Source of the DNA: Bellilinea caldifistulae
Lineage (GTDB): Bacteria > Chloroflexota > Anaerolineae > Anaerolineales > Anaerolineaceae
Direction of reading: 5' to 3'
DNA length: 32,000 nucleotides
Assembly: GCF_001306055.1 (NCBI RefSeq)
Contig: NZ_LGHJ01000014.1
Coordinates: 150,001 to 182,000, forward strand
The position numbers were made by a program, and so were the translations under genes. The notes beneath the pieces were generated by a model that did not search any database, was not told where the DNA came from, and saw only the letters and a list, made by a program, of their open reading frames with translations. Below are positions 1-32,000 of the stretch, one piece after another. Each line of letters starts with the position of its first letter. Position 1 is the stretch's first letter.

Positions 1-857
1 TTGAGGACGGTGACGCCCTGCAGCTCGGCAATCCGGTTGAGGTTGTAGTCGTTGGTCAGAATCGGGCAGCGTAACTGGCGGGCAAGGATGACCAGTTTGT
101 CGTCCACGTCTCGTACGCCTTCGACATCAATGTCCGAGATGCGCACCGGAATAATCGGTTCTTTTTGCAACTGGGCGAGAACTTCCATGCCGCGTCTTCC
201 ACGTTGGCGCCGCAGGCTGTCGGGTGAATCGGCGATGTATTGCAGCTCGTTCAGCACAAAGCGCGGAATCAGCAAAGAGCCCGGCAAAAATCCTGTGCGG
301 GCAATATCGGCAATCCGGCCGTCAATGATCACGCTGGTATCCAGCAAAATGGTGCGCGATTCGGCCCAATTTGCCGCGCTTTCTGCTCCGGCCGCGGCTG
401 CGCCGGCGGGTTGAGTTTTGGAGATGTTGCCCCAAAGCGCAAACAGGTCATTCTGGCGCATGACGAAAACCGAAACGCCGAGATAACCGAAGAAAACCAC
501 CCCGATGAAGGGAAGAATTTCTCCAAACGGGGAGGGCAGGCGCGAGAGGGGAAATGCCAGCAGGACAGCGATGATCAGGCCGGCGATCAGGCCAAACAGA
601 GCTGCAAAAAGGGTCTGGGCAGAAACGCGAGTTAACAGGCTGCGAATTGCCCGCATGGGACGGATGGTGATGAATGGCGTCAAAATCAAGCCGATCAATG
701 CGCCAACCAGCCCCAGCGTGAAAGCATACTCCTCTACCGAAAAGGTGGAGGATGCGCCGCCGGCTGTTGCAATTTGCCCTAATTGCGCTCCCCACATTAC
801 ACCAATGATTGCAAAAACGACCATGCCGATCAGGCGAAAAATAAATTCAATACTCAT
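1..857 (-). CDS. PIN/TRAM-type membrane protein (YacL-like), 3' end cut by the window edge
   Basis: Absent from the ORF track because it runs off the window. Read on the reverse strand from the ATG at 857 (cat at 855-857), which is preceded by AAGGAG. The N-terminus [28 protein letters not shown]... is hydrophobic. The reading ends at the window edge with ...[28 protein letters not shown], which matches the PIN-domain C-terminal motif of YacL-type proteins. Confidence 0.8.
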   Translation of the reverse strand, partial: [285 protein letters not shown]

Positions 858-907
858 GAATAACTCCTTGGGATGAGTGCAAAAGGTGGTGAGAATTGTT
901 AAGGTGC

Positions 908-940
908 AGAATAAATAATAAAACGAGAATAAATAATAAA
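908..940. repeat. Tandem direct repeat, 2 x AGAATAAATAATAAA with 18-nt period, in an AT-rich divergent promoter region
   Basis: Identical 15-mers at 908-922 and 926-940, separated by ACG. They are followed by more A/T-rich sequence containing a degenerate third copy (AAATGAATAATGA). The element lies between the divergently transcribed PIN gene and ecfA. Confidence 0.9.
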
Positions 941-1073
941 GCGAAAAAATGAAAAGAAATGAATAATGATTAACTCTATGATAGCATCAGAGTCAGGCGG
1001 AGTCAACGAAAAAAATTCTAATGGTAAACCTGTGGCTGTAATTTGAATCGAGTGTGTTAAAATAACCTGACGA

Positions 1074-2822
1074 ATGACCGCGGCATTGATCGAAATCGAA
1101 GATTTGTGGTACAGCCACCCGGTACGGGGGGGTGAGGCAATCCCAGCCCTTAAGGGCATCAACCTGCGGATTGAAGAGGGGGAATACGTTGCTTTGATCG
1201 GCGCCAACGGCTCTGGCAAGACAACCCTTGCGCGGCATTTGAATGCGCTGTTGTTGCCCGATAGGGGAGTTGTCCGAATTCATGGGATGGACACCCGCGA
1301 AGCCCGCTTTCATCCGCAAATTCGCAGTCTGGTGGGGATGGTATTTCAATCGCCGGAAGACCAGCTGGTGGCCGCCATACTGGAAGAGGATGTTGCCTTT
1401 GGGCCGGAAAATTTAGGATTACCGCCAGCCGAAATTCGCCAGCGGGTGGAAGATGCCCTGGAAATTACCGGCTTGAAGGAGTACCGCCAGCGGCCTCCCC
1501 ATTTGCTTTCGGCCGGACAGATGCAGCGGGCAGCCCTGGCAGGGGTTTTGGCGATGCGCCCGCGCTGTGTCATTTTCGACGAAACCACAGCCATGCTTGA
1601 CCCGGCCGGACGGCACATGGTCCGACGGCTGATGCGCCGTCTGCACGAAGAGGGGCTGACGGTGATCGTCATTTCGCACTTCATGCGCGAAGCGGTGGCA
1701 GCCCAGCGGGTAATTGTTCTGAACAAGGGCGAAATTGCGCTGGACAGCACACCCCAACAAGTGTTCAGCCACCCGGCTGACCTGTGGGCCTTGGGGCTGG
1801 ATCTGCCGCTGGCTGGCAGGCTGGCCATCCAACTGCGGGAAGTGCTGCCCGACCTTCCGCCGAATCTGCTGCGCTCCAACGATCTGATTGCTGCCCTGCC
1901 GCCTCCGCCCTTCCCGGTGAAGGCAGGCGGTGGGAGTGAACCCGACCGCCCGGTGCTGCCGCCGAATGGTTTTATCCGGGTGGACCGGCTAGGGCATACG
2001 TATCTGGCAGATACTCCGCTGGCGTATCAGGCTCTCGAAGAAGTGCGGTTGCATGCTGGTGAGGGAAAGGTGCACGGCCTGATCGGTTCAACCGGCTCTG
2101 GAAAATCCACCCTCTTACAGCACCTGAACGGTTTGCTGTTACCCCAAAAAGGTACGGTGGCGGTTGGGCCATTTGATTTGAACGACCCCACAACCGATTT
2201 GAAGGCTGTCCGCCAGTTTGCCGGTCTGGTTTTCCAGAATCCGGATTATCAGTTATTTGAACAATATGTGGGGGATGAGATTGCCTATGCACCTCGTTTG
2301 AAGGGTGAGCATGATTCGCTGCGGGAAACCGTGCGCATGGCCATGGAAATGGTCGGTCTGGATTTTGAATCCTTCAAAGACCGGCTCACCTTTACGCTGA
2401 GCGGAGGAGAACGCCGTAAAGTGGCGCTGGCTTCTTTGATTGCCATGCGTCCGCGGGTGCTGTTGCTGGATGAACCCACCGCCGGGCTCGATCCGCGTTC
2501 GCGCAGCGAAACGCTGCGTTCACTGGAAAATCTGCGCCAGCAGGGCCTGACGCTGGTGCTTTCCTCCCATCATATGGAAGATATTGCTGAATTAAGCAGC
2601 AGTTTGACCGTACTTCATCGCGGCAGAACGCTGCTGGACGGCGCTGCTGAAGAAGTTTATTCCAACGTCAGTCTGCTGGAAGAACACGGGCTTGAAGCCC
2701 CGCTGGTGACCCGGGCGGCGGCTCGCCTAAGGGAACTGGGGTGGGACATTCCTCGCTGCATTTTGCGAATTGGCGACCTGATTGAACATCTGCGCCGCAA
2801 TCTGGAGGCTCCGCATGCATAA
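1074..2822 (+). CDS. ecfA: Fused ECF-transporter ATPase (EcfA-EcfA', two ABC domains)
   Basis: 582 aa. Walker A motifs GANGSGKTT and GSTGSGKST, ABC signatures LSAGQMQR and LSGGERRK. The two domains are joined by a Pro-rich linker (LPPPPFPVKAGGGSEPDRPVLPP). Its stop overlaps the start of the downstream T-component gene. Confidence 0.9.
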   Translation: MTAALIEIEDLWYSHPVRGGEAIPALKGINLRIEEGEYVALIGANGSGKTTLARHLNALLLPDRGVVRIHGMDTREARFHPQIRSLVGMVFQSPEDQLVAAILEEDVAFGPENLGLPPAEIRQRVEDALEITGLKEYRQRPPHLLSAGQMQRAALAGVLAMRPRCVIFDETTAMLDPAGRHMVRRLMRRLHEEGLTVIVISHFMREAVAAQRVIVLNKGEIALDSTPQQVFSHPADLWALGLDLPLAGRLAIQLREVLPDLPPNLLRSNDLIAALPPPPFPVKAGGGSEPDRPVLPPNGFIRVDRLGHTYLADTPLAYQALEEVRLHAGEGKVHGLIGSTGSGKSTLLQHLNGLLLPQKGTVAVGPFDLNDPTTDLKAVRQFAGLVFQNPDYQLFEQYVGDEIAYAPRLKGEHDSLRETVRMAMEMVGLDFESFKDRLTFTLSGGERRKVALASLIAMRPRVLLLDEPTAGLDPRSRSETLRSLENLRQQGLTLVLSSHHMEDIAELSSSLTVLHRGRTLLDGAAEEVYSNVSLLEEHGLEAPLVTRAAARLRELGWDIPRCILRIGDLIEHLRRNLEAPHA

Positions 2823-3642
2823 TTTTGAATTTTTGCGGATGGTCAACATCGGGCAATATCTGCCGCTGAATTCGCTCCTTCACCGCCTGGATGCCCGGGC
2901 GCGGATCATCCTGTATCTGGTGATCCTCATGGCGGCGACTTTCACGGCTCAACCTGCCGGTCTGTTCTTGGCTTTATTAATTGTGCTGGTGCTGTTGAGG
3001 ATTGGACGCATCCCGCTGAATTTTGCTTTGCGCGGTTTGTTGCCGCCATTACCCTTTCTTTTGATCCTTGCGGTTTTGCAGGTTTTTGTCTCGATCCGCC
3101 CCCCCAGTGCCTTGCCGCTGTTTGAGTTTGGGATATTGAAAATCTACGCCAGTGGTTTGGTCTCGGCCGGCATGCTGCTCCTGCGGTTTTGTGTGTTAAT
3201 TCTGACGCTTTCCCTCTCATCGTTCACGCTTTCAACTTCCGAGATGATTCACGGGCTGGAATCGCTGCTCTCGCCTTTTTCCCGGCTAGGCCTGCCGACC
3301 CACGATTTGGTGATGGTCTTGCAGGTTACCATCCGGTTCATTCCCTTTTTGGCGATGGCTGCCGAGCGGATAGCCAAAGCACAGGCATCCCGCGGGGCGG
3401 AGTGGGGGGTGAGAAAAGGCAACATTTTTCAACGAGTACGACAGGTTATCCCGTTGATTGTGCCGTTGTTTCTGACCAGTTTACGCCGCGCCGAAACTAT
3501 GGCTCTGGCGATGGACGCGCGGGCTTATGGAAGTACCCCCCAGCGTACTTCCATGTACACCATGCAGTTTCAATTCAAAGACGCAGTCGCCATCATTTTT
3601 GGCGCCGTCAGCGCGACTGCAATCCTGATTTTGGGGATATAG
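2815..3642 (+). CDS. ecfT: ECF transporter transmembrane (T) component
   Basis: The ORF track gives 2782-3642. I prefer the in-frame ATG at 2815 (MHNFEFLRMVNIGQY...) because GGAGG sits at 2804-2808 and the start forms an ATGCATAA overlap with the ecfA stop. The protein is polytopic and carries the two EcfT coupling motifs AQASRGAEW and AMDARAYGS. Confidence 0.88.
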   Translation: MHNFEFLRMVNIGQYLPLNSLLHRLDARARIILYLVILMAATFTAQPAGLFLALLIVLVLLRIGRIPLNFALRGLLPPLPFLLILAVLQVFVSIRPPSALPLFEFGILKIYASGLVSAGMLLLRFCVLILTLSLSSFTLSTSEMIHGLESLLSPFSRLGLPTHDLVMVLQVTIRFIPFLAMAAERIAKAQASRGAEWGVRKGNIFQRVRQVIPLIVPLFLTSLRRAETMALAMDARAYGSTPQRTSMYTMQFQFKDAVAIIFGAVSATAILILGI

Positions 3643-3644
3643 GC

Positions 3645-4202
3645 TTACAGCCTTGCGCCTTTGCGATTACCCACGGCAAACTGCTGCCAGGCAGCTACCA
3701 CAACCAGGGTAATCAATGCCGATACGCCCGCTTCGGGCAATCCGTTGGCAATTGCAATGGGCAGCAAAGCCGCAAACGGCAAAAAGCCAAGTATCCCGAT
3801 CATGCCCAGCACCAGGATAGTATTGGTCAGGCTACCGGCAATACCCGCAAGAATCAGCGCTGGGACCGTCCATTTCCGCAAAGATTGCCAGACCAGCCAA
3901 GCAACCGGGCCGATGAACAGGCGCGGCAAGACGGAAAGAAGCGGATTGGTAAACCAGACATCCGCCGGGCCGGTTGGTGCTACGGCTGCTTGAATCAGGC
4001 TGAAGATGCCGAAAATCAAGCCAATGCCCAGGCCGACAATTGGCCCTTCCAGCACTGCGCCGATGATCACAGGAACGTGCATGATGGTCAAAGAAGCTCC
4101 ACTAACCCATGGGATGAAGCCCAGACGGGTCAGTCCCAGGAGAACAGCGATTGCCCCCAATACGCCAGTAATAACAATTTTACGGGTGCGATTTTGTGGC
4201 AT
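3645..4202 (-). CDS. ECF transporter S (substrate-capture) component; substrate unknown, possibly PanT-like
   Basis: 185 aa with about 6 TM helices. The motif LTIMHVPVIIGAVLEGP plus NPLLSVLPRLFIGPVAW is typical of the ECF_trnsprt S-component family. AAGGAG precedes the ATG. The gene is convergent with ecfT, with only 2 nt between the two stop codons. Confidence 0.75.
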   Translation of the reverse strand: MPQNRTRKIVITGVLGAIAVLLGLTRLGFIPWVSGASLTIMHVPVIIGAVLEGPIVGLGIGLIFGIFSLIQAAVAPTGPADVWFTNPLLSVLPRLFIGPVAWLVWQSLRKWTVPALILAGIAGSLTNTILVLGMIGILGFLPFAALLPIAIANGLPEAGVSALITLVVVAAWQQFAVGNRKGARL

Positions 4203-4400
4203 ATTTACTCCTTGTGAGGATGAAATGGTTGGTTTTTGGGGTTTATCTAATTAACCCTGAAGGTTGGGGTAGAGTTTTGCGGTTTGGAATTTGATTTTAA
4301 CATTAAAACCGTTCGAGCGGCGAGTTCCTGATGAGCGGGAATAATTCTCCGCTATAATGGGAGCAGTGCTTGCGATTTTTCCGCATCGTTTGAGGGATTT

Positions 4401-5837
4401 ATGAACCGACCCCTGCGCTGGTATGATTACATTACGATCAATATCTACTGGTTTGCGCTGACCACCCGTTCTCAGACCATTTCACCATTGATCCTGCCAC
4501 TGCTCGTTCAGCAATTCATAGGCGAGCAGGCCAAGGGAGCGGCTTTGGGAAACATCCGCTTATGGGCCTTGATGACTGCGGTACTGGTACAGGCGTTAAT
4601 GGGGATGCTTTCCGACCGGAGCACCCATCCCTGGGGCCGGCGCCGCCCGTTCATTCTGCTGGGTTCGCTGGGTGAGTTGATTGTTTTTGCCCTGCTCGGC
4701 TTTGTGGCGGGGATGGAAGGCATGAGCGGTTATACAGCCATGTTTGCCATCTACGTTTTTTCCATGGTTTCTTCCAACATTGCTCACGCGGCTACCCAGG
4801 GATTGATACCTGATTTGGTGCCGGAGGAAAAACGCGGTCGCTTTTCAGGGGTCAAAGCCCTGCTGGAACTGCCCGTGCCGGTGATTTTTGTTTCATTTGT
4901 CATGGGACGGCTGGTCAGTCAGGGGCAATTGTGGACGGCGTTGATGATTCTGATGGCGGTGTTGGTTATCTGCACGGCGCTGGCGATGTTGGTGCCGGAA
5001 AAGCGTTTGGAGCAGCCACCTTTCCCACTCGACTGGCAGGGATTCTTCCGGCTGACTTTGATGACGGTTGTTTTTACCCTGATCATTCTTGGGATGGGTG
5101 GAGTTGTGCGCTGGTTCTTAAACCTCTCCTTGCCGGAGGGTATTTTTAAGACGGTTGCGACAATTTTCGCCGGAATTCTCTCGATGGGGATTGCCGTGGC
5201 TTTGGGGGTGCTTGCCAGTTTGAGAATTGGGGTGGGTAAAGACATTCGCTATCAGCCCTCGTTCAAGTGGTGGGTGGTCAACCGGCTGGCATTCCTGGTG
5301 GGTTCAACCAATGTGGCAACTTTTCTGGTCTTCTTTTTGCAAGAACGCTTCCCGCAATTTGCAGGTGAAAAAGCGGCCGCGCCCGCGGCCACCATTACCA
5401 TGTTTGTGGGGGTATTTATCCTGCTCACGGCTTTACCGAGCGGTTTTTTAGCCGACCGCTTTGGAAAAAAGATTCTGGTGGCGATTGCCGGTCTGCTGGC
5501 TGCTGGCGGAATAGGTGTGATGCTGTTATTCCCAACACTGATAGCCCTGTATGCAGCCGGTTCACTGGTGGGAGCGGGGGTAGGGCTGTTTTACTCGGCT
5601 AACTGGGCTTTGGGCACGGAAATTGTTCCGCGCGAGCAAGCCGGGCGCTTCCTGGGGCTTTCTAACCTGGCCGGTGCGGGTGCAGGGGCAATTGGGGCAT
5701 ATATTGCCGGCCCAATTGCCGATGCCACCGGCTATACATTGATCATGGCGTTGTACGGTGTTTTGTTTCTCGCCTCAGTTTTGTTTTTGCCATATATTGA
5801 GGAAAAGCGAATTGGCTCATCACCGGTGGGCGGGTAA
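4401..5837 (+). CDS. MFS transporter (GPH/MelB-like motif)
   Basis: 478 aa with about 12 TM helices. The motif SDRSTHPWGRRRPFILLG resembles the D-R-x-x-x-x-G-R-R-R-P loop of glycoside-pentoside-hexuronide-type MFS carriers. Confidence 0.8.
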   Translation: MNRPLRWYDYITINIYWFALTTRSQTISPLILPLLVQQFIGEQAKGAALGNIRLWALMTAVLVQALMGMLSDRSTHPWGRRRPFILLGSLGELIVFALLGFVAGMEGMSGYTAMFAIYVFSMVSSNIAHAATQGLIPDLVPEEKRGRFSGVKALLELPVPVIFVSFVMGRLVSQGQLWTALMILMAVLVICTALAMLVPEKRLEQPPFPLDWQGFFRLTLMTVVFTLIILGMGGVVRWFLNLSLPEGIFKTVATIFAGILSMGIAVALGVLASLRIGVGKDIRYQPSFKWWVVNRLAFLVGSTNVATFLVFFLQERFPQFAGEKAAAPAATITMFVGVFILLTALPSGFLADRFGKKILVAIAGLLAAGGIGVMLLFPTLIALYAAGSLVGAGVGLFYSANWALGTEIVPREQAGRFLGLSNLAGAGAGAIGAYIAGPIADATGYTLIMALYGVLFLASVLFLPYIEEKRIGSSPVGG

Positions 5838-5865
5838 CCTTTTGCCGGTCTAATCCGTCTAAAAG
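5834..5865 (+). promoter_or_regulatory. Predicted ECF-sigma-dependent promoter of the sigma/anti-sigma operon (autoregulatory)
   Basis: GTAACCTTTTGccggtctaatcCGTCTAAAAG has AAC-N17-CGT geometry and lies about 15 nt upstream of the GTG start at 5881. It is a near-duplicate of the motif at 6728-6757. Confidence 0.6.
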
Positions 5866-5880
5866 TGAGGAAACCAGCGC

Positions 5881-6477
5881 GTGAATGAAGTGGAAATACT
5901 CCGTGGCTTGAAATCGGATCAACCTCAGGCGGCCCTGAGCCTGCTCTTTGAACAGTATGCCGACCGGGTTTACCATCTTGCGCTTGGTCTGCTTGGAAAT
6001 GAAGATGACGCCGAAGATGTCGTTCAGGATACTTTTCTCTCCGTATTTCGCAACCGCTTTCAGTTCGAGGGCCGGTCTTCAGCGGGCACCTGGCTTTACC
6101 GAATTGCCTATAATCTGAGTCTGGACCGGTTGCGGACAAAACAAACCCTGCCGCTGCCAGAAGAGGAGGGTGCGGATGACGAGGATCATCCTGCGCCTTT
6201 GCCGCGCGAATTTGTGGAGTGGCGCTGGCTGCCGGAGTATTTGATTCAGAATCAGGAACAGCGCAAGGCATTGGATGAGGCCATCCATTCCCTCTCGCCG
6301 GCTTTGCGGGCGGTGTTTTTACTGCGGGATGTGGAGGAACTGTCCACCGAGGAAACTGCGGCGGTGCTTTCAATTTCGGCTTCGGCAGTCAAGGTGCGCC
6401 TGCACCGCGCCCGGCTGGAATTGCGCGAAAAGTTGGCGGCTTTTTTTGCGGCTCAGGAGAAAGGAGCAGTGCAATGA
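5881..6477 (+). CDS. RNA polymerase ECF-type sigma-70 family factor
   Basis: 198 aa with a GTG start preceded by GAGGAA. Region 2 reads DDAEDVVQDTFLSVFRN...WLYRIAYNLSLDRLR. Region 4 reads LSPALRAVFLLRDVEELSTEETAAVLSISASAVKVRLHRARLELREKL. Confidence 0.92.
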   Translation: MNEVEILRGLKSDQPQAALSLLFEQYADRVYHLALGLLGNEDDAEDVVQDTFLSVFRNRFQFEGRSSAGTWLYRIAYNLSLDRLRTKQTLPLPEEEGADDEDHPAPLPREFVEWRWLPEYLIQNQEQRKALDEAIHSLSPALRAVFLLRDVEELSTEETAAVLSISASAVKVRLHRARLELREKLAAFFAAQEKGAVQ

Positions 6478-6731
6478 ATTGCGAGGAGTTAATCCGTTAT
6501 TTGTCGGATTATATTGACAACAATCTCAACGAAGACCTGCGTGCGGATGCGGAAGAACATCTGCGCACCTGCCATAATTGCCATGTGGTTCTGGATACCA
6601 CCCGAAAGACCATTCTGATGTATAAGGGCAGCCTCAAAGAGCCGATTCCTGCCCCGCGCCGAGAAGCCTTGTTTGATCGTCTGCTCAAAGCCATTTCAGA
6701 TCGAGAAGATTGCCCTCCCGAAGGAATGTAA
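6474..6731 (+). CDS. Zinc-finger (ZAS, H-x3-C-x2-C) anti-sigma factor, soluble, no TM segment
   Basis: 85 aa. Its ATG overlaps the sigma stop (ATGA at 6474-6477), implying translational coupling. Motif H29-LRT-C33-HN-C36 plus N-terminal C3. There is no hydrophobic segment, so the architecture is RsrA-like. Confidence 0.8.
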   Translation: MNCEELIRYLSDYIDNNLNEDLRADAEEHLRTCHNCHVVLDTTRKTILMYKGSLKEPIPAPRREALFDRLLKAISDREDCPPEGM

Positions 6732-6757
6732 CCTTTTGAGGGCTTCCTCGTCAAAAG
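6728..6757 (+). promoter_or_regulatory. Predicted ECF-sigma-dependent promoter for the DUF2892 and Trx-DUF2892 genes
   Basis: GTAACCTTTTGagggcttcctCGTCAAAAG has AAC-N16-CGT geometry. It overlaps the anti-sigma stop codon and lies about 40 nt upstream of the ATG at 6798. The 11-nt -35 block is identical to that of the site at 5834. Confidence 0.6.
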
Positions 6758-6797
6758 GGTAGAAGTTCAAACGATCATTCTGAAGGAGGAATAAGCC

Positions 6798-6998
6798 ATG
6801 TCTTTCGTAAATGAGTCAACCGTAGATCGGATTATCCGGGTTGTGGCAGGTGTTTTATTGTTAGCCCTTGGATGGGGCGGTGTGGTTACCGGTACGCTGG
6901 GTACTATCTTCAAATTCCTTGGTTTTTTACCGTTGTTGACCGGCCTGATCGGTTGGTGCCCGGCTTACTCCTTATTCAAATTCCGCACGAATTCCTGA
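6798..6998 (+). CDS. DUF2892 (YgaP-type transmembrane domain) small membrane protein
   Basis: 66 aa. VDRIIRVVAGVLLLALGWGG...LGFLPLLTGLIGWCPAYSLF matches the remembered DUF2892 pattern of DR-x-x-R, two TM helices and a C-P-x-Y motif. A strong AGGAGG RBS sits at 6784-6789. Confidence 0.8.
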   Translation: MSFVNESTVDRIIRVVAGVLLLALGWGGVVTGTLGTIFKFLGFLPLLTGLIGWCPAYSLFKFRTNS

Positions 6999-7013
6999 AT
7001 TAATTCCAATCCC

Positions 7014-7082
7014 ATCGGCTGCTGGCTGAGAGACTTCTGGGTTGGGCATCACCCAACGCGGAGCGTTCAACCAGCAGCCGGT
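7014..7082 (+). other. Intercistronic structured element (long-range 10-bp GC stem enclosing an inner hairpin)
   Basis: CGGCTGCTGG (7016-7025) pairs perfectly with CCAGCAGCCG (7071-7080). Inner hairpin GTTGGG (7041-7046) / CCCAAC (7052-7057) with loop CATCA. No U-run follows on the plus strand. Confidence 0.5.
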
Positions 7083-7111
7083 TGCTGAATCAGACCCTGT
7101 AAGGACTTTCA

Positions 7112-7630
7112 ATGACACCCGAACAATTTGAACAAAAAGTGGCTTCTGCCCGTCAACCGCTGGTGGTGGAATTTTGGGCGCCCTGGTGCGGTCCGTGTAA
7201 AGTCATGAACCCAATTTTGAAGGCTGCCAGTGAAAAGTACCGCGGGCAGGTAGAATTGTTGAAAATCAACGCAGACGAATCCCCTGATCTTTTACGGCAG
7301 TTGAAAGTGTTCAGCATTCCCACCCTGCTGGTGTATCGGGAGGGAAAGGCTGTTTACCGAAAGGTTGGCGCCCAACCAGCCGCTGCGATTGATAATTTGT
7401 TTGCCGATTTGGCCTCCGGTAAAATTATCCAGAAAAGTGGCCCTGCCCCCCTGGATCGTTTTTTGCGATTGGGGGCAGGACTTGTTTTGTTGGGGATTGG
7501 GATAACCAACCAGATGAACATCGGGTTGGTGGTGATGGGGGGAATCGTGATGTTTAGCGCGGTGTATGACCGCTGTCCTATCTACCGGGCGATTTCCAGC
7601 CGGGTGAAGACCCTTTTTGAAAAACCCTAA
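7112..7630 (+). CDS. Thioredoxin fused to a C-terminal DUF2892 membrane domain
   Basis: 172 aa. The active site WCGPC is encoded at 7184-7198, within a thioredoxin fold (VVEFWAPWCGPCKVMNPIL...FSIPTLLVY). The C-terminal LDRFLRLGAGLVLLGIGI...GGIVMFSAVYDRCPIYRAI repeats the DUF2892 pattern, including C-P-x-Y. Confidence 0.85.
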   Translation: MTPEQFEQKVASARQPLVVEFWAPWCGPCKVMNPILKAASEKYRGQVELLKINADESPDLLRQLKVFSIPTLLVYREGKAVYRKVGAQPAAAIDNLFADLASGKIIQKSGPAPLDRFLRLGAGLVLLGIGITNQMNIGLVVMGGIVMFSAVYDRCPIYRAISSRVKTLFEKP

Positions 7631-8080
7631 TTAAGGCCCGCTTACGGTTGGATAACCAGCGTTACGCCAGGCGATAATACCGCCGCTAACGCTGGTTACT
7701 TTTTCGTAGCCGGCTTGCAGTAAAATATCCCGCCCGGCCTGACTGCGGTTACCCGAGCGACAGATTACCACAATTTCCTTGTCTTTTGGCACTTCACTGA
7801 TCCGCTGGGGCAGTTGATCCAACGGGATGAGCGTTGCCCCGGGAACATGCAGTTCATTCCATTCTTCCGGTTGGCGCACGTCCAAAACCCATGCGCCCTG
7901 GTCGCGAAGTTGAGCGGCTTGAGATACCGAAATTTCTGGCGGTAAAGCGCGGGTTTCCGCCGGGGAAGTGCGGGTGAGAAGGAAGGCAGCGCCTGCTATA
8001 AGGACAATTGCCAGCAGGATGGCATACACCGGAAAACGCCTGTGTTCAAATGAGCCTGAGGATGTCTTTTGACGAGTCAT
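7631..8080 (-). CDS. Membrane-anchored single-domain rhodanese (sulfurtransferase)
   Basis: 149 aa. N-terminal signal anchor (RRFPVYAILLAIVLIAGAAFLL) with most positive charge before the helix. Rhodanese active-site loop VVICRSGNRS. Its stop codon directly abuts the stop of the Trx-DUF2892 gene (TAATTA at 7628-7633). Confidence 0.85.
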   Translation of the reverse strand: MTRQKTSSGSFEHRRFPVYAILLAIVLIAGAAFLLTRTSPAETRALPPEISVSQAAQLRDQGAWVLDVRQPEEWNELHVPGATLIPLDQLPQRISEVPKDKEIVVICRSGNRSQAGRDILLQAGYEKVTSVSGGIIAWRNAGYPTVSGP

Positions 8081-8215
8081 GGATTGTTCCTGTCATGAGT
8101 GAGATTCAATCTATCGGTTTTGATTCAATTTTACGGTAAAGGTTACAGGATGTGGGGTAAAATAGAAACGGGTCATTATCCCTGATCAATCAAAGCGGAA
8201 GGGATATTCAAAAAA

Positions 8216-9607
8216 ATGTTCATCAGCCGGGAGAGTTTCAGCACCCATACTCTGGATGAGCACCCGCATGGGGAGATTGTCAAACGGGTGTTGTTCGCCG
8301 CTTTGCGGGCCGTGGATCCGGCTACTGCGGTGGCGCGCTTTCTCGAACGAGAGGGTGACCTGTTGTTTGCCGGAGGGCGGAGTTATGACCTCAGCCGTTA
8401 CCGACGCGTGTTTATCGTTGGAGCAGGCAAGGCCGCAGCACCGATGACCAAAGCCGCTGCCCGGATTCTGGGAGACCGCCTTTCGGGGGGAATGATTATC
8501 TGTAAAGAAGGTTTTTTGCGGGAAAATGCCGTCGGCGGAGCAATCCCCGAGCGGATTCAGGTGGCCGAAGCCTCTCACCCGCTGCCGGATATGCGCGGTG
8601 TGAATGCAACCCGTCGGATGCTTGCCCTGCTCAACCGGGCGAGTGAAAATGATCTGGTGCTGGCATTGATTTCCGGTGGTGGATCGGCGCTGATGACTGC
8701 CCCTGCCGAGGGAATTTCCCTGGCAGATTTGCAGTCTCTCACCAATTTGCTGCTGGCTTGCGGCGCTTCGATTGAAGAAATTAATACTCTGCGGAAACAT
8801 CTGGATGAAGTCAAGGGTGGCGGACTGGCGCGGGCGGCCGGCAAAGCCGATTTGCTGGCATTGATCCTCTCGGATGTGGTCGGCGATCCGCTGGATGTGA
8901 TCGCCTCCGGGCCAACCGTGGCTGACCCAACCACCTTTACGGATGCGCTGGCAATTTTACAACGGTACAATCTGGCAGAGCACACCCCACCCTCCATTCT
9001 TGAACGACTGCGCAGCGGTGCCGAAGGGAAAATACCCGAAACCCCAAAACCGGGAGATGGTTTGTTCCGGCGGGTTCAAAACCTGATCATTGCCAGTAAT
9101 CGGCATGCGGCTCAGGCTGCGGTTGAAGAAGCCGAAGAATGCGGACTGACCCCCCTGCTGCTGAGCACTTATTTACAAGGGGAAGCCCGTCAGTTGGGAA
9201 TGTTTTTGGGGTCAATTGCCCGTCAAATTCACGCCACCCGTCAGCCGCTACAACCGCCAGCCTGTTTGATTGCCGGTGGTGAGACGACAGTGACTCTTCA
9301 CGGAGATGGGCTGGGGGGACGCAATCAAGAAGTGGCACTCGGCGCCGTGCGCGGTTTGGACGGCACGCGCAATTTGCTGATGGTCACCCTGGCTTCCGAT
9401 GGTGACGACGGCCCCACGGATGCCGCCGGGGCGGTGGTCAGCGGAGAAACGTTACAAAGAGCCCTTGCCGCCGGAATGAAACCGGAAGATTATCTCGAGA
9501 GAAATGATTCTTACCATTTCTTTGATGCGCTGGGAGATTTGATCCGCACAGGCCCGACCCAGACAAACGTCAATGATTTGATGTTTCTGTTTGCTTTTGC
9601 GGATTGA
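8216..9607 (+). CDS. Glycerate 2-kinase / hydroxypyruvate reductase-like protein (DUF4147 + MOFRL family)
   Basis: 463 aa. FIVGAGKAAAPM in the N-terminal domain, and GGETTVTLHGDGLGGRNQEVALGA plus TNVNDL in the C-terminal MOFRL-type domain. No clear SD before the ATG at 8216, so the exact start is uncertain. Confidence 0.8.
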   Translation: MFISRESFSTHTLDEHPHGEIVKRVLFAALRAVDPATAVARFLEREGDLLFAGGRSYDLSRYRRVFIVGAGKAAAPMTKAAARILGDRLSGGMIICKEGFLRENAVGGAIPERIQVAEASHPLPDMRGVNATRRMLALLNRASENDLVLALISGGGSALMTAPAEGISLADLQSLTNLLLACGASIEEINTLRKHLDEVKGGGLARAAGKADLLALILSDVVGDPLDVIASGPTVADPTTFTDALAILQRYNLAEHTPPSILERLRSGAEGKIPETPKPGDGLFRRVQNLIIASNRHAAQAAVEEAEECGLTPLLLSTYLQGEARQLGMFLGSIARQIHATRQPLQPPACLIAGGETTVTLHGDGLGGRNQEVALGAVRGLDGTRNLLMVTLASDGDDGPTDAAGAVVSGETLQRALAAGMKPEDYLERNDSYHFFDALGDLIRTGPTQTNVNDLMFLFAFAD

Positions 9608-10289
9608 GACTTTCCAGCCCTGGCGGATTGGCTTTGGCAGTTGGTTGGGGTGTGATCTTGACCACCCGCCTTCGGCGATGGCGCGCCGAGAGGGCGCGTC
9701 TGAGCGGGGGGATTCGCACAATCAACAGCACAGCCAATACAACCGTGGCGGCTAGTGGTTTCCAAATATCTCCTTGCAGACGGAGAAAGTCGCCCTTGAC
9801 CGCCATGGCCAGATGAACGACCGCCAGCACGGCGGTGAGGTAAACCAGTTGGTGCAGGCGCTTCCATATTTTCCCCAGTGTTTTTTGCCACCAGCGATGG
9901 GAAGTCAATGCGAGGGGTGTCAGCAGGCTGATCGCCGCCAGTCCTATGAGGATATAGGGTTTATCGGCAATTGAGGCGTAAATCAGATTGAAGTCAAACT
10001 GATAATCCCAGCCGGTGTACGTGAGCATGTGCAGCGCTGCATAGAAGAAAGCGTACAGGCCAAGCGGGCGACGAAGTTTGAGCAACTGCGGAAGGTTGAA
10101 AAGGATGTGAAGGGGGGTCATCGTCAGAGAAGCCAGCAGGATGAGAATGGCGATATCCCCAGAGCGCTGGGTGGCTGCCTGGATCGGATTAATGGTCAGG
10201 TTATTGGTGAAGTAGGCAGCCGTCAACACCATTAACGGCAGCCAGCAGAGGATGTGAGTCAGCCATTGCAGGCGCGACCAGTTTTTCAT
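9570..10289 (-). CDS. msrQ: Protein-methionine-sulfoxide reductase heme-binding membrane subunit MsrQ (YedZ-like)
   Basis: The ORF track gives 9570-10352. I prefer the ATG at 10289 (MKNWSRLQWLTHILCWLPL...), 7 nt downstream of the msrP stop, which avoids overlap with msrP. Six TM helices with conserved His residues (ALHMLTY, VVHLAM) typical of the ferric-reductase-like YedZ family. The basic C-terminal tail overlaps the 3' end of the glycerate kinase gene by 38 nt. Confidence 0.8.
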   Translation of the reverse strand: MKNWSRLQWLTHILCWLPLMVLTAAYFTNNLTINPIQAATQRSGDIAILILLASLTMTPLHILFNLPQLLKLRRPLGLYAFFYAALHMLTYTGWDYQFDFNLIYASIADKPYILIGLAAISLLTPLALTSHRWWQKTLGKIWKRLHQLVYLTAVLAVVHLAMAVKGDFLRLQGDIWKPLAATVVLAVLLIVRIPPLRRALSARHRRRRVVKITPQPTAKANPPGLESLNPQKQTETSNH

Positions 10290-10296
10290 CGGCTTT

Positions 10297-11253
10297 TCAG
10301 TAATTAACCCGCAAGTCCATGTTGGCGTAAAGCTGCCCGACCTGCTCGGCATAACCGTTGAATAACAACGTTTCGCGGCGGCGGTTTTCGCCGATGCGCC
10401 GTTCGGTGGCCTGAGACCAGCGCGGGTGGGGCACTTCCGGGTTTACATTGGCATAAAAACCGTATTCATTAGGAGCAACCCTGTTCCAGAAGGTGGGCGG
10501 CATGGTTTCGGTGAGCTCGATTCTAACAATGGCTTTGCTGCTTTTGAAACCGTATTTCCACGGTACAGCCAGACGCAGCGGTGCTCCGTTTTGGGGGAGT
10601 AATTCCTTGCCGTACAGCCCGGTGACCAGCAGAGTCAAATCGTGGTAGGCTTCATCCAGCCGCAAGCCTTCGGTATAGGGCCATGGGTAAAAGGGGCTTC
10701 TTGCACCGGGCATGTTGTTCTCATCCAGAATTGTGGTGAACTGGACAAAGGCTGCACTGGTCATGGGCTCGACTTCTTTGAGCAGCAACGAAAGCGGAAA
10801 TCCGAGCCATGGGATGACCATAGACCAGCCTTCCACGCAGCGCAATCGGTAAACACGTTCTTCCTGCGGAAACTGGCGCAGGTCTTCGATGTCGAAAATG
10901 CGCGGCTTGTGAACCAGTCCGCTAACCTCCACCTGCCACGGACTGGTGGGAAAGTTTTTTGCCAGCGAAGCCACACCGCCCTTATCCATGGTGAATTCGT
11001 AATAATTGTTGTAGTTGGTAATTTCCTCAAAGGAATTGGCCGGGTCTCCCCGTTCATCGCGGGGGCGCTCCGCGGGGTTGATTGAGTCGGAATAACCAGG
11101 AGTGTTTTCAGACTGTGTTTTGATCCCACAGGCGGCCAACAAAGCCCCGGCTGCACCAACCGCCGCCAGTTTAAGGAATTGCCGTCGGTTCAGGTAAACG
11201 TGCTCGGGTGTGATTTCCGAGGAAGGGATGGGGGGAACAGTATTATTTTTCAT
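10297..11253 (-). CDS. msrP: Molybdopterin-dependent protein-methionine-sulfoxide reductase catalytic subunit MsrP (YedY-like), Tat-exported lipoprotein
   Basis: 318 aa. Twin-arginine signal NRRQFLKLAAVGAAGALLAAC with a lipobox Cys. YedY-type core (NNYYEF, YRLRCVEGWSMVIPWLGFPL, LRLAVPWKYGFKSSKAIVRIE). Confidence 0.88.
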   Translation of the reverse strand: MKNNTVPPIPSSEITPEHVYLNRRQFLKLAAVGAAGALLAACGIKTQSENTPGYSDSINPAERPRDERGDPANSFEEITNYNNYYEFTMDKGGVASLAKNFPTSPWQVEVSGLVHKPRIFDIEDLRQFPQEERVYRLRCVEGWSMVIPWLGFPLSLLLKEVEPMTSAAFVQFTTILDENNMPGARSPFYPWPYTEGLRLDEAYHDLTLLVTGLYGKELLPQNGAPLRLAVPWKYGFKSSKAIVRIELTETMPPTFWNRVAPNEYGFYANVNPEVPHPRWSQATERRIGENRRRETLLFNGYAEQVGQLYANMDLRVNY

Positions 11254-11499
11254 ATTCGGTTAATCCTGACTGGCTATTCTTGTTTATATGGACATGTTTA
11301 GTCCACTTAACCTTACCAGAGATGGTGAGATTTTTCAAATCTTTATCGAGTGTTGGCCGGTGGGCAGGGTTGTGTGGAAATTGGTGCGCAGAAACGTAAG
11401 ATTGCCGAAAATTGACACTCTAATGAGTGATAGGCATCCTGCAAGCAGGGCTGCCACGACATCGAAAAAGGCTCGAAAATCAACGGAGAAAGGTATAAC

Positions 11500-12192
11500 A
11501 TGAAGAGGCAATTTCTCATTTCTAACCTGCTGATCGTTATGGTGTTTTTACTGACAGCCTGTGCACCCGGTGGGGTCGTTCCGGCTACGGTTCAAGAAAA
11601 TACCCCCCTGCCTGTTTCGACCGGGGTTGATGAGATGAAAAGCGAGTCAGTAACACCCGATGGAGATGAAAACAACGCTTCGCAATCGCAGTCACAAACG
11701 CCGATCGAAGAGGGTGAATCTTCACCTGATACGCAGACCCTGCCGGACTGGTTTAAGGTGGAATTGGTTAATGTAGAAAACGATGAGGTATTCACAATCG
11801 AATCCCTGACGGGAAAAGTAATCCTCGTTGAAACGATGGCGCAGTGGTGTTCCAATTGTTTGCGCCAACAACAAGAGGTCAAAGCCTTACATCAGTTACT
11901 GGGTGAGCGGGAGGATTTTGTGAGCATTGGCCTGGATATTGATCCCAACGAAGATGCCGCTACGCTCAAGAGCTACATTGCCCGGCATGAATTCAATTGG
12001 ATTTATGCGGTTTCCCCAGCGGAAGTCTCGCGTTCGCTGAGCGATCTCTATGGGCCTCAATTTCTATCGCCCCCCTCGACCCCGATGCTCATCATTGATC
12101 GGGCAGGCAGCGTGTATCCTTTACCCATGGGAATCAAATCGGCAGAGCGATTGAGGGAATTTTTACAGCCTTACTTAGAAACCAATCGTTGA
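11500..12192 (+). CDS. TlpA/ResA-like extracytoplasmic thiol-disulfide oxidoreductase lipoprotein
   Basis: 230 aa. Lipoprotein signal MKRQFLISNLLIVMVFLLTAC, an acidic low-complexity linker, and a thioredoxin fold with the WCSNC active site. RBS GGAGAAAGG. Confidence 0.8.
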   Translation: MKRQFLISNLLIVMVFLLTACAPGGVVPATVQENTPLPVSTGVDEMKSESVTPDGDENNASQSQSQTPIEEGESSPDTQTLPDWFKVELVNVENDEVFTIESLTGKVILVETMAQWCSNCLRQQQEVKALHQLLGEREDFVSIGLDIDPNEDAATLKSYIARHEFNWIYAVSPAEVSRSLSDLYGPQFLSPPSTPMLIIDRAGSVYPLPMGIKSAERLREFLQPYLETNR

Positions 12193-12205
12193 AGGGTTGT
12201 GAAGC

Positions 12206-12886
12206 GTGGAGAACATCTTGACTTCACTGACCATCGGATTGCTGGCAACCACCAGTCCATGCGTTTTTCCACTTTACCCGGGCTATCTGGCTTATTTGAG
12301 CGGCGGTCATGAAAAATTGCAAGAAAGCAAGGGCCGATTTTTACTCGGCTTTTTCGTGCTTTGTGGGGTATTGAGTATGATGCTGGCAATTGGGCTGCTG
12401 ATTGCCTTGCTGGCAATACCCATCGGAAATGCGCTTTCCCTGGTTATCCCGTTGGCAAATGGATTGATCTTTCTACTTGGAGTTTTATTATTGCTGAACA
12501 TCAATCCGTTCAAATCTTTGCCGATGATTCGCATTCCTGTTCTTCAAAATCCGTATTTGAATGCTTTTGTTTATGGACTGCTCTACGGACCAATTGCGTT
12601 GCCTTGTGCCGGCCCGCTGGTTGTGAGTGTGTTTGCCCTTTCGCTGAGTGCCGGGGAACTTATTAACCGGTTAAGCACTTTCTTATGGTTTGGTTTGGGA
12701 TTTGGTCTACCACTGCTGTTGCTTTCTTTTCTGGCTGGAGCCCAGCAGCGGTGGATTACCCGTCAATTCGCCCGCTACGGGAATTGGGTAAATCGAATTG
12801 GGGGCATCATTTTGATCACGATAGCCGTGGTGGATCTGGCATCGAATTGGGAGTTGATTCGGTTTACATGGTCGCGATTCAACTAA
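12206..12886 (+). CDS. ccdA: CcdA/DsbD-family transmembrane thiol-disulfide electron transporter
   Basis: 226 aa with a GTG start and 6 TM helices. The two signature membrane-embedded cysteines are present: TSPCVFPLYPGYL and PIALPCAGPLV. Confidence 0.85.
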   Translation: MENILTSLTIGLLATTSPCVFPLYPGYLAYLSGGHEKLQESKGRFLLGFFVLCGVLSMMLAIGLLIALLAIPIGNALSLVIPLANGLIFLLGVLLLLNINPFKSLPMIRIPVLQNPYLNAFVYGLLYGPIALPCAGPLVVSVFALSLSAGELINRLSTFLWFGLGFGLPLLLLSFLAGAQQRWITRQFARYGNWVNRIGGIILITIAVVDLASNWELIRFTWSRFN

Positions 12887-12892
12887 AAAATT

Positions 12893-12933
12893 CTTCCCAC
12901 AGTCCGAATTGACCGGAAAAGGACTGTGGGAAG
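12893..12933. terminator. Hairpin between convergent genes; intrinsic terminator, best for the minus-strand gene
   Basis: Perfect 13-bp inverted repeat CTTCCCACAGTCC (12893-12905) / GGACTGTGGGAAG (12921-12933) with a 15-nt loop. On the minus strand the hairpin is followed by AATTTTTT. There is no U-run on the plus strand. Confidence 0.7.
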
Positions 12934-12948
12934 ATCCAAAAGATCCTG

Positions 12949-13674
12949 TCAGGTTTGATTTTTTTCGCTAAAAATCCCTACAAGGATGCCAATACCGGCA
13001 ACGATCAACAACACCGGGCCAATTAATGTCCAATTGGCGGAGAAAAAGCCGATCAAACCGGCGGCGGCCGTCAGCAGACCAAAAATGGTCAGCCCCAAAA
13101 CATTGCCGAATTTTTCCCCGCGCAGAAGACCCAGCAGGGCACTCACAAAAGCCCCCAAGGCGGGGATGAGAATGGCAATTCCCCACCAGTTGTACGGCTC
13201 GAGGCGTTGGGCTAAATCCATCCAGCCGGTATTGATTCCCAGAAAACCCACTCCCAGATAGACCGCACCCAGACCGATCCAGAAAGCCATGTTAAGACCT
13301 TCTTTGCCGCCAAAACCGTTCAGCAGCACACTCAGGCCGGGTGCAATGACCATCAATGGCCAGTAAACCGACCAGTCCAATCCCAGCAGGAACATGAAGG
13401 TCAGGGTAAACAGAATTAATGCGCTTCCAAGGCTGTTGCGCACCGCCGCATTGAAGCGTCCGCTGGCTTGAAAAGCGTAAAACGCTCCGGTCAACGAACC
13501 AAAGGCGGGAATTAGGATAAATAAAGCCCACCAGTTGAAACGCGGGCCTAGCCAGCCGGTCTGTTGAGCAAAGATGATGATGCCCGCCAGGATCAAGATC
13601 ATTCCGAACCAGGCGCTGTTGCGGCGGGGAGAAGAAGCCGCGGGTTTAGGGACATTTGAGGAAGGGGTATCCAT
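12949..13674 (-). CDS. Polytopic membrane protein of unknown function with internal tandem duplication (LiaF/LiaI-like TM repeats?)
   Basis: 241 aa with about 8 TM helices. The two halves align: TGWLGPRFNWWALFILIPAFGSLTGAF... against TGWMDLAQRLEPYNWWGIAILIPALGAFVSAL.... There is no soluble domain. Confidence 0.7.
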   Translation of the reverse strand: MDTPSSNVPKPAASSPRRNSAWFGMILILAGIIIFAQQTGWLGPRFNWWALFILIPAFGSLTGAFYAFQASGRFNAAVRNSLGSALILFTLTFMFLLGLDWSVYWPLMVIAPGLSVLLNGFGGKEGLNMAFWIGLGAVYLGVGFLGINTGWMDLAQRLEPYNWWGIAILIPALGAFVSALLGLLRGEKFGNVLGLTIFGLLTAAAGLIGFFSANWTLIGPVLLIVAGIGILVGIFSEKNQT

Positions 13675-13769
13675 TGGTTAATTCCTGCTTTCTGTTGGAG
13701 AGCCGAGTTTGATTTATATACGCAAACCCTTCACGGAAGTTGCGCCCAGACTTGCAGTACGGTTAAAAA

Positions 13770-13808
13770 GTCAAACGCCCGGGTGAGGGGGGCACCCGAA
13801 CGTTTGAC
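13770..13808 (-). terminator. Terminator-like GC-rich hairpin plus U-run (minus strand) upstream of the membrane-protein gene
   Basis: GTCAAACG-CC-CGGGTG / loop AGGGGGG / CACCCG-AA-CGTTTGAC. On the minus strand it is followed by TTTTTAA (plus-strand A-run at 13763-13769). It lies in the 5' region of the 12949-13674 gene, not after any gene. Confidence 0.45.
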
Positions 13809-13814
13809 AACTTA

Positions 13815-13843
13815 ATATTATCATGTTCTTCGTTCAATTTCAA
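13815..13843 (-). promoter_or_regulatory. Candidate sigma-70 promoter (minus strand), TTGAAA-17-TAATAT
   Basis: The reverse complement of 13838-13843 is TTGAAA and of 13815-13820 is TAATAT, with a 17-nt spacer. The predicted start falls at the 5' base of the 13770-13808 hairpin. AT-rich context raises the false-positive risk. Confidence 0.4.
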
Positions 13844-13966
13844 TCCCTTAATTCTTATAAAATTCCGCTGAAATCATCTCGAATTGGCTTTGGCTGCCTT
13901 CTGAAATTGATCAAGAAACAGACAATTTGGGAAAATACCTAGAAATGGCTGCGCCAGTGTTGGGAA

Positions 13967-13995
13967 TTGACGAACTGATGCGCTCATGCTATAGT
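13967..13995 (+). promoter_or_regulatory. Candidate sigma-70 promoter TTGACG-17-TATAGT for the second ECF-type transporter operon
   Basis: TTGACG at 13967-13972, an exact 17-nt spacer and TATAGT at 13990-13995. This predicts a leader of about 60 nt ending in GAGGGA-N3-ATG at 14062. Confidence 0.6.
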
Positions 13996-14061
13996 AATGG
14001 CACTTCGGAAAAAGAACCATTGAATAAATGGCATCTTTGCTTTATTCATTGCTGAGGGAAT

Positions 14062-15687
14062 ATGGCATTACCTCCTCCGGTCAGGATTGAAAATTTGTCT
14101 TTCCGCTATCGCAGCCGGACAGATTTTGCGATTCACAACATTAACCTGACGGTTGACGAACCGCAGATTGTACTGATTGCCGGTGCCAGTGGCTGCGGGA
14201 AGACGACGCTGGCGCGTTGCATTAATGGTTTGATCCCGCGTAGTTATAAAGGTGAACTGAGCGGCAAAATTTACCTGCAGGGGCAGGATATTGCAGGATT
14301 GCCGCTGGCGCGCATTTCTCAACTGGTGGGTACGGTGTTGCAGGATCCGGAACGACAAATCCTCGGTTCGATTGTGATGAACGAGGTCGCCTTTGGGTTG
14401 GAAAATCTCGGCTTGAGTCGAGATGAAATTCGCCGCCGTGTGGATGAGGCGCTGGAACGCTTGAAAATTGCTCACCTGCGCGACCGGCAAACGCATTATC
14501 TTTCCGGCGGGGAGAAACAAAAAGTAGCCCTGGCCGGGGTTTTAGCGATGAAACCCTCGATCCTCCTGCTGGATGAGCCGCTTGCCAGCCTTGATCCGGC
14601 CAGTGCCCAGGAAGCGTTGGAGGTCATCCGCGGGCTTGCCGACGAGGGTATGACCGTGCTGATGGTCGAACACCGCGTGGAAGATGTGCTGCGGGTTCGG
14701 CCCGAACGGGTTTTGTTCATGAAGGAAGGCGAAATTCAATATGATGGCGATCCCCAGCATCTGGTCGAACGGGTGGATTACCGCGAGGTGAAACTGCCCG
14801 CACCAATGATTATGGAACTGGCCATCAAAGACCCTCCCCCGCCGCCGCTGAATATCCTGCCGGGGGTCAACGGTGGCAGCGTCCCCCTGGTTGAATTCAA
14901 GGATGTGGTGTTTGGATACGAAAGCGGGCCGGAGGTACTGCATGGGATCAACCTGCAAATCCGGCGGGGGGATGTAATTGCTGTGCTGGGGCCAAACGGC
15001 GCCGGCAAGACAACCCTCGTCAAACATGCCATTGGTTTGCTCAAACCCAAACGCGGGCAAGTTTTGATCAATGGGCGGGATACCCACCAGTTGAGTGTGG
15101 CGGAAATCGCCTCAACGCTGGGTTATGTGTTCCAGAGTCCAAGCCACATGTTATTTGCACCAACCGTGTACGACGAACTGGCTTTTGGACCCACCAATCT
15201 GAAGCATCCTGAGGAGGAGATTAGAAAGGAGGTGAGTCAGGCAATCGAGATTGTCAACCTGCAGGGGTATGAAAAAACGCCTCCGCTTTCGATGTCGTTT
15301 GGGCAGCAGAAACGGGTGAGCATCGCCGCCATACTTGCAATGCGTTCTCGCATTCTGGTGATGGACGAGCCAACTGCCGGGCAAGATTATAAAAATTACA
15401 TGAACTTTATGAATTCAATTTTGGGAATGCCCGGTTTTGAGGCGATTTTGTTCATCACTCACGATCTCGATATGGCCGTGATTTACGCCAACCGCGTACT
15501 TTTGGTCAACGATGGTCAGGTGGTGGCGGATGGCAAGCCGGCTGAAGTGTTGAGTGACCTTGAACGGCTGCGGCAATGCCGCCTGCTGCCAACTTCCCTG
15601 CTGGAAACCAATCTCCAATACTATCCAAGAACCCAACAATTTTTCCGCGCCGAAGCCCTGACGCACGTTCTTGCATCGGGCAACTAA
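14062..15687 (+). CDS. Fused double-ABC ATPase of a dedicated ECF-type transporter (YkoD-like architecture)
   Basis: 541 aa. Walker A motifs GASGCGKTT and GPNGAGKTT. Signatures LSGGEKQK and a degenerate MSFGQQKR. Pro-rich interdomain linker KDPPPPPLNILPG. Confidence 0.9.
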   Translation: MALPPPVRIENLSFRYRSRTDFAIHNINLTVDEPQIVLIAGASGCGKTTLARCINGLIPRSYKGELSGKIYLQGQDIAGLPLARISQLVGTVLQDPERQILGSIVMNEVAFGLENLGLSRDEIRRRVDEALERLKIAHLRDRQTHYLSGGEKQKVALAGVLAMKPSILLLDEPLASLDPASAQEALEVIRGLADEGMTVLMVEHRVEDVLRVRPERVLFMKEGEIQYDGDPQHLVERVDYREVKLPAPMIMELAIKDPPPPPLNILPGVNGGSVPLVEFKDVVFGYESGPEVLHGINLQIRRGDVIAVLGPNGAGKTTLVKHAIGLLKPKRGQVLINGRDTHQLSVAEIASTLGYVFQSPSHMLFAPTVYDELAFGPTNLKHPEEEIRKEVSQAIEIVNLQGYEKTPPLSMSFGQQKRVSIAAILAMRSRILVMDEPTAGQDYKNYMNFMNSILGMPGFEAILFITHDLDMAVIYANRVLLVNDGQVVADGKPAEVLSDLERLRQCRLLPTSLLETNLQYYPRTQQFFRAEALTHVLASGN

Positions 15688-15721
15688 CCTCTCACTATCT
15701 TTCGCCTAAGGAGAGAATGAC

Positions 15722-16660
15722 ATGGACCGCAAATTAACTTCTGTCATCGTTTCGCTGGTGGCTGTGCTGGTTTTCTTCTTGCTGATTGTGTGGATCGGCG
15801 GGATGATCAACCCCGATTTGCAGCTGGATGAAACCGGTGTGCTTCGCTTTGCTTTTGTGGGAATTGGTCTGTTAATCGTTTTCATTGTTTATTTGTTGAC
15901 CCGCCAGAGCCAGATTTGGGAAGTAGGTACCCGTGAGGTGGTGTACATGGCGATTGGTGCGGCGCTGTATGCCGTGCTTTCCTTCCTCTTCAACGGTACC
16001 GTATTTGCCGTGCCGTCGGTCAGTCAGGTGGCGCTGCGTCCGGCGGTCGCCATCCCCATGTTCTTTGGCTTTGCTTTTGGGCCCTCGGTGGGCTTTTTCA
16101 CCGGTGCAGTGGGCAACATGTTCGGGGATGCCTTGACCGGCTTTGGGCTTTCGCCGCAGTGGTCGGTTGGCAACGGTTTGATCGGCATGGTGGCCGGTAT
16201 GGCGCTGTTGTTCAAGGATCGCCAGAAAGGTGTGAATACGGTTTTGGTGGTCAGTTTCATTCTGGCACTGCTGGCAACCCTGGTCTTCTTCCTCAACCGC
16301 AATGTTCCGAATATGATGTTCTTCGACCCTGAAGCCGGCATTTTTGGTGATGCGACCATCTCGTGGTTTGCCGGTCTTTCGGCAATTGTGGGCTTTTTGC
16401 TGGTTGTCGGCATTCGCTTTACCGCGGTGTTCAATAAAAACCCGGAGGTGACCGCGGCTGTGGCGTGGAGCCTGCTGGGTAACTTCATCGGGATTGGTTT
16501 TGCAGCCATTTCGGATATCTGGATCAATGGGTATCCCCCGGCGGTGGCCATCGTTGGCGAGTTCCTGCCGGCTGCCGGCCCGAATTCGATCTTCGCTGCC
16601 ATTCTGGTACCTTTGCTGGTGGCTGCTTATTCTTCTGTTCAGCGACAAACCGGAAGATAA
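15722..16660 (+). CDS. Long (about 9 TM) S-component-like membrane protein of the ECF-type transporter; substrate unknown
   Basis: 312 aa with RBS AAGGAGAG 6 nt upstream. The core from TREVVYMAIGAALYAVLSF through AIPMFFGFAFGPSVGFFTGAVGNMFGD looks like the ECF S-component fold. Two extra N-terminal TM helices precede it. The gene sits between the ATPase and T genes. Confidence 0.65.
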   Translation: MDRKLTSVIVSLVAVLVFFLLIVWIGGMINPDLQLDETGVLRFAFVGIGLLIVFIVYLLTRQSQIWEVGTREVVYMAIGAALYAVLSFLFNGTVFAVPSVSQVALRPAVAIPMFFGFAFGPSVGFFTGAVGNMFGDALTGFGLSPQWSVGNGLIGMVAGMALLFKDRQKGVNTVLVVSFILALLATLVFFLNRNVPNMMFFDPEAGIFGDATISWFAGLSAIVGFLLVVGIRFTAVFNKNPEVTAAVAWSLLGNFIGIGFAAISDIWINGYPPAVAIVGEFLPAAGPNSIFAAILVPLLVAAYSSVQRQTGR

Positions 16661-16689
16661 TCACTTGAAAGGAAAGGACATAGCCCTCA

Positions 16690-17565
16690 ATGCTGGTCAC
16701 CTGGCGTTATAAACCCCGCAAATCCCTGATTCAATCCTTCGATCCGCGCGCCTGGATCATCTTTTTTGCCTGCTACATTGCCTGTACGGTGTTGTTCTGG
16801 GATTTGCGCTACCTGCTGGTGCTGTTTGCCATGGCAATGGTGGTGGTGTTTACATCGGGGATCCGGTTTTCAGAAATGCGCCGGGCGTGGCTGTTCATTG
16901 GGGGCTTTGTGGTCTTTTTCTCCTTTCTGACCTTTTTAACCGGCCGGGGTGGGATTGAGCTGTACACTGAAGAACACCTGATCACCCGTTGGGAAGCCGG
17001 GTTTACACTGCTTGGCTGGCGACCAACCCTGACGGTAACGGCGGAAAAAACCATGTACGCCGTCTCCATGCTGGTGAGGGTGTTCAGTCTGGCCAGCATG
17101 ACCATTTTGATTCCGTATTCGCTCAACCCGGCCCATTATGGCATCATTTTCAAAGGGTTAGGACTGCCGGACAAGGTTGCCTACGGCATGGATCTGACCA
17201 TGCGCTTTATTCCATCTTTTGGACGGGATTTCATGCTCACCCGGGACGCACAGCGGGCGCGTGGCTACGAGCTGGAAAAGTTGAGCGGCGGACTGGTGGC
17301 ACAGGTGCGTAAACTGGCTCCATTGATTGTGCCGGTCACCATTCATGCCATTGTTTCCAGTGAAGACATCATTGATGCGATGGATTTGCGCGCCTTTGGT
17401 GTGGGGCCGCGCACCTGGCTGGAGGAATTGCATTACCGCACCCGTGACCGATTGTTAATCGGTTTTGGGGTGGTGATGTTGTTGACCAGCATTGCCCTTT
17501 CTCTCTTCGGTATGGGTAAGTTCTGGGTGCCGCAATTCTTGCTGCAACTGGCGGCCGCGGGTTGA
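16690..17565 (+). CDS. ECF/CbiQ-family transmembrane (T) component
   Basis: 291 aa. N-terminal KSLIQSFDPRAW, and the coupling motifs RDAQRARGYEL and AMDLRAFGV. Confidence 0.85.
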   Translation: MLVTWRYKPRKSLIQSFDPRAWIIFFACYIACTVLFWDLRYLLVLFAMAMVVVFTSGIRFSEMRRAWLFIGGFVVFFSFLTFLTGRGGIELYTEEHLITRWEAGFTLLGWRPTLTVTAEKTMYAVSMLVRVFSLASMTILIPYSLNPAHYGIIFKGLGLPDKVAYGMDLTMRFIPSFGRDFMLTRDAQRARGYELEKLSGGLVAQVRKLAPLIVPVTIHAIVSSEDIIDAMDLRAFGVGPRTWLEELHYRTRDRLLIGFGVVMLLTSIALSLFGMGKFWVPQFLLQLAAAG

Positions 17566-17589
17566 ATGGCGCATGGAGCGAAAAAAGCA

Positions 17590-17628
17590 AAAACTGCCGG
17601 TAAGTTCATTACCGGCAGTTTTTATTTT
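17590..17628. terminator. Bidirectional intrinsic terminator between convergent operons
   Basis: CTGCCGGTAA (17594-17603) pairs with TTACCGGCAG (17609-17618), loop GTTCA. An A-run lies upstream and TTTTTATTTT downstream, so a U-run follows the hairpin on both strands. Confidence 0.85.
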
Positions 17629-17663
17629 AAAGTGAAAGGATAAACCGGCTGTGGAAAGTCGGC

Positions 17664-20570
17664 CTATAAAATTTTAACCATGGAAAATTGTCCGGCAAAA
17701 CGGCTGCTTTCAAATACGGGTGGGGCAGCCAGGGCTACCACAACCCCGTGCTGGCGCACACTTTCCAGCACTTCCCCGAATTGGCGAAAATCCGCCTGGG
17801 TGGTATTGAGGATCTCATCCCGGATGCGCTGACGCTCTTCATCGGTGATGCCCAACAGGTGGCGGATGAGGGCTGTATAGCCTTTGGCATCCGGCAACTG
17901 GTAGGCATCCACCTCGCCGATGGCACCGATGATGGCTTTGGTCAATTCGCTTTCGCTTAGCTCCAACCGGCGCAGATAATCGCTGGTTTGATCGAAGGCT
18001 TGCAGGGTCTGGTCCAGATTGGGGTCGCGGTACGAAAGGAAGTTGAAATTGCCAGACTGTTGGTCGAACACCGCAAACCCGCCGTAAGCGCCACCCTGTA
18101 CCCGCACTTTTTCCCACAGGTAACTGCCCCGTAAATAGGGGACGATCACAAGAGCCGATCCGTGAAAGGTGTAGCCGTGTTGGTACAAGTTTGCACCTTT
18201 CCCCACAAAGTTGACCTGCAACGGCATGGATAGACCTTCCACATCCGGCAGTTTGCCGGTTGACCATGAGTGACGTCTGGATTGGCCCTGCGGCAGGCTG
18301 TTGAGGAAGTCCTCCACCCGTGGACGAATCATTTGCCAGTTAGCCGAATCAAGAGTGATGTTGCAAACAGCGACGGCGCGTTGAAGGAGCGTGCTGCGGA
18401 TGGATTCAAAGGTCTGGTGGACACTTTCCCAATCCGTGTCGATTTTCGTGAGCAGATCGCGCAGAAAGAACAATTGACTGACGCCGCTGGTCTGCTCGGC
18501 AGCCCAATCGGCTTCATTGAAGCGTGCCTTCAAGCGGGTATTCACCACCCGATGCCCGGCGTGGACAATCCCCGATTCCATGCTGGCTTTGTTTTCCAGC
18601 ACCATCTGGCGGATGCGCTCCCGATCATGCAGGCGGGCGCTGGTCAACACATCCTTGAGGATGGCAAGTAAGTCAGCGGCCTGATCGGTCATGGCTTTAC
18701 CGCGCAGGAACAACCAGGCGGCGCTCTGGTGGGTGTGACGCGAGAGTGAAAAGAGGGTAGTGGGGTAAATGCCCCCGGTGCGCTGCCCAATCTGCTGAAG
18801 CAGCTGGACAAAGGTCAGGTCGCGCGTACCGGTTTCCAGCAGAGCACGGCTGAATATGGGCAAATAGGGCAGCCATTCCTGCGGCAGGGTGTGCAGGTCA
18901 AACCCCAAATCCAGATAAAGAATGCCGTTGGTGAACAGGTCGTGGTAGAGGATTTTGCTTTCGGCTAGCAGAATTTCCTCGCTGGGGATGGTCTTGATCT
19001 TGGGTTCAAGGTCTGCACGGGTGAGCATCGGAATGGTTGCGAGTGCTTCGGGACTGTCGGGGGTTTCTTGTCGGCGTTTGAGTTCGCGGGTGATCTGGAC
19101 GATTTCTTCGATTTGCTCGGCGGTCATCCCGGCGCGGGCCTGCTGCAAACGCTGTTGTTCCGCAGCGGCGCGCTGCTGCCCTAATTGCGGATCGGGGCGT
19201 AATACCAGACTGACGCGGTGTGGATTTTCCAAAAAGTGCCGGCGGATCAGGTTTTCAAAGAAGCGTTCACCAGCCTGAAAGCGTTGCTTGATGGCATTCA
19301 GGGGGGCTTCAAATGCCAGGGCGTCAATGGGATTATGACCGTACACCCAGTTTTCCACTGCGTTGAGCATCATCACCAAACCGCGTGGATAAGACCCGGT
19401 ATTGTTTTCCCTCAGGCTGAATTCCACCGTGTTAAGCGAAGCGCGCAGCGTTTCAGGATCAAATCCCTTCTCGGCAATCTCGCTCAGTGTGTCCAAAATC
19501 AATTGCTCGACCTGATCGGTATCCGGCTCGGCTACGCCTTTTAACCCAACCGAGTACATGGTCTGGCGGTAGCCGGTTTGAAAACCGCCGCCGGTTAAAT
19601 CCTCACCCAATCCCGAATCGATCAGGGCCTTCCGCAGCGGTGAGGCGGATGTGCCAATCAAAGCATGATCCAGAATGTGAAGCGCCAGAATCTCTTCCAG
19701 GTTTCCGCTCTCCACCAGTAGCCAGTTGAGGGTGATCTGAGCTTTGGCATTGGGGTCGTCCCCACTGTCAAAAGTAACCTCTTTTTTCTGCGGGGCGCTG
19801 AAGCGCGGCTGCAGGGGAATTTCGACGGGAATCTCGCGGCGGGTGTACGCTTTGAGCGCTTCGGCCATGTATTTCAAACGCTGTTCGGGATCATCATCGC
19901 CGTAAAAGTAGATCAATGCGTTACTGGGATGGTAATAGGTTTCATAAAAAGTGCGGAATTTTTCATACGTTAGCGAGAGGATTGACTCTGGCTCCCCGCC
20001 GCTATCGTAGCGATAGATGGTATCTGGAAATACGGCGTGCTGGGCTTCTTCCGCCATTACCGAATCGGGCGAGGAATATGCCCCCTTCATTTCATTGAAG
20101 ACAACTCCTTTGAAAGTCATCTCTCCCTGCGGTTCTTCCAGCTCGTAGTGCCAGCCTTCCTGATAGAGGGTGTAGGGGGAAATCAACGGATGAAACACAG
20201 CGTCCAGATAGACATCTATTAAGTTGTAAAAATCCTTGAGGTTGGTGCTGGCGACCGGATAGATGGTTTTATCCGGGTAGGTCATCGCATTCAAAAAGGT
20301 ATTGAGTGAGCCTTTCATCAATTCCACAAACGGCTCTTTGACCGGGTATTTCTGGGAACCGCACAGCACCGAATGTTCCAGGATGTGAGGCACGCCGGAG
20401 GAATCCGGTGGAGGCGTGCGGAAGGCGATACCGAAGACTTTGTTCTCATCGTCGTTTTCGAGGGAAAGCAGTTGCGCTCCGCTTTGGCGGTGTTCCCATA
20501 GGCGGGCGCGGGTATTATATTCGCGGATAAAGCGGTCTTCCAGCAATACAAAACCGTGTAATTCTGTCAT
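17664..20570 (-). CDS. M16C-family zinc metalloprotease (PreP/insulinase-like, four-domain clamshell)
   Basis: 968 aa. The inverted zinc motif HILEH is encoded at 20373-20387. The N-terminal region (FGIAFRTPPPDSSGVPHILEHSVLCGSQKYPVKEPFVELMKGSLNTFLNAMTYPDKTIYP) closely matches presequence-protease-type M16C enzymes. Confidence 0.9.
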   Translation of the reverse strand: MTELHGFVLLEDRFIREYNTRARLWEHRQSGAQLLSLENDDENKVFGIAFRTPPPDSSGVPHILEHSVLCGSQKYPVKEPFVELMKGSLNTFLNAMTYPDKTIYPVASTNLKDFYNLIDVYLDAVFHPLISPYTLYQEGWHYELEEPQGEMTFKGVVFNEMKGAYSSPDSVMAEEAQHAVFPDTIYRYDSGGEPESILSLTYEKFRTFYETYYHPSNALIYFYGDDDPEQRLKYMAEALKAYTRREIPVEIPLQPRFSAPQKKEVTFDSGDDPNAKAQITLNWLLVESGNLEEILALHILDHALIGTSASPLRKALIDSGLGEDLTGGGFQTGYRQTMYSVGLKGVAEPDTDQVEQLILDTLSEIAEKGFDPETLRASLNTVEFSLRENNTGSYPRGLVMMLNAVENWVYGHNPIDALAFEAPLNAIKQRFQAGERFFENLIRRHFLENPHRVSLVLRPDPQLGQQRAAAEQQRLQQARAGMTAEQIEEIVQITRELKRRQETPDSPEALATIPMLTRADLEPKIKTIPSEEILLAESKILYHDLFTNGILYLDLGFDLHTLPQEWLPYLPIFSRALLETGTRDLTFVQLLQQIGQRTGGIYPTTLFSLSRHTHQSAAWLFLRGKAMTDQAADLLAILKDVLTSARLHDRERIRQMVLENKASMESGIVHAGHRVVNTRLKARFNEADWAAEQTSGVSQLFFLRDLLTKIDTDWESVHQTFESIRSTLLQRAVAVCNITLDSANWQMIRPRVEDFLNSLPQGQSRRHSWSTGKLPDVEGLSMPLQVNFVGKGANLYQHGYTFHGSALVIVPYLRGSYLWEKVRVQGGAYGGFAVFDQQSGNFNFLSYRDPNLDQTLQAFDQTSDYLRRLELSESELTKAIIGAIGEVDAYQLPDAKGYTALIRHLLGITDEERQRIRDEILNTTQADFRQFGEVLESVRQHGVVVALAAPPVFESSRFAGQFSMVKIL

Positions 20571-20582
20571 ATTTACCTCTTG

Positions 20583-21800
20583 TCATGATTTTAAAGTTTT
20601 CTGGCTGGCGGGCAGGCGGAACAGAAACGGCAGACCGGCCAACACAAGCACCCCGCTCAGCCAGTAAGCCGTGCGCAGGCTGAACATATCCCCGATTGCA
20701 CCGACGGTCAGGGTCGCAAAGGAACTACTTACGAACGAGACAGCCATGTAAATGCCATTGGCGAGGGCGCGGTTTTCCGGGAAGCTTTCCTGCACAATTG
20801 CCATTACTACCGGGGTCATGGAGAGCAGGCCAAACCCCAGCCCCAGCAAGGCGGGAAATTGCAGCCAGCCATGCAGGTTGAGCAGTAAAAAGATGAATAA
20901 CGAGGTGCTGACGAGGGAGAAGATCATCACCGGCCTTCTGCCAATCCGGTCAGAAAGCGAGCCGGAAAGGAGGGCGCCAATCACCCCGGCTGCCTCCAGC
21001 ACCGAAAGCGATGCCCCAGCCAGCATCAGATTGGCACCTTCTTCGGTGAGGAAGGTGGGTAAATAGGTGGACACACTGACAAACGCCAGGGCGCGGGTAA
21101 TGAGAATGATCGAGAGCGGTATCAAAACCGGTCGCATGGTGATGAGAGCTTTTTTCCACGGTAGGGCGTTGTGGCTCTCCGGGTGACGGGCAGGCAGTTG
21201 GCGCAATTGAACCGCCATCCACAACGAGACCAGAACCCCGCCAACAGCCAGCCATGGCGTACGCTGCATGCCCAGCGTGGAAACTGCCGAAACGATGATG
21301 ATTGGGCCGAGGGTGCGCCCCAGTTCACCGCCGACCATCCAGAAACTCATTCCCATTCCCAGCCGGTTGGCCGAAAGCCGCCCGGCCAGTACCGGACCGG
21401 TGGCATGCAGACTGGCGGAACTCAGCCCGGCGATGATCAACAGCATGGCTGCCAGCCAGTAATATGGTGCAATTCCCAGCAGGCTCATCGCCAGCGCGGT
21501 GATGGTGGGGGTGAGGATGACGAAAATGCGCAGTGAACGCCGGTCAGCCAGATAGCCGATGAAGGGTTGCAGCAAGGAGGGAGCGGTCATGAACACCGAG
21601 AGCAGGCCGGCTTCGGTCTTGATGAGGGAGAATTTTTCGATCAGCAAAGGCAGAAGTGGCGGCAGAAAAGCCTGATAGGTATCGTGGACCCCGTGGGCCG
21701 TGGCTACGGCGCTGACCTTGCCGGTACGAAAAGTCGCTTCTTCAATGGTGGCAGCCCCGGGCGCTGCGGTACTGAGTTCGGTTGGAGATGTCGGGTTCAA
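20583..21800 (-). CDS. MFS transporter (12 TM)
   Basis: 405 aa with a TTG start preceded by GAGG. Typical MFS loop motif (GYLADRRSLRIF; SDRIGRRPVMI). Its stop lies 12 nt upstream of the M16C start, so co-transcription is likely. Confidence 0.8.
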   Translation of the reverse strand: MNPTSPTELSTAAPGAATIEEATFRTGKVSAVATAHGVHDTYQAFLPPLLPLLIEKFSLIKTEAGLLSVFMTAPSLLQPFIGYLADRRSLRIFVILTPTITALAMSLLGIAPYYWLAAMLLIIAGLSSASLHATGPVLAGRLSANRLGMGMSFWMVGGELGRTLGPIIIVSAVSTLGMQRTPWLAVGGVLVSLWMAVQLRQLPARHPESHNALPWKKALITMRPVLIPLSIILITRALAFVSVSTYLPTFLTEEGANLMLAGASLSVLEAAGVIGALLSGSLSDRIGRRPVMIFSLVSTSLFIFLLLNLHGWLQFPALLGLGFGLLSMTPVVMAIVQESFPENRALANGIYMAVSFVSSSFATLTVGAIGDMFSLRTAYWLSGVLVLAGLPFLFRLPASQKTLKS

Positions 21801-21823
21801 AGGCAGCCTCGATGCAATTCGCG

Positions 21824-22036
21824 TCAGGATTGACGGCGGATCTCGCCTTCAACTTCAAAAGAAAGCGGCCGAGCAGGCGGGTGATCTCCGTAATCGGTCA
21901 GGTCTTCGATTTTGATCCGTAATTTCAAGGCGGGAGCATGGGGGTTTTCGATCAGGTGACGCAAGATCTTTTCGTCAGCCTGAACGCCAAACACTTTCAG
22001 CAAACGGCGGATGTCATTGCGGCTGGTATCTTCCAT
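21824..22036 (-). CDS. Small soluble hypothetical protein (70 aa from the ATG at 22036)
   Basis: The ORF track begins at TTG 22057. The in-frame ATG at 22036 has a perfect AAAGGAGG 7 nt upstream, and the TTG-start extension would be made of that RBS. Sequence MEDTSRNDIRRLLKVFGVQADEKILRHLIENPHAPALKLRIKIEDLTDYGDHPPARPLSFEVEGEIRRQS. I could not assign a family confidently. Confidence 0.6.
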   Translation of the reverse strand: MEDTSRNDIRRLLKVFGVQADEKILRHLIENPHAPALKLRIKIEDLTDYGDHPPARPLSFEVEGEIRRQS

Positions 22037-22099
22037 CTTTTTGACCTCCTTTGGCAAAGCAGGATTCGGGACAGGTCAATCTTAATCGCAAAGGGATTT

Positions 22100-23572
22100 T
22101 CAATCAAGCCGCGCCAGCGGTTTGGTTAAGGTGTGAAGTTTTTTCCGGCGCTGGTCAACCCAAATGGCCAGCACAGCGATCAATGTGGAAGCTAAAATAA
22201 ATGCAGCAGCAATATGATAGGTGCGCTGCAAGCCCCCAACCAGCGCCTCCGCGCCGGCTGTGGTGATGTCCGTGCCGGAGGGTAAACCTCCCGCTGCCAG
22301 CACACTGGCCGAAAACAGGGTGCCCATTAACGGCAGACCGGTAGTCTGCCCCAGCGTGCGGGAAAGCACCAGCAGGCCGGAACCAATTCCCAGCCTGTCC
22401 GGCGGAACGGTGCTCATCACGGCGCTGTTGTTGGGGGCCTGAAAAAGCCCCATCCCAATCCCGAATAACAACGTGCGTGGGAGGAATTGCAGCGGGGTCA
22501 TTCCTTCCTTCACGGTGGAAAGTGCAAGGCAGCCAGCCGCGATGGAAATCAAACCGATCAGGCTGATGACCCGTGAGCCGAAACGGTCGGAAAGGTAACC
22601 AGCCAGCGGCGCAACGACGCCCATTCCAATCGGGTGAACCATCATCAGCAAGCCGATCATGCTGGATGAGAGGTTCAAAACCAGTTGCAGGTAAAACGGC
22701 AGAATGAACATACCCGCCATGACAATGAAAACCAGAAAAGCCATCAACAAGTTCATGCTGAATAACAGGTTGCCAAAGAGATGCAAGTCCACCATCGGCT
22801 GAGAGATGCGGGATTCGAGCCAGACGAAAGCCACTAAGCCCAACCCGGCTGCGCCGAGGCTGAAAGTAACCAGCGGCTGTCCAAACCCGGATTGCTGACC
22901 ACTGGTCATACCAAGGGCATACAATCCAAGGGTGAGGAAGAGCAGTAAACCGCCCCAGCGGTCAAACCGCTGGTCCGGCCGGGCAGGCGGCAGGTTGGGG
23001 ATGAAGCGGTAGACAATCAGCAGGGCTGCCATTCCAATCGGTACATTGACCAGAAAAATCCAGTGCCAGGAAGCAACGCTCAAGATCAAACCGCCCAGCG
23101 GCGGACCGATGGCAATCCCAATCGAAACGATGCTTCCCATGATTCCGAGTGCCCGGCCGCGCTGGCTGGCAGGAAAAATCTGGGTGATGATGGCAATCCC
23201 AAGCGCTTGCGTAAAGACAGCCCCCAAACCCTGAATGGCGCGGCAAACGATCAGCCAGTAGATCTGGTTGGAAAGCGCACAGAGAACCGATCCCACCGTG
23301 AAGAGTGCCAGGCCGGTCAGGTAGAGATATTTTTTGTTGAGCATGTCCCCCAGGCGAGCAGCCCCCATTAAGAGTGAGGTAATCACCAGAATGTAAGCCA
23401 GGATGACCCATTGAACGGTCGCAAAACTGGCTTCAAAAATCTCTACAAAGGCGGGTAGAGAAATGTTCACAATGCTCGAATCGAGGGTTGCCATCAGCAC
23501 GCCCATGCCAACCCCAGCCAATGCCAGCCAGCGGGCGGATGAATTTGTCGGTGAGGCGGGATTAATTTGCAT
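22100..23572 (-). CDS. MFS drug/H+ antiporter, DHA2 (EmrB/QacA-like, 14 TM)
   Basis: 490 aa. N-terminal LMATLDSSIVNISLP and LGDMLNKKYLYLTGLALFTVGSVLCALS are characteristic of DHA2 transporters. Confidence 0.85.
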   Translation of the reverse strand: MQINPASPTNSSARWLALAGVGMGVLMATLDSSIVNISLPAFVEIFEASFATVQWVILAYILVITSLLMGAARLGDMLNKKYLYLTGLALFTVGSVLCALSNQIYWLIVCRAIQGLGAVFTQALGIAIITQIFPASQRGRALGIMGSIVSIGIAIGPPLGGLILSVASWHWIFLVNVPIGMAALLIVYRFIPNLPPARPDQRFDRWGGLLLFLTLGLYALGMTSGQQSGFGQPLVTFSLGAAGLGLVAFVWLESRISQPMVDLHLFGNLLFSMNLLMAFLVFIVMAGMFILPFYLQLVLNLSSSMIGLLMMVHPIGMGVVAPLAGYLSDRFGSRVISLIGLISIAAGCLALSTVKEGMTPLQFLPRTLLFGIGMGLFQAPNNSAVMSTVPPDRLGIGSGLLVLSRTLGQTTGLPLMGTLFSASVLAAGGLPSGTDITTAGAEALVGGLQRTYHIAAAFILASTLIAVLAIWVDQRRKKLHTLTKPLARLD

Positions 23573-23622
23573 GATGATACCGATAATGCGATCAGTTGAA
23601 GGTTTTAAGAGGTGGTCTCAGA

Positions 23623-24336
23623 TCATCCTTCCGGGATGAAGCAAAACCCATTTTCGGTGCGGGTGATGATTTGCGGTTTTTGGGGATCTTCTTCCAGTTT
23701 GTTTTGAAGACTGCGAATGGTGTTTTCAACCAGTGCCTGCACGGTACGCTGGGGCAGCACTTCTCCGCCCCAGCCGGCTTCGTAAAGAGTGGCAATGGGC
23801 ACTTCGGAATAAACATTGTCCATCAGGCAGGAGAGCAGGCGGGCTTCGGTGGGGTTAAGGTCAATCAGGATGCCGCCGCGGACGAGCGTGTTGTTCTCCA
23901 AATTCAGCTGATAATGCGAACTCCAGCCGGACGGTTGATCAGTTTCTTGAGGCGGAAGCGTGCGTGCGACCCGGTCAATCCGTTCCAGCAATTTGGACAT
24001 GGCAAATGGTTTGACAATGTAATCATCCGCACCCATGAAGTAACTTTGTTCCATGATTCCGGCGTCCGAAAGGGCGGTAAGCATGATAACTGGGGCCGTA
24101 GAAACCCGCCGGATCGCTTCCAGCACATTCAACCCGTCCACTTCGGGCATCATGATGTCCAGCAGAATAATGTCGAACGTTTCATGTTCCAGCAGGGTCA
24201 GGGCGGCCTGACCGTGACCGGCGGTTTGGATTTTATGACCGGCTTTTTCGATGATCATTGTGACCAATTGCCGGGTGTCGGCGTCATCATCCACCAAAAG
24301 GATTCTCAGTTTACGGCCTGTTTTTGTGCTGGACAT
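23623..24336 (-). CDS. OmpR/PhoB-type response regulator (receiver + winged-helix); no cognate kinase in the window
   Basis: 237 aa with RBS GGGAGGA. Receiver motifs ILLVDDD and DIILLDIMMPEVDG. The C-terminal trans_reg_C-like region has LNPTEARLL...RTVQALVENTIRSLQNKL...GFCFIPE. Confidence 0.88.
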   Translation of the reverse strand: MSSTKTGRKLRILLVDDDADTRQLVTMIIEKAGHKIQTAGHGQAALTLLEHETFDIILLDIMMPEVDGLNVLEAIRRVSTAPVIMLTALSDAGIMEQSYFMGADDYIVKPFAMSKLLERIDRVARTLPPQETDQPSGWSSHYQLNLENNTLVRGGILIDLNPTEARLLSCLMDNVYSEVPIATLYEAGWGGEVLPQRTVQALVENTIRSLQNKLEEDPQKPQIITRTENGFCFIPEG

Positions 24337-24412
24337 GGATAGTTCCTCCCGCTGCGCGAATGACCCGCCTGAATTCTGGCAGCAAAAATTCGCAGATACA
24401 ACCCTATGGGTT

Positions 24413-24441
24413 ATTGTAGATAGGAATCACGAAAATGGCAA
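24413..24441 (-). promoter_or_regulatory. Candidate sigma-70 promoter for the response-regulator operon, TTGCCA-17-TACAAT
   Basis: The reverse complement of 24436-24441 is TTGCCA and of 24413-24418 is TACAAT, with an exact 17-nt spacer. It lies about 70 nt upstream of the ATG at 24336. Confidence 0.6.
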
Positions 24442-24477
24442 GTTTGAAGAGGCCTCATTCCGGCACACGAGCGGGTA

Positions 24478-24486
24478 TGGTAAAAT
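24478..24486 (+). promoter_or_regulatory. Extended -10 promoter TGGTAAAAT placed 7 nt before the C45 start codon (possible leaderless mRNA)
   Basis: TG at 24478-24479 and TAAAAT at 24481-24486. TTCCGTC then precedes ATG 24494, with no Shine-Dalgarno. Confidence 0.45.
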
Positions 24487-24493
24487 TTCCGTC

Positions 24494-25606
24494 ATGAATA
24501 AGCGGGAAGAAAAAATCGAAAAACTCAATGGGGAGCCGCGGTTATTGAAACTGGTGCGGGTAGCCGGATCACACCGCGAGATGGGACGGCAAATTGGTGA
24601 AGAATGCCGCCAGCAAATTCAGCATAGTATCGAAAATGCCCGAAAACTGCTTGCCGATGCTTACGACACGCTTCAACTGGATTGGGATGGCGCTTTGATT
24701 CAGGCGCGCAAATACATGCCGTTTGCCGACGAGCGTTACCCGCAATATGTTGAGGAATTGCGCGGCATGGCCGAAGGCGCGAATGTTGGTCTGGACGATC
24801 TTGGAATGCTGAATGCCATGGAAGCGGTTACGATGGACGCCCTTCACCTCACCAAATGTACCAGCATGGCGGTCAGCCAGGAGCGTACCACCAATGACCG
24901 GGTTTTGATTGCCCATAATGAGGATTGGCTGCCCGAAGACGAGGCCGACGTTTTTCTGATTTACGCCAAACCGGATGATGAGCCTCCGTTTCTGGCAATG
25001 ACCTATGGGGGACTGTTGCCGAATATCGGCTTCAATGCCTATGGAATTGCCCAGTGCTGTGATTCGGTATATCCAACTGACAGCCGGATTGGTATTCCCC
25101 GTATCATCGTCTCGCGAGCCGTACTGGCAGCCCGGACGCCGGGCGAGGCTATTCGACACATGCTGGCACCCCACCGCGCCGCCGGTTACAATCATTTGCT
25201 GGCGCACGAAAGCGGTGAAATTTATTCGGTGGAGGTCTCAGCACGCCAGTTTGCTATTTTAGAGCCTGAAAATGGTGTGATGGTGCATACCAATCATTAT
25301 CTGGATACGCACATGCGAACGATTGAGAGTGAGCCGGATGAATTGATCAGCACACGGGTTCGTTATCTGCGGGCCAAACGTCTGCTGGCGCAGCAGGAAA
25401 AACACACCATTCGCTCCTTGCAGGCCATTCAGAAGGATCATGTCAATCACCCTGATTCGATTTGCAATCATGCGGTGGTGGGAGATCCGCTTGATCGCGA
25501 AAAGACCATCACAGCTCTGACGATTGACCTGACCAACCGGCAAATGCACGCCTGCTGGGGCAATCCGTGCAGCAGTGTATTTTCAACATACCAATTAGAT
25601 GCTTGA
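24494..25606 (+). CDS. Peptidase C45 family protein (acyl-CoA:6-APA acyltransferase-like autoproteolytic Ntn hydrolase)
   Basis: The ORF track starts at 24251, but that extension overlaps the response-regulator gene on the other strand. The ATG at 24494 gives 370 aa, MNKREEKIEKL.... Motifs GSHREMGRQIGE, the putative self-cleavage/nucleophile site HLTKCTSMAV, and LIAHNEDW. Confidence 0.8.
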   Translation: MNKREEKIEKLNGEPRLLKLVRVAGSHREMGRQIGEECRQQIQHSIENARKLLADAYDTLQLDWDGALIQARKYMPFADERYPQYVEELRGMAEGANVGLDDLGMLNAMEAVTMDALHLTKCTSMAVSQERTTNDRVLIAHNEDWLPEDEADVFLIYAKPDDEPPFLAMTYGGLLPNIGFNAYGIAQCCDSVYPTDSRIGIPRIIVSRAVLAARTPGEAIRHMLAPHRAAGYNHLLAHESGEIYSVEVSARQFAILEPENGVMVHTNHYLDTHMRTIESEPDELISTRVRYLRAKRLLAQQEKHTIRSLQAIQKDHVNHPDSICNHAVVGDPLDREKTITALTIDLTNRQMHACWGNPCSSVFSTYQLDA

Positions 25607-25627
25607 GAAAGGCGAAAAGTTTTTACG

Positions 25628-26605
25628 ATGGAAAATCAGAACTTACAATCACCGCGCCGTTCATTACTGGATTACTTAACAATCACAATCCGCGGCTTTT
25701 TGATGGGCACGGCGGATGCTGTGCCGGGGGTTTCCGGCGGCACAGTGGCTCTGTTGGTGGGTATTTATGAGGAATTGATCCAGTCCATCCGTGCGGTGGC
25801 GGATTTGCGTCATTTGCAGCGGGTTTTCCGCCTGCAATTCAAGGCTTTGCTGGACGAGCTGCCGTGGAAATTTCTACTGGCGTTGGTGTTGGGCATCTTT
25901 GCCGGGGCAGTTACGCTGGCGCATTTGCTGGAAAACCTGCTGGAAACTCAGCCGCTGTTTGTCTGGGCGTTCTTTTTTGGCTTGGTTGCGGCCTCGGCGG
26001 TGGTTGTTGCTCGCCGAGTGCGGGTTTGGGGGGGAGCTAACGTTTTGCTGCTGATTGGTGGAGCGGTGATTACCTACCTGGTCGTTGGGCTGGTGCCGAT
26101 GGACACTCCCGACACCTTTCTGGCTTTTTTCCTGAGCGGGATGATTGCCATTTGCGCCATGATTTTACCGGGTATTTCGGGTGCGTTTGTTCTGGTACTG
26201 CTGGGAAAGTATCAGGATGTGCTGGCAGCCGTGACCGGCCTGGATATTCCTCGCTTGATTGTCTTTCTACTGGGAGCAGTGGTGGGAATATCGCTCTTCT
26301 CGCGAGTTTTGGGGTGGTTATTCCGCCGGTTTCATGATGCCACCATTACCCTGATGATCGGTCTGATGCTCGGTTCGCTGCGGAAATTATGGCCATGGAA
26401 AGGTGAATCGGCCGGGGTGGGCGAAATCCTCACTCCGGGAGGTGGTGAATCATTGATCAATGTGCTGCCGGCGTGGAGCGGCGAAACATTGCTGGTCGCG
26501 GTTGTTGCTCTTTTCGGGTTTGGGCTGGTGGTCGGGCTGGAAGGACTGGCGGCTCGCCGCAAAATGATGACGAGAACCATCAGCGTTCCAGCGGCAGGGG
26601 AGTAA
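25628..26605 (+). CDS. DUF368 family membrane protein (family recently linked to undecaprenyl-phosphate translocation, PopT-like)
   Basis: 325 aa and polytopic. It carries the duplicated DUF368 signature: GTADAVPGVSGGTVALLVGIYEEL and AMILPGISGAFVLVLLGKY. Confidence 0.8.
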   Translation: MENQNLQSPRRSLLDYLTITIRGFLMGTADAVPGVSGGTVALLVGIYEELIQSIRAVADLRHLQRVFRLQFKALLDELPWKFLLALVLGIFAGAVTLAHLLENLLETQPLFVWAFFFGLVAASAVVVARRVRVWGGANVLLLIGGAVITYLVVGLVPMDTPDTFLAFFLSGMIAICAMILPGISGAFVLVLLGKYQDVLAAVTGLDIPRLIVFLLGAVVGISLFSRVLGWLFRRFHDATITLMIGLMLGSLRKLWPWKGESAGVGEILTPGGGESLINVLPAWSGETLLVAVVALFGFGLVVGLEGLAARRKMMTRTISVPAAGE

Positions 26606-26611
26606 GTACCA

Positions 26612-27559
26612 ATGAAGAGCCATGCCGGTTTGAGCCGTTCAACGCCTTTTGCGCACACCTATTCGATTGTTGCCCGCGATCCACACAGCGGTGAAATGGG
26701 TGTGGCGGTACAATCGCACTGGTTCTCGGTCGGTTCGATTGTGGCGTGGGGCGAAGCCGGAGTCGGTGTGGTTGCAACCCAGGCGTTGGTACGGGTTTCC
26801 TACGGGCCGCAGGGGTTGACCTTGATGCGGGCGGGCGTGCCGGCGCCGGCTGCCTTACAGGCTTTGCTGTCCGCAGACGATGAACGCGAAGTGCGACAGG
26901 TGGCCATGCTCGATGCGAAGGGGCGGGTGGCGGTGCATACCGGTTCGCGCTGCGTGGCCGAAGCGGGTCATAAATTGGGAGAAGGTTTTTCGGCTCAGGC
27001 GAACATGATGGCCTCTTCCACCGTGTGGGGGGCCATGGCCGAGGCGTACCAGCGCACCGAAGGGGATCTGGCAGAACGACTGATGGCTGCGTTGGAGGCA
27101 GCCCAGGCAGAGGGCGGGGACTTGCGCGGCCAGCAAAGCGCTTGCTTACTGGTGGTAGCCGCTGAGCGCACCGATCAACCATGGGAAGGGGTACGCGTCA
27201 ATTTGCGGGTAGATGATCATCCCCAGCCGCTGGGGGAATTACGCCGTCTATTGACCGTTCATCGTGCTTATGACTGGATGAACCGCGGCGATGCGCTGTT
27301 GGGAATGGGCGATACCCAGGCGGCTATGCAGGCTTACCGCCGCGCGGCGGCTTTGCTACCCGAAAATGAAGAAATTCTCTTCTGGCAGGCGGTTACGCTG
27401 GCTGATTTGGGCCGTCTTGAGGAGGCTTTGCCCGTCTTTCAGGATGTCTTTCGCCGAAATCCGCTGTGGAAGGTGATGGTGAAGCGTCTGCCCCCAGCCG
27501 GTTTAATGCGGAGTGGGCCGGAGGTTATCGAAAAAATCACCGGCAGTACGAACGAGTAA
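26612..27559 (+). CDS. DUF1028 (Ntn-hydrolase-fold) protein with C-terminal TPR repeats
   Basis: 315 aa, starting 6 nt after the DUF368 stop. TYSIVARDPHSGEMGVAVQSHWFSVGSIVAWGEAGVGVVATQA...GGDLRGQQSACLLVV matches the remembered DUF1028 consensus. The C-terminus GDALLGMGDTQAAMQAYRRAAALLPENEEILFWQAVTLADLGRLEEALPVFQDV looks like 2 TPR units. Confidence 0.8.
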   Translation: MKSHAGLSRSTPFAHTYSIVARDPHSGEMGVAVQSHWFSVGSIVAWGEAGVGVVATQALVRVSYGPQGLTLMRAGVPAPAALQALLSADDEREVRQVAMLDAKGRVAVHTGSRCVAEAGHKLGEGFSAQANMMASSTVWGAMAEAYQRTEGDLAERLMAALEAAQAEGGDLRGQQSACLLVVAAERTDQPWEGVRVNLRVDDHPQPLGELRRLLTVHRAYDWMNRGDALLGMGDTQAAMQAYRRAAALLPENEEILFWQAVTLADLGRLEEALPVFQDVFRRNPLWKVMVKRLPPAGLMRSGPEVIEKITGSTNE

Positions 27560-27645
27560 ATGCTTTATTAACGGTCTGGCACAAAAGTTGCAAATTGAAC
27601 GGGAGGGTATAATAATCTCATTGTGCTTGACTCTGTGCTAAAGGC

Positions 27646-30051
27646 TTGCCTGTGTTCGATTTGACCGTTTTCAAGTACAACCGCTTGCAGGGAAAAGAAG
27701 AAAGTGACCTGCCGGGGCTGTTCACCAGCCTGCCGCTCAAACGCACCGCGCGCGGACGCGAAAAAGACCGGTTGGTGATCTTTTTGCAACTGGCTGAACG
27801 GGGGAGTCCGCTTCAAGGCGCACCTGAGGATCTGCTGGAAAAACTTGGTCGGGTATATTTTGCAACCCGCGGCCCGGTCACCAGCGCGATGAAAGCGGTA
27901 GCCGATCAAATAAACGAACGGTTGCTGGCGCGCAATCTTCGGCAGGCAAAAGAAGGCAATCCGCTGCTGGGGTTGTTGATTGTGGCGGTTTTGCATGAGG
28001 AAATGCTTTATCTGGCGCATTGTGGGCCGGTGCACTCGTTTGTGGTCAATGCCCAAACGGTTGAACATTACCATGACCCGCAAGGGGCTGGCCGCGGCCT
28101 GGGAATCAGCCGGACGACCGCTGTTCGGTTTTACCGTTGTGCTTTTCAAGCCGGTGACCTGGCTTTGTTGTGTGTAAAACCTCCGCAAAACTGGTCTCGT
28201 CAAACCCTTCTGGGCAGCGCCCAATTGTCGTTGGATAATTTGCGCCGCCGTCTGTTGGTTCAGCCGGACGAGAATCTCGGTTTCGTGATGCTGCGAACCC
28301 GCAAAGGGACGGGTGAACTTCAAGTTCGTAACCTTCGGGCAGTAGAGCCGGAACCCTCCCCGCTGCTGAGAACGGTGGAATCGGCACCGGAGCACCCGGA
28401 ACAATCCAGCGAAATACCCGCCGTTCAACCTCCTGCCACAGAAAGGCAGCCCCAGGAAAATAAACGTGCGGTGTACCTTGCCGGTGAAAAGGAAAGCGAA
28501 TCTGTTCCTTCAGCCAGCGTGATGCAGCGCCTACGGGACCGGCTGGGGAAAGTGCATGTGGAGATTGCCCGGAAAAAGGTGTCTTCTGGTGCACAGTCTG
28601 CGGAGGGTGTGAGCCGCCAATCGGTTGAAGAGACGCCGCAGCCCATCCCGGTTGAAACCTCTCAGCCAGCGGTTTCTCCTCCCATCAAACAAGTTTCACC
28701 GGCGGTCCGTAAAGCCGGTGGATGGTTGAACCGCGCCCTGCACGGCTGGCAGGCTTTTCATCAGCGCAACGCTGCCGTACTTTCGCGCTGGACGGCTCGA
28801 TTGCTGCCGGGCAAAGCTGAGCGGTTGCCGGCACTTTCAAACGGTGCCATGTTGTTTATTGCGGTGGTCGTGCCGCTGATTGTTGTGGCCATTGCGATGA
28901 CTGCTTACTGGCAGCAAGGACGTGGCGAGCAGCACCGGCTTTTCCTTTCTCAGGCTGAACAGATGCTGGCTCAGGCAGATGCCCAAACCGATGTGCTCAT
29001 GAAGCGGGTCAATTATGAGGCTGCGCTTGGTTATCTGGATCAGGCAGCCGAATTTGGCAATTCCGAACGATTGCGCAGTCTGCGCCGGCAGATCTTGTCG
29101 GCAATGGATCAACTGGATGGGATACGCCGGCTGGAGTTTTCGGCGTTACTCCCAGGCCCCTTCGATAACAAGGTCAACATTACCCGGATCGTTTCGACAC
29201 CCTCGGAGGATTTATACTTACTGGATCAGGCCAGCGGACGGGTGATTCGGCTGGTGTACACCCGTCCAGGTTATGAAGTGGACAGCCGCTTTTTCTGCGG
29301 GCCAAATCTTGTGGGGGGGTTGATCATCGGCCCTCTGGTGGATATTGCCGCTGCGCCCATCCCCAACTCGTTAGATGCGGTGGTGATGGGGATTGATGCG
29401 TTTGGTAATTTGTTGTACTGCTCACTGGATGCCAATAAAACCAGCGCCGTCCCTCTGCGCCCGCCGGACGCCGGCTGGGGTGAACTGCGGGCGATGATCT
29501 ACTCGCCCGGTCTGTTGCACCTGCTCGATCCGCGTTCTAATGCCGTATGGCGGTTTGATGGGCAGGGAGTGGATTTCAGTGACCCGGCAGCAGGACCGCG
29601 CCTTTTCTTCGGTGACTCTCCTCCCGATCTCTCTGCTGCGGTGGATATTGCTATTTACCAGAACGATCTGTACATCCTTCGCGAAGATGGCAGGATGATC
29701 CTGTGTACATATAGCAGTGTCAGTTCCGTCCCAACCCGCTGTAATGATCCTTATCCTTACCGTGTCAGCCGTGCGGGGGAACCCACCGAGGAAGTGGACA
29801 GTCTTGGCGTCAACCTGAGTCAGATTCAAGCTACCCAACCACCTGAACCTTCCTTGTTCGTGTTGAATCCGTCAGCCCCAGCAGTTTTCCAGTTCAGTCT
29901 TGGAATGACTTTTGTACAGGAAATTCGTCCGCTGCAAGAGGCTGCCACACCCCTGCCGGCCCGCCCGGCGACGGCTTTTCGTGTGACGATGGCGCGTAAT
30001 CTGGTGTTGGCTTTTGGAAATCAGTTGTTTATTGCGTCGTTATCCCAGTAA
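27646..30051 (+). CDS. Large single-pass membrane protein: degenerate PP2C-like N-terminal domain, P/E/S/Q-rich linker, TM helix, helical region and about 6 propeller-like repeats
   Basis: 801 aa. TTG start at 27646, or in-frame GTG at 27652 with AAGG upstream. The N-terminal pattern LLGLLIVAVLHEEMLYLAHCGPVHSFVV...GLGISRTTAVRFYRCAFQAGDLALLCVKPP parallels PP2C motifs with the metal-binding Asp residues replaced. TM helix AMLFIAVVVPLIVVAIAMTAYW is encoded at 28846-28911. C-terminal repeats include DLYLLDQASGRVIRL, GNLLYCSLD, LLHLLDPRSNAVWRF, DLYILREDGRMILC, LFVLNPSAPAVFQF and LVLAFGNQLFIA. Coding status is well supported; the domain assignments are tentative. Confidence 0.6.
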   Translation: MPVFDLTVFKYNRLQGKEESDLPGLFTSLPLKRTARGREKDRLVIFLQLAERGSPLQGAPEDLLEKLGRVYFATRGPVTSAMKAVADQINERLLARNLRQAKEGNPLLGLLIVAVLHEEMLYLAHCGPVHSFVVNAQTVEHYHDPQGAGRGLGISRTTAVRFYRCAFQAGDLALLCVKPPQNWSRQTLLGSAQLSLDNLRRRLLVQPDENLGFVMLRTRKGTGELQVRNLRAVEPEPSPLLRTVESAPEHPEQSSEIPAVQPPATERQPQENKRAVYLAGEKESESVPSASVMQRLRDRLGKVHVEIARKKVSSGAQSAEGVSRQSVEETPQPIPVETSQPAVSPPIKQVSPAVRKAGGWLNRALHGWQAFHQRNAAVLSRWTARLLPGKAERLPALSNGAMLFIAVVVPLIVVAIAMTAYWQQGRGEQHRLFLSQAEQMLAQADAQTDVLMKRVNYEAALGYLDQAAEFGNSERLRSLRRQILSAMDQLDGIRRLEFSALLPGPFDNKVNITRIVSTPSEDLYLLDQASGRVIRLVYTRPGYEVDSRFFCGPNLVGGLIIGPLVDIAAAPIPNSLDAVVMGIDAFGNLLYCSLDANKTSAVPLRPPDAGWGELRAMIYSPGLLHLLDPRSNAVWRFDGQGVDFSDPAAGPRLFFGDSPPDLSAAVDIAIYQNDLYILREDGRMILCTYSSVSSVPTRCNDPYPYRVSRAGEPTEEVDSLGVNLSQIQATQPPEPSLFVLNPSAPAVFQFSLGMTFVQEIRPLQEAATPLPARPATAFRVTMARNLVLAFGNQLFIASLSQ

Positions 30052-30067
30052 TCTTTTTTTTGGGCGG

Positions 30068-32000
30068 TTATAAATTCAGCCAGCGGGTCGTAATGGCAGG
30101 CAATTCATTCAGCGTTCCGATATGCACTTTGCATTGTGGCAGGGATTCGATAAAAGCCTTGCCATACTGTTTGGAAAGAATGCGCCGATCAAGGATGACC
30201 ACCACACCACGGTCGGACTGGGTGCGAATCAGCCTGCCAAATCCCTGACGAAATCGTAAGATGGCTTCCGGCAACTGGTATTCATTGAACGGGTCATCAA
30301 AAGTTTCCGAGCGAGCCGCAATGATCGGGTCGGAAGGCACATCAAAGGGCAGTTTGACGATGACCAGCACAGAAAGCGCCTCACCGGGGATATCCACACC
30401 CTCCCAGAAGGCGCGGGTTCCCAGCAGAACGGCTTTATCGCTTTCACGAAATGTTTCCAGCAGGATATTGGCCGATGCGCCTTCGCCCTGTTCATAGACC
30501 TGAATGCCGGCTTCGAGCAAAGGCGGTGTGATCGCTTGAGAAGTGCGCCGCAGTTGGGCATACGACGTGAACAGTACCAGCATTCGTCCACCGGTTGCGC
30601 GCGCCAGCCGAATCAGGCTCTGTTCGACAGCGCGCTGGTAGCCGTTGGCATCGGTTGGCTCCGGAATATCTTTAGCGATGTAGAGCAGGGCTGCGTTTTC
30701 GTAATCAAACGGCGATCCGAGGATCAATTCGTCAGCCTCATCGGCATTCAGGCGCGAGCGCAGGTATTGGAATTCGCCTTCCGCCGTTAATGTTGCGGAG
30801 GTCAGGATTATGCTGTTCTTTTCATGCCACAAATATTTTTCCATCAGCGGTCCGATGTGCAGCGGGGCAATCTGCAGGGAAAGCCGGTTGTTGTTGGGAC
30901 TGATTTCCACCCAGTAAATGGCTGACGGATCGGGCTGGCTGACCAGCCCGTTGAGGTAAGCCTGTGCTTCGCTCAGTCGGCGGTGGATGCTGGCTAAATT
31001 CGCCAGAGTATCTTCAATTTCTTCCCCCAGCCGATCCAGTCCCTCGCTGATCCCTTTATGCAAGTCGGCAATCAGATTGAGCAGGAGGGAGAGGGTTTCG
31101 TTGGTGCTGTCCCATTCAATTTCAATTTCTGTCCAATCGGGTAATTTGCGGGTTGACGGCAAGATGCGTACTTGCTGTCCGTAAGGGCTGACCGGTTTAC
31201 CTTCGCGTGCGTTTTCCATGAACACTTCGATGCTCTTCAGGAATTGTTTGAGGTCAAAATCAAGGCGGGTGGCAAGGTCGGTTGCCCGCTGGACTGTTTG
31301 GTGGAGCAATGCCCACTCGGAGGGGCGCAGGTTTTCTTTCATCAAGGTCGTCAGTCGTCCCAGAACGCCACTGCTCAACCCGCCCAGTTCCTGTAACAGG
31401 CGACTCAGGTCGCTCTGGTTGACGCGGTAACTGAGCGCACTGGTAGAAGCCGATTCGATGTGATGACCTTCATCTACAATCAGGTACTGGTACTCAGGCA
31501 GTACCCGGCTGCCACTGACAACATCGGAGAGCAGCAAAGCATGGTTGACTATGATCAGATGGGCGCTCAGGGCTTGCTGGCGGGACTGGTAGAACGGGCA
31601 GGCTCCGCCCATACGGCTGACGCACACTTCGGCTTTGCAGCCTTCGTCCTCCGCAGAAAGACGCATCCAGACTTCCCGCTCGGCGGGGCCATTCAGATTG
31701 ATTTCCGAACGATCACCCCGGCCGCCTTCCTGCAGCCAGACCAGCACTTTGGCAAGCACACGCAGCTCTTCGGGCGTTTCGGGGCCTTTGTGGCGCAGGG
31801 CTTCTAAACGGCGCGGGCAGAGATAATTACTGCGTCCTTTCAGGACAGTAGCGCGCAGGTCGAGTTTGAGAGCGTCGCGCAGGTCGGGAATGTCTTTGTT
31901 GATTAATTGCTCTTGCAGGGTAATTGTATTGGTGGAGATGACTACGCGGGTGTTGTTCTGGATGGCCCACATAGCCGCCGGAACCAGATAGGCGAATGAC
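30068..32000 (-). CDS. dinG: DinG/XPD-family ATP-dependent DNA helicase with Fe-S cluster domain, 5' end beyond the window
   Basis: The reading frame stays open upstream of the M at 31972 to the window edge (...SFAYLVPAAMWA, matching the region just after Walker A in DinG). Four Cys residues fit the Fe-S domain (NYLCPRRL; GCKAEVCVSRMGGACPFY). DEAH-box variant LIVDEGHHIE, and motif VI QGFGRLIRTQSDRGVVVILDRR. Confidence 0.85.
   Translation of the reverse strand, partial: SFAYLVPAAMWAIQNNTRVVISTNTITLQEQLINKDIPDLRDALKLDLRATVLKGRSNYLCPRRLEALRHKGPETPEELRVLAKVLVWLQEGGRGDRSEINLNGPAEREVWMRLSAEDEGCKAEVCVSRMGGACPFYQSRQQALSAHLIIVNHALLLSDVVSGSRVLPEYQYLIVDEGHHIESASTSALSYRVNQSDLSRLLQELGGLSSGVLGRLTTLMKENLRPSEWALLHQTVQRATDLATRLDFDLKQFLKSIEVFMENAREGKPVSPYGQQVRILPSTRKLPDWTEIEIEWDSTNETLSLLLNLIADLHKGISEGLDRLGEEIEDTLANLASIHRRLSEAQAYLNGLVSQPDPSAIYWVEISPNNNRLSLQIAPLHIGPLMEKYLWHEKNSIILTSATLTAEGEFQYLRSRLNADEADELILGSPFDYENAALLYIAKDIPEPTDANGYQRAVEQSLIRLARATGGRMLVLFTSYAQLRRTSQAITPPLLEAGIQVYEQGEGASANILLETFRESDKAVLLGTRAFWEGVDIPGEALSVLVIVKLPFDVPSDPIIAARSETFDDPFNEYQLPEAILRFRQGFGRLIRTQSDRGVVVILDRRILSKQYGKAFIESLPQCKVHIGTLNELPAITTRWLNL

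Follow-up and report, generated by a model that had tools for sequence, protein, structure and literature searches.

The window, that is the whole 32-kb stretch of Bellilinea caldifistulae DNA analysed here, contains a cluster in which adjacent sigma and anti-sigma factor genes are followed by genes for a small membrane protein and a thioredoxin fusion and, on the opposite strand, by a rhodanese gene (Table 1). The sigma factor displays the features expected of the ECF type: it consists of domains 2 and 4 only within ~200 residues (Sigma70_r2, 68.7 bits, residues 22-88; r4_2, 60 bits, residues 129-181), an anti-sigma gene lies directly downstream and an AAC/CGT motif lies upstream. It scores 106 bits against the TIGR02937 sigma70-ECF model (cutoff 42.9), and its closest solved structures are mycobacterial SigE (9m9d, 2.9e-23) and Bacillus subtilis SigW (5wuq, 7.4e-23). 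The start of the anti-sigma gene overlaps the sigma stop codon by 4 nt (ATGA), and the pairing of the two genes is kept in all orthologous loci retrieved by protein look-up (L081-L093). The anti-sigma factor scores 35.5 bits on zf-HC2 (cutoff 22.2) and carries the C3-x25-H29-x3-C33-x2-C36 arrangement of ZAS class I, kept in 11/11 orthologs; inspection of its sequence revealed no transmembrane or hydrophobic segment, and a PDB sequence search with it returned only noise. No ECF group with such a gene context is named in the main text of Casas-Pastor 2021.

Table 1. Genes and predicted regulatory features of the sigma factor locus (window coordinates)
Feature	Position	Strand	Evidence
P1, predicted autoregulatory ECF promoter of the sigma/anti-sigma operon	5833..5865	+	PWM, shuffles, ortholog conservation
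ECF (group 4) sigma factor, 198 aa, GTG start after GAGGAAA	5881..6477	+	Pfam, TIGR02937
Zinc-finger (ZAS-type) anti-sigma factor, 85 aa, cytoplasmic	6474..6731	+	Pfam zf-HC2
P2, predicted ECF promoter of DUF2892 and, by read-through, Trx-DUF2892	6727..6757	+	PWM, conservation
DUF2892 / YgaP-like two-helix membrane protein, 66 aa	6798..6998	+	Pfam PF11127, 68.3 bits
Stem-loop between DUF2892 and Trx-DUF2892	7014..7082	+	Folding
Fusion of thioredoxin (WCGPC) and C-terminal DUF2892 membrane domain (Trx-DUF2892), 172 aa	7112..7630	+	Pfam, TIGR01068
Membrane-anchored single-domain rhodanese (sulfurtransferase), 149 aa	7631..8080	-	Pfam Rhodanese, 72 bits
P3, candidate third promoter of the same class, rhodanese gene	8118..8147	-	PWM, position in syntenic loci

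The products encoded downstream share a thiol or sulfur theme. The DUF2892 protein has a conserved C-terminal cysteine (GWCPAYSLF); the Trx-DUF2892 fusion matches both of its Pfam domains (Thioredoxin, 97.4 bits; YgaP-like_TM, 36.8 bits) and the TIGR01068 model (104.9 bits, cutoff 96.8); the rhodanese combines an N-terminal transmembrane helix with the active-site loop CRSGNRS and is syntenic in L081-L087 and L089.

Two intergenic sites share GTAACCTTTTG and a second block of the type CGTC(T/A)AAAAG, exactly at the positions and with the letters given in the earlier note. At the first site (5834-5865), GTAACCTTTTG (5834-5844) is followed by the 11-nt spacer CCGGTCTAATC and by CGTCTAAAAG (5856-5865), and the sigma GTG (5881) comes after a gap of 15 nt. 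At the second (6728-6757), GTAACCTTTTG (6728-6738) is followed by the 10-nt spacer AGGGCTTCCT and by CGTCAAAAG (6749-6757), and 40 nt separate it from the DUF2892 ATG (6798). These distances agree with those already claimed, as does the overlap with the anti-sigma stop codon: the TAA (6729-6731) is embedded in the GTAACC of the second site. Likewise, and absent from the earlier note, the MFS transporter gene that lies upstream has its stop codon, TAA (5835-5837), inside the GTAACC of the first site. Prediction of ECF promoters rests on AAC-N16/17-CGT geometry together with autoregulation (PMC7826278), and the canonical geometry ascribed to the two sites is indeed found, as AAC-N17-CGT at P1 and AAC-N16-CGT at P2. 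Read in this way, P1 has the -35 element (G)GTAACCTTTT (5833-5843) and the -10 element CCGTCTAAA (5855-5863), and would start transcription near 5866-5868; P2 has TGTAACCTTTT (6727-6737) and TCGTCAAAA (6748-6756), with a predicted start near 6759-6761.

The earlier note considered this repetition unlikely to arise by chance, and the counts bear it out. The full patterns GTAACCTTTTG-N11-CGTCTAAAAG and GTAACCTTTTG-N10-CGTCAAAAG are the sole two matches within the window; GTAACCTTTTG-N9-12-CGTC gives 2 matches against 0.00 expected (100 dinucleotide shuffles), and the relaxed pattern GTAACC-N13-17-CGTC gives 2 against 0.11. Short A/T-rich words do recur in intergenic DNA and several unrelated repeats of 10-11 nt occur locally, within 2.6 kb, so that one might think of a chance similarity or of the functionless remnant of a local duplication. 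Comparison of the two sites beyond their two blocks revealed no common sequence, however, and they are therefore not a duplicated segment; with zero matches expected in shuffles and with the sites kept in place in orthologs of as little as 52% protein identity, whose spacers diverge (see below), this explanation is effectively refuted and we give it hardly any credence. One further candidate, an inverted copy of the 11-nt CTCGTCAAAAG inside the rhodanese start (8066-8076), was rejected: it lacks an AAC at the correct distance, orthologs do not keep it, and chance alone would produce about one pair of this kind.

The two blocks are what evolution has retained. Across 11 orthologous loci (sigma identity 52-88%), only TGTAAC(C/T)TTT and C(G/A)TC(T/A/C)AA survive, and spacers and flanks diverge; in the P1 region of these orthologs, nothing from the flank to the ribosome-binding site is invariant except G-T-A-A-x-C and T-C-x-A-A. 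P2 shows the same footprint pattern and is conserved in L081-L089, L091 and L092. Conservation upstream of orthologous gene pairs, a check proposed in the earlier note, is thus observed. When about 184 kb of orthologous loci were scanned with a position weight matrix (PWM), 25 of the 26 matches of at least 16 bits lay on the coding strand, 6-48 nt upstream of the start of a sigma, DUF2892, Trx-DUF2892 or rhodanese gene. The association also outlives rearrangement: in more distant genomes, sigma, DUF2892 and thioredoxin-fold genes still have the motif in front of them, even where their order has changed. For instance, the DUF2892 gene is divergent in L009, 1.7 kb upstream in L006 and in tandem in L011; DUF2892 homologs are preceded by the motif in the distant L006, L009 and L124, and thioredoxin-fold and ferritin genes lie downstream of it in L005, L017, L018 and L031. 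In L090, L104 and L148 the motif is immediately upstream of a Trx-DUF2892-type gene (identified by precomputed Pfam, by a Pfam run on the ORF and by blastp, respectively).

A PWM trained exclusively on sites from other genomes and then run on the window ranked P2 first (33.9 bits), followed by P1 (27.8 bits) and by a third site, P3 (22.3 bits); the next match reached 13.3 bits and the maximum over 200 window shuffles was 19.4 bits, the score of P3 being attained in 0/200. P3 contains a third exact TGTAACCTTT (minus strand, 8147-8138) upstream of the rhodanese gene, which had gone unmentioned. Its -35 element is TGTAACCTTTA (8147-8137) and its -10 element the variant GAATCAAAA (8126-8118), giving AAC-N16-AATC, and the motif ends 37 nt before the rhodanese ATG. 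The window and 5 syntenic orthologs (6/6 loci) all have their best PWM match upstream of the rhodanese gene at the same place, 36-43 nt before the ATG; in the orthologs its -35 is degenerate (TGCAACC, TGTCACC) and scores fall to 5-15 bits. P3 is weaker or less certain than P1 and P2 because its -10 deviates from CGTC. Upstream of the MFS transporter, msrPQ and redoxin/DsbD genes, no further copy scored above 8.4 bits.

The -10 element provides a link to the sigma protein itself. An AAC/CGT-type motif stands upstream of the cognate sigma gene in 21 loci, 11 with CGTC and 10 with CATC, and in 12/12 genomes the type is identical at P1 and P2. Among 21 related sequences, not formally corrected for phylogeny, the type segregates perfectly with residue 82 in the region-2.4 helix of the sigma factor (D or S versus M, E or A); no other alignment column does so, and the A-type -10 appears on two or more separate branches of the tree. 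Such covariation lends indirect support to a dependence of these promoters on the adjacent sigma factor. The G/A switch and its partner residue also represent a small natural experiment in ECF promoter specificity, and the pairing could help in the design of orthogonal ECF parts.

Taken with the conservation and the PWM ranking, it is very likely that both reported sites, and probably the third at 8147-8118 on the minus strand, are ECF-type promoters recognised by the sigma factor encoded at 5881-6477. A different identity of the reader has to be considered. In an unbiased scan of metagenomes, 19 of 96 exact motif matches lay 0-10 nt upstream of an ECF sigma ORF, and in many metagenome contigs, human-gut ones among them, an identical consensus stands before ECF sigma genes unrelated to this one (31-41% identity). 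Several ECF lineages thus have the same specificity; the motif class is not exclusive to the sigma factor described here, and a paralogous sigma encoded elsewhere in the same genome could read the sites, making the adjacency only partly relevant. The overlapping promoter recognition of sigmaW, sigmaX and sigmaM in Bacillus subtilis would be a precedent, and the ATC-type -10 of P3 (GAATC) breaks the residue-82 rule, by which a sigma with D82 is expected to favour CGTC. That a paralog is the main reader is nevertheless unlikely: the motif accompanies the sigma ortholog in every genome examined, P1 is immediately upstream of its own sigma gene throughout the 21 loci, and the -10 variant follows a residue of this very protein.

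The symmetry of the second site, which the earlier note did not record, raises yet another explanation. The site is partly palindromic, with an 11-nt inverted repeat (TAACCTTTTGA / TCAAAAGGGTA) that folds at -11.6 kcal/mol; read in reverse, the site scores 13.3 bits. Both sites coincide exactly with the stop codon of the preceding gene. Instead of promoters, the repeats might be RNA or DNA hairpins that stabilise or terminate the MFS and anti-sigma transcripts at their 3' ends, or else a palindromic operator bound by a dimeric repressor. Against this, the folds are no stabler than those of shuffled sequences (z = -1.3 for the second site, z = -0.9 for the first), no U-tract follows the sites and a terminator scan was negative at both. 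The palindrome is missing from the first site in orthologs (e.g. CCTTCTT...CTAAATC in L081), P2 is separated from the anti-sigma stop codon in L081 and L083, and the conserved blocks are asymmetric (GTAAC versus CGTC) and strictly oriented towards the downstream gene. We have thus rejected the hairpin, terminator or operator reading as very improbable, and retain that of promoters read by the adjacent sigma factor.

A much more stable structure lies further downstream. The stem-loop between the DUF2892 and Trx-DUF2892 genes folds at -45.9 kcal/mol (z = -4.1; 0/200 shuffles equally stable) without a U-tract in the window, and Rfam gave no match over the whole window, stem-loop included. The orthologous intergenic regions are too divergent to align and were therefore folded one by one: 7/7 orthologs are predicted to have a hairpin in the corresponding place, with no conservation of sequence and with z from -1.85 to -6.74, two being weak, and the one in L088 is a canonical terminator (stem plus U7). 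The stem-loop probably balances the output of the two genes, either by terminating part of the transcripts or by influencing mRNA stability. Because this very stable structure separates Trx-DUF2892 from DUF2892, control of the former by P2 needs read-through. The proposal that the sigma factor drives itself, DUF2892 and Trx-DUF2892 thus stands as a promoter reading, backed by conservation, PWM and covariation, and extends to Trx-DUF2892 only via read-through; membership of that gene in the regulon is independently supported by L090, where the motif adjoins it directly. The regulon as originally drawn was incomplete, in that it lacked the rhodanese gene, which has the third, weaker site upstream of it on the opposite strand.

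Based on this organisation, the following circuit can be proposed. At rest, the cytoplasmic zinc-finger anti-sigma factor would sequester the sigma factor. A thiol-reactive signal (an oxidant, an electrophile or a reactive sulfur species) would attack the zinc-binding Cys/His cluster of the anti-sigma factor and free the sigma factor; some zinc-finger anti-sigma factors are not redox sensors, and the nature of the signal is for this reason suggested by the gene content of the regulon and by analogy. RNA polymerase carrying the freed sigma factor would initiate at P1, producing both sigma and anti-sigma factors and hence positive and negative feedback, and at P2, producing DUF2892 and, past the leaky stem-loop, the Trx-DUF2892 fusion; weaker initiation at P3 would yield the membrane rhodanese.

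Such a circuit resembles the thiol-oxidative-stress switches SigR-RsrA of Streptomyces coelicolor and SigH-RshA of mycobacteria and corynebacteria (ECF12), in which the sigma factor is likewise co-transcribed with a small soluble zinc-binding anti-sigma factor of the C-x25-H-x3-C-x2-C type; autoregulation is predicted here too, and the predicted regulon includes thioredoxin and sulfur/thiol enzymes. By analogy it may work like SigR-RsrA without being a member of that family: RsrA (TIGR03988) is the best NCBIfam model for the anti-sigma factor, yet the score of 27.2 bits is below the cutoff of 62.5. The promoters also differ, SigR recognising GGAAT-N18-GTT and the consensus here being TGTAACCTTT-N12-CGTCTAA, as do the targets, which are membrane DUF2892 proteins here and TrxBA or mycothiol genes there; Chloroflexota are not known to make mycothiol. 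With SigW-RsiW of B. subtilis (ECF30) the locus shares the zinc-finger anti-sigma domain and promoters in which the AAC of the -35 is followed by a T-tract and the -10 is CGT, the SigW consensus being TGAAAC-N16-CGTA. The sigma factor scores 108.5 bits on the SigW model PRK09641, below its equivalog cutoff of 209, and the anti-sigma factor has no membrane segment, unlike RsiW, which is membrane-anchored and removed by regulated proteolysis. In Caulobacter crescentus, the sigmaF promoter is GTAACC-N16-CGAA (PMC3511200). The -35 hexamer and the spacing are identical, and the sigmaF-NrsF (ECF16) regulon is small, local, autoregulated and responsive to chemical stress, as may be true of the present circuit; the -10 here is CGTC instead of CGAA and the target genes also differ. 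NrsF, for its part, is a multi-pass membrane protein (DUF1109) and not a zinc-finger protein.

The circuit type is well known in bacteria, and as a textbook ECF pattern it opens no new question; a literature search for such a system in Anaerolineae, or for DUF2892 together with ECF sigma factors, found nothing. It provides a concrete, testable regulatory wiring diagram for Bellilinea-like Anaerolineae, an unstudied Chloroflexota lineage, and connects the poorly understood DUF2892/YgaP-like membrane domain with thioredoxin and rhodanese through a single stress-responsive sigma factor. Taken together, the products of the regulon resemble the components of a membrane sulfurtransferase of the YgaP type, with a thioredoxin in addition. 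In Escherichia coli, YgaP consists of a rhodanese domain and a DUF2892/YgaP-like transmembrane domain (PMC4730233). Both modules recur in the predicted regulon, here split among three genes, one for a rhodanese that has a transmembrane helix of its own, one for DUF2892 alone and one for DUF2892 fused to thioredoxin. YgaP itself is not known to be under ECF control. More speculatively, and with the odds somewhat against it, the locus may represent an uncharacterised response to thiol or reactive-sulfur stress that is widespread among Chloroflexota, in which a cytoplasmic zinc-finger anti-sigma/ECF switch governs this "split YgaP" module, DUF2892 acts as a membrane thiol/persulfide relay partner and sigma residue 82 (D versus M, E or A) determines whether G or A is recognised at the first variable position of the -10. 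If true, this relay would be the first testable role for DUF2892. The gene content points to thiol oxidants, sulfide or persulfide, and cyanide or thiosulfate as conditions of interest. A DUF2892 gene of Azospira is induced about 10-fold by H2S (PMC5358917).

On the sequence evidence, the motif upstream of the ECF sigma gene (site 1) and of the DUF2892 gene (site 2) is supported as an ECF promoter read by the adjacent sigma factor, with one candidate promoter to be added and a qualification set by a stem-loop. The coordinates and sequences of both sites were exactly as the earlier note had described them, and its gene calls were borne out by Pfam. The arrangement GTAACCTTTTG-N9-12-CGTC has two matches in the 32 kb and none in 100 dinucleotide shuffles, and the minimal GTAACC-N13-17-CGTC has two in the window versus 0.11 expected. 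Site 1 ends 15 nt before the sigma GTG and site 2 ends 40 nt before the DUF2892 ATG. As their spacers and flanks show no likeness, the sites are not a duplicated segment; a chance or duplication origin of the pair is also ruled out by its conservation across genomes. The TAA stops of the upstream genes are embedded in the -35 GTAACC (MFS, 5835-5837; anti-sigma, 6729-6731). The MFS gene call also ends within GTAAC in L085 and L087, the two orthologous loci checked for this end; in L081 and L083 the anti-sigma gene stops a few bases sooner and no longer overlaps the -35.

Features of the sigma factor cluster and its surroundings (window positions, except for the hairpins of orthologous loci)
Feature	Position	Strand	Basis
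MFS transporter	4401-5837	+	Pfam
Site 1, GTAACCTTTTG-N11-CGTCTAAAAG	5834-5844, 5856-5865	+	
ECF sigma	5881-6477	+	Pfam
zf-HC2 anti-sigma	6474-6731	+	Pfam
Site 2, GTAACCTTTTG-N10-CGTCAAAAG	6728-6738, 6749-6757	+	
YgaP-like_TM/DUF2892	6798-6998	+	Pfam
Stem-loop	7014-7082	+	
Thioredoxin-DUF2892 fusion	7112-7630	+	Pfam
Rhodanese	7631-8080	minus	Pfam
msrPQ: MsrQ and MsrP-like (Ferric_reduct, Oxidored_molyb with TAT signal)	9570-11253	minus	Pfam
Redoxin and DsbD_TM pair, divergent	11500-12886	+	Pfam
Hairpin in L081	9135-9220		
Hairpin in L083	9144-9211		
Hairpin in L087	9166-9196		
Hairpin in L088	2549-2588		
Hairpin in L089	9181-9220		

The closest relatives of the sigma factor are proteins from Bellilinea and from other Anaerolineae and Chloroflexota MAGs. 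Across the orthologous loci fetched (L081-L093; sigma identities of 88, 87, 70, 70, 61, 60, 56, 55, 55 and 52%), the synteny of the MFS, sigma, anti-sigma, DUF2892, Trx-DUF2892 (the thioredoxin fusion) and rhodanese genes is largely kept. The earlier note had proposed looking for the motif upstream of orthologous genes, and the footprint is indeed conserved there: when 11 sigma-upstream regions are aligned, only G-T-A-A-x-C and T-C-x-A-A are invariant in the stretch from the diverged flank to the ribosome-binding site, the spacer being free to vary, and the anti-sigma/DUF2892 intergenic site displays the same pattern. In L090, which has no DUF2892 gene, the motif directly precedes Trx-DUF2892. 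In the more distant loci (~45-54% sigma identity) among the matches listed from a genome-collection scan, with gene identities by Pfam, the motif precedes the sigma gene in L001, L009-L013, L061 and others. It also precedes DUF2892 genes, the gene being divergent in L009, located 1.7 kb away in L006 and arranged in tandem in L011, as well as thioredoxin-fold genes (L005, L017, L018) and a ferritin-like gene (L031). An inverted repeat inside site 2 (TAACCTTTTGA / TCAAAAGGGTA) could instead suggest that the sites are hairpins, terminators or operators; however, neither fold beats shuffles (site 2, -11.6 kcal/mol, z = -1.3; site 1, z = -0.9), a terminator scan calls none at either site, the palindrome is lost at site 1 in orthologs, and the conserved blocks are asymmetric and oriented strictly toward the downstream gene.

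The promoter interpretation is further supported by a two-block weight matrix built from 18 sites, to which the window and its 87-88% relatives contributed none. In the window, the highest scores go to site 2 (33.9 bits), site 1 (27.8 bits) and a site upstream of the rhodanese gene (22.3 bits), all above the 19.4-bit maximum of 200 window shuffles; the next match (13.3 bits) is the partly palindromic site 2 read in reverse, and no remaining window position exceeds 8.4 bits. In 184 kb of orthologous loci, a set that overlaps the training sites in part (L081-L084 and L091-L093 supplied none), 25 of the 26 matches of at least 16 bits sit on the coding strand 6-48 nt 5' of sigma, DUF2892, Trx-DUF2892 or rhodanese starts. 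The sole strong match elsewhere (L091, 11277, minus strand, 22.0 bits, TGTAACTCTTT-N10-ACATCTAAA) lies antisense inside a PAS-domain sensor gene, where it could mark an antisense promoter if it is not a false positive.

The rhodanese site extends the regulon, as drawn in the earlier note, by a candidate third promoter on the minus strand. It carries an exact TGTAACCTTT at 8147-8138, reads TGTAACCTTTA-ccgtaaaatt-GAATCAAAA with the geometry AAC-N16-AATC, and ends 37 nt before the ATG. In each of the six syntenic loci, the best matrix match within 150 nt upstream of the rhodanese gene falls in the same place (36-43 nt from the ATG); the scores are 22.3, 9.8, 15.0, 5.3, 7.9 and 17.1 bits, and the null distribution has its 95th and 99th percentiles at 1.6 and 7.3 bits. 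By sequence the site is conserved but degenerate, and because it reads AATC while the sigma factor of this genome carries D82 (aspartate at residue 82), we treat it as weaker or less certain. The putative -10 and leader of this promoter are covered by a direct repeat (8137-8122 and 8118-8103 on the minus strand, ACCGTAAAATTGAATC / ACCGATAGATTGAATC; 19-nt spacing, 81% identity) that is weakly kept in L083 and may be either fortuitous or the site of a regulator. The 11-nt CTCGTCAAAAG of the site 2 -10 block (6747-6757) recurs at 8066-8076 on the minus strand, in the first rhodanese codons; with no -35 at the correct distance and no conservation in orthologs, this copy was judged to be chance.

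The wiring proposed in the earlier note, in which the sigma factor drives itself and the DUF2892 and Trx-DUF2892 genes, is supported for the promoters before the first two, and Trx-DUF2892 would be reached only by read-through. The gap before it holds no motif by matrix scan and contains a very stable stem-loop (-45.9 kcal/mol, z = -4.1), so that expression of Trx-DUF2892 is predicted to depend on transcription from site 2 passing this structure. Rfam has no match to the stem-loop; a hairpin is predicted at the same position in every ortholog, its sequence unconserved, and that of L088 is a canonical terminator (U7), with the next start codon only ~20 nt further on. The stem-loop probably acts in partial termination or in mRNA stability, and probably sets the Trx-DUF2892 level below that of DUF2892. 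Membership of Trx-DUF2892 in the regulon is backed independently by L090 and by two metagenome contigs (L104, L148); in relatives, the motif extends the list to genes for thioredoxin-fold proteins and ferritin. Redox-repair genes are numerous in the neighbourhood, but msrPQ and the redoxin/DsbD_TM pair lack the ECF motif in the matrix scan and thus appear to be regulated separately.

The circuit fits a well-known kind of system and is of modest interest in that respect; what it mainly adds is a functional link for DUF2892 that can be tested, and a candidate specificity residue in the sigma factor. Using autoregulation and conserved neighbourhoods to predict which promoters an ECF factor targets is itself standard and has been done systematically (PMC7826278). 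The anti-sigma factor (85 aa, no membrane segment) has a C3-x25-H29-x3-C33-x2-C36 arrangement kept in 11 of 11 orthologs; among NCBIfam models it matches RsrA best, with 27.2 bits versus a cutoff of 62.5, and a PDB sequence search with it detected no solved anti-sigma factor. The sigma factor is nearest to the solved structures of SigE and SigW and falls below every NCBIfam equivalog cutoff. Our analysis suggests that the circuit most likely works like SigR-RsrA, as a thiol switch in which a cytoplasmic zinc-thiolate sensor would control an autoregulated operon with thioredoxin among its targets, although it does not belong to the SigR-RsrA family and has a different promoter. In -35 hexamer and spacing, this promoter equals that of Caulobacter sigmaF (GTAACC-N16-CGAA; PMC3511200). 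Taken together, the window targets resemble a disassembled E. coli YgaP, a membrane sulfurtransferase in which a rhodanese domain is joined to this transmembrane domain (PMC4730233), and a DUF2892 gene of Azospira is ~10-fold up with H2S (PMC5358917). Our best guess for the signal is a thiol or reactive sulfur.

Related sigma factors have two promoter types, with CGTC or CATC as the -10, and the sigma and DUF2892/Trx promoters share their type in all 12 genomes where both were found. Among 21 sigma proteins, and ignoring kinship, a single alignment column separates the types perfectly: residue 82 (codon 6124-6126), which sits in the helix that closes region 2, WLYRIAYNLSLD(82)RLR, is D (n=10) or S (n=1) in CGTC sigmas and M (n=7), E (n=2) or A (n=1) in CATC sigmas. 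The CATC type occupies at least two places in a neighbour-joining tree, L090, L092 and L093 being interleaved with the CGTC-type L091. The end of sigma region 2 touches the upstream edge of the -10 element, so this covariation fits direct read-out and makes residue 82 a candidate specificity determinant.

The covariation is also suggestive of the neighbouring sigma factor reading the motif, rather than a paralogous one reading these same sites. The case for a paralog comes from an exact-motif scan of metagenome contigs (96 matches across 80 loci, among the matches listed), in which 19 of the 96 lie 0-10 nt before ECF sigma ORFs 31-41% identical to that of the window. About 35 of the 96 precede the gene of a small DUF6249-like membrane protein, several on human-gut contigs, and in paired cases this gene is divergent from such a 31-41% identical sigma gene; others precede Trx-DUF2892 (L104, L148) and DUF2892 (L124). 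A different ECF lineage thus uses this promoter consensus, so that the consensus represents a general class of ECF promoter common to several lineages; this strengthens the reading of the sites as promoters and lowers their novelty. Back-to-back copies of TGTAACCTTTT-N10/11-CGTC(T/A)AA occur in L097 (9511-9592), L099 (1442-1523), L111 (2959-3040), L127 (4237-4318), L170 (4267-4370) and others, one copy presumably serving the ECF sigma gene and the other the DUF6249-like gene.

Follow-up and report, generated by a model that had tools for sequence, protein, structure and literature searches.

The DUF2892/YgaP membrane domain is uncharacterised, and a locus of Bellilinea caldifistulae in which it occurs twice, as a free protein and as a fusion to thioredoxin, raises the question of what a thioredoxin does on such a domain and which signal calls for it. 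The gene set, located in a 32-kb window (the whole stretch of DNA analysed), comprises an ECF sigma factor, a soluble zinc-binding anti-sigma factor (ZAS), a free DUF2892 protein, a Trx::DUF2892 fusion, and a convergent signal-anchored rhodanese (Table 1). No published account of a Trx-DUF2892 protein or of this gene arrangement was found in a literature search, and the module offers a first testable idea of the role of the domain. We tentatively favour, with a confidence close to but short of even, a stress-induced, membrane-tethered thioredoxin that serves the DUF2892 cysteine within a sigma-driven regulon of three units.

Table 1. Genes and candidate regulatory elements of the locus, numbered from the first nucleotide of the window.
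Feature	Position	Strand	Description
Sigma gene	5881..6477	+	ECF (group IV) sigma-70 family, 198 aa
ZAS gene	6474..6731	+	Soluble zinc-binding anti-sigma factor, 85 aa
Free DUF2892 gene	6798..6998	+	YgaP-like two-helix membrane hairpin, 66 aa
Trx::DUF2892 gene	7112..7630	+	Thioredoxin::DUF2892 fusion, 172 aa
Rhodanese gene	7631..8080	-	Single-domain rhodanese, 149 aa, N-terminal signal anchor
Candidate autoregulatory ECF promoter, sigma-ZAS operon	5834..5861	+	GTAACCTTTTGCCGGTCTAATCCGTCTA
Candidate ECF promoter, DUF2892 to Trx::DUF2892 operon	6728..6754	+	GTAACCTTTTGAGGGCTTCCTCGTCAA
Candidate ECF promoter, rhodanese gene	8120..8146	-	GTAACCTTTACCGTAAAATTGAATCAA (minus strand)
Intergenic RNA hairpin	7014..7082	+	-46.8 kcal/mol minimum free energy, z = -3.9

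Domain architecture of the five proteins

All five ORFs are present at the coordinates of Table 1, and the parts list of an earlier, sequence-only reading of this DNA proved right, with Pfam domains found in every ORF and the motifs WCGPC, CRSGNRS, WCPAY, and RCPIY present as described. The sigma factor contains Sigma70_r2 (68.7 bits) and Sigma70_r4_2 (60 bits) and no other Pfam domains, and matches the NCBIfam model TIGR02937 (sigma70-ECF) at 106 bits against a cut-off of 42.9. Its gene overlaps by 4 bp that of the ZAS, which scores 35.5 bits for zf-HC2 (cut-off 22.2), has no transmembrane segment, and presents the zinc ligands C3-x25-H29-x3-C33-x2-C36. The rhodanese (Rhodanese domain, 72 bits) has an active-site loop, CRSGNRS, that aligns with CQAGKRT of E. 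coli YgaP, and its gene runs convergently to that of the fusion, the two stop codons abutting (TAA 7628-7630 and TTA 7631-7633) as the earlier reading had claimed; the stops abut or overlap in 5 of 6 close relatives.

The presence of DUF2892 in both membrane proteins was borne out, with PF11127 (YgaP-like_TM) above cut-off in the free protein (68.3 bits against 25.3) and in the fusion (36.8 bits, residues 114-162), where it follows a Thioredoxin domain (97.4 bits, residues 2-95). The fusion also passes TIGR01068 (thioredoxin) at 104.9 against a cut-off of 96.8, and is laid out as a TrxA-type domain containing WCGPC (residues 1-101), a 10-residue linker, and a hairpin of two helices (113-132 and 137-151), with the invariant Y152-D-R-C155-P at a helix break and a basic C-terminal helix thereafter. 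In the AlphaFold model of the fusion (pLDDT 87, pTM 0.67) C155 lies at the helix break adjoining the linker, with Foldseek searches of this model returning thioredoxins at TM 0.84-0.91.

Three candidate promoters and the sigma/ZAS pair

The 32 kb contain exactly three copies of the motif TGTAACCTTT-N13-(C/A)(G/A)TC.A, against 0.13 expected; these precede the sigma, free DUF2892, and rhodanese genes, each in the orientation of its gene. The 9-mer of the motif, GTAACCTTT, is likewise found exactly three times in the window, at 5834 (+), 6728 (+), and 8146 (-), a count reached in 0/100 shuffles; the third copy, 5' of the rhodanese gene, had been missed in the sequence-only reading. The candidate sigma-ZAS promoter combines a -35 element GTAACC, which overlaps the stop codon (TAA) of the MFS gene preceding it, with a -10 element CGTCTA, and the candidate operon promoter overlaps the ZAS stop codon ~70 nt 5' of the free-DUF2892 ATG.

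The motif also precedes the sigma orthologues of loci L081, L086, L089, L090, and L092, and it is retained at all three positions in L081 (fusion 67% identical to that of B. caldifistulae) and L086 (46%). The related pattern TGy(A/C)ACyTT-N13-(A/C)(A/C)TC.A lies upstream of the rhodanese gene in 8/8 anchored-rhodanese loci, and a variant precedes the soluble rhodanese genes of L151 and L154. Across 61 de-replicated family loci, Anaerolinea included, a generalised motif is present 5' of the operon in 32, compared with a background of 0.97 loci in random windows (maximum 5) and 0.06 in shuffles; the pattern was broadened after viewing ~8 loci and is thus partly post hoc, with ~24 of the 32 motif-bearing loci not used in defining it. 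The spacer measures 13 nt in 30 of these 32. Control by the adjacent ECF sigma factor, as the earlier reading had predicted, is supported by this footprinting and family-wide conservation, and a regulon with three candidate promoters under that sigma factor is well supported at the level of sequence. That the genes are merely adjacent, the repeated 9-mer being coincidental, draws something from the synteny of the MFS, DUF4147, and MsrQP genes, which is partly plain background conservation among close relatives. However, the correctly oriented 9-mer copies, the motif enrichment, and the retention of motif and gene pair amid wholly different surroundings (L084, L085, L088, L170) effectively refute chance adjacency.

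In the mechanism we propose, the sigma factor would drive its own operon, the free DUF2892 to Trx::DUF2892 operon, and the rhodanese gene as an autoregulated stress regulon of three transcription units. The small cytoplasmic zinc-finger anti-sigma would hold the sigma inactive until its own inactivation allowed transcription from promoters of the TGTAACCTTT-N13-CGTC type, the likeliest trigger being an oxidant, an electrophile, or sulfane sulfur that modifies the zinc-ligand cysteines.

The nature of this trigger bears on the claim that the ZAS is RsrA-like, which stands in part. Like RsrA of Streptomyces SigR-RsrA and RshA of mycobacterial SigH-RshA, it is a small soluble protein with the architecture C-x25-H-x3-C-x2-C, co-transcribed with an autoregulated ECF sigma; those ECF12 systems induce trxBA on thiol oxidation, and here too a thioredoxin belongs to the regulon. 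In contrast, its score of 27 against the RsrA equivalog TIGR03988 falls below the cut-off of 62.5, and it lacks the residues that determine redox sensitivity in RsrA, namely an acidic residue before the first motif Cys and, following the second, a Leu and a charged residue (HLRTCHNCHVV, compared with HFEECSPCLEK in RsrA). Around the HCC motif the ZAS is closer to the insensitive RsiW than to RsrA, with the redox signature derived from actinomycetes only and the ZAS belonging to Chloroflexota. The SigR/RsrA analogy drawn in the earlier reading is further weakened by the promoters: the SigR consensus is GGAAT-N18-GTT, whereas those of B. caldifistulae read TGTAAC-N16/17-CGTC. The systems differ also in phylum and in the tethering of the thioredoxin to the membrane.

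The -35 element, TGTAACCTTTT, is instead nearly identical to that of the ECF16 promoters of Brucella BcrS and Bradyrhizobium EcfF, which were mapped by 5'-RACE and respond to HOCl, H2O2, and singlet oxygen. The ECF16 systems (Caulobacter SigF-NrsF, Bradyrhizobium EcfF-OsrA, Brucella BcrS-AbcS) share with this locus an autoregulated operon and redox-repair genes in the regulon or neighbourhood, but their -10 element is CGAA rather than CGTC or CATC, their anti-sigma is a six-TM DUF1109 protein rather than a soluble ZAS, and the MsrP/Redoxin promoter region of the B. caldifistulae locus lacks the motif.

Orthologous sigma/ZAS pairs lie near the operon in 10 of 27 loci. Sigma orthologues next to it are 44-87% identical, and among the pairs found in co-directional, divergent, and downstream arrangements the sigma factors are 44-50% and the ZAS proteins 41-48% identical. 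The ZAS orthologues measure 84-98 aa in 16/16 cases, all retaining the four ligands, and the genes around these pairs repeatedly have thiol-redox functions (AhpC/TSA-Redoxin and double glutaredoxin-like proteins). B. caldifistulae is a strict anaerobe, and this, together with the missing RsrA determinants, would suit a ZAS that senses a cue of another kind (zinc or another metal, a protein partner, or a protease), with an output that serves sulfur trafficking instead of damage repair, such as thiosulfate assimilation or sulfide handling where the habitat is sulfidic and anaerobic. Every DUF2892 precedent is linked to sulfide or low oxygen, with a free DUF2892 protein of Azospira induced ~10-fold by H2S (PMC5358917), E. 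coli ygaVP derepressed by sulfide via a Cys-based sensor (PMC9774250), and a further case in Acaryochloris. We nevertheless consider a non-thiol signal distinctly unlikely, given the -35 element common to oxidant-responsive ECF16 systems and the peroxiredoxin-like and glutaredoxin-like neighbours; since sulfane sulfur is itself thiol-reactive, this alternative overlaps our preferred explanation.

The DUF2892 gene pair and its conserved cysteine

The family survey covered 69 de-replicated loci, taken from the best tblastn matches and therefore skewed to Anaerolineae-like relatives. In 49 of 59 loci (83%) the gene immediately 5' of the fusion encodes a free DUF2892, and sigma/ZAS and rhodanese genes are adjacent in about a third. 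The synteny expected from the earlier reading is conserved, its core being only the free DUF2892 and the Trx::DUF2892 fusion. The fusion family amounts to 1399 clusters at E<=1e-5, of which the weaker matches may include plain thioredoxins; both domains occur in nearly all of the best 120 inspected, and ~59 of the best 150 representatives (50% identity) are full-length.

Among 107 fusions, only 44-50% identical overall, W25, C26, C29, R116, R119, Y152, D153, and C155 are invariant, and F148, R154, and P156 are, with Y152, D153, and C155, invariant or nearly so. The position of C54 (WCPAY) of the free protein holds the sole Cys in 52/52 homologues. Both C155 and C54 align with C159 of E. coli YgaP, so the shared DUF2892 cysteine noted earlier is real. 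YgaP has the same PF11127 hairpin, with R115, G123, L126, and G147 common to the aligned hairpins, a rhodanese with a CxxGxR[ST] loop, and, if the ZAS is read as a thiol sensor, a comparable wiring to a thiol-based regulator. It differs in that its hairpin is fused to the rhodanese rather than to thioredoxin, with no second, free hairpin, and its regulator YgaV is an ArsR/SqrR-type repressor rather than an ECF sigma with a ZAS. Sequence searches with both DUF2892 queries reached no solved YgaP structure, and the basis of the analogy is accordingly one alignment together with the Pfam profile.

Both flanks of the DUF2892 hairpin are basic and its loop is neutral, which predicts cytoplasmic termini for the free protein, and the fusion has no signal sequence, so that its Trx domain is also predicted to be cytoplasmic. 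The conserved Cys would then lie where helix 2 emerges on the cytoplasmic side, next to D and R.

We propose that a classical thioredoxin facing the cytoplasm is held at the membrane by the linker of ~10 residues on a YgaP-type hairpin, and that this hairpin pairs with the co-expressed free one, by analogy with the YgaP dimer, in which the packing of TMH2 around C159 shifts when SCN- binds (PMC4730233). Such pairing would bring C155 and C54 together at the cytoplasmic membrane surface, where the tethered thioredoxin could reduce a disulfide, persulfide, or polysulfide bridge formed on these cysteines under stress, maintaining or resetting the active thiol state of the DUF2892 unit; protein and rhodanese persulfides are known to be reduced by thioredoxins (PMC6196236, PMC7995614). 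The unit itself may handle small sulfur anions or sulfane sulfur, as proposed for YgaP. The 10 of 59 fusion loci without an adjacent free DUF2892 indicate that the heterodimer is not obligatory.

These 10 loci equally suit a hairpin that is a mere anchor, holding a general thioredoxin at the inner face, where it reduces oxidised membrane or membrane-associated proteins in stress, with the free DUF2892 an independent small stress protein sharing the promoter. The canonical TrxA type of the domain and the recurrence of other thiol-redox enzymes around sigma/ZAS pairs are also consistent with this. However, a mere anchor would not be expected to keep the F148 and Y152-P156 residues across 107 sequences, nor would the free partner be expected to retain its single Cys and its position directly upstream, and we regard this explanation as somewhat unlikely.

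Part of the 113-nt spacer between the free DUF2892 and fusion genes is filled by a long imperfect RNA hairpin, which has no matching Rfam family and whose stability was matched by 0/200 shuffles. Non-homologous hairpins occupy the equivalent position in L081 and L086, and the element may act in mRNA stability or partial termination, setting how much free DUF2892 is made relative to fusion.

The rhodanese and related thiol systems

The N-terminal flank of the rhodanese helix carries a charge of +3 to +6 and the flank following it about 0 in 9/9 homologues, predicting an N-in/C-out anchor with the catalytic domain extracytoplasmic. With the thioredoxin predicted to face the cytoplasm and the rhodanese the outside of the cell, the membrane would separate the rhodanese from both the thioredoxin and the DUF2892 cysteine, so that any link between them would not be by direct contact. 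The 'split YgaP' relay of the earlier reading, if taken as direct and cytoplasmic, is therefore ill-fitting at this locus. A rhodanese gene lies within 3 kb of the operon in 9/27 loci and is of two non-orthologous, unrelated types, that of a second clade being soluble and cytoplasmic. Under our preferred mechanism the rhodanese would provide or remove sulfane sulfur within the same response, acting extracytoplasmically in the Bellilinea clade and inside the cell in the second.

An inward-facing thioredoxin and an outward-facing rhodanese in one regulon also evoke a relay resembling DsbD/CcdA, in which electrons from the thioredoxin pass via the DUF2892 cysteines to the rhodanese, regenerating its active-site Cys or taking its persulfide sulfur. 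The YgaP transmembrane domain has been proposed as a route by which a small sulfur anion crosses the membrane, and periplasmic PspE channels thiosulfate-derived sulfane sulfur into the cell. Such a relay is nonetheless highly unlikely: there is a single Cys per hairpin, predicted to sit where helix 2 meets the cytoplasm and not, like those of CcdA/DsbD, within the membrane core, a true Redoxin and DsbD_TM pair is already encoded 3.5 kb away, the regulon rhodanese of the second clade is cytoplasmic, and most loci have no rhodanese nearby.

Co-regulation of a thioredoxin with a single-domain sulfurtransferase recalls the rhodanese-thioredoxin couples, among them E. coli GlpE-Trx, MST-Trx, and the S. 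aureus persulfide reductases TrxP/TrxQ, although here the partners are predicted on opposite sides of the membrane and the thioredoxin carries an invariant Cys of its own on a membrane hairpin. TlpA, ResA, HCF164, and TMX are likewise membrane-attached thioredoxin-fold proteins of stress or maturation pathways; they face outward, are held by one N-terminal anchor, and are supplied with electrons via CcdA/DsbD, whereas the fusion has a C-terminal two-helix-hairpin anchor and a Trx domain predicted to be cytoplasmic. MsrQP and Redoxin/CcdA genes are located just downstream of the module.

Gene content and conservation of the module

The five open reading frames that the sequence-only reading had named were all recovered where it had placed them, with Pfam matches above the curated cut-off for every module protein. 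The first product is an ECF sigma factor, with regions 2 and 4 only and an overlapping anti-sigma gene with which it is predicted to be co-transcribed. The stop codons of the fusion and rhodanese genes abut exactly, as had been proposed, and this convergent gap leaves no room for terminators, so that transcripts of the same sigma must collide. A sigma-70 promoter and terminator scan of positions 5600-8400 returned nothing beyond shuffled expectation. Abutting or overlapping fusion and rhodanese stops are also observed in four loci of relatives, with gaps of 0 nt in the window and -14, 8, 0, and -4 nt in L086, L090, L092, and L093 respectively.

Features of the module and its surroundings
Feature	Position	Strand	Remarks
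Fused double ABC ATPase	1074-2822		transporter set
CbiQ T-component	2782-3642		transporter set
Transporter S-component	3645-4202	opposite	transporter set
MFS transporter	4401-5837		follows transporter set
Motif copy before sigma	5834	+	GTAACCTTTTGCCGGTCTAATCCGTCTA
TAA stop of MFS transporter	5835-5837		within -35 hexamer
ECF sigma	5881-6477	+	Pfam regions 2 and 4 only
ZAS, zf-HC2 protein	6474-6731	+	85 aa; overlaps sigma gene by 4 bp
Motif copy before free DUF2892	6728	+	GTAACCTTTTGAGGGCTTCCTCGTCAA
TAA stop of ZAS	6729-6731		within -35 hexamer
Inverted repeat	6730-6758		AACCTTTTGA-N9-TCAAAAGGGT
Free YgaP-like_TM/DUF2892 protein	6798-6998	+	66 aa; Pfam 68.3 bits
Intra-operon RNA hairpin	7014-7082	+	-46.8 kcal/mol, z = -3.9
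Trx::DUF2892 fusion	7112-7630	+	172 aa; Thioredoxin 97.4 bits, residues 2-95; DUF2892 36.8 bits, residues 114-162
Abutting stops	7628-7633		fusion and rhodanese
Rhodanese	7631-8080	-	149 aa; convergent; Pfam 72 bits
Motif copy before rhodanese	8146	-	GTAACCTTTACCGTAAAATTGAATCAA
MsrQ-like (Ferric_reduct) and MsrP-like (TAT, molybdopterin oxidoreductase) pair	9570-11253	-	beside module
Common upstream region of MsrP and Redoxin-CcdA genes	11254-11499
Redoxin and DsbD_TM/CcdA pair	11500-12886	+

Conservation of the gene order was surveyed in 80 metagenomic loci (from a scan with the DUF2892 half only), four genome loci, and further look-up loci, with open reading frames classified by HMMs built from the window proteins and 69 representatives retained after de-replication at 90% identity. 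An alignment scan of genome contigs with the full-length fusion yielded the four true fusion loci and otherwise the generic WAPWCxPC thioredoxin pattern. The free DUF2892 gene lies directly upstream of the fusion, on the same strand, in 49 of the 59 loci with enough upstream sequence, and exact-protein look-ups revealed the full sigma-ZAS-DUF2892-fusion-rhodanese block in the relatives' loci L081 (fusion 67% identical) and L086 (46%), bearing out the synteny on which the sequence-only reading depended. Among the 27 loci that extend 1.5 kb or more to each side, a rhodanese lies within 3 kb of the fusion in 9 and an ECF sigma within 5 kb in 10, with a ZAS also present in 8 of these 10. Sigma/ZAS pairs in divergent or downstream arrangement are orthologues (sigmas 44-50% and ZAS 41-48% identical). 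The transporter set at 1074-4202, of the energy-coupling factor (ECF) type, is background synteny common to L081, L082, and L086.

Promoter motif and regulon

The promoter previously predicted for the sigma was substantiated as a sequence motif, with the 9-mer GTAACCTTT occurring exactly three times in the 32-kb window (0.13 expected), a count reached in 0 of 100 shuffles; the copy upstream of the rhodanese had been missed in the earlier reading. All three copies are co-oriented with a module gene and lie 45-70 nt upstream of it, with predicted -10 boxes at 5856-5861, 6749-6754, and 8125-8120. Written in the usual way, the motif is TGTAAC-N16/17-CGTC, an AAC/CGT architecture typical of ECF promoters, and its presence upstream of the sigma in the window and five relatives predicts an autoregulatory promoter. 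As no copy precedes the fusion gene, the fusion appears to be co-transcribed with the free DUF2892 gene. Footprinting shows the motif kept at all three positions in L081 and L086.

A second clade carries the form TG(C/T)AACTTTT-N13-CATC.A, and the two-clade pattern is found within 160 nt upstream of the operon in 32 of 61 representative loci, mostly ~70 nt before the start codon and with a 13-nt spacer in 30 of the 32. The corresponding mean was 0.97 (maximum 5) for random windows of the same loci and 0.06 for shuffled upstream regions, and the pattern had been defined without ~24 of the 32 motif-bearing loci. Anaerolinea, in which the operon has neither a sigma nor a rhodanese next to it, also carries the motif, as do the sequences upstream of the rhodanese gene in 8/8 anchored-rhodanese loci; the four sigma-less loci checked (L082, L084, L085, and L088) lack the strict 9-mer. 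We conclude that this sigma/ZAS group has the operon of free DUF2892 and fusion as its signature target, with the rhodanese a recurrent regulon member, and this regulon structure is well supported.

The promoter of the free DUF2892 gene also forms a near-perfect inverted repeat, AACCTTTTGA-N9-TCAAAAGGGT, which could give the sigma-ZAS transcript a 3'-terminal hairpin. A palindromic operator of this form was rejected, as the sigma and rhodanese copies are not palindromic and the motif consists of two asymmetric blocks at the fixed spacing typical of ECF promoters. The spaced pattern TAACC-N19-TCNAAA was likewise discarded, having the wrong spacing and no matches. The TAA stop of the upstream gene falls within the -35 hexamer, GTAACC, at each of the two co-directional promoters.

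Within the operon, the 113-nt spacer between the free DUF2892 and fusion genes folds into one long imperfect hairpin. L081 and L086 also have hairpins at this site, non-homologous ones, and L082 and L170 have a 10-20 nt spacer and no hairpin. Scans of the window against Rfam and for tRNAs found no match, so the structure corresponds to no known riboswitch; its role may be to determine how much free DUF2892 is made relative to the fusion.

The thioredoxin fusion, the DUF2892 hairpin and the rhodaneses

The N-terminal half of the fusion is a thioredoxin by both PF00085 (97.4 bits, cut-off 23.5) and the NCBIfam thioredoxin equivalog TIGR01068 (104.9, cut-off 96.8), with the active site WCGPC formed by W25-C26-G-P-C29. 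Across 107 fusions, 44-50% identical overall, residues W25, C26, C29, D55, P70, G86, R116, R119, Y152, D153, and C155 are invariant, and F148, R154, and P156 are conserved in at least 90%. The AlphaFold model of the fusion is confident (pLDDT 87, pTM 0.67), with a thioredoxin fold over residues 1-101, a ~10-residue linker, helices at 113-132 and 137-151, and a helix break exactly at Y152-D-R-C155 followed by a basic C-terminal helix. Foldseek searches with this model retrieved classical thioredoxins only (TM 0.84-0.91, rmsd 1.3-1.8 Å), with no solved structure spanning both domains. The family comprises 1399 clusters at E<=1e-5, of which the weaker matches may include plain thioredoxins; nearly all of the best 120 clusters carry both domains, and full-length fusions make up ~59 of the best 150 representatives (50% identity). 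Source labels of the fusion family are so far all Anaerolineae or Chloroflexota, and one free DUF2892 match carries a Gemmatimonadota label. Databases name the fusion, which is 100% identical to a Bellilinea caldifistulae entry, 'thioredoxin' and the free protein 'DUF2892 domain-containing / YgaP family membrane protein'.

Scores against PF11127 (gathering cut-off 25.3) are 68.3 for the free protein, 36.8 for the C-terminus of the fusion, and 32.9 for E. coli YgaP itself. The suggestion that both DUF2892 copies keep a cysteine extends to the homologues surveyed, with this residue invariant in the 107 fusions and the co-encoded free proteins containing exactly one cysteine, at the aligned position, in 52/52 (as C-P in 42/52). 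Direct alignment to E. coli YgaP of MG1655 places YgaP C159 with C155 of the fusion and C54 of the free protein, with R115, G123, L126, and G147 also common; C159 and the catalytic C64 are the only cysteines of YgaP. YgaP is a dimer, in which SCN- binding tightens the packing of TMH2 around C159 (PMC4730233), and by analogy DUF2892 proteins would dimerise through the hairpin. In the PDB, neither a profile search with the fusion's DUF2892 nor a single-sequence search with the free DUF2892 reached a YgaP chain (E<=1 or E<=10), the TMD entry possibly lying outside the copy searched. The fusion hairpin has predicted flank charges of +1.7 and +3.7 and the free hairpin of +1.1 and +2.75, with a loop charge of 0, and such basic flanks around a neutral loop in both hairpin families predict a cytoplasmic location for both termini, the cysteine, and the thioredoxin.

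On one relative's contig (Ga0484006_000001), the free DUF2892 protein is 88% identical to that of the window and the adjacent fusion 67% (P0306 versus P0011), the free protein thus evolving slower. A third kind of DUF2892 fusion, of 297 aa, lies a few kb from the Trx::DUF2892 operon in two loci (L112:7734-8627 and L154:7718-8611), and consists of an N-terminal DUF2892 (63-69 bits) followed by ~230 residues without a Pfam match.

The convergent gene encodes a member of the Rhodanese family (PF00581), a predicted sulfurtransferase whose six-residue CxxGxR-type loop, CRSGNRS, contains the catalytic cysteine and aligns with CQAGKRT of YgaP. The module contains no YgaP-type protein, with rhodanese and DUF2892 in one polypeptide and the rhodanese cytoplasmic; in contrast to E. 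coli YgaP, its rhodanese is a separate gene product, bears an N-in signal anchor of its own, and is predicted to lie outside the cytoplasm. In each of the nine anchored rhodaneses the N-flank charge is +3 to +6 and the charge after the helix ~0, predicting an N-in/C-out topology with the catalytic domain outside. Operon-linked rhodaneses are of two types, one signal-anchored (146-169 aa, loop CRSGNRS) and one soluble (115-117 aa, loop C(I/V)CA(T/S)G(H/S)RS), and as these are unrelated, the association of operon and rhodanese arose more than once.

Proposed stress sensing and thiol chemistry

The anti-sigma had been described as an RsrA-like ZAS, a likeness that holds for the zinc site and fails for the RsrA equivalog score and the redox-sensitivity residues. 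Ligands C3, H29, C33, and C36 have spacing identical to RsrA C11/H37/C41/C44, and the 16 ZAS orthologues are all soluble, of 84-98 aa, with the same four zinc ligands. Against TIGR03988, the mycothiol-system anti-sigma-R of SigR-RsrA (ECF12), the window ZAS scores 27.2 bits, below the cut-off of 62.5. Redox sensitivity of RsrA has been shown to depend on acidic residues before the first motif cysteine and a leucine plus charged residue after the second, as in RsrA itself (HFEECSPCLEK) compared with the redox-insensitive RsiW (HLETCEKCRKH), a signature that its authors caution was derived from actinomycetes only (Jung et al., PMC3177212). The window ZAS (HLRTCHNCHVV) lacks the determinants E39, E40, L45, and E46 of RsrA, with R-T rather than E-E before C33 and H-V rather than L-E after C36.

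The promoter may point to a second relationship, with the -35 element TGTAACCTTTT virtually identical to that of ECF16, whereas the -10 is CGTC or CATC here and CGAA in ECF16. ECF16 promoters have been mapped by 5'-RACE or primer extension, with Brucella BcrS recognising GATGTAACCTTTTT...GCGAA and Bradyrhizobium EcfF tGTAACc-N16-CGAA; these systems are triggered by HOCl, H2O2, and singlet oxygen, and their targets include MsrPQ-type genes and genes for periplasmic thioredoxin/DsbD-like proteins. However, the ECF16 anti-sigma is a DUF1109 protein with six TM helices, and that of the window is an 85-aa soluble zf-HC2 protein. The MsrQP-like pair beside the module forms, with the Redoxin-CcdA pair, an extracytoplasmic redox-repair cluster that is syntenic in L081, L082, and L086. 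No ECF motif was found in the common upstream region of the MsrP and Redoxin-CcdA genes, which were therefore left out of the regulon. Clade-2 sigma/ZAS pairs (L130, L134, L137, L118, L122, and L131) are flanked by a 191-199-aa AhpC/TSA-Redoxin protein and by a 222-aa double glutaredoxin/Thioredoxin_3-like protein, with no clear ECF motif upstream of those of these genes inspected. The most plausible inducing signal is thiol-reactive stress, as suggested by regulon content and promoter kinship and not by the ZAS sequence.

In the mechanism we propose, stress would inactivate the ZAS, and the freed sigma would transcribe its own operon, the hairpin operon, and the rhodanese gene. The free hairpin would pair with the fusion hairpin as in YgaP, juxtaposing C54 and C155 at the inner membrane surface, where the tethered thioredoxin would reduce a disulfide, persulfide, or polysulfide formed at these cysteines, with the rhodanese handling sulfane sulfur in the same response. 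Precedent is offered by E. coli ygaVP, which sulfide derepresses via a Cys-based sensor (PMC9774250). A free DUF2892 protein of Azospira is induced ~10-fold by H2S (PMC5358917), a DUF2892 gene adjoins a rhodanese gene in a cyanobacterial microoxically induced cluster (PMC5295598), periplasmic PspE turns thiosulfate into cellular sulfane sulfur (PMC10215317), and persulfides are known to be reduced by thioredoxins. Heterodimer formation, the target of the thioredoxin, and what the DUF2892 unit does are inferences. The fusion of hairpin to thioredoxin, always with the same cysteine and usually with a free copy, points to the invariant cysteine as the business end of DUF2892 and the thioredoxin as its reductant, and the recurrent rhodanese link ties DUF2892 to reactive-sulfur or thiol stress. 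The main tensions with this mechanism are the predicted outside location of the rhodanese in the window clade, the 10 of 59 fusion loci with no free partner nearby, and the missing RsrA sensitivity signature.

A broader reading, which we consider unlikely, would make DUF2892 hairpins a general cysteine-gated reactive-sulfur membrane device and, jointly, the Anaerolineae system a new kind of transmembrane sulfur relay. The dimer would use its paired interfacial cysteines to bind or carry a small sulfur species (persulfide, polysulfide, thiosulfate, or thiocyanate), with lineage-specific catalytic heads comprising the rhodanese of YgaP, the thioredoxin of the window, and the uncharacterised 230-aa domain of L112 and L154. 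In Anaerolineae, the free-DUF2892/Trx::DUF2892 heterodimer and the outward-facing rhodanese would form a dedicated ECF-sigma-induced route, moving sulfane sulfur generated outside across the membrane to be discharged reductively as sulfide.

DUF2892/YgaP-like hairpins are widespread small membrane proteins without established function, and the earlier impression that Trx-DUF2892 lacks a functional description agrees with full-text searches, in which five papers mention DUF2892 and none a thioredoxin fusion or this regulon. To our knowledge, Chloroflexota is an under-studied phylum without genetics; a defined Chloroflexota ECF sigma/ZAS group with a readable promoter motif and compact regulon makes induction experiments straightforward. 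If the proposed mechanism is true, it would supply a function for a DUF and a third type of membrane-attached thioredoxin, cytoplasm-facing and hairpin-anchored, and would extend ZAS-based stress sensing beyond Actinobacteria and Firmicutes. No current concept would be overturned. Every component comes from a known family, and there is precedent for the logic of ECF/ZAS control of thioredoxin. The locus offers experiments a well-defined and tractable way into a domain of unknown function.

In two loci of one clade (L085:5634-7198 and L088:5544-7188), the DUF2892-fusion pair is closely followed by convergent genes for a PIG-L family deacetylase and a ThiF-like protein. The PIG-L family includes deacetylases of low-molecular-weight-thiol biosynthesis.
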